From Octopus bimaculoides (taxonomy: Eukaryota), in assembly GCF_001194135.2 (NCBI RefSeq), contig NC_068998.1, positions 44,737,400-44,781,815 of the forward strand: a stretch of 44,416 bases of DNA, in the 5' to 3' direction. Position 1 is the first letter of the stretch; the number at the start of each line of letters is the position of its first letter. The notes under the pieces are model-generated. The model made no database searches. It saw only the letters and a program-made list of their open reading frames with translations, and was not told the DNA's origin. The position numbers and the translations under genes are program-made. Positions 1-44,416 of this stretch are shown here, piece after piece.

Positions 1-41
<41 letters not shown>

Positions 42-518
42 CACATATAAACATACAGATATATATTCATATACACACATTCGTACATATACATACACAA
101 ACACACACATGCTCATAATTTATGTAGAGTGCTATGAACTCATATGAATATAATATCATACATACACACAGTAGTTATATATAAGCACGCACTCACTAAC
201 ACACACACACGCATACATACACATACAAAAAGGAAACAGAAATTTAGACATGAACACACGGAAGCACTCACACATGTTGAGTCTGGGTGGTCAGAACACA
301 CAAGCATAGTTACATAGTGACATATACTCATATACACACATACACGTGCACATGTGCACACTCACACACACGCACACACATACACACACAGAGGCACATA
401 TATATATGAATACACAAAATTACACACACACCTGTAAGTACGCACACACACACATAAATATTTAGCACAGACACACACATACATGTATGAACATTAACAA
501 GTTAAGGAAAAAAGGGAT

Positions 519-561
<43 letters not shown>

Positions 562-710
562 AAAATACATATATATATATATATATACATATATACATAT
601 ATATAAATGTCTACATTTATGTATATATATGTGCGTTTATACACACATGATGCTAGTAACCATGTGTATATAACTTCAGATACATGTCCATAACCATGCA
701 TATATGTCTC
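1..710. repeat. Compound (TA)n/(CA)n/(TACA)n microsatellite field
   Basis: Direct reading. The ORFs at 140-361 and 462-701 are just CV/YI dipeptide translations of these repeats. Confidence 0.9.
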
Positions 711-737
711 TGTATGTTACCTTGTTGAGAACAAGGT

Positions 738-765
738 AGAGAAAGAGAGAGAGAGAGAGTAGAAC

Positions 766-820
<55 letters not shown>

Positions 821-945
821 GTTGTCCAGATCATCAGTATCCCTATTGTTATCATTCTTATTATTATTAATAATACAAGCATTGACAACACCACCACCAC
901 CACCAACAGCAACAACATCATCCACAACAACAACAACAACAACAT
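738..945. repeat. (GA)n, (CAT)n, (ATT)n, (CAC)n, (CAA)n simple-repeat mosaic
   Basis: GA run at 738-759, CAT run at 766-820, then degenerate ATT/CAC/CAA triplets to about 945. Confidence 0.9.
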
Positions 946-989
946 TATTACACTCTATCTCTTACCTTGTGGAATTATATTGTTATTCT

Positions 990-1062
990 ATGGAAATGAA
1001 TCATATATGTGAAATAGGCAGACGGATTTTCCGATACCTAGATTGGTTTATCTTCGATATAG
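990..1062 (+). CDS. Candidate first coding exon (MEMNHICEIGRRIFRYLDWFIFDI + G, phase 1) ending at a perfect donor; product unknown
   Basis: In-frame ATGs at 990 and 996. AG|GTAAGT donor at 1062/1063. Locally CpG-rich, non-repetitive sequence followed by a T-rich intron-like stretch. No homology recognised; it could be a non-coding exon. Confidence 0.3.
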
Positions 1063-2444
1063 GTAAGTAACCATGCGGATTGTGTTTTGATTCTGTTAAG
1101 CCTTTATTGTGGTGGTAATTTTTCACTTCTTTACTTTTTCAACTCAACATCTGTTTTCAACATTGAAACAAAAATATATAAACAAACGAGCAGAACCAGC
1201 CAGCAAGCAACTGAACACACCTCATGTTTCCTCACTTGAGTTTGGCAGTATTTTCGAAGAATTTTGAATTAATTTTTTTTGTTTTTGACATTTTGGGCCT
1301 GTTGAAGAATTTTTTTTTTTCTTTTTTCTTTTGCTTTGGCTGAAATAAAAAAAAAATATTTCTCAAATGTAATTTTTTTTTTTTTTTTTTGCTAAGTTAG
1401 GGAAAAATATTTCCCAGATATAACTACAAGTCATATTAGTGCTTAAAATCTGACCATTTTCAAAAAAAAAGATTTTCATAGAATGCTGTAAAAAACAACT
1501 GAGTTCTTACTCAAGTTTCACTCTGTTTAAGTAACTTTAAAGTTTCTCATTCACTTAAGACTGTTTATAAATATGTTCATTCATTTAAGTTTAAAATAAA
1601 AACAACTTAATTCATCTTGGCTATGGCTATGAGAATGAGATCTAAAATAAAAATTATATTAAAATATGTTCTTTTTTCAATTTTTATCGTTACTAAAGAA
1701 TTTTCTGTTGTTTAAATAGAAGGGTTTTGTTGTGAGCGGGAGACAGGAAAACTTTTTATATTTGAGGGTTTAATTGAAATAAGTATCCTCTGATAATGCC
1801 GCATTGAAGATAATTCATTATATATATACCAAAAAATTTTAATTTATGTCAAAGTTAGAAGCAAAAGCATAAACTTGATTTTAATAATATTTTTATGATC
1901 ATGATTGAACTTTAGAATAAGTTTAATATACTATATGCAATCAACAAAAATTAATTTTTTCATACAAAATTTAAACTTCTTTGGAAGACCCTCTTTCACA
2001 AACTAAGAGTTTTAAAGGCCTCAAGTTTCTTTTCTTTTGAATCACAGTTACTTTGTTAGTAAAAATATTTCAGTGAGTTAACATCAAAAAATTATCATAC
2101 TCTACAAACTTTTTTTTTAAATAATAAATATTTTATTGAATTGAATATTGAAAGTTATGTATTCAGATAAAACTTTAACTGTTGTTAAATACTGATTACT
2201 GACATCAACTTTAAAATAAAAGTCATGTTCAGATTTATTTAGTGTGTTTTGTAAAAGAAAAGAAAAAAGAAATTTTCCATTATTTTCATTTCAATTTGAG
2301 TGTTGTTGAAGAATCGGCACAAAGGAACTTCTTTCTTCTAACAACCTGTTTTGATTTTTTTTTTTTCAAAGAATCTTCATTGACTTATGTAAAGAAAATT
2401 CTTTGATGGAGNNNNNNNNNNATATAAATATATGTATACATGTG

Positions 2445-2486
<42 letters not shown>

Positions 2487-3100
2487 CACATATAAATACA
2501 TATGTACATATATACATACACATGCACACATATATATATATGCATATATACACACACACACATACACATATATATATATACACACGCATATATATACATT
2601 TATATGTATGTGTGTGAGTGGTTGTGTGTATGTATATCCATTAATATACATGTGTGTATATATGAATGGGTGTATATGTGCTTGTGTATTGGTGTTTTAG
2701 TTAATAGGTGTTTTGCATAATTGAGCTATTATATATGATTATCACTGAATGTGAACATCATCATCACGTCTGTAGACAATGAATGAATATATCTTATCAT
2801 TTTATACTTTTACTAGTTTCAGTCATTGGACTCTGGACATACTGGGGCACTACCTTCAAAGGTTTATTCAGTTATGGTTCTTGTTTTGTTCAGACACCTA
2901 TTAGCTGAAAGGCAATATGTTTTTGTTTTTTTTGACAATACTGTACATAGCAACACACACAGACACACACACAGGGACAAAGTGCAATGAAATTTTGAAA
3001 TCACTGTCAACTTTGTACTTGTAAAAATAATTTGATGCTCTCCTTTTTTAAGGGAGATTCAATCAATGTTTGTCCCTTTCTATGCATAATTATACTTACT

Positions 3101-3640
3101 CATCATCATCATCATCCCTTAATTAATGTGTAGGTGTCCCACTCTAGATATTTTTGCAGTCAACCTTCACTACTGGTCACTGTTCTTTGTCATGCATAGC
3201 ATTGTCACCTGTCTAGTCCTTGATGTTGCCAAACTAGGATTTTCTCCATCTGTCCTTATCACCCTCCGTCAACTGCCTCTGAAGAATGGTTTTGGAGAGG
3301 GAATTTTGGTGGGATTTGTTACCATGCCATGCAAGCTTTCATCTTTTTACCAGTGCAAGCAATGGTTCCTGTATGTCAGTGTATTTGTTTACCTGCTGTC
3401 TGACAGCGCCGTTCATTTTGTGCCCTGTGTTTCAGGTAGAAATATTACCCAAGTTTCTGATGGCAGCATCCTTAAGAATATATAGGCACACTGGTTCTTA
3501 CTTGATTCCTACTTTTGGCTCTGAGTCCATTCTGAGTCACACTCTGATAACTGCTTTTGGTGGCAAGCCAAAATCAATGAAGAATCAAACGCTCGGAGTG
3601 GAGATGGGTACCACTCAGCATTTCTAAGGCCTAATGAAAT
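3101..3640 (-). mobile_element. Decayed RTE-clade LINE, 3' RT/C-terminal fragment
   Basis: Minus-strand translation LLALVKR*KLAWHGNKSHQNSLSKTILQ resembles the RTE motif LL..IKRRKL.W.GHV.RH.SL.KTILQG. Ends in an (ATG)n tail (CAT repeat at 3101-3115). Confidence 0.7.
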
Positions 3641-3693
3641 GCCATAGTAGACACACAGTCAAGAACTAAGATAACTATGCATAAAAACTATAT

Positions 3694-4097
3694 GGCAAAG
3701 GTGTAGTTGTCTGGTAAAAAGTTTGCTTCCCAACCACATGGTTCTGGGTTCAGTCCCATTGCATGACACCTTGGGCAAGTGTCTTCTACTATAGCCTCAG
3801 GCCAACCAAAGCCTTGTGAGTGGATTTGGGAGATGGAAACTGAAAGAAGACCATTGTATATATTTGTATATATCTATGAGTGTGTCTCTGCAACTGTGTT
3901 TATCCCCCATGACCACTTGACCACCAGTGTTGATGTGTTTACATCCCCGTAACCTAGCAGTTCAGCAAAAGAGACCAATAGAATAAGTACTAGGCTTTAA
4001 AAAAAAAGTTCTGGAGTCAATTTGTTCGACTAAAACACTTCTAGGTAGTGCTCCAGCATGGCCACAATCAAATGACTGAAGCAAGTAAATGAATAAA
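3694..4097 (+). mobile_element. Composite tRNA-derived SINE (family A), older full-length copy
   Basis: A/B-box-like head (GGTTCAGTCCC), body ACCTTGGGCAAGTGTCTTCTACTATAGCC, internal TA/TG microsatellite, 3' part ending GCTCCAGCATGGCCACAATCAAATGACTGAAGCAAGTAAA. Aligns by eye with the copies at 28871, 30453 and 36345. Confidence 0.85.
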
Positions 4098-4115
4098 GGA
4101 ATGGAAAATATATGG

Positions 4116-4225
4116 CAGGCTTCTACACAGTTTCTATCAACCAAATTCTACTCCTAAGATATTGGTCAGCACACCACAGAAGCAGGAGGCACTTCCCCAC
4201 AGTACTGTGCAGTGGGATTGAACAC
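4116..4225 (-). mobile_element. Family A SINE head/body fragment, inverted
   Basis: Degenerate reverse complement of the family A head and body (CAGTTTCTATCAACCAAATTCTACTC...CAGTGGGATTGAAC). Confidence 0.55.
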
Positions 4226-4574
4226 AGCATCCTTTAGCTACGAAAGCCATGCTCATCCCTATACACGTGTGTGTTTCTTTAGTAATGTTGCTGTGATTTT
4301 TTTTGCAATTTTTTTGTGTTTTATTTTTATAGATACATTGTTAATGCTTGTATTAAACCTGTTCTTGGGACAGTATTCAACCCTAGTATATACACTTATT
4401 GGAGAGGGGGTTAATCATGTTATGAAGAAGGAACTCCCACATGAACCTTGTTTATGTCATTTAGTAATTCTGAGAGGACATTACTACAACCATCCTGGCT
4501 AGTGTGCTAGGCTCTTAATAGTAGCATTTCCCAGCAGATTTGATGTCTTTTCACATCTATATGTTGATGTGAGG

Positions 4575-4780
4575 CATCCTCATCATTTAACATCCATATT
4601 TCATGTTAGCATGGGTGTGACAGTTTATCAAGATCTTAGAGGTCAGAGAAATGCATTAAACTTCAACATCTGTTTCGACATGCTTTCTACTCATGCCACT
4701 TGAATATTACTTTCACAAGCAGGATGTTCTGTTGATCTGATCAACTGGAACCCTTATCATCTTAACCAGCAGAGTACCAG
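4575..4780. mobile_element. Adjacent fragments: RTE-type 3' tail (minus) and family B-like SINE core (plus)
   Basis: 4575-4700 resembles the reverse complement of the tail at 11840-11899. 4700-4780 (CACAAGCAGGATGTTCTGTTGATCTGATCAACTGGAACCC) matches the reverse complement of 13610-13680. Confidence 0.5.
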
Positions 4781-4919
4781 TATTATTGGTTAGAGGTAAA
4801 ACTCCTAGCAAAGAAAACCAATGTCCGGGTTTTAATTCTTAGGTGTCGCTATCATAGATCACTTATTATGAAAAATGTTCCTGATGACATATACATGAAC
4901 ACCACACAACCTCTTACTA

Positions 4920-5125
4920 TGTTATTGCTTAGCCCCAGGTGAACTCTGAGTAAGACTTATAGCCAATAATAGGCAGTCCAGCCATGACCATCATGTTTTT
5001 ATTAAGGTGGTTCTATTTAAGATTATGTCTCCTCCTTAAAATGCACAAAATATGATTTAAAAGTAATTTTGGCTGCTATTTCTAGCAAATCAAATGACTA
5101 TGTAGACAAATCCTTGTTGGCTGGT
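4920..5125 (+). mobile_element. Dispersed repeat family D fragment
   Basis: Shares the motifs CCAGCCATGACC and GGCTGCTATTTCTAGCA with 14745-14960, 37620-37860, 38200-38270 and 39700-39910. Confidence 0.45.
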
Positions 5126-5409
5126 TGTGTTTGTAGACTGCTGAGGCAGAATAAAGTTGGACAAATAATTTCATGCACCCATTTGATTATGTCAATGCTG
5201 TGGGTTCAAATCTCACTTAGGTCATCATGAACTCTCATATACTATTACAGCTATAACCACTAAAACTACAACCATCACAATCCCCACCACTGCTATCAAT
5301 ACACCATCAACGCATTAAAGTTTGAAGCCTTCAAGGCAGTAACTTTACAATTATTCACAACACACAAGGGACAGTAAGATATTTTCTATCCAAGCCTTTT
5401 CTGACTCAT

Positions 5410-5590
5410 TTATTTTTTATCTTTTACTTGCTTCAGTCATTAGATTGCGATCATGCTGGAGCACCTCCTTGAAGAGGATTTAGTTGAACATGTCAACCCC
5501 TCCCCCAGTGAATTTTTTTTTTTTCCTTTTAAATCTCATGCTTGGATATAAACAAACCAACACCAGTTGTCAAGCAGTGGTTCGGCACAA
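5410..5590 (-). mobile_element. Family A SINE 3' fragment
   Basis: TTTTACTTGCTTCAGTCATTAGATTGCGATCATGCTGGAGCACC is the reverse complement of the family A 3' end. Confidence 0.7.
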
Positions 5591-5984
5591 AGTATATGTG
5601 GTCACTCAAACTGCAAAATATAGCAGCCAAATCTTCGAACCTCACTCGGCTTGCTTCAAAAATGTCAGAACAACACATTCGATAATGCAGTCATAGACAA
5701 CAGATAACATAACAATATTAAAAATAAATAACAAACAAAAACAAACAAAAAAAAACAGGATGGGAATTTGTTTGAATGCTTTGGATCATAGGACTGCTTA
5801 CTGAAGGCTGACCAAGGGTTAAACAACAACAACATATTAAGAAGCATGAAAGCAACATCCAGTACCATTCCCACTTATAAATTTGAAAGCCAGCGCCTGC
5901 TGCTTTAGAGGCAAATATTAACAATGATGTTTCCTTAGCAACAGAATAAAACCAGTTGCTATGAAAATGATGCTGAGTGAATGG

Positions 5985-6545
5985 ATTGTATATCGCAGTT
6001 TAGATGGTATGCTTGTATATAAGTTATATAAGTATGTGTATGTATGTATGTATGTATGTATGTGTATGTATGTATACATGTATGTATGTATGTATGTATA
6101 TGTATGTATATGTATGTATGTATGTATGTATGTAGAATATCGTGTTTATTCATTTATTGATAATGAAGTGTCAGTAACAAAGCTAACATTTATAAATACA
6201 ACATTATTTACACATATACACACACACACTCACATAAAAACTCACATTCAATATTGTGTGTGTGTGTGTGTGTGTGTGTTTGTGTGCACATTCACGCGTG
6301 TGTGTATGCATATATACATATTCATAAACGTACATTTAAGAAATAAATAATATATGTATGTAAGTATGTGTGTGTGTGTGTGTGTATAAACAGAGATATA
6401 TAGAAATGGATAGGTAGACAGGTATACATACTAACATTCATGCATACATACACATGCACATATACATAAATACATACATATACACACATGTATGTACATA
6501 CATACATACATACATAAATACATACATACAAACATATACACATTC
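5985..6545. repeat. (TATG)n/(TG)n/(TACA)n microsatellite field
   Basis: Direct reading. It explains the ORFs at 5959-6153, 5961-6350 and 6322-6543. Confidence 0.9.
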
Positions 6546-6690
6546 AGGTGCAGGCATTGCTGTGTGGTCAAGAAGTACTCTTCCCGACCCCATGGTTGAC
6601 ACAAGGTACCTTGTACCTTCTACAAGAGTTTTCTACTATAAACTTGGGATGACAACAGATTTGTGAATGGGTTTACTAGACAGAATCTTC
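6545..6690 (+). mobile_element. Family A SINE head fragment
   Basis: AGGTGCAGGCATTGCTGTGTGGTCAAGAAG...CCCATGGTT... is a degenerate head and body. Confidence 0.55.
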
Positions 6691-7011
6691 TTATTCCATT
6701 TTTTGCATAATTTCTCTGCAATTTTCTTCTCATTTTATTCTTATTTCCTCACTATCCAGCATCCTAGTTTTTTTTTTTTATATATATCTAATACATAAAC
6801 AAAGCCTGAAAGACTGCTTGGTGATTCATGGTGTGTTTTATAAATCTGCTTATTTAAAGTATCATAAAAGCATGAAACTCTTAGTAGCTCTTTCGATATG
6901 TTTGTTAAATTGATAATCTGGTCCATCACTTTATCATGTGATTTTTCTATATATGTGCGTATTCATATATGTACATAAATATGTGTGTATGTGTGTATTT
7001 TCATATATATA

Positions 7012-9270
7012 CATCATCATCATCATTATTTAACATCCATGTTTTATGCTGACTGGGTTGAATGACTTCACAAGATTCAGTGGGATAAAGGACTGCATTT
7101 TAATCCAGCATCTATTTTGACATGGTTTCTAAAGCTAGATGTCCTTCCCAATTCCAAACACTTTATCACATGTACTGGGTACCTTTAAAATGTCATTAGC
7201 ACTTGTGTGATCACAATGCAGCTTTCAAGACAATGAACCCTGAGGACAACAACCTTATGCTAAGAAATATTGAGTAAAGAGGGGGTAAATTACAAAAGAA
7301 ATGACCAGAGCAGAATAGATTTTTTGTTGTAGAGATGTTGCATGTCTACTCACATTTTAGAGGAGAGGATAGGAGAGATTGAGCGGAGCTGAAAAGCAAA
7401 TGGTAATAGAGGTGATCAAGCGTCAGTGGGGGGGGGGCCTTCAAGGTACAAGGTGGGTAGAAAAGAGAGGACTAGTGTGACCAGGAGTTTAGGGAGGGGA
7501 TTTGTGATTGTGCAGAGCAGCAAAAGAGTAATGATGGTGCAGTTGAGAGGGTGTACTGGGTGTTCTTTTCATAACAACAGCTTGAGTGAAATCACCAGGT
7601 ATTTCCACAAGAGAAAACTCACTCCATGTTGCTTTTGCCAGGTATTAAGAAGCTAAAACATTATAGCATGACAGCAACATGTGTCATGCTGTAGTGAGAA
7701 TACATGGCTACCCTAACTGGAAAATGAGAGAAAAGGATGCTGGGGATGAGCTGTCAGGACATAGATATGTCTTCGTGTTACAAAAGGTGAATGTAATTAA
7801 GAATAGAGACTGAGGTGTGTGAAGTGTTAGGAATTCACTGAAGAGTGATCAGGGTGGAGCCATGATCAGTAATTATTTTCTGTTTGGTCACAAAATGTAG
7901 GAAATAGGAGTGGATCAGAGAAGAGGAGGTGATGGGTAGCATTACAAAACATGAGGCAAAGCAGATCTTCTTGAGCAGAAAGGTTACCTTGGTAACAGAA
8001 ACTATCTGCTACCTCTAGGGATCTTTCTAGGCATTCAAGAAAATCTATTTCCCATCTGTTCTCCATCTCTACTTTATCTGTGCATCTGTATGGAATTTCT
8101 ACTGACACCTTTTCCATATACCAAAGAGAGCCATTTTCATGAAAGGCGTAGTGTCCTGTCAGTTTTCCTGCTTACTACAATTTTGGCCTTTGTTAAGTTA
8201 TCTTCAAGACATTTTGATTGCAGGTTTTGCTTCCATGCCTGAAATTTCTTTTCTAATTCTACTACAGGTTCTGACATAAGAACCAGGTCATCAGCATAGA
8301 GGACACACTGGTCTCCTCTGTTATGGCCTCAAGTGCTATGATGAATAGGAGGGGACTGAGAAGTGAGCCTTAATGAGCTATTAACTCCATACTTAATTCA
8401 TTGTTGAACTTGTTGCTAATTTTCACCTAACTGACAGCAGCCCTGTACATGACTTGAATGACTCTCACATACCATTTATTTACTCCTTGCTTCTACAGCA
8501 AGCACCAAATCAGGGTACAGAGGAGGGTACTCTACTGAAACATTTCTTTAGGTCAATGAACAGCAAGTACAGCAATTTACTGGAGGCTAAGTACTTATCC
8601 TGCAGTTGCCTTTCTATGAAGAGAACATCAGCAGTGCTTCTCCATGGCACAAAACCAAACTACATTTCATGTAGGATAATCTGCTTCCAGATTAATGGAA
8701 TTATAACTATTTCAGTAGCATTTATGACCTGGTCCAGCAAGTTCATACCTCTGTAATTACATTTCTCTATGGCATTACCTTTAACTTTGTAACAATTTAA
8801 TATAATATTGCTAAATGAGTCATTGGATTTGACATCACTCTGTCCACTCTGTGATAAGGCAGTATCCCAATTCATCAACTATTTTTAAGTATCTCAGCTG
8901 TAATTCCTTGTGGATCAGGGGTATTTCCTGTCTTCATATCCTTGATTGGTTTATCTATCATGCTATTGCCAAATAGACTGTCTGGTCTCTCTGTGGGTTT
9001 CACGTTTTGAAGACTTTTCTCTTTTCCATGTATTCTCCAGATATAGTAGCCTTTCATAGTATTACTTTCATGACCATTTCGTTTCAAAATGACTAAATGC
9101 AAACATGCTATTATTTGACTGTCGACGTTCCTCATCTACAGCATCACGATCTCGATTCTCTCTAATACTCTATCTAACAATCCATGTTGTCAGCTTGTGC
9201 ACTCATCACTCAAAACACCATTTGTCACCCAAAATGTTTTATGCTTGGAAAATTATTCATAAACCAATTT
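7012..9270 (-). mobile_element. Decayed RTE-clade LINE retrotransposon (5'-truncated, RT pseudogene with frameshifts and stops)
   Basis: Minus-strand motifs in the correct order: DKPIKDMKTGNTPDPQGITAEILK; IILNCYKVKGNAIEKCNYRGMNLLDQV; GSLLSPLLFIIALEAI; LYADDLV (YADD at 8287-8298); KGVSRNSIQ; SLEVADSFCYQG; then an (ATG)n tail at 7012-7030. Confidence 0.9.
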
Positions 9271-9340
9271 ATTCATGATGAGAGGCATCTATTAACCAAA
9301 GTTTCACTCTGTGTGTGTGTATGCGTGTGTCTATACATGT

Positions 9341-9747
9341 TCTTTCATTTTTTGCTTGTTTCCGTCATTTGACTGTGGCCATGCTGGAGCACTGCCTTGA
9401 AGAGTTTTAGTCAAACAAATAGCACCCAGGAGATATTTTTTTTTTAAAGCTGAGTACTTATTCTGTCTGTTAATTTTACTAAGCTGCTAAGTTACAGAGA
9501 TGTAAACACACCAACACCGGTTGTCCAGCAGTGGTGGGGAGAGAAACACAGACACAACGATACACACACACAAACACACATACACGATGGGCTTCTTTCA
9601 GTTTCCATCTACCAGATCCACTCATAAGGTTTTGGTCGGCCCAAGACTATAGTAGGAGACAATTGCCCAAGGTGCCACACAGTGGGACTGAACCTGGAAC
9701 TATGTGGTTGTGAAACATGCTTCTTACCACACAGCCACACCTGTACC
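9341..9747 (-). mobile_element. Family A SINE, full length, inverted
   Basis: Reverse complement of all family A modules, including the head (ACAGCCACACCTGTACC). Confidence 0.85.
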
Positions 9748-9829
9748 TATATATATGTATATGTATACACACACACACACACAAATATATATGTACACAG
9801 ATAGATACATATGTAGTTATCTATACCTG

Positions 9830-9900
<71 letters not shown>

Positions 9901-10394
9901 ACACACACACATATACCTATGTGCATCTATATAATTATAATAATTAGTTTGTACATGGTATTGACTGATATTCCTGTTAAATATGTCTTCTACATAAATA
10001 AACGTAATAGAAGCATTTAAAAGTGGCTGAAATGGAAGTGAAACCAATAAACATAGAAGATACTATCATTATCATATTTAATGAAATATCAATCTTTATA
10101 TTTACTGTACTTTGATGTGTTGTTAGTATCATAACCTAGCTATAGTGGAATCTCCATTGGTCTCCGACATAATCATCCAGTTGTTTGAACAACTTAATTT
10201 CTGCTTGTGGAGTTAATATCTAAGTAGTTGTTCACTCTACTGCCTCAATAACCCAAAGTGCAGTAGTTAGGCCATGTCACTTGCAGCCTTACCATTATTC
10301 CCAGGTGGAACAGGACAAGCTCTTTAAATTGCAGATACACACACGTACACTCACACACATGCATATGTGCTTATGTGTGTGTGTTTGAAGATGC

Positions 10395-10660
10395 CTGGCC
10401 TGGTGGCTACAGTGTTGCACTCACAATTACGAGATCGAGCTTTCAATTCCTGGTCTGGCTGGTGTGTTGTCTTCTTGAGCAAAAACACTTCATCTCACTT
10501 TGCTCTGTGATCACTTCAACTCCTGATGCATGGTACACTGTGCACCTGTCCAGGCAACGTCAATTTAATGGAGGAAGTGAGCTCATATACAGCACATGCA
10601 TTTGATCACAGTAAACAAATCATTTGTGAAGGTGGTTCAGCAAATATTGATCTGTATTGT
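10395..10660 (+). mobile_element. tRNA-derived SINE family C
   Basis: Head with TTCAATTCCTGG (B-box-like), then GTGTTGTCTTCTTGAGCAAAAACACTTCAT. A second copy lies at 18570-18795. Confidence 0.6.
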
Positions 10661-11002
10661 TTATAATGTTTGCGTGGGTCACTACATCCATCAACAGGTC
10701 AATGTCAGGACACCCAACCAATTAACACTGCTACTATCATAGCAGTCCTTCTTCGAACCCACAAGAGTTAACAAGTGAAACAGAGACAGGCAGAAACAAG
10801 AAAAATGCTGCTGTTACTTGAATACTATACAAATATGTCTTTAAAAAGACTTTTCTTTTAAATTTACCAAAATGTAATTTTTCAATAATCTTTCAAAAAT
10901 CTATTATTCATATTTACTGTTGAAAAGATCTCAGGGATCGAAACCGGTTCTGTAATGTTCTTTATAAAAGTATTTCAGCATTTTCTACTTAGTCTTTTTT
11001 CC

Positions 11003-11039
<37 letters not shown>

Positions 11040-11675
11040 NNNNNNNNNNNNNNNNNNNNNNNNNNNNNNNNNNNNNNNNNNNNNNNNNNNNNNNNNNNNN
11101 NNNNNNNNNNNNNNNNNNNNNNNNNNNNNNNNNNNNNNNNNNNNNNNNNNNNNNNNNNNNNNNNNNNNNNNNNNNNNNNNNNNNNNNNNNNNNNNNNNNN
11201 NNNNNNNNNNNNNNNNNNNNNNNNNNNNNNNNNNNNNNNNNNNNNNNNNNNNNNNNNNNNNNNNNNNNNNNNNNNNNNNNNNNNNNNNNNNNNNNNNNNN
11301 NNNNNNNNNNNNNNNNNNNNNNNNNNNNNNNNNNNNNNNNNNNNNNNNNNNNNNNNNNNNNNNNNNNNNNNNNNNNNNNNNNNNNNNNNNNNNNNNNNNN
11401 NNNNNNNNNNNNNNNNNNNNNNNNNNNNNNNNNNNNNNNNNNNNNNNNNNNNNNNNNNNNNNNNNNNNNNNNNNNNNNNNNNNNNNNNNNNNNNNNNNNN
11501 NNNNNNNNNNNNNNNNNNNNNNNNNNNNNNNNNNNNNNNNNNNNNNNNNNNNNNNNNNNNNNNNNNNNNNNNNNNNNNNNNNNNNNNNNNNNNNNNNNNN
11601 NNNNNNNNNNNNNNNNNNNNNNNNNNNNNNNNNNNNNNNNNNNNNNNNNNNNNNNNNNNNNNNNNNNNNNNNNNN
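11040..11675. other. Assembly gap (N run); other large gaps at 14246-14306, 21089-21504, 24171-24620, 43436-43643
   Basis: N characters. Most gaps abut (TA)n arrays. ORFs spanning them are artefacts. Confidence 0.99.
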
Positions 11676-11894
11676 ACATAAAAGACACCATTTCGAGCGT
11701 GGCCGTTTTCGTGCGGGTGACACGTAAAAGCACCCACTACACTCTCTGAGTGGTTGGCGTTAGGAAGGGCATCCAGCTGTAGAAACTCTGCCAAATTAGA
11801 TTGGAGCCTGGTGTTGCCAATGGTTTCACCAGTCCTCAGTCAAATCGTCCAACCCATGCTAGCATGGAAAGCGGACGTTAAACGATGATGATGA

Positions 11895-11899
<5 letters not shown>
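11676..11899 (+). mobile_element. Young RTE-type LINE/SINE 3' end with (GAT)n tail
   Basis: CpG-intact sequence ending CCAACCCATGCTAGCATGGAAAGCGGACGTTAAACGATGATGATGATGAT. The same tail type ends the 7012-9270 LINE. Further tail fragments at 14307-14355 and 24662-24710. Confidence 0.75.
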
Positions 11900-11935
<36 letters not shown>

Positions 11936-11949
11936 TATATGTTTATGTG

Positions 11950-12410
11950 TGTGTTTGTCCCCAACACCACCACTGCTTGACAACTGGTTTTGGTGTGTTT
12001 ATATCCCCGTAATTTAGCAGTTCAGCAAAAGGGATTGAATAAGTACCAGGCTTTAAAAATGTTGTATGGGGAATCTGGCCAAGTGAACTATACTAGTTAA
12101 TATAAATGAGCATGTACAGAACAGTCTGGCAAGAGTGTCATATGCGCAGTCATAGTGTGCAGGTCATAGGAATTATTGAATAGAGATATCCTGGGGTGCT
12201 TGTTGAAGATACACAGTTGGAGTGTAATAAGAGAACATCAGGAACATTTGATATTATAACATCATATAAAAAAACATACATCATATAAAACAAAAGCAAA
12301 AGTACTGGGTGGGGGGTCGATGCATTTGACTATAAATTTTTCAAGGCAGTGCCCCAGCATGGTCGCAATTTGATGACTAAAACAAATAAAAGATAGAAAA
12401 TAAAAGATAA
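11950..12410 (+). mobile_element. Family A SINE 3' half, interrupted by unrelated sequence (about 12060-12330)
   Basis: TTTGTCCCCAACACCACCACTGCTTGACAAC...AAGTACCAGGC, resuming at GGGGTCGATGCATTTGAC...CCAGCATGGTCGCAA...AAAGATA. Confidence 0.6.
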
Positions 12411-12512
12411 CAGGTAGTGAAAATTCATAGAAACAGACATAAAAAAAATACACAGTATAAGAAAAATCTTATCAGAAAAAGGGGAGAGTGGGGCTTGGGA
12501 CTGAAACTAAAA

Positions 12513-12870
12513 GATGCCAAGGCATGGCTGTGTGGTAAGAAGCTTGCTTCCCAACCACATGGTTCAGGGTTCAGTCCCACTGTGTGGCAACTTGGTGAAA
12601 TGTTTTCTACTATAGCCTCGGGTCGACCAAAGCCTTGTGAGTGGATGTGGTAGGTGGAAACTGAAAGTAGCCCATCGGACTTGTGTGTGTTTGTGTGTTT
12701 GTCTCCCGGCCAGCACTTGACAACTGATGCTGGTGTGTTTATATCCCTATAACTTAGTGGTTCGGCAAAACAAAAACCAATAGAATAAGTACTAGGCTTA
12801 CAAAGAATAAGTCTTGAGATTGATTTCTTTGACCAAAACTCTTTAAGTTGGTGTAAAAGAATAAAAGAAT
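12513..12870 (+). mobile_element. Family A SINE, near full length
   Basis: Head, body, TG microsatellite and most of the 3' module; the terminal segment is deleted. Confidence 0.8.
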
Positions 12871-13585
12871 ATCTCTGTGTATATGTGTGATGTAGCATCA
12901 TTTAATGTTCTATAACTTGAAGTTAATTGGTTGGGGTAGTAAATTAAAACGGGTGTAAAAGAAAAGGAAATCACATAAATAAAAGGAACAAAGCCCAAAT
13001 AGAAACTGTATGAAGCTGATTGAACTCAAGGCTAACAGAATGTACAATAATACATGACATTGATACATAAAGGGTATATCAGGGTGTATTCATAGTAAAA
13101 TATCATAATTATTTCCAAATAAACAATATGTGGGAACACTTTTTAAACTTTCTCAATTAACAAAAACCCCTTAATTTGGCAGCTGTGTAGTAATTTGTGG
13201 AATGGTTACCTTAATTTGAATACAGGTTTTGGTGACAGGAATGGCACCCAGCCATAAAACATCTGCTTCAGCATAAAGTTTCGTTTAACACATGCTGGCA
13301 TAGAAAAATTGACATAAATATGCTGGAGGTGAGAGAATTGTTGTTCTTGATGGCATACTGGGTTTCCATACTAAATCTGTCAACCATAACGATATCTCTC
13401 ATGAAGCATAGATCTGCATGAAGATTAGACAAAGGTGTCACATGGTGGAATAGAACCCAACACTGTGTGATTACAAAGCAAACATCACTACCACACGTCC
13501 ACAAAGCCATGTCAGCTTTTATGCCATTACTCGCATATCTGTCTGTCTGTCTGTTTGTTTGTTTGTTTGTTTGTTTGTCTGTCTA

Positions 13586-13772
13586 TGTCTGTTATATAAC
13601 TAACTGGCACTCCATTGGTTACAATGATAAGGATTTCAGTTGATCCAACCAACAAAACAGACTACTTGTGAAATTAACATGTAAGTGGCTGAGCACTCCA
13701 CAGACATGTATGCCCTCAAATTTAGTTTCCAAGGAGATTCAGCACGACACAGAATGTAACAAGGCTGGAGAC
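13586..13772 (-). mobile_element. SINE-like dispersed repeat family B
   Basis: TGGCACTCCATTGGTTACAATGATAAGGATTTCAGTTGATCC...GTGGCTGAGCACTCCACAGACA...ACAGAATGTAACAAGGCTGG. The core is also present at 4700-4780 in the opposite orientation. Confidence 0.55.
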
Positions 13773-14210
13773 CATGGTTGAAGCCAATGGCAATTTTATT
13801 GATTAAATTTACTCTTTAGTCGTTCAAGATATTTTTATGCAGTTTTGGTAAATATATCTGTTAAAATGAGGCGCCAGTGCTATTTTCATTTTTGCATAAT
13901 TTAGACAACAATTCATTTACTGCACCCTGTATGTGTGTGTGTGTGTTTCATTTAATATCTACTGTTCAATCTTACATGGATTGGACTGTTTGACTGTTTC
14001 TGATGACTTAGAAGAAGGCTTTGTACTCTAATATCTATTTTGGCATGGTTTCTGGGACTGAATACCCTTTCTAATGCCAACACTTTACAGAGTATATTGA
14101 GTGCTTAAGGCATCAATACTGAAGATATCACATTGCGATTTTCAAAACGAGAGAGTCTTAAAGGACCTATGTAACTGAAGAAAAGGCAAGCAAGAGAGAG
14201 TGAAATGTTG

Positions 14211-14245
<35 letters not shown>

Positions 14246-15179
14246 NNNNNNNNNNNNNNNNNNNNNNNNNNNNNNNNNNNNNNNNNNNNNNNNNNNNNNN
14301 NNNNNNCTGGTGAACCAGATGGCTACACCAGGCTCTAATCTGATTTGGCAGGGTTTATATATATAAACTTTGTAGCTTTCTTATTTTCGATTTTCTTTTC
14401 CATACACGAACATAACCTTATGTTCATGAACGGAATTATAGTGCATTTTCAAGATCAAATTTAAAGCAATATTTTTGAGCTTAAAATAAATGTTATTCAG
14501 TAAAATATTGACTGGAATACTCATTTTGATTATCAACAGAAACATGTACAATAGTTTTTAAGAATCTCTTTGCATGCAAACACATATACACAAACACATA
14601 TATTTAAGTCCTTTGCTAACTGAAAAATTTTTCCACCCATCATTATCCAGTCATTTTTTTCTGTACTACACTATCAATATGTTCTTCCATCTTTTTCGAT
14701 CTTTCGAATGCAATGTATCAAAGATCACATTAGCCAATTTGTTATGGCTGCTATTTCTAGCAGGGTGAGTGACTATATAGAGACTTTTTCACCAGCTTGC
14801 TATTACTGCTCTTGTTCAACCCCAGGTTGGCCCTGATTGTATTATGATCAAATACCTTCCTGCCATGACTATCCCATATTTCATTACAATATTACTGAAT
14901 ATGTCCTTTATTTAAAATGGTATCAGGTCATTTGTATGAGTTTTCACTACTATTTCAGCAGATCGGGTAGCTTGCAAAGAAGTTCTTTTTGCTGTTGTAG
15001 TTGTTTAATGTGATTTAACTGGGAGAGGTTTGGGGAGTTGAAAAAGGCTTTCCTTCCTTCTCCCCCATCATTCACTGCAAATTCAATGATTCTTGCCAAT
15101 TAAGGAACCCCTAAGGTGTCTGACTAATTAAGGCAACAGATGCTGTGAGGAAATGTATTTAAGGTTTCAACATCCATGA

Positions 15180-15625
15180 GACTCACACCTTCACCTATGC
15201 TACAACCACTGCCATGACAGTGCTACCACAACCACTACCACCTCCACCACAACAACCACTATCACCACCGCCATCGCAACCATAACCACAACTGCAGAAT
15301 TCCCTAATGTAACACTACCTCCTCCCCTACTGCAACTATTATCCCCACCACCACTGCATCACCCCATTAACACCACCCCTGTCACCATTTATACAATACC
15401 CCACTTTTACTACTGCTACTACTTGCATTGCAATGTTCGCACCATTAATGTGATAATACCACTACTACTGCACAAAGCAATGCTACCACCTAAACCACAA
15501 CTACTGCAACACCCTACCATTACTGTGTCCCCCAGTGAAGTGGTACATTCACCACTAATGTGACACTACCACCACAACCCTCACCATTTACCACCTGCAT
15601 CACTGCTATTGTGGCACTCTTACTA
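15180..15625. repeat. Degenerate (CAC/TAC)n low-complexity block
   Basis: C/A-rich triplet-periodic sequence with no long open frame listed. Confidence 0.7.
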
Positions 15626-15626
15626 C

Positions 15627-16250
15627 TAATAAGCCTTTATATTATAGGTGCAAATTTTTGGGAAGGGGGCTAGTTTATTACTTCGACCCCAGTATTTAAC
15701 TGGTACTTAGTTTATCAACTACAAAATGATAAAAAGTATAGTCGACCTTGGCAGAATTTGAACTCAGAACATAAAGATGGACAAAATGCCGCTATTTTAC
15801 CCAGCTCACTGCCTTAATAATCATAATAATAATCCATTCTACTAAAACCATGAGGTTTGAAATTTTTGGGGAAGGAGCTAGTCATTTATATTGACCCCCA
15901 TATGTAACTGGTACTTATTTTGTTGACCCCAAAAGCAAAGTCAACCTCAGTGGAATTTGAATTCAGAACGTAAAGACAGACAAAATGCCACTAAGCATTT
16001 TACCCAGCTCACTGCTTTAATATCTGCTAAAGGCACAACGACTGAAATTTTGAGGGAGGAGCTAGTCGATTATATTGACCCACATACATAACTGGTACTT
16101 ATTTCATTGACCCCCCCCCCCACAAAAAAAAAAGATAAAATGCAGAGTCGCCTCTGGCGGAATTTGAACTCAGAACGTAAAGATGAACGAAATGCCACTA
16201 AGCCGTTTTCTTGGCACAGTAACAATTCTGCCAGCTCGACGCCTTAATAA
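15627..16250 (-). mobile_element. Tandem array of three copies of tRNA-derived SINE family E
   Basis: Units start near 15627, 15815 and 16018. The minus strand has head GGCG.CGAGCTGGCAGAA, B-box-like GTTCAAATTCC and the motif GGGGTCAA..AAATAAGTACCAGT. Dispersed copies at 18995, 22572, 31135 and 35245. Confidence 0.8.
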
Positions 16251-16254
16251 CAAT

Positions 16255-16395
16255 ATTCTTTTACTTGTTTCAGTCATTTTGACTGCGGCCATGCTGGAGC
16301 ACCACCTTTAGTCGAGCAATTCGTCTCTAGGACTTATTCTTTGTAAGCCTACTATTTATTCATCAGTCTTTTTTGCCGAACTGCTAGGTTACTAC
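16255..16395 (-). mobile_element. Family A SINE 3' fragment, young
   Basis: Near-exact reverse complement of the 3' module seen at 29140-29263. Confidence 0.85.
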
Positions 16396-17030
16396 TACTA
16401 CTACTACTACTACCACCACAACTACCACCAAGACCATTAAGACCAACACTGCCATTGCCACCAACACCACTGTCACTAGCAGTGGTTGTAGCAGTGGTAC
16501 TGCTGGTCTTGGAAGTGGTTGTGATACACTGGTTGTGGTACTGATGGAGATAGTGATAGTAACATGGTGGTGGTGGTGGTGGTGGTGGTGGTAATGGTAT
16601 GGTCATATCAGTAATGGTGATTGATGATAGCAATAATTGCGATGGTAGCAGTGCTGGTGGTGGTGAAGGAGATGGTGCTCTGGTCTTGTTGGTGATGGTA
16701 TAAATGGAATGATAAATGTGCTATTAGGGGTTGTTGAGGCAGTGGTTTTGGGGTTTGTTTTGTTGCTGTTTTTCCTTCCGGATTGCTACATTTGTTTTCT
16801 TTCTTTGATTTTCGGAGCCGCCTCTTTAGTAGGCAGCTCCACTGTTTTCTTACGTCATNNNNNNNNNNNNNNNNNNTGGTTGTGGTAGTGGTGGTGGTGG
16901 TGGTGGTTGTGGTTGTGTTGGTTGTGGTAGTGGTGGTGGTAGTGGTGGTGGCGGTTGTTGTTGTTGTTGTTGTTGTTGTGGTGGTGGTGGGGGTTGTTGT
17001 TGTTGTTGTCGTTGATGTAGCAACATTGCT
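16395..17030. repeat. Degenerate (TAC/CAC)n then (GGT/GTT)n triplet repeats
   Basis: Direct reading. Polarity switches from C-rich to G-rich near 16470. Confidence 0.75.
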
Positions 17031-17279
17031 TGCAGTCGAAACTGATAACCGATTTAAAGAAGGATGTAGAAAGAAGGCGATTAAAGGATTGTTAAGTATG
17101 AGTGAGAATGATAAATCAATTGTTTCCTGCAGTGGGAGGGAGGAGCTTTATGAACTATGGGAGCAGAGGAATGTTGGGGAGAAGTCTTTGCAATAAAACA
17201 AAGGAAAAACAATAAAAAAGAAAAAGGGAATGAAACAAAATAAAATGAAAATAATACCTGAAATGAAAGTTTCACTGAG

Positions 17280-17960
17280 GAGGAGGAGATGATGATGATG
17301 ACAATGATAATGATGATGATGATGATGGTGGTGACGATGATGATGATTGAGAGGATGATGACAATGATGATGATGAGGATGATTGGGATGACGATGATGA
17401 CAATGGTGACAATGATGATGATGATTAAGAGGATGATGATGACAATGATGATGATAATGATGATGCGGATGATGAGTGGAGTTATACACAGTGGGGTACA
17501 TCAGTAATCTGAAAATTGATTGACCCCACCCTACCCAAATATCTGCCCATCATAGCCTCCCCCCCCCCCNNNNNNNNNNNNNNNNNNNNNNNNCCCCCCG
17601 CTCTCCCAATAATTCTTGATAATGTTGATGTAACTGTACCAACAACCCCAGTGCCATTACCATTATGCAGCACCACCACTCTCCCCCCTCCACTATCCCC
17701 CCACCACCACTATCCTCACTGCCATCACCGTCACCACTGCTCCCCTCCCAACATCCACCCCACACATCACCATCATCCTGGTTTACCCTCCTCTAATACC
17801 ACAGCACCACTCATCCACCACATGGAACCATCACCACCACTACTACTACTACTACTACGATTACCACCCATCCGCTCACCCATGCCATCACGCCTGCCAC
17901 CCATCACCCATGCCCCCACCCTCATTGTCATCAGTGCTGCTACTCTATCCTGAACTGCAA
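17280..17960. repeat. (GAT)n-derived block (17280-17480) and (CAC/CAT)n-derived block (17520-17960)
   Basis: The poly-M, poly-H and poly-P ORFs in the track arise from these repeats. Confidence 0.75.
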
Positions 17961-18026
17961 CAATGATGCACATAATACATGTGCACATTTGCAATTAATC
18001 CTTAATAATTATATTTCATTTCATTT

Positions 18027-18088
18027 AAACAATAACTTTACCACCCCCCAGCATCCACCTGGATGTGGGGGTGGTAAAGTTATTGTTT
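18027..18088. repeat. Near-perfect 29-bp inverted repeat (hairpin/cruciform)
   Basis: AAACAATAACTTTACCACCCCCCAGCATCCA-CC-TGGATGTGGGGGTGGTAAAGTTATTGTTT. The arms are complementary except for two single-base bulges in the left arm. Confidence 0.95.
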
Positions 18089-18143
18089 CTGTTTCATAAA
18101 TTTTTAATTAGTTCTGTGAATGTGTGTCCCCCACCTCACTTAC

Positions 18144-18175
18144 CTTCGTCTTTTCTGCCCATCAAGGCTATTGTT
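18144..18175 (-). other. Candidate 32-nt microexon (minus strand)
   Basis: TTGCATACCTTACAG|AACAATAGCCTTGATGGGCAGAAAAGACGAAG|GTAAGT has a strong acceptor and a perfect donor. Two open frames: [10 protein letters not shown] and [10 protein letters not shown]. Confidence 0.3.
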
Positions 18176-18319
18176 CTGTAAGGTATGCAATTAAGACCGG
18201 TGATACAAACATAAGAATTATATGTACATATATATATATATGTATATAGGCATAAACATACATATACATACATACATATATATACATACATATGCATTTA
18301 TATATATATGTGCATATAA

Positions 18320-18365
<46 letters not shown>

Positions 18366-18371
18366 CAAATT

Positions 18372-18545
18372 TACTGAAAACAAGAGACGAAGACAGGTGA
18401 AGGAACAACAAGCAGATGTATTAGTTTAACGCTTGGGAAGAATGGAGAAGTTTTTGACATTTTGAGCCGAAGCTCTTCAACAGAAAGGATTGAGGGGGAA
18501 AAAAAAGAAGAGAGAATGAAAAAATACAGAGAGAGGGGAAAAAAT
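18372..18545 (-). mobile_element. Penelope-like element terminal (pseudo-LTR) fragment
   Basis: GACGAAGACAGGTG...GATGTATTAGTTTAACGCTTGGGAAG...GAGCCGAAGCTCTTCAACAGAAAGGA beside a (TA)n array; contains a hammerhead-like motif, a known feature of PLE termini. The family assignment is from memory. Confidence 0.55.
18451..18489 (-). ncRNA. Decayed minimal type-I hammerhead ribozyme motif
   Basis: Minus strand: CCUUU CUGUUGA A GAGC-UUCG-GCUC AAAA UG UC AAA. Stem II is perfect with a UUCG tetraloop. Core deviations: A6U, G12A, and UG in place of CG in stem III. Confidence 0.6.
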
Positions 18546-18569
18546 GTGTAGGGAGGGTACATGACATAG

Positions 18570-18795
18570 TGATTAGGGTGTTTCACGATTTATTAGATCG
18601 TGATTTCAATTCCTAAACTGGGTACTGCATTGTGTTCTTGAACAAAACACTTCATTTCATGCTGCACTACGATCACTTCGACACCTGTTACCTGGTACAT
18701 GGTGCACCTGTTCAGACAATGTTGATTTGATGGAAAGAGTGAGGTGATGTGCAGCACAAACATTTGGTCATTTTAAATGAATCATTTGTGTTCAC
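18570..18795 (+). mobile_element. SINE family C copy
   Basis: Aligns by eye with 10395-10660 (TTCAATTCC, TGTGTTCTTGAACAAAACACTTCATTTCA, GATCACTTCGAC, TGCACCTGTTCAG). Confidence 0.6.
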
Positions 18796-18991
18796 TTTTA
18801 TTTTCAATATTTTGAGGGCCATAAGCAAGCATGGTCCCAGGAACTTTTCAAAGGGAGAGCACAAGGCCAGCAGGGAATACAATTCCAGGAAAAAAGGGTG
18901 CAATAACATTATTTAGAAGGGTGCACTTCTGTTTTTGAGGGGGGCACATGCCTCTCAGCCCCCCCCCCTCAGGTTTGCCCCTGATAAAGAT

Positions 18992-19190
18992 GTGAGCTGG
19001 CAGAAAAGTAGCATGCCAGATAAAATGCTTAGCGGCAGTTTGTCCATCTTTACGTTCTGAGTTCAACTTCTGCCTAGGTCACCTCCGCCTTTAATTTTTT
19101 TCAGGGTCGATAAAATAAGTGCAATTTGAGTAATGGAATAGACCTACTCTCTCCCCAAAATTGCTGGCCCTGTGCCAAAATTTGAAACCA
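18992..19190 (+). mobile_element. SINE family E copy
   Basis: GAGCTGGCAGAAA...TTACGTTCTGAGTTCAAC...GGGTCGATAAAATAAG...CCAAAATTTGAAACCAAT. Confidence 0.75.
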
Positions 19191-19351
19191 ATATTCTGAG
19201 GTCCAAAACAAGTATAGTACCAATCACATAACATAAGATCAATGAAATATGGGACCAATCAAGCATAGCAGTTGATTTATATTCCTATAATGCATCCTAG
19301 ATGTAAATTGAACCATAACAGTGTACAATCAAGCCTCATCCCCTTAGAAAG

Positions 19352-19720
19352 ATGGTTCCAGGTTCAGTCCCACTGCATGGCACCTTGGGCAAGTGTCTTC
19401 TACTATAGCCTCGGGCCGACCAAAGCCTTGTGAGTAGATTTGGTAGACGGAAACTGAAACAAGCCTGTTGTATATATATGTGTATATATATATGTGTGTG
19501 TATGTTTGTGTGTCTGTGTTTGTTCCCCCAACATCACTTGATAACCGATGCTGGTGTGTTTACATCCCTATAACTTAGCAGTTCGGCAAAAGAGACCGAT
19601 AGAATAAGTACTAGGCTTCCAAAGAATAAGTCCTGGGGTCGATTTGCTCGACTAAAGGTGGTGCTCCAGCATGGCCGCAGTCAAATGACTGAAACAAGTA
19701 AAAGAGTCAAAGAGTAAGAG
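19352..19720 (+). mobile_element. Family A SINE, 5'-truncated, young
   Basis: Near-identical to 28915-29263. Confidence 0.9.
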
Positions 19721-20326
19721 TAATAAAAACTACTTTGATTTGATTTGAACTTAGAATACAGCATTACATACCTAAATATTGCAAGTCAGTCTATCGAGTC
19801 TATAACTTCACCCCCCCCCCCCNNNNNNNNNNNNNNNNNNNNNNCCCCCCGCTTTCATATGTATTAAACTTGAAACGTTTTCAAGGTGAATCAATGGAGA
19901 TCTATTGTACTGACTTAACATCAACGTGAGAGATTTGTTACAGAATAGCCAAAAGGTGTGTAATTGTCTTTTAGACTCGTTAGTGTTTGGTCAGGCATTA
20001 ATCTGTTGAATAATTTATACAGATTTAATAGCAGATTCTTCTTGTGTCTGTTCTCAAATAACCCAATGCATACATATTCACATTTCTGTGAACTTTTAAC
20101 AAATATATGACCTCAATTACCTATTTATTATACCTTTTACACCAAATCTCTATGTGTGTATGCATTTATATATTTGTTTGTGTATGTTTGTGTTTGAGTG
20201 TGTATGTCTATGTGTATGAGTGTGTTTGCTGCAGCAGCATGTATGAAGAGATATGAAGTATGTTTTGTATATAGCTATGTACAATAAATGCTTAGAAAGA
20301 CAAGTTTGTACATAAAGCATGTATAT

Positions 20327-20360
<34 letters not shown>

Positions 20361-20864
20361 CCACCACCACACAAAAACTCAGACCACAGCCACACACATA
20401 CACACACACACATTCATATCACCAATCTATTTTTTGTGAAAGAATGGACCATGGACATCAGTATTTTATTGTCTTTGAGTCTGAAGTAGTAGTAGTAGTA
20501 GTAGTAGCAGCAGCAGCAGCTGCAGCAGTAGTGGTGCTGGTAACTGTGTTGATAGAGGCAGTGTGTGGCTGTAACTGAAACTGTGACAGTTAAGTGATTG
20601 CAAGATAATATACAGGTGAGAATAGAAGTGGTGCGGAAAATAGCATATGTTTACAAGTTCCTTGGTTCATCTTAGCCATCAAAGCCAACCTGGAGCCGTA
20701 TCACCTTCAGAATTGAATAGTCTTTGTCTTCTGTGTCATCTCTGCACATATCAAAGGGTCCTGAGTAATTTTGTTGGGTTTGTCAGTGTATGTCCTCCAG
20801 TCTTTAGTTGGGAAACTAATAAAATGGGGTTAACTCCTTTTGTTTTGATTGTAACCTCTTTTGT

Positions 20865-21041
20865 AGATGCCTGATTGCAGTGTGGGGAGAAGCTTGCTTC
20901 CCAACCACAGGGTTCCAGGTTCAGTCCCACTGTATGGCACCATGAGCAAGTGTCTTCTACTATAGATTTGGGCTGACTAAAGCTTTGTGAGTGGATCTGG
21001 TAGATGGAAACTTAAAGAAGCTCTTTGTATGTATGTGTGTG

Positions 21042-21088
<47 letters not shown>

Positions 21089-21620
21089 NNNNNNNNNNNN
21101 NNNNNNNNNNNNNNNNNNNNNNNNNNNNNNNNNNNNNNNNNNNNNNNNNNNNNNNNNNNNNNNNNNNNNNNNNNNNNNNNNNNNNNNNNNNNNNNNNNNN
21201 NNNNNNNNNNNNNNNNNNNNNNNNNNNNNNNNNNNNNNNNNNNNNNNNNNNNNNNNNNNNNNNNNNNNNNNNNNNNNNNNNNNNNNNNNNNNNNNNNNNN
21301 NNNNNNNNNNNNNNNNNNNNNNNNNNNNNNNNNNNNNNNNNNNNNNNNNNNNNNNNNNNNNNNNNNNNNNNNNNNNNNNNNNNNNNNNNNNNNNNNNNNN
21401 NNNNNNNNNNNNNNNNNNNNNNNNNNNNNNNNNNNNNNNNNNNNNNNNNNNNNNNNNNNNNNNNNNNNNNNNNNNNNNNNNNNNNNNNNNNNNNNNNNNN
21501 NNNNAAAAAAAAAAAAAAAAAAAAATGTACTCAGTCAATTCATTCAACTAAAATCTCTTCAAGGTGGTGCCTCAGTATGGCTGCAATCTAAAAGACTGAA
21601 ACAAATAAAAGAAAAATAAG
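20865..21620 (+). mobile_element. Family A SINE spanning an assembly gap
   Basis: Head and body at 20865-21030, then (TA)n and a gap, then the 3' module at 21525-21620. Confidence 0.7.
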
Positions 21621-22144
21621 TGGGTTTTTTTCTTTATATATCTCAAGGAAAATTTTAGCCATGTTTTAAATTCCTTTAAAGTTGTATGACCAAGGACTTT
21701 TAAATGCCAACATTGTTGCTGTAAAGTTTCCTGGTTCAAGAGTTTGAGGAAAGCATCTGCCAGTATTAACCATTCTTTTTACATTCTCTCTCCTATACGC
21801 TGAAGTTATTCATGATTTTCATGAATCTTCCATATATATGTTATAGTATTTCACTCCAGCCAAAATTCCAAAGAATGTTGATGTAAATGTATAAAGACAT
21901 TCCATGTAGATATATGGTCTTGTTTTCAATTATTTAATCATTTATTTTTTGTTTAATAAATGCTTTTGTTTTTATTTTTTGGCTGTTGGGAAGGCTTGGA
22001 CTTCTAATGAATCATATAAGTGAATAGTACACCCAACCTGCTCAAAATAAGGGGTTTCCAGTGTCTCAAATTCTCTGTCGGACCTCTCATTACAAATGTT
22101 CTTAATACACAGGCTCTGTGTTCCAGACAGACTGTTGACCATTT

Positions 22145-22485
22145 CTTTATCTCTTGTTTTTCACTTGTTTCACAGTGGCCATGCTGGGGCACCACATTGA
22201 AGGGTTTTTTTGTCAAAGAACAATTTTTTTGTTAAAGCTTGGTACTTATTTTATTCATCTCTTTTACCGAACTGCCAAGTTACGGAAAGGTAAATAGACC
22301 AACACCGATTGTCAAGCGGTGTTGGGTAGGGGACAAACAGACACAAACACACACATGGTGGCACAACACATACACAGGCTTCTTTCAGTTTCTATCTACG
22401 AAGTCCACTCACAAGGTTATGGTCGGCCCAAGGCTGTAGTAGCAGACACTTGCCCAAGATGTTACACTCTGGGACTGAGCCTGAA
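22145..22485 (-). mobile_element. Family A SINE, inverted
   Basis: Reverse complement of the 3' module, microsatellite slot and body (CACTTGCCCAAG...GGGACTGAG). Confidence 0.8.
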
Positions 22486-22571
22486 TATGTCTCAACAAAA
22501 CCTGCATATGCATCCATGGAGCATCCACCAAGTTTTGAATTATTTATCTCTCTGAAAGAAGCTAGATCATA

Positions 22572-22790
22572 TTGGTTTCAAATTTTGGCAGAAGGCCAGC
22601 GATTTTAAAGGAGGGGTAAGTCTGTTACGCCTACTCCAGTATTCATCTGGTATTTATTTTAATCAACCACAGAAGAACGAAAGACAAGGTCGACCGTGGT
22701 CAAACTTGAACTCAGAATGTAAAAATAGATGAAAATCTGTGAAGCATTTTGCCTGTCATGCTAACAATTCAGCCAGCTCACCACCATAAA
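22572..22790 (-). mobile_element. SINE family E copy
   Basis: TTGGTTTCAAATTTTGGCAGAAGGCCAGC...GGTCGACCGTGGTCAAACTTGAACTCAGAATG...CCAGCTCACCACC. Confidence 0.75.
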
Positions 22791-23230
22791 GCAAGCTAGA
22801 ATTATTGAAGAATTATTGGAGATCCTTCTTCCATAACAGGACATTGAAATATTGGGAACAGAATGAGATGGCATTGTTATTGATCCAGTTGCATGTGACG
22901 ACTACATTTTCTTGAAAAGCATATCATCATTGATCAAGATTTCTTGCATCACATCAGTATAGTCTTCATAGCTTTTGCGTGTGACTGATTATATATTTGA
23001 GTGTTTGTCTGACAACGTTATGCAGAAAGAAAAAGAAGACCCAGAACAGCACCTTAAGGTACACCACTTGTTACAACACACATTTTAGAAATTTATCATT
23101 TAGCCAGTATCATTTGATTTCAGCTTTACAGGAAATCAGAGATCTAAAATCTTCTGACATGATTTCTTGGCTAACTTCGTTAAAGATTGAAATGTATCTT
23201 TGTGTGTGTGTGTGTGTGTGTGTATCTGTG

Positions 23231-23290
<60 letters not shown>

Positions 23291-23447
23291 AGACAGCTGG
23301 CATCCAAAGGCACAACCTTCAGAGGCTTCCGTTGATATCAACCCTACTCCGTTTTTAAGAGTGGAACTTATTTTGTTCATCCTTATTTGTTCAGCCACTA
23401 GCTCATAATATATAAAGGTACACACCAAAAACATGACTTGCTTTTAT

Positions 23448-23830
23448 ACAGGTATGGCTATGTGGTAAGAAATTTGCTTCCCAACCACATGGTTCTGGGT
23501 TCAGTCCCACTTCGTAGCACTTTGGACAAGTGTCTTCTACTTTAGCCTTGGGCCAACTAAAGCCTTGTGAATAGATTTCATAGAGAGAAACTGAAAGAAG
23601 CTTAATGTGTGTGTGTGTGTGTGTGTGTCCCCACTGCTGCTTGAGAACTGGTGTTAGTTTGTTTACGTCATTGTAACTTAACAGTTCAGCAAAAGGAAAC
23701 GATAAAATGAGGACCCGACTTAGAACAATTTATTGAGGCTGATTCGTTCAACTATAGCAAATAAAAATTCTTTAGGGCAGTGCTCCAGCAGGGTAGCAGT
23801 CAAATTATTGAAAAAGGTAAAAGAAAAAAA
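23448..23830 (+). mobile_element. Family A SINE, older full-length copy (further fragment at 23930-24090)
   Basis: Head CAGGTATGGCTATGTGGTAAG, body, (TG)n slot and 3' module are all present. Confidence 0.8.
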
Positions 23831-24620
23831 ATAACATATGTATAAGCACAGACACACACATACATACACAAAAACTCATGCATACAGACACACACTGGTA
23901 TAAACACACATACGATTGGCTTTCTGTATTTGTCTGTATTTATGCTGTAAAAGGACTTAGTAGACAGAAACTGAAAGAAGCCTGTTGTGTATGTGTGCGT
24001 GTGTGTGTGTGTGTGTGTGTTTGTGTGTGTGAGTGTTTATATTTATGCTGTGACTGTTTATACTCCACTACTTAGCAGTTAAACAAAAAGATAACATTAA
24101 AATAAATCTTATAGTCAAGCCATTGTGCATTGAGGGAGACGTCAGTAGTCTCTAAAATCCACAAAGGACANNNNNNNNNNNNNNNNNNNNNNNNNNNNNN
24201 NNNNNNNNNNNNNNNNNNNNNNNNNNNNNNNNNNNNNNNNNNNNNNNNNNNNNNNNNNNNNNNNNNNNNNNNNNNNNNNNNNNNNNNNNNNNNNNNNNNN
24301 NNNNNNNNNNNNNNNNNNNNNNNNNNNNNNNNNNNNNNNNNNNNNNNNNNNNNNNNNNNNNNNNNNNNNNNNNNNNNNNNNNNNNNNNNNNNNNNNNNNN
24401 NNNNNNNNNNNNNNNNNNNNNNNNNNNNNNNNNNNNNNNNNNNNNNNNNNNNNNNNNNNNNNNNNNNNNNNNNNNNNNNNNNNNNNNNNNNNNNNNNNNN
24501 NNNNNNNNNNNNNNNNNNNNNNNNNNNNNNNNNNNNNNNNNNNNNNNNNNNNNNNNNNNNNNNNNNNNNNNNNNNNNNNNNNNNNNNNNNNNNNNNNNNN
24601 NNNNNNNNNNNNNNNNNNNN

Positions 24621-24667
<47 letters not shown>

Positions 24668-24862
24668 TATGCCAGCATGGAAGGTGAACGTTAGGCAATG
24701 ATGATGATGATACATGCATACATATATCATTAATCTAACTTGATATCCCTTATATTATTCATCAATTAATCTCTGTCAATATGGATCAGAATGAGATATA
24801 ATTAAGAAATTCATTTCCTCTCATAAAGATCAATAGTAAAAAGAACAAGAAAAAAAATGTAA

Positions 24863-24991
24863 TCAAATTTCCTTGTTGTTGTTGTTGTTGTTGTTGCTAG
24901 CGCTCCTGCTGTTGTTGTTGCTGCTGTTGTTGTGTGGTCTTTCGTGAAGAGACACTACTTGACTAGTGTAAAATATCAACTGTTCGTAGAA
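24863..24991 (-). CDS. Candidate terminal coding exon FYEQLIFYTSQVVSLHERPHNNSSNNNSRSASNNNNNNNKEI*
   Basis: Minus-strand acceptor TGTCTGTCCTCCCCCCTCTTTTGCCTGTCGTTCTAG after a long AG-free zone. The phase-0 frame stays open to a TGA at 24863-24865. No homology recognised. Confidence 0.2.
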   Translation of the reverse strand, partial: FYEQLIFYTSQVVSLHERPHNNSSNNNSRSASNNNNNNNKEI

Positions 24992-25392
24992 CTAGAACGA
25001 CAGGCAAAAGAGGGGGGAGGACAGACATAGCATTATTGGATGGGCAGATGTGTCAGTGATAGATCAAAGTTTTTCGTTTGTTTTTTTGTTTTTTTGCATA
25101 TATTTTATTTTTAGAATCTAATTCTGTAATTCTTCAATAAATCTTTCTTAAATTTCAATGATTATTATTATTGTAATGATTGTTGTTGCCATTTTTAAAC
25201 TGAAATGTTGTAAAACTTTCTTAACGTGTTTTATGGATATCTGAAATTTAAATTAAAAAGTGTCAAAAAAATTACATTGAAAGGTAAATTATCTTTTATC
25301 AGCAATTATCTATTTAATTTATTGCTTACATTTATATATTTTTTTTCTCAAATTTGGTAATTTTGCATATCCTTGACATGAATACATCTTAG

Positions 25393-25413
25393 AAACCTGG
25401 AGTTGTTCCAGAG
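25393..25413 (+). other. Candidate 21-nt frame-preserving microexon
   Basis: TTTTGCATATCCTTGACATGAATACATCTTAG|AAACCTGGAGTTGTTCCAGAG|GTGAAT. All three frames are open (KPGVVPE in phase 0). Confidence 0.2.
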
Positions 25414-26528
25414 GTGAATCAGCTTGGCTATTGATATATTCCTTGGATGGTTTAACAATCCCCACCCTTGTTTATATCATGGAAATAGTATCAATTCTCC
25501 CCAGCCCATGCTGCAGCAGTAATGCACTCCTCTCTTTGCCTATTTAGTATAGATGACCAATATGCCCACTATCTAATACTGCCATTGAGGTCTCTCTTTA
25601 TTATTAAGAGCCATCTACATGAAAGAAACTATCCTTATTCCCATTGGCCTTATTGTGCCACCCTCTGTAAGCTTCCTTGGTAGCTACTCCATGTGTCATA
25701 AAGACAAATATGACTCCTCAGCCTTAATATAATACAACTACATAGGAATTTGGCCAAACTGAACAAACCCAACCACATATGTGACTATGCATATCTTTTA
25801 TCGCTTTAGTCATTTGACTGCAGCCCTGTGAGTAAAACTTTAGCTGATGGAAACTCTGTGGATACCCATCAAAGAGACCACTACCTAGTCTTGGATGGCA
25901 GGCTTCATGTATTCCCTTTTTGAACACCTCCATCTAACCAGTGGGCACCTTTGGTAGACAACCCTTTGTTGCAAACAGTTGCTCTAAAAAATAAGTTCCT
26001 CTTTTCTTCTTTACAATGAACTTAGAACCTCCTGAAAACGGCCAACAATACTGCCCTCCGTCCTCTCACAACTTCCCACTTCCATTCCCCATTAATAAAA
26101 GCATAAAAACCCTACTTCACAAACATCATTATCAACTCTGCTGTGACAATCAGAGTGTTAAAGACTCAATTGTTCTCTAACCTAAAACAAACAAACGGAG
26201 AAATCTAAGGTGTGAATGTGAGACATCGTTGAATTCTCTTCCACATCATCTATGTCATTAAACAACAATGATTTATGTGACTGTTCCTTACAGCAGCCAT
26301 CAAGCAACATTAATAACCTACTATATTATTGACTACAACATTTGTCTCTCTTATCAGTGATAATGGCTTATTAAGGATGACAAATTTGTAATTTCTTCTT
26401 TTACCGGCTTACACAAAACAATACCACAATCGATGTTTTGTCTTTTTTTTCTTCTCTTGTGGCAAAGTAACAGAATATAGACGTGTGTGTTTGTATATGT
26501 ATGTACACAAATGTGTGTAAATACATTC

Positions 26529-26577
<49 letters not shown>

Positions 26578-26601
26578 GATAGATAGATAGATAGATAGGT
26601 A

Positions 26602-26945
26602 GGCTCAGGTGTGGTTGTGTGGTAAGAAGCTTGCTTCCCAATCACATGGTCCTGGGTTCAGTTCCTCTGCATGGTACCTTTGGAAAGTGTCTCCTGCTAT
26701 AGCCATGTGCAGACCAAAGCCTTGTGAGTGAACTTGGTAGACAGAAACTGAAAGAAGCCCGTCGTTTGTTTATATACAGAAGGTCTGATCAATAAGTATC
26801 CGGACTGTTGTCATAGTAACCAAGCTAAAATACACTGTAAGTAGTAGGCTTACAAAGAATAAGTCCTGGGGTCTTTGTTTGACTAAAGGTGGTACTCCAG
26901 CATGGCTGCAGTCAAATGGCTGAAACAAATAAAAGAATAAAAGAA
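26602..26945 (+). mobile_element. Family A SINE with its middle replaced by a mariner-like TIR fragment (26777-26835)
   Basis: Head and body to 26765, then TA|CAGAAGGTCTGATCAATAAGTATCCGGACTG, resuming at AGTAGGCTTACAAAGAATAAG. The Tc1/mariner assignment comes from memory of such TIRs and the TA target. Confidence 0.65.
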
Positions 26946-28104
26946 TATGTATATGTAGTGCATCAGCATGGCCGCAGCTCTGAGCTGAAACTTTGAAATG
27001 AAATGAAAAAGTATATATGCGATTTAAATACCCACATTTGTTAATAAAAAGAAGTTATGCCCTGTGTGTAGGTGTTTTTGTGTGTGTGTTTGTGTGTGTA
27101 TATTTGTGCATGTGTGTGTGTATACATATGTATATAAACACACACGTGTGTAGGTATGTGTGCATGTATATACATACAAACATGCATATACCTATATATA
27201 TATATATGTGTGTGTCTGTGTGTTACTTTTATTTATAGGAGTATTAAAATATTTTTCCCTTATAGTGTATTATTGTATAAAGTTATAAAGATGAGTGTAT
27301 TGAATATAGTCTAATGCCCTTGATAATTGATCCACCCATCAAGCCTCCTGGGGCTAAACAGCAACACCAGCAATCAACTCAGCAACCACAATTCATGCTG
27401 AATACTTCTGTATTTTCCCTGGAACTGTTCATAGTCAAAAGCTTATAGAGGTCAGGGTCAGTGGGTGAGAAACAGATGGTTAATTGGAGCCGGACTGGTT
27501 TCTTTCTAAGCAATGTGTCTGATGGTAGAGACTCTGTATATTGTTGGGAGAGAAGTGTGTTGGTTCATTTTATGTCTCGCGATCGAGATAACAGACTATT
27601 ATCAGTAAATGAACTACAAAAAACTAAGAACAAAAATAACTGTACATAGACATATTTATTTTATATTTAAAACACAAATTAATATTTATGTGCGTATGCC
27701 TATGCATGTGTTCATATGTTGTGCATGTATGCATATGACTGTATGTGTGTGTGTATTTATATATATGTATATGTGTGTTGTTTGTGTGTATATACCTGTG
27801 TGAATATATATGTGTGAGTGTTGCATTTGTGTATATGTGTGTTATATTATGATGGATATATGTAATAGAATATGCTTGCTATGGTATTTAACTATTGCTT
27901 TATTAGGGCACTAAAACATGCTTGTTCCTCATAAACACACACAAATTATGTTTTGCTTGCTAAAACCATTAGGATATTTGGAATAATCATGTTTGGTCAA
28001 AACTAAACTTTTCAATTTTTACAGTATCTATATTTAGAAAATACACTGCAGTCTTTAATGAACTGAGTTGCAGCCTTTATAGGATCTTAAAAGAGAATGC
28101 TTAA

Positions 28105-28325
28105 CCCCTAAGCATTCAGAATACTCTGTCAAATGTAATGCTTGTTCATTCTTATTGTTCTGTATTAACCATGCATTATCTTGTGGCTTTGAGATTTCAG
28201 TGATGTTATTGTATATTTTTTTTATTTTCAAAATGACATTATGGGGAAGGTGGAAGAGGTTGGATCTGGCCAGTTTAAACAGGCAGAATATTTTGGTCAG
28301 ATATGGCTGGTTTAAATGTGGTGCA
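28105..28325. mobile_element. piggyBac-type MITE copy (inverted relative to 41238)
   Basis: TTAA|CCCCTAAGCATTCAG start; the interior is the reverse complement of 41238-41453; the far end is degenerate. A third partial copy lies at about 31270-31450. Confidence 0.65.
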
Positions 28326-28420
28326 ATAATTGCTATCTAGCACTTCTTTTCAAACTGTTTTATTTTTTATAACATAACCTGTAAATGTTTTTTGACCAAC
28401 AAATCAACCAGTAGCTGATT

Positions 28421-28472
28421 TACTAATGGTCATTATTATTTTTTTTTCTGTTTCTTCTTCTTACAGGTAAGA
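28421..28472 (+). promoter_or_regulatory. 3' splice site juxtaposed to a 5' splice site (candidate recursive splice site)
   Basis: TACTAAT branchpoint-like motif at 28421-28427, no AG until 28465, polypyrimidine tract TTTTTTTTTCTGTTTCTTCTTCTTA, CAG at 28464-28466, then immediately GTAAGA. Confidence 0.55.
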
Positions 28473-28507
28473 TATATATATATATATATTCATTTCACTG
28501 AAGGAAT

Positions 28508-28552
28508 ATGTTTGGTTCTGTCAGAAAACCTGGTTTAGATGGTAAAGAGAAG
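28508..28552 (+). CDS. Candidate start-codon-containing exon segment MFGSVRKPGLDGKEK (phase 0)
   Basis: ATG at 28508 with A at -3 and an in-frame upstream stop at 28499. The frame is open to the AAG|GTAACG donor at 28552/28553. It lies in the 86-nt exon defined by the 28466 acceptor. No homology recognised. Confidence 0.35.
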
Positions 28553-28659
28553 GTAACGTTTTTATTTCATTGTTTGTTATAGACATTCATCTATAAGGCA
28601 CAAACAGAAATGAGTAAATGATAAACAATTGGTTACTTCAACAATGTAACTACTCGTGT

Positions 28660-28840
28660 GCCATTGGTGATTTCTTTCCCATCTTTTGGAATTTTCCCTT
28701 TCTCCTTTCTGACAAAGAGTTATGCCCGAAATGTCAAACTCACGCCTTTCATCAAGTATCAAGCTAAAACATTTCTTGTGCACATCCACACATTCACTTT
28801 TTGTCATGTTTTTCGTATGCTTTCGTTTTTTTATTTCTTC
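28660..28840 (+). mobile_element. Penelope-like terminal fragment with a second decayed hammerhead motif (28704-28740)
   Basis: CCTTT CTGACAA A GAG-TTATG-CCC GAAA TG TC AAAC has the same architecture as the reverse complement of 18451-18489. Confidence 0.5.
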
Positions 28841-28870
28841 ATTTGAATTGATGTTGTATATATATATATA

Positions 28871-29263
28871 GGCGCAGGAGTGGCTGTGTGGTAAGTAGCT
28901 TGCTTACCAACCACATGGTTCCGGGTTCAGTCCCACTGCATGGCATCTTGGGCAAGTGTCTTCTACTATAGCCTCGGGCCGACCAAAGCCTTGTGAGTGG
29001 ATTTGGTAGACGGAAACTGAAAGAAGCCCGTCGTATATATGTATATATATATATATGTGTATGTGTGTGTCTGTGTTTGTCCCCCCAACATAGCTTGACA
29101 ACCGATACTGGTGTGTTTACGTCCCCGTAACTTAGCGGTTCGGCAAAAGAGACCGATAGAATAAGTACTAGGCTAACAAAGAATAAGTCCTGGGGTCGAT
29201 TTGCTCGACTAAAGGCGGTGCTCCAGCATGGCTGCAGTCAAATGACTGAAACAAGTAAAAGAG
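28871..29263 (+). mobile_element. Family A composite tRNA-derived SINE, young full-length reference copy
   Basis: GGCGCAGGAGTGGCTGTGTGG (A-box-like), GGTTCAGTCCC (B-box-like), GCGCAG/CTGCAT acceptor-stem remnant, body, TA/TG slot, 3' module ending AAGTAAAAGAG. Inserted in a TA run. Confidence 0.92.
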
Positions 29264-29282
29264 TATATATATATATATATAT

Positions 29283-29313
<31 letters not shown>

Positions 29314-29560
29314 TTTGTATGTATATATATATGTGTGTGTGTGTGTGTATATATTCATGTATGTGTGTATATATATATATGTATGTATACATACATGCAT
29401 ACACAGATAAATGTCGTACAATGAGAATGAGTGCTCAACACTACATTGCTAGATTGGATTGGCTTCAAAAAAATTGTTGAGATATTTCTAACATGAAACC
29501 AATGGTAGCCTTAATATACAAATAAGATATATGCATATATACATATAGATAGATAGATAG

Positions 29561-29607
<47 letters not shown>

Positions 29608-30010
29608 CATGCACACTACATGATGTGTCTGTGTAATACAAACATAAATGCATATATATGTACATCCTAGGTTATATATTGACACATATACATATCAATT
29701 TATATGTAACTTATATGCAGCAGTAAATATTAATAGAAGTAGTGTTTCACTCATCACTGAATTTTTTAAAAATAACTATGAATTATGTGTGTGTATAAAT
29801 GTAAATTAATATATATATACACACACACACACACACAAATAAATCTACACTTATATATATATTATATATATCTACAAGTAAATTTATGCATATATATATA
29901 TATATATATACACAAGTAAATTTATGCTTATATATATACAAGTAGATTTACACATATATATGTATGTATATATGAACATGAGTGTATGAGTGCTTATGCA
30001 ACTGTATATG
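29264..30010. repeat. Compound TA/CA/TAGA microsatellite field
   Basis: Direct reading. Confidence 0.85.
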
Positions 30011-30452
30011 TTTGCATGTGCCGGCTCCAAAATTTATTTTGGCATCGNNNNNNNNNNTTAAATCTGGATATTGTTTAGAAGAAAAAACAAATCTTCTCTA
30101 AATATAATGTATAGCTTGCTGTTCGTGTGATGCAAAGGTTGAGGGATTCTTTTAACATTTATTTGTTGGTTGGTTTCTAATTATATATTAATTTTTTACT
30201 TGTTTTGTATCTCAGTTTAATTTTGTTCATTTTTTTTTGTTAGTTTTTCTTTTACTTTATTTCATTTATTTACATATATTCCATTGCACTTGCCAAACAA
30301 TGAGTTCATTGGTTAAAAGTTTCCATCAGGTCAATCAGTGGTTCCTTGTGTTTCTGATTTCTAATGGTGTGATAGCTAGATTGAGTTTGGGTTGGTTGGC
30401 AGTTCTTGTGTTTTGAACTAGATGAACCAGAGAGGAAATCATTTACATAATA

Positions 30453-30618
30453 GGCGCAGGAGTGGCTGTGTGGTAAGTAGCTTGCTTACCAGCCACATGG
30501 TTCCGGGTTCATTCCCACTATGTGGCATCTTGGGCAAGTGTCTTCTACTATAGCCTCGAGCCAACCAAAGCCTTCTGAGTGGATTTGGTAGATGGAAAAC
30601 TGAAAGAAGCCCATCGTA

Positions 30619-30690
<72 letters not shown>

Positions 30691-30880
30691 TGTGTCTGTG
30701 TTTGTCCTTCCAACATCGCTTGACAACCGATGCTGGTGTGTTTACGTCCCCGTAACTTAGCGGTTCGCCAAAAAGAGACCGATAGAATAAGTACTAGGCT
30801 TACAGAGAATAAGTCCTGGGGTCGATTTGCTCAAATAAAGGCGGTGCTCCAGCATGACTGAAACAAGTAAAAGAGTAAAA
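30453..30880 (+). mobile_element. Family A SINE, young full-length copy with a small 3' deletion
   Basis: Near-identical to 28871-29263; CCAGCATG joins directly to ACTGAAAC. Confidence 0.92.
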
Positions 30881-31134
30881 TAATAGCTTGCCTTGTTCAT
30901 TATATCAGCTATTTTCCTCTCTCAATGAAGAGCTCTACTTTTACCAAACTGTGATTCTCTTATCACTTGTCTGATCTGCTAGAATTAATAGCCAGATCTC
31001 ACTCAAATCACAGCTTCTAAAAGGAAGACATTGAATGGATAATTCAGTCAAAGATGCAGATTATCAGGAAAAAAGTAGGATAATCATTGCAGAAACACCT
31101 TTAATCCCTTAGCTTTCACATTATTCTGTTACGG

Positions 31135-31260
31135 TCGACTTTACTTTCATCCATTTAGGGCTGATAAATTAAGTACCAGCTGTGTACTGGGTCGATCTAA
31201 TCAACTGCCTCCCCTCCCCCAAAATTTGAGGCCTTGTGCCTAGAATAGAAAAGATTATTC
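31135..31260 (+). mobile_element. SINE family E 3' half
   Basis: GGTCGACTTTTACTTTCATCCATTTAGGGCTGATAAATTAAGTACCAG...CCCCAAAATTTGAGGCCTTGTGCC. Confidence 0.7.
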
Positions 31261-31912
31261 TATCAAATGTGATTCTTATTTATCCACATGGTTTTGATTT
31301 CTTCATGCATCGGCTTGCAGCTGTCTAATTTCAACGATGTGATTGTATATTCTAATGAGCTTGTTGGGTAGGTGTAAGAGGCCAGATCTAACCAGTTCGA
31401 ACATAAAGCATGTAGGAAATAATTCTGGCCCAGATATGGCTGGTTTATCATGCGTTTGCTTGTCCAGAACAATTGTAACAGTTTGTAAAATCAACCACTG
31501 AGGTAGCTAGTATTTTATCTTGAGTTACTGAATGCATCAGTCAAATTTGTCTCAGCAGACTCTCAACTGTCAGTAAATAGCTTTTATATGCATTAGGGAC
31601 ATAGCTCCTTCTATACGTAGTTACCCAGCCTAAGATAACCAACAAACTTTCCTTTACCAACTCCCAACCATCTTTAAGATGACTCTTTGTGTGTGCATGG
31701 CCACAGTCAAATGACTGAAACAAGTAAAATAAAAGAATATATATATGTGTGTGTGTGTTTATATGCACACACGCACGCACGTATATATATCTGCTTTTAT
31801 ATTTTTTCGGCAGAAGTTAAGGTAACTCAAGGGCCAAGAATTTTATACATGACACTTATCAAACGCCATGGCTTGAAACTCTTGAATCATTTTGAAACTG
31901 TTGCCAATTAAA

Positions 31913-31956
<44 letters not shown>

Positions 31957-32788
31957 TTATTCATGCTTTCAGGTCTATTTATCTTGTTTTTATTACCAAA
32001 CATACGTATGTCTAAGTATTGGTAAAAAAATATATGTATGTATGGATGTGTGTGTGGGTATATGTGTGTGTGTGTGTGTTTATGCATATCTGTATGTGTA
32101 TATATGTCTGTACTTGTATGTATGTGTGTGCTTGAGCTGAAGAGCTGAGAATTTAAAAAGCATAGTTTAAAATTGCAGTTTACTTTTCCATAACCACCTT
32201 TTCAAATATACATTTATTTCACATAAGAAAACACATGCAACCACACTAAACCATCACAAACACTCATACACACACACACGAATTCACACACTTACATACA
32301 CACGCAGCCACACATTGTAGTTAGTAATGTAACATAAATATTGATGTATTTTTCATGGCATTTTTCCCTGTTCCTAATTAGGGACAACCGCAGAGTTTTA
32401 AGAACTTAAGAACAGATGCATTGAGAAAATTTGTTTTGAATTTGACCTGCATCAGAAGAGTTAGCCTTTGGAGAGATTATTTCATGTTTATCTACTTTTT
32501 ATCTAATTATCTATTATTTATTTGTGTCTTAAATTTCTTTTTTTATTGTTTGGTGCCAGATGCATTATTCAAAGAACTTTATTATGGTCATGTAAATATA
32601 TATAAATCTTCTCATTGAAAAATGCAAAATAACAAATACATGCAAATACAAACAAAAGTGAACACACCTGTATTGAGTCACCATTAAAAGGGAAATACAT
32701 TTTGTTCAAAGTTCCAATCTATATTTTCAGATATATTAGCATAGCAGCTATTAGATCGCGTTTCAATGCTAGAGAAAAAGTCATCATT

Positions 32789-33090
32789 TATTCTTTTACT
32801 TGTCTCAGTCAGTTGACTGTAGCCATGCTGGAGCATCACCTTGAATGGTTTTAGTCGAACAAACTGACCCTAGGACCTTATTTCTTTTAAGCCTAGTACT
32901 TATTCTATTGGTCACTTTTGCCGAACTGCTAGGTTATGAGGACATAAACACACCAACGCCAGCTGTCAAGAGGTGGTAGTGGTTGGGAGGGGACAAACAC
33001 AGACACCAAGGCATACATACATGCATATACATACATACATACATACATATGACAGGCTTCTTTCAGTTTCCGTCTATCAAATCCACTCAT
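32789..33090 (-). mobile_element. Family A SINE, inverted, head missing
   Basis: Reverse complement of the 3' module, (TACA)n slot and body to AATCCACTCA. Confidence 0.8.
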
Positions 33091-33776
33091 TTGAACTCAA
33101 AGCTAAAAAATGTAAAAATATGTAATTAAATTCCGTCAGCTTCTTTGCTTCCTGCTCTATGAAATCTTCTGTTGTTTCTTTGCTAATAAATTTATCATCT
33201 TAACAAAATTAATATAATGACTTTATCATAACAAAATTAATATTTTTCTAAACACCTGATGTTCTTCTAATTGAGCTATGTAATGTTGTTTTTTACATTA
33301 ATATTTTTTTTTTTATTTTTCTCTTAATATCATCACAAAAATGATTTGAGTCAGAAATCAAAACTACATCCTATTTTAGAGAAGTGAAATTCTGGCGTAA
33401 GTAACAAGGAGCCCTCTTCATGTTCAGCTCAGCCTTCTAATAACGGTAACCAAATATACTTCAAATCATACCCAACTTGCTTTAAAAGAGGAAAACTATA
33501 TTAGATAGTTTAAGCCTTGATGCACCCAAGTCAAGGCTGGAATGCTTTTAATCATAGGTCTGAGGTATCAGAACAACCTGGGGCTGAATACAATATTTTT
33601 AATTCTTAAAATGCAGCAGGCTTACTTTCTGTTACTAATGTCATCCAGAAAGATATGGCCATCGACATTTATATGTTACCTGCCTCACAAAAATTTAATG
33701 TTTACTCTTCCCTCCTTCACGGTTACCAAAAATCTGCTGTCAGGATCAGAACTCAAATAATATTGTTTTTTTTTTT

Positions 33777-33993
33777 TATCTTTTATCTTTAATTTGTATT
33801 AGTCCTTGAACTGCAGCCATGCTGGGGCACCACCTGGGGAGGTTTTTTACTCAAATATACCAACACCAGTACTTTTTTTTTTTAAGCCTGGGATTTATTC
33901 TGTTGGTCTTTTTTACTGAACTGCTTAGTTATGGGAATGTTAATGGAACCACACCCATTGTCAACTTGTGGTGGAGGACAAATACAAAGACAA

Positions 33994-34033
<40 letters not shown>

Positions 34034-34253
34034 NNNNNNNNNNNNNNNNNNNNNNNNNNNNNNNNNNNNNNNNNNNNNNTATACGATGAGCTTCTTTCAG
34101 TTTCCATCTATCAAATCTGATTAGAAGGCTTTGGTTGGCCCAAAGCAACCAAAATTTTAATAAAAGGCACTCGCCCAAGGTGCCACAAGGTAAGACTGAA
34201 CCCAAAACCACGTGCATGGTCGGGAAGTAAACTTCTTACAACACAGCCATGCC
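33777..34253 (-). mobile_element. Family A SINE, inverted, full length with a gap in the microsatellite slot
   Basis: All modules are recognisable in reverse complement. Confidence 0.8.
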
Positions 34254-34685
34254 GTTTTATTTATTTATTTTTTATTTATTTATTTTTTTCAATTTCTCCC
34301 AATCTATTTTGCTATGATTGCATGAATTGGACGAATTTGCAAATTCTGGCATTTTCATGCTGAAGGAATGTACTTTTTCTACATTAGTAATAAAATCATT
34401 TTAGAGTGAACTAATTGACTGTTTAGTAACTTAACATTAAGTAAATTCATTGATGTCAAACAAATTTAGGTACCCCAACCTGCAGCTCAACATAATGGCT
34501 GTACTAAAATTTGAAAACATGACTATGTATTCTAAGAAGCACCACAATAACCTCTGTACCATTATAACACACTTGTATATGTGAATTAGAGAAATTTCTT
34601 CACACTGCTATTATCTTCTGCAAAAGGTTTCATGTTCCTTTATTAAGTTCAGTTTCTGCTGATTAACAACTTTTGAAGAACATAC

Positions 34686-34715
34686 CCCCTGTTAAGTCAC
34701 GACCACAATTTGGCG
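34686..34715 (-). other. Candidate 30-nt phase 1-1 microexon encoding xPNCGRDLTGx
   Basis: CATGCTGCTTCTTCGCAG|CGCCAAATTGTGGTCGTGACTTAACAGGGG|GTATGT. Only the phase-1 frame is open. The sequence is a CpG-retaining island. Confidence 0.3.
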
Positions 34716-35244
34716 CTGCGAAGAAGCAGCATGTCTGGAACAACTAGCATTAGTTCCTACACAAGAGAAGCTTTCCTCTAACATCTGTTACATCGATATA
34801 GATTATTTGTTAAATAATAGCAATACTTTATGATATTTTTGCAGCTGAGAGACCCATCTTCCTATAAGTGTTGACTTGTATTTTATGAGTAACTTTTCAG
34901 TAGATTTGAAGAGTGTTTCAGATTTGATGTTCTTCCAATATTTACAATGGTGATATTTTTCAATTAACTCCTTGTCTTTATTTCATTAATCTACCATGTA
35001 AAAGGATTCTACTTTTTAATGTATCTAATTCAAGATGATCTGCTAATTTTATATGCATCATTTCTTAAATAAATATCATAACATGAGTCGCGGCTTTTTG
35101 ATGATGGCTGAGATTCTCATATTTCTTGTTAATTGAGACTGACTTTGAATGTGATATATATACATATACATACATATATATACATACATACATATATATA
35201 TATATGTATGTATGTATGCATATATGTATGTATATTGTATAAAT

Positions 35245-35458
35245 GCAGTGAGCTGGCAGAATTGTTAGCACATGAGACAGAATGTTTAGTGGCATTTCGA
35301 GTACCTTCACATTCTGTGTTCAAATTCTGCTGAGGGCCACATTGCCTTTCATCCTTTCGAGGTCGATAAAATAAGTACCAGTTAAGTTCTGGGGTCAATG
35401 TAGTCAACTTACCCCTTCTCCACCAAAATTTCTGGCCTTGTGCTAAAATTTGAAATCA
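35245..35458 (+). mobile_element. SINE family E copy
   Basis: GAGCTGGCAGAATTGTTAGCA...GTTCAAATTCTGC...GCCTTTCATCCTTTCGAGGTCGATAAAATAAGTACCAG...AAATTTGAAATC. Confidence 0.8.
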
Positions 35459-36316
35459 GTATATATTTATGTACATATATACACATCTGCTTGTATGTAT
35501 GTGTGTGCATTTGTGTTGGTTTGTATATACATTTTTACATGGTAGTTTATATATGTAATTTAGTTTTTCTTTATTCTGAATGTCTAAGCAATTGTGTGTA
35601 ATTTAATCCATACCATGGTTTTAAATTATGGGTCCATAATATTTATCAATATTCTCATAATATTGATTTCTCTCATTGATTACTCTCAACATAAAATATT
35701 ATATTCTCATTATGCAGAGTTTCTTCTCGAGTGATTATCAGATTACTGGGAGACACTTGTGTTCTTTGAAAAGTTTTACCAATTTTAAAATTTTCATTCC
35801 CTTCTATTCACTTAATGTATCCAATTTAGCCTACGAAAATTTTCTTTGAAACTCATTTCCAACACCAAAACCATTTCAATATTTTTTTTTTTCTTAGTTA
35901 CACATCTGTCTTCAATACTCTGTTGTTTAATCTCTGTGTATCACTACAGTATCCATCTCTTTTACTTTCTTTTTATAGCATCTAATTACTGTTATTATAT
36001 CGTTAAATCATAATTATGACTATAACCACCGTGCGTTTTTTAAAAATTTGATATTCCTCCAGTCAGTAGTTTTACGTCATTGATACCATGTTATTGTAGT
36101 TGCTGCCTTTTCAATGCTATAATGATAGTCCAACAGCAATGTCAACGTGCACTGTGTCTTTGGATCAGGTATCTTCACCAGCTCCATCTTAAACAAATTA
36201 AAAATCACAAAATCAGCAGAATCATATCCAGTTGATAACAGTCTCAGTTTCAAAGATTCTGAGATGACCTTTTAAATCTGGCAGCATCTTATTTACAAAC
36301 TATAGTTGTTATAGAT

Positions 36317-37049
36317 CAGGGGTTGTCAACCATTTCTTATCTATGGCGCAGGAGTGGCTGTGTGGTAAGTAGCTTGCTTACCAACCGCATGGTTCCGAGT
36401 ACATTCCCACTGCGTGGCATCTTGGGCAAGTGCCTTCTACTATAGCCTCGGGCCGACCAAACCCTTGTGAGTGGATTTGGTAGACGGAAACTGAAAGAAG
36501 CCTGTCGTACATATGTATTTATATATGTATGTGTGTGTATATGTTTGTGTGTCTGTGTTTGTCCCCCCAACATCGCTTGACAACCGATGGTGGTGTGTTT
36601 ACGTCCCCGTAACTGAGCGGTTTGTCAAAAGAGACCGATAGAATAAGTACTAGGCTTACAAGGAATAAGTCCTAGGGTCGGTTAACTTGACTAAAAGTCA
36701 GTGCTCCAGCATGGCCACAGTCAAATGACTGAAACAAGTAAAAGAGTATGGATCCATTTGTTTATATTTTTATTTTAGTGGACCCCACCATAGCCATTCA
36801 TTGTTTAAAAACTAATTTTATAAAAAACTTCTTCCAAGATTTCTGTTTTGTTTTTCACACATTAACTTATGTAGGTTGGACTGTGTAAAATGTTAAAGAA
36901 TGAAACCTAGCTGTCTTGCAGTATATACATACATTTAAAGCAACATTTTTTCAGGGGCCCTTAAAATGTTATTTTGGATCCCTAACTTACTGTTTTGTAG
37001 CATGGACCTCCCCTCAAATTCTTATATGGACCCCAGCTGAGAACCACTG
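36317..37049. mobile_element. hAT (Charlie-like) MITE with 8-bp TSD
   Basis: Termini CAGGGGTTGTCAAC and GCTGAGAACCACTG are imperfect TIRs (11/14). Flanks TTATAGAT (36309-36316) and TTATAGAA (37050-37057) match at 7/8 and resemble the NTCTAGAN Charlie target. Confidence 0.75.
36345..36746 (+). mobile_element. Young family A SINE nested in the hAT MITE
   Basis: Near-identical to 28871-29263; flanked by TAT(GG) on both sides, 28 bp inside the MITE left end. Confidence 0.9.
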
Positions 37050-37149
37050 TTATAGAAGTTTAACATCTAAACAAATCTAATGATTCATCAAGCATGTTTC
37101 TAGCCATGACCAACCTGTCTTTTTCTGGTATTCTCTATCTGGAACTACA

Positions 37150-37500
37150 TTCCTTCCTTCCCATCCCTTGACTTTATGGCCATTGGGCCATTCATTGATG
37201 ATGTCTCAATCAGATTTTGCCACTTCTCATGGTCTTCTGCTGCTTTCTTTGAGTTTTTGGTCATCTCATGAATGTATCATGGGCAAGTTAGCATGGCAGC
37301 ACTTTTTCCTCTCCAAGCTGTTAACCACGACCATATGCCCCTACTTGAGACACACCATGACTGTTGACCTGAGCAGGCTCCTCTGCTCAAGCTGGTGACT
37401 CATTGGGAAGGCTTACATGGAGTATTTTGCCTACTGGTGCAGTTTTAACAAAAATCCCATCATTTTCTTTAGCCCACCAGCTGAAGTGGGGTACCAGGGT
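37150..37500 (-). mobile_element. RTE-like LINE 3' fragment
   Basis: The minus strand encodes ...ADHEKWQNLIETSSMNGP.AIKSR, resembling the RTE C-terminal DR..WR segment. The assignment is partly from memory. Confidence 0.5.
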
Positions 37501-38337
37501 GTGGTGCTAGAGTCATCAAATGAGGTCAGTGCTCATCTAGCAGACTTCTTTAATTATTCTAGGAATATAATTTACCATCAGCTTCTTTAATTTTTCTAGG
37601 AACATATTTTCCAATATGTCATTTTTATTTTAAAGACAGTGGAGTGTAATTTAAGGGAGACTTGACTGCTGTTTTTAGCAACCACTTAGAAGCTTCTCCC
37701 CATATGTCTATAGTTGTTATCATTGCTGCTTAGACTTGATTTAGCCTTGATCCAGCAGATCTATGATCAAAAGGTATTCCAGCTGTGACCAACTATCTTT
37801 TACTGTTTGTTCAGTCATAGTATATCTAGGACTACAGTATCCAATGTCTCTTTCCATTTTTCTCAGATCTAGCAACCACGTAGACAAGGTGGCAGCTCAC
37901 ATGTTGGCATGATAAAAACTTTGTAATTTTTGTATTGGGAATAGATTAAACAAAGTAGTTCACTTTAATACTGCTGCCAACCTTTGGTGCCAAGTAGCAA
38001 AAGACACACATTAACAGCAAAACCTCCAAGTGGAGCAGATCAAGTTCAAAAACATACCATGTTTTATTTTTTGTGTATGTTTTTATTTCTCGTCTGTTGT
38101 AAAGAAGAAACAAAAATGAAAGTCAAATCTTTCCTAAAGACCAGCTGCCATATCTTTAGTTCTGTTTGGTATATAAGCTTATGTTTCAGCTTATGTTTCA
38201 AATGAGACAACCTCTATGTGGTTGCTCACCTAGTTAGAAATAGCAGCCCAAATCCTCTCAAAATCACACCAGAGCCAGATTTGAAATCATAACTTAAAGT
38301 GCTATAAGTAAATACTTCGGAGTACTTTTTTTTATTC

Positions 38338-38497
38338 CAGAGGTGGTTGTGTGGTAAGAGGCTTGCTTCCTAATCACATAGTTTTGGGTTCAGACCCACA
38401 ACATGGCACCTTGTACAAGTATCTTCCACTACAGCCTCAGGCTGACCAAATCCTTGTGAGTGGATTTGGTTGACAGAAACTGAAAGATGCCTGATGT

Positions 38498-38547
<50 letters not shown>

Positions 38548-38624
38548 TTGTGCGTGTGTATACACACAACACTGGTTGTCAGGCTGTAGTGAAGAACAAA
38601 CGCACATACATACATATGTACGAA

Positions 38625-38659
<35 letters not shown>

Positions 38660-38700
38660 TACACCACAACTTGACAACTGGTGTTGGTTTGTTTGTGTTT
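38338..38700 (+). mobile_element. Family A SINE, 3'-truncated, with expanded microsatellite slot
   Basis: Head and body at 38338-38490, compound TA/TG/CA slot, start of the 3' module. Confidence 0.75.
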
Positions 38701-38705
38701 CCATA

Positions 38706-38916
38706 ATTCCCTAAACATTTGTAATGGAAATCTATATACGTAACAGGGATACACTCTTCAATGTTTAGGACAGTTCACATGGGTGTCAGGATTTCATCAC
38801 AATACTGACAATAGTACCAGTTATATTTTTGGGTTGGTTTTGATTAATCCACTTGATTCCCTAAACATTTGTGTCAGAAATCTATATACGTAACCGGGAG
38901 AACTTTTCAAACGTTT
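38706..38916 (+). repeat. Two imperfect ~60-nt direct repeats exactly 150 nt apart
   Basis: ATTCCCTAAACATTTGT-(4)-GAAATCTATATACGTAAC-N-GGGA...TTCAA..GTTT at 38706 and 38856. Confidence 0.85.
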
Positions 38917-39935
38917 CCAGCTACGATGGACAGAGAAATAGCTTGACCAGCAACTTAAATAAATGTGTCATAGTTTTTAATTAATTTTCAAGTCGAAAAA
39001 TGCTGGTGGAAATTTATGGCTACAACAGCAAAGATTAATTTTCTGCAAAAGCGAAGTATTATAGACTTCCAAGACAAGATTGTGTGGAGGCCAATTTTGC
39101 TTCCGTTTCCTCCACACTATATTAACATTAAAAATTCGAGCACAGCTGCCATATGACATGTGATTACTTTGGTGTATGATATTTTCTTGTGTTTTATCAT
39201 TTATTAATGAGGATGGAATAATCAACATGATCACTTTAGCAACAATAATCTTCTTCTCTATTAGCGTCTTCAGTGTCAGCATCTTCTCTATCATCATCAT
39301 CATCATCATCATTTTTTTCTCTTTGCAGGATTGTCTCAGCCTTGTCTTCATCATCATCATCGTCATCGTCTTTTATAAACATCACCTACCTCCAATTTCA
39401 CCTCCAATACTACTACTACTACCATCATCATCATCATCGTCATCATCATCATCAGGAGCTGCAGTTGCAGTCTAACTATTTTGCTCCTCGTTCTAAAAGG
39501 TTTCAAAGTAGGTGTGAACTTGTAGCCATAACAGCATCATCCAATTCATTAAATTTCTTCAATGATCCTCTTTAAATTCTGTGATAGATTAGTTAAGTAA
39601 CTTAATCGTTATTCTGGTAACATGAGTGTGAAAATAGTTTGAAGTCATCCACATTTGTTAAAACATGTTACCCCCAGAACATGCTATAATGAGGGAACCT
39701 GTATGTGATTATTTGATGAGTTAGAAAGAGCAGCCAAATATCCCTCATATCACAACCCTTAAATTGTTAGAAAGGGAAGGATACATACATAAGTTAGTTC
39801 CAGAATGCTATATTCAAAAAAACAAAAAGAAAAAAAAAGACAGGATGGTCATGGCTGGAATGACTTTGATCATAGGCCTGCTCAATCAAGGCTGATCTTG
39901 GCTAAACAACAGCTTTATATCTTGTCATTTACAAG

Positions 39936-39981
39936 GATGAACTCCAGTGAACTAAGGCTCTGTTTTACTTCATAGGTAAGT
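39936..39981 (+). other. Candidate 40-nt non-coding exon and/or recursive splice site
   Basis: CTTGTCATTTACAAG|GATGAAC...CTCTGTTTTACTTCATAG|GTAAGT. All three frames contain stops. Confidence 0.25.
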
Positions 39982-40403
39982 AAAAGGGATGTAAAGTTGC
40001 TAATAGTTATTTGGTTATTTAGTACCAGTATTTGTGTGTATATGAGTACGTATGTGAGTGTTTGTAGTGTAACGTGTATTTTCTGGGGTTTTTTTCTTTT
40101 TTTTCTTTTTTTTTTTTCAAAGAAAAATAAACAGCAATCAAACTTTAGCACTCTTGCGTTCCCACTTCACTACAATGTTTAAGAATTTCTTAAATGAACC
40201 AATCCAAGAAAAAAATGTACAGATAAAAATGATAATATTAAAAAAAAAAAATGTCAGAAATAAAAAAAAAAATACATGAAGAACTAGAATGAATTAAGAA
40301 GGAACAGGAAGGCCAAGCCTTGGATGTAGTGTTTGAAACTTTATCTGAAATTGAATTTTCCTTTGCAATAAGTAAGTAATTAACTTTGGAATATAGCCAT
40401 TAT

Positions 40404-40434
<31 letters not shown>

Positions 40435-41237
40435 AAAAGAAATAAATAGATATAAATAAACATTCTATTACAAAATTAAGTTTGGCAAATATATTGCTAT
40501 TGGAATATCCATTAAATCCAAGATGTATGTTTAGGTCTTCTATTACTTGTATTTTTATTTTATTTTATCAATATTATTTCTTTATTAATTTTTGGTCTTT
40601 GGTGTGTTGGGACTTATGTGAAAAGAATTACTAATTATTTTTTTTTAATTATTTTAGTTTTTTTGTTTTTAATGTTTTATATTTTTGTCTTTAATTAAGA
40701 ATTTTGGTAAGTGGTTACTAGTTGTATAAAGGTGTGGTTTGTCTGTGTTCAGTTAATTATATATCTACTGCTTATACGTGACTCACTGCTGTCGTGTTAT
40801 AACACCAGTGGCAAAGTACCAACATGGATTCTCTTGTAGTCATGTCAGATAACAGTCTGATAGTGTTGATGATACAGGAGGATGCTGGCTAGTGTATAAT
40901 GAGACTAACAGGAACTAATCAGGGCTAGGCCTAGCTGGGCAAGTCTGGGCTGGGCTAAGATTAGCTGTTTCAAAGAAACACTCAAATATGGTTCCAGGTT
41001 TAGCATTACCAGCATGTGTCTTCTACCACAACCTGCAGCCAACCCAATTTTTGTGAGTGAATTTGGGTAGGCAGGATCGTTTTATTCATCAGCTGTTTAA
41101 CACCACCATCTGGCCCCTGGCTACCTTTGCTGGCATTTATTCTGTTGCAAGTTTTCAGACCAGCTCTTTGGTATCATGATAACTCAAATAGTTTATTACA
41201 TTTCTTCCTACTGAGGTAAATTGACTGAATCCTTTAA

Positions 41238-41453
41238 CCCTTTAGCATTTATACCAGGCATATCTAGCCCAAATATTCTCTATGCTATGTTTAAATGAGC
41301 CATATCTGACCTCTTACACCTATCCTGTAATATCATTCTAAAAATAAACTATCACATTGAAATCTTGAAGTTATAAGATAATGCAATGGTTAATTAAAAA
41401 CAATGTCAATAAACAAATATTATATTTCACAAAGTAATCTGAATTCTAAAGGT
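41238..41453. mobile_element. piggyBac-type MITE with TTAA target-site duplication
   Basis: TTAA (41234-41237)|CCCTTTAGCATTT ... GAATTCTAAAGGT|TTAA (41454-41457); 216 bp, non-coding. Confidence 0.75.
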
Positions 41454-41559
41454 TTAAATCTAAGATAGAATAACTTGCAGGATTTCTTTTGGAGTTCTGC
41501 ATTCTCACTTCAAACCCTACCAAGTTCATCTTTGTACCCTTTAAGAGTCTTCTAATGAA

Positions 41560-41830
41560 GTAACAGTTGATAAATAAAGTACCAGCCAACAAATAAAATA
41601 CCAGTTGAGGACAGCAGATTAGAGGACTTATTGGAATATCAGACAGCAAGCCTGCTGTATCTTTTCTAGTGCATTATATTCTGATAGCAATATCTGTGAT
41701 GACACTGGCACCAAACCGTACTGGCATTGCTTTTCATGTAAACAATTTTGGTGGTGTGGAGAGAGGAAACGTGCATAGTCTTCCATTAAAAATTTGTCCA
41801 GTTCTGCACCTTAGAAAGAAATTTTCCAGG
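41560..41830 (-). mobile_element. Possible highly decayed CR1/Jockey-type LINE RT C-terminal fragment
   Basis: Minus frame GAELDKFLMEDYARFLSPHHQ...LEKIQQACCLI loosely resembles the ..SP.QL...L..IQ.RA.RLI motif. Weak. Confidence 0.3.
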
Positions 41831-42176
41831 GGTAGATCCATGGTTTCCCGAAATGTAACAAAATCTCAAACTGTGGCAATTTGTAAGTTATGGTGGTAGA
41901 GGTAAGTATAGTGGCAGGAAGAGGTAAATATAGTGACAGGGAGAGGAGAAGGAAAGATAACTAGTCGAACAGAAGGGTGATCAAAATAAAATATGAGAGG
42001 AGAACAGTGTTAAGAATGAAAGCATATCAAGAAATATGGTTCTGGTTAGTGGAAGAACTAACTAATAGCAAAGAAAAGACATGAAATATGTAGTTCTATT
42101 TTTATCTATATAAAGAACATATATCTATATACATTATTACATATATATATATATATATATTATTATNNNNNNNNNN

Positions 42177-42222
<46 letters not shown>

Positions 42223-43139
42223 ACACCGTTTGATTTCGTTCTATGTGACTTAGTTTTGCAGGGTTCTAACCGAAGCCCAACTCTTTCAGACTTTGGAGTA
42301 CCAATATATATATATACACTCAAACACACATACATGCATGCACATACATAAATACATGCATATATATATATATTCTTTTATATGTATGTGTGCCTGTATA
42401 CATGCCGATACAAACATACAATTATATACACATGACGTCATATATGTGTGTGCATCATGTGCTCACACACACATGTAAATGTTTACATTGATTTATTTGA
42501 TTAATGAATTAAAATCATATATATTGTATATCAGTATGTATATATGCACAAATACACACATATGTGGTTGTGTGTGTGTATGTGTGTGTAGGTATAAGTT
42601 TTCTCTGTGCTTTAGTATTAGTTCCGTTTTTATAAGGTTAATGCTAAGCTGTTGTCATACTGAAGAAAATTTCGCTTTGGTTTTAACGCTATTTTTTTGT
42701 TTATTCCTTTCCTTTGATGAAAACCTGGTTTGGTTTCATCAATTTTAATTTTTAATATAATCTTCTTAATACTTAAATGCAATAAAACAATATCATTACT
42801 GATTTTATTTATTATTTATGTTTATCATTTGTTTTTCATTTGTTTTAATTTTGTTTTTTTGTTTTTTTGTTTTTGATAGAATTACATTTTATGATAAAAT
42901 AAAGGCATTTATTTTGTATCTTGAAAAATAGATTGATATAAAAATCAGCAAAATTTTAAATTCCTTTCAAAACATCGTTTTTTCATAATTAAAAAATAAA
43001 AGATTTGATTCTTTTTTCTTTTCTATTTCTCAAATATACACATATACAATCACAGATATATACATATATACATTTACATATGCATGCATAGCATTATACA
43101 CATAAATATTGATAATCACACGAATGATTTCTGTCATCA

Positions 43140-43175
43140 GTTACTTCTTCATTATCACCATCATCATCTTCATCA

Positions 43176-43210
<35 letters not shown>

Positions 43211-43260
43211 TTTTTATTTTTTTATTGTTTTTGTTGTTGCTGTTGTTTTTGTTAATATTA
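43140..43260. repeat. (CAT)n/(TAT)n/(TGT)n triplet mosaic; a (GAT/GGT)n-derived block also lies at 43644-43900
   Basis: Direct reading. Confidence 0.75.
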
Positions 43261-44129
43261 TTGTTTCTTCTAAGGCCGTATTCTGTAGATATATCTCGAC
43301 GTTGTTAAGGAATGTAATTTAAGCTGCTTTAATATGATTAACCAGAATGGTAAAATAGTAAGATGGCATGGTTTCATCCATATTCTAAGAACTCTACAGT
43401 AATTCATGAATAATCTAATAGGAGAGTGTTGATATNNNNNNNNNNNNNNNNNNNNNNNNNNNNNNNNNNNNNNNNNNNNNNNNNNNNNNNNNNNNNNNNN
43501 NNNNNNNNNNNNNNNNNNNNNNNNNNNNNNNNNNNNNNNNNNNNNNNNNNNNNNNNNNNNNNNNNNNNNNNNNNNNNNNNNNNNNNNNNNNNNNNNNNNN
43601 NNNNNNNNNNNNNNNNNNNNNNNNNNNNNNNNNNNNNNNNNNNGGTGGCAGAGGCAGTAGTAAGAGCAATGCTAATTGAGGTGGTGGTGATGGTGGTGGG
43701 TGATTATGGTAGCAGTGGCATTGTTGGATCGGTGATTATTGAAAAAAAAAAAGCAGTGATGATGACAATGAAGATGAAGGTAATGATGACAATGATGCGG
43801 CTGATGATTATGATATGGCAGGATTTGGGGGTGGAGGGGGATCAATGGTTAGATATTGATGGTGGTGGGTGATTTAGGTCGCGGATGGTGCGGTGGTTTG
43901 AAAGTGGGGCAAGAAGAGCAGAAAAGAGGTAAAATCAGTTCAAGTGGAAAATTATTGATGGAAATTTAGATCAATACAGTCAAAAATATAATGGAATTTG
44001 CTGTTTTACCATTTCATTGTTATTTTATCTGACTTTTTACGTATTTTCTGGTTTTAATTTTGGAATAAAATATTCTGTCAAGAAATTTTATTTAATTAAA
44101 CAATATCATTCTGATAATTGATTTTCTTC

Positions 44130-44130
44130 A

Positions 44131-44191
<61 letters not shown>

Positions 44192-44416
44192 GTCATTATT
44201 ATATTTGAGTGAGAGAGCAGTGCATGCCATCAAAGTGACACTGGGGTAAAGTATACGAAGCCCTGTATACCCATCATGACTACCCATCTGATAAGGGTAC
44301 ACCAGGCACATGCATCACAACCAAATGTGCATGACATGGTGATCTCATATCTAGATAAACAGTGCATGACCTCACAGGTGGGGCCCAGTTAGAATTTTCT
44401 TCAGGTTTAGTAGCCC
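44130..44416 (-). mobile_element. 3' end of a non-LTR retroelement with (AAT)n tail, running off the window
   Basis: Higher-GC unique sequence abutting a long (ATT)n array at 44130-44190. I recall it as a common octopus repeat; clade not determined. Confidence 0.5.

What the first reader, a model, noticed from the sequence alone, without database searches (positions are those of the whole stretch)
28421..28558. Candidate recursive splice site with a downstream RS-exon that carries a start codon
Seen in the sequence: a complete 3' splice site (TACTAAT branchpoint-like motif, 38-nt AG-free zone, ~25-nt polypyrimidine tract, CAG) is followed with zero spacing by GTAAGA, so splicing to it regenerates a 5' splice site. 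A second donor (AAG|GTAACG) lies 86 nt downstream. The 86-nt segment has stops in all three incoming frames but contains an ATG opening MFGSVRKPGLDGKEK up to the second donor. Established: this AG|GT plus cryptic-exon layout is how recursive splicing works in long Drosophila and vertebrate introns, mostly in neural genes. Inference: donor choice would switch between silent intron ratcheting and inclusion of an exon supplying a start codon (or a poison exon). I am not aware of recursive splicing described in cephalopods.
Basis: partly seen in the sequence, partly recalled or inferred. Interest (0 to 1): 0.72.

Follow-up and report, generated by a model that had tools for sequence, protein, structure and literature searches.

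The report
Candidate recursive splice site, unverified
A very strong 'end-of-intron' signal sits directly against a strong 'start-of-intron' signal, the layout that flies and vertebrates use to remove long introns in steps. It is rarer than chance allows in this window, but nothing here shows that it is transcribed, used or conserved.

Summary
The acceptor (TACTAAT, 24-nt pyrimidine tract, CAG ending at 28466) is the best of 4,575 AGs on both strands of the window. It abuts GTAAGA, one of the four best donors.

Three independent estimates give 0 to 0.005 such juxtapositions per window by chance. That still means roughly 200-250 chance sites in a genome of about 2.7 Gb. TT at -5/-6, a consensus branch point and a weaker donor 86 nt downstream all fit the published anatomy of fly ratchet points with cryptic RS-exons.

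The 'start codon' and 'stops in all frames' features are at chance level (P about 0.24-0.56 and 0.43). No protein in the searched collection contains the peptide.

The window has no recognisable coding exon, only SINEs, one dead LINE, microsatellites and gaps. The host gene, its strand and its transcription are therefore unknown, and no orthologous sequence or RNA data could be reached.

Estimated probabilities:
- a real recursive site: about 0.4
- a chance pseudo-site: about 0.3
- an ordinary exon that happens to start with GTAAGA: about 0.2

If real, it is a new member of a known kind in an unstudied clade.

The parts
28421..28427 (+). Branch-point-like TACTAAT. The candidate branch A is 28426, position -41 from the splice junction.
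   Evidence: Read. TACTAAY lies 13-50 nt upstream of only 14 of 4,572 AGs in the window. It is the only full YTNAY match that I found by eye in the 45 nt before the AG.
28439..28462 (+). Polypyrimidine tract of 24 nt with one G, built from a T9 run and (TTC) repeats, with TT at -5/-6.
   Evidence: 19 of the 21 positions from -24 to -4 are pyrimidines. Only 130 positions on both strands have a tract sub-score as high.
28464..28466 (+). CAG, the 3' splice-site core. The AG-free zone 28415-28464 precedes it.
   Evidence: the last upstream AG ends at 28414. The acceptor PWM score of 14.6 bits is rank 1 in the window.
28467..28472 (+). GTAAGA, a 5' splice site abutting the acceptor. This is the donor that would be regenerated after splicing to 28467.
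   Evidence: It scores 11.4 bits with its present upstream CAG and 7.2 bits for the intronic part alone. CAGGTAAGA matches 8 of 9 positions of the U1-complementary consensus CAGGTAAGT.
28467..28552 (+). Candidate cryptic RS-exon of 86 nt. The length is not a multiple of 3 and there are stops in all frames. It contains an (AT)9 microsatellite at 28472-28489.
   Evidence: The stops and the frame shift are compatible with a cryptic or poison exon but are not statistically unusual.
28508..28552 (+). ATG-initiated open frame of 15 codons (MFGSVRKPGLDGKEK) running to the second donor.
   Evidence: It is expected by chance in 24% of 86-mers. No protein in the collection shares three 5-mers with it.
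28550..28558 (+). AAG|GTAACG, the weaker downstream donor (exon end 28552) that could define the RS-exon.
   Evidence: It scores 7.55 bits (4.35 for the intronic part) and matches the U1-complementary consensus CAGGTAAGT at 6 of 9 positions. A donor this good lies 30-150 nt downstream of 11% of random positions.

Best explanation
The AG|GT at 28466/28467 is a recursive splice site (ratchet point) with a cryptic RS-exon, inside a long intron of an unidentified + strand gene.

Proposed mechanism:
1. U2AF and U2 recognise the TACTAAT branch site, the pyrimidine tract and the CAG.
2. Recognition is helped by exon definition from U1 bound at the weaker AAG|GTAACG donor 86 nt downstream.
3. The upstream exon is ligated to position 28467. 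This places GTAAGA directly after that exon and so recreates a strong 5' splice site.
4. The recreated site outcompetes the weaker downstream donor. The 86 nt and the rest of the intron are removed in a second step, and nothing from this locus remains in the mRNA.
5. Occasional use of the downstream donor would insert an 86-nt piece that shifts the frame and carries stops, that is, a poison exon.

Only the sequence anatomy is shown here. Transcription, strand, use of either site and order of events are inferred by analogy with Drosophila and vertebrate recursive splicing.
For: The acceptor is the best in the window and sits directly against one of the best donors. Chance expectation is 0-0.005 per window by three methods.

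The site shows the features reported for the 197 fly ratchet points:
- a prominent pyrimidine tract
- TT at -5/-6, present in 99.5% of fly ratchet points against 44% of ordinary introns
- AG|GTAAG
- the same GTAAGA hexamer as the recursively spliced Ubx microexons (bioRxiv 10.1101/006163)

A consensus branch motif is present (0.3% of random AGs).

A weaker donor lies downstream, and the intervening 86 nt shift the frame and contain stops. This matches the description of cryptic RS-exons and the rule that the ratchet-point donor is stronger than the RS-exon donor (PMC8605326).

No recognisable coding exon lies within 28.4 kb upstream or 15.9 kb downstream. That is compatible with a very long intron.

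In all five invertebrates tested by Shepard et al., sea urchin included, such motifs are 4-22 times enriched on the sense strand of large introns. The background is about 0.1 per 100 kb (PMC2773006).

The four best combined AG|GT scores in the window are all on the + strand. T exceeds A on the + strand, and the one LINE reverse-transcriptase remnant is antisense to it. These last points are weak hints that + is the sense strand.
Against: There is no evidence that the locus is transcribed, on which strand, or that it lies in a gene at all. An exon-free 44-kb window is also what intergenic DNA looks like.

At 0.004 per window, a genome of about 2.7 Gb should hold some 200-250 equally strong sites by chance.

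The tract is assembled from low-complexity runs (T9, TTC repeats) and is followed at once by an (AT)9 microsatellite, in a genome rich in such runs.

The candidate branch A is at -41, outside the -21 to -36 range that holds most mapped fly recursive branch points.

The RS-exon is 86 nt against about 50 nt in flies.

Conservation, the strongest discriminator in flies, is untested.

It is unknown whether cephalopods use ratchet points at all; vertebrates show almost no motif enrichment.
Confidence: 0.4

Rival explanations
1. It is a chance pseudo-site. A low-complexity pyrimidine run happens to be followed by CAGGTAAGA in untranscribed, antisense or simply unconstrained DNA, and it has no role in splicing.
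For: The expected rate of 0.003-0.005 per window scales to a few hundred sites in a genome of about 2.7-2.8 Gb (genome size). The finding was selected for the motif. The tract is made of T9 and TTC repeats, and an (AT)9 run follows. The window has no detectable exon, no CpG island and no RNA gene. The 'start codon', 'stops' and 'second donor' features are common by chance.
Against: The added TACTAAT branch motif (0.3% of AGs), TT at -5/-6 and the downstream donor (11%) reduce the expected number of chance sites carrying all these features. The estimate falls to about one per genome or fewer, if the features are treated as independent and not chosen after the fact.
Confidence: 0.3
2. It is an ordinary exon, possibly alternative or unannotated, spanning 28467-28552 whose first six bases happen to read GTAAGA. 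The exon is included in mRNA as a 5'-UTR plus start-codon exon, an untranslated exon or a regulated poison exon. The GT at 28467 is not normally used.
For: The acceptor is strong, with branch point, tract and a downstream donor at a typical exon distance. The ATG at 28508 has A at -3 and is open to the donor. With about 170,000 annotated exons in an octopus genome, a few hundred exons should start with GTAAG by chance. Mammals have thousands of such expressed RS-exons kept in mRNA by the exon junction complex (PMC8605326; PMC6224609).
Against: No protein in the 5.8-billion-sequence collection shares three 5-residue words with MFGSVRKPGLDGKEK or with the other frames. A 1,344-aa composite of nearby open frames also found nothing. 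This negative is weak, because the same tool also missed the clear reverse-transcriptase remnant. The exon cannot be internal coding sequence, since all frames have stops. It also contains an (AT)9 microsatellite. No neighbouring exon is visible within 28 kb upstream or 16 kb downstream.
Confidence: 0.2
3. Only the donor is real. A non-coding exon ends at 28466 with a T-rich 3' part, GTAAGA is its normal 5' splice site, and the acceptor look-alike is accidental.
For: CAG|GTAAGA is a near-consensus 5' splice site (8 of 9 U1 positions). UTR exons can have any composition.
Against: It needs a top-ranked tract, a consensus branch motif and a 50-nt AG-free zone to lie by accident inside an exon. 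No promoter-like CpG island or upstream acceptor of note is nearby.
Confidence: 0.05

Closest known systems
Drosophila intronic ratchet points with cryptic RS-exons ('zero-nucleotide' recursive splicing: Hatton 1998, Burnette 2005, Duff 2015, Joseph 2018/2021, Pai 2018)
   Same: [quoted passage not shown] There is also a short downstream segment that shifts the frame, carries stops and ends in a weaker donor. The surrounding region is exon-free over tens of kilobases.
   Different: There is no evidence of use, of sense-strand intronic position or of conservation. The candidate branch point is at -41 rather than -21 to -36. The segment is 86 nt rather than about 50 nt. The organism is apparently a cephalopod, where the mechanism has not been reported.
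Ubx microexons mI/mII (expressed recursive exons in Drosophila)
   Same: The exon begins with exactly GTAAGA directly after the 3' splice site, so donor choice decides between inclusion and skipping.
   Different: The Ubx microexons are 51 nt, preserve the frame and are coding. This segment is 86 nt and has stops in all frames.
Vertebrate RS-exons (Sibley 2015; Blazquez 2018)
   Same: The RS-exon is defined first. The reconstituted 5' splice site then competes with the RS-exon donor. Inclusion usually introduces a premature stop.
   Different: Vertebrate cases were defined by RNA evidence and lie in identified long neuronal genes. No host gene or RNA evidence is available here.
Pseudoexons or decoy splice-site pairs in long introns
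   Same: Good-looking acceptor and donor pairs with no coding content, lying in repeat-rich intronic DNA.
   Different: Pseudoexons do not normally combine a top-ranked acceptor with an abutting consensus donor.

Membership tests
Recursive splice site / ratchet point | [quoted passage not shown] | tested here: met
   The sequence is TTCTTCTTCTTACAG|GTAAGA. The acceptor is rank 1 and the donor is in the top 4 of the window. The pattern has 1 match against 0 in 100 shuffles.
Recursive splice site / ratchet point | Prominent pyrimidine tract with TT at -5/-6 (99.5% of fly ratchet points) | tested here: met
   T is at 28461 and 28462. 19 of the 21 positions from -24 to -4 are pyrimidines.
Recursive splice site / ratchet point | [quoted passage not shown] | tested here: inconclusive
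   The motif TACTAAT is consensus-like, but its A is at -41, just outside the usual range. No lariat data are available.
Recursive splice site / ratchet point | Downstream cryptic RS-exon ending in a donor weaker than the ratchet-point donor, with exon content out of frame or carrying stops | tested here: met
   The segment is 86 nt. The donors score 7.55 against 11.4 bits (4.35 against 7.24 for the intronic parts). All frames have stops. Each of these features is individually common by chance.
Recursive splice site / ratchet point | Lies on the sense strand of a long intron (fly: 11-133 kb) | not testable with these tools
   No annotation, transcript or homologous protein could be obtained. 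The only finding is that the 44-kb window contains no recognisable coding exon.
Recursive splice site / ratchet point | Splice-junction reads from an upstream exon to the site, sawtooth coverage, and lariats to and from the site | not testable with these tools
   No RNA-seq access.
Recursive splice site / ratchet point | Strong conservation of the AG|GT core across species relative to flanks and to control AGGT sites | not testable with these tools
   No cephalopod genomes are in the searchable DNA collections. Exact-match scans of metagenome contigs for the site and for the exon found nothing.
Ordinary first coding exon (start-codon exon) | The peptide encoded from the ATG is the N-terminus of a known or predicted protein | tested here: not met
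   No protein shares three 5-residue words with the query containing MFGSVRKPGLDGKEK. Whether the collection covers this organism's proteome is unverified, and the tool also missed a Pfam-confirmed RT remnant.

The most novel reading that the evidence does not exclude
Drosophila-type ratchet-point recursive splicing operates in the long introns of a cephalopod. This would be the first case in a mollusc or any lophotrochozoan. Together with the motif enrichment seen in insects and sea urchin, it would imply that the mechanism is ancestral to bilaterians and was largely lost or diluted in vertebrates. In the more specific version, donor choice at this site also switches an 86-nt exon carrying an alternative start codon in or out. 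I give that version about 0.05.
Probability: 0.35. Interest if true: 0.55.

Novelty: new member of a known kind. Interest (0 to 1): 0.35.

Why it matters
Recursive splicing has been demonstrated by RNA evidence only in flies and a few vertebrates. Octopus genomes are large, rich in repeats and carry very long neural genes, so how their long introns are removed accurately is an open and testable question.

One validated site, and above all a genome-wide sense-strand excess of such motifs, would extend the mechanism to a third major animal lineage. It would also give gene annotators a class of cryptic exons to watch for.

On its own, one unvalidated motif match is only a lead.

Tried and rejected
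- **Exact look-up of the neighbouring ORF.** The 76-aa ORF at 28577-28807 (- strand) was looked up in public assemblies to fetch allelic or orthologous DNA. It is not on record.
- **Protein homology searches.**
  - A 1,344-aa composite of 17 window ORFs including the peptide gave no hit at E<=10.
  - A 40-aa query of the RS-exon peptides gave no candidate sharing three words.
  - A 371-aa reverse-transcriptase composite, meant to identify the organism and check the collection's coverage, gave no hit at E<=0.001. Pfam nevertheless confirms RVT_1. Negatives from this tool are therefore weak for this genome.
- **Pfam.** A scan of 142 non-repetitive ORFs of 44 aa or more found only the reverse-transcriptase remnant.
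- **Rfam and tRNA scans.** These were run to find an intronic RNA gene that would reveal the transcribed strand. They found nothing.
- **Metagenome scans.** Exact-match scans for the site and for the exon found nothing.
- **Repeat origin.** I tested whether the site is part of a repeat. The neighbouring repeat 28101-28318 ends 100 nt upstream and its other copies do not extend over the site. The SINE starts at 28857.
- **SINE orientation.** Tried as a strand indicator: about 12 copies on + and 6 on -, which is uninformative.
- **Rejected readings.** An internal coding exon is ruled out because every frame has a stop. An assembly artefact is unlikely because the nearest gaps are at 24171-24620 and 30048-30057.

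Full report
**1. The observation**

- TACTAAT at 28421-28427.
- An AG-free stretch from 28415 to 28464.
- A 24-nt pyrimidine tract at 28439-28462, with one G.
- CAG ending at 28466, followed with zero spacing by GTAAGA at 28467-28472.
- AAG|GTAACG, with the exon ending at 28552.
- An 86-nt segment between the two donors, with a stop in each frame.
- An ATG at 28508 that opens MFGSVRKPGLDGKEK up to the second donor.

No assembly gap is near; the nearest are 24171-24620 and 30048-30057.

**2. Is it more than chance?**

I scored all AG and GT dinucleotides on both strands with simple position weight matrices. These are approximate human-like frequencies written from general knowledge, not MaxEnt.

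- The acceptor at 28467 scores 14.6 bits, the best of 4,575 AGs.
- The abutting donor scores 11.4 bits, among the best 4 of 5,194 GTs.
- It is the only AG|GT in the window with both halves strong.
- Its combined score of 21.9 compares with 16.3 for the runner-up and 12.6 for the best site on the - strand.

Three chance estimates agree:
- Markov simulations of order 1, 3 and 5 give 0, 0 and 0.003 equally strong sites per window.
- Multiplying the 130 real positions with an equally good tract by the frequency of YAGGTAAG gives 0.004-0.005.
- The tool's own shuffles give 0 of 100 for Y11-N-YAG|GTRAG against 1 observed.

The site is therefore unusual for a 44-kb window. At that rate, however, a genome of about 2.7-2.8 Gb (size from PMC10700109) should contain roughly 200-250 equally strong sites by chance.

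Extra features behave as follows:
- TACTAAY 13-50 nt upstream of an AG is rare: 14 of 4,572 AGs.
- A donor at least as good as AAG|GTAACG (7.55 bits) within 30-150 nt is mildly unusual: P=0.11.
- An ATG open to the end of an 86-mer is common: P=0.56 for any length and 0.24 for 15 or more codons. A second ATG at 28539 is also open in another frame (read directly from the sequence).
- Stops in all three frames are common: P=0.43.

The 'start codon' and 'poison' properties therefore carry no statistical weight.

**3. Surroundings**

The window is draft eukaryotic sequence with the following content:
- 12 runs of N, mostly flanked by (TA)n, and about 90 tandem-repeat rows.
- About 17 full or partial copies of a tRNA-derived SINE of about 450 bp. 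One copy lies at 28857-29311, just downstream of the site.
- A degenerate LINE reverse transcriptase on the - strand at about 7869-9135 (Pfam RVT_1, E=3.6e-10).

The repeat at 28101-28318 has diverged copies at 31252-31447 and 41246-41457. It ends 100 nt before the site, and the copies do not extend across it. The site itself is unique within the window.

No open frame in the window looks like a coding exon:
- An amino-acid composition ranking brings up only low-complexity and repeat-derived frames.
- Pfam on 142 filtered ORFs of 44 aa or more finds only the RT remnant.
- A 1,344-aa composite query finds no homologue.
- Rfam and ARAGORN find nothing.
- CpG observed/expected is 0.06-0.54 throughout, with no island.

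The site thus sits at least 28.4 kb downstream and 15.9 kb upstream of the nearest possible recognisable coding sequence. That fits a very long intron and fits intergenic DNA equally well.

Weak hints that + could be the sense strand:
- The four best combined AG|GT scores are all on +.
- T exceeds A on + by 7%, and AATAAA occurs 54 times on + against 79 on -.
- The one LINE reverse-transcriptase remnant is antisense to +.

SINE orientation is uninformative, at about 12 copies on + and 6 on -.

The gap density of the window, one per 3.7 kb, is close to that of the chromosome-scale O. bimaculoides assembly. That assembly has 713,915 contigs in 2,342.5 Mb, or about one gap per 3.3 kb. This is an inference, not a test.

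**4. Attempts to reach transcripts, proteins or orthologues**

- The neighbouring 76-aa ORF is not on record in public assemblies.
- No protein in the 5.8-billion-sequence collection shares even three 5-residue words with a 40-aa query. That query held the ATG peptide, its read-through and the frame-0 tail.
- This argues against an annotated start-codon exon. The negative is weak, because the same tool also returned nothing for the Pfam-confirmed RT remnant. I could not confirm that this organism's proteome is in the collection.
- Exact-match scans of metagenome contigs for the site and for the exon found nothing.
- None of the searchable DNA collections holds cephalopod genomes, and there is no RNA-seq access. 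Use and conservation therefore remain untested.

**5. Comparison with what is known**

The Duff et al. preprint (10.1101/006163) reports:
- 197 fly ratchet points, in introns of 11-133 kb.
- A more prominent pyrimidine tract than in ordinary introns.
- TT at -5/-6 in 99.5% of them, against 44% of all introns.
- Branch points mostly at -21 to -36.
- Strong conservation.
- GTAAGA as the donor at the recursively spliced Ubx microexons.

Joseph et al. (PMC8605326) describe the cryptic RS-exon. [quoted passage not shown] That difference is why the exon is skipped.

The present site meets these points:
- AG|GT with a strong tract.
- TT at -5/-6 (T at 28461 and 28462).
- GTAAGA.
- A weaker downstream donor: 7.55 against 11.4 bits, and 6 against 8 of 9 U1 positions.
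- Content that shifts the frame and carries stops.

It departs on two points: the candidate branch A is at -41, and the exon is 86 nt long.

Shepard et al. (PMC2773006) found that ratchet-type motifs occur at about 0.1 per 100 kb on control strands in all 13 animals studied. They are enriched 4-22 times on the sense strand of large introns in four insects and the sea urchin. They are not enriched in vertebrates (ratio 0.9-1.5). No mollusc was included.

In the held literature:
- No paper contains 'recursive splic' together with 'octopus'.
- Two unrelated papers contain it with 'mollus'.
- One unrelated paper contains 'recursive splicing' with 'cephalopod'.

**6. Weighing the explanations (inference)**

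The expected number of chance sites at this motif strength is about 240 per genome. Requiring a consensus-like branch motif and a downstream donor as well reduces it to roughly one per genome or fewer.

Ordinary exons that start with GTAAG, have an equally strong acceptor and are non-coding in all frames should number a few per genome. This takes about 170,000 exons; the rates are my own estimates.

The number of true ratchet points is the unknown:
- If cephalopods resemble the invertebrates (hundreds of sites), true sites with these features outnumber both alternatives several-fold.
- If they resemble vertebrates (about ten), chance and ordinary exons win.

Averaging over that uncertainty gives these estimates:

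| Explanation | Probability |
|---|---|
| Real recursive site | about 0.4 |
| Chance pseudo-site | about 0.3 |
| Ordinary (UTR, start-codon or poison) exon beginning with GTAAGA | about 0.2 |
| Real donor with an accidental acceptor look-alike | about 0.05 |

**7. Verdict**

The interpretation as a recursive splice site is the single most likely reading. It rests on sequence anatomy alone, and the defining functional and evolutionary criteria are untested.

If real, it is a new member of a known kind in a lineage where the mechanism has not been reported. The most efficient next step is computational. Place the window in its annotated genome, look at public stranded total RNA-seq, and run the genome-wide sense-versus-antisense motif test.

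Noticed in passing
window 28857-29311 and about 16 further copies (e.g. 3689-4095, 9310-9761, 12525-12837, 19352-19707, 23449-23870, 30441-30877, 36338-36767): A tRNA-derived SINE of about 450 bp makes up roughly 15% of the window. Each copy carries a decent donor look-alike in sense (GTGGCTGTGTG|GTAAGTAG) and an acceptor look-alike in antisense (CTTTTACTTGTTTCAG|TCATTTGACTG). The family therefore seeds many decoy splice sites.
   Followed up: partly
window 7869-9135, - strand: A degenerate LINE reverse transcriptase, split over several frames and with a YADD motif (Pfam RVT_1, E=3.6e-10). The word-indexed protein search found no relative.
   Followed up: partly
window 39976 and 1063, + strand: Two weaker YAG|GTAAGT juxtapositions: ctctgttttacttcatag|GTAAGTAA and ttatcttcgatatag|GTAAGTAA. 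All three YAG|GTAAG sites in the window, and the four best combined AG|GT scores, are on the + strand. The spacings of 27.4 and 11.5 kb are in the range of fly recursive segments. With so few sites this could be coincidence.
   Followed up: partly
window, 12 N runs (e.g. 11040-11675, 21089-21504, 24171-24620, 43436-43643): Most of the larger gaps are flanked by (TA)n or (AT)n microsatellites. Gap density is one per 3.7 kb, similar to the published O. bimaculoides assembly (about one per 3.3 kb from the figures). This gives indirect support for the octopus origin.
   Followed up: partly
window 15000-18100: A block of higher G+C (0.41-0.44) is made largely of trinucleotide repeats (TGG, GTT, GAT, CAC/CAT). 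They give long His-, Pro-, Val- and Met-rich open frames on both strands. Pfam found no domain.
   Followed up: no
window 28101-28318, 31252-31447 (+), 41246-41457 (-): A second, older interspersed repeat family of about 200 bp (67-72% identity between copies). One copy ends 100 nt upstream of the candidate site and does not include it.
   Followed up: yes
whole window: Strong CpG depletion everywhere (observed/expected 0.06-0.54 in 2-kb bins) with no CpG island. T exceeds A on the + strand by about 7%, and AATAAA occurs 54 times on + against 79 on -.
   Followed up: no
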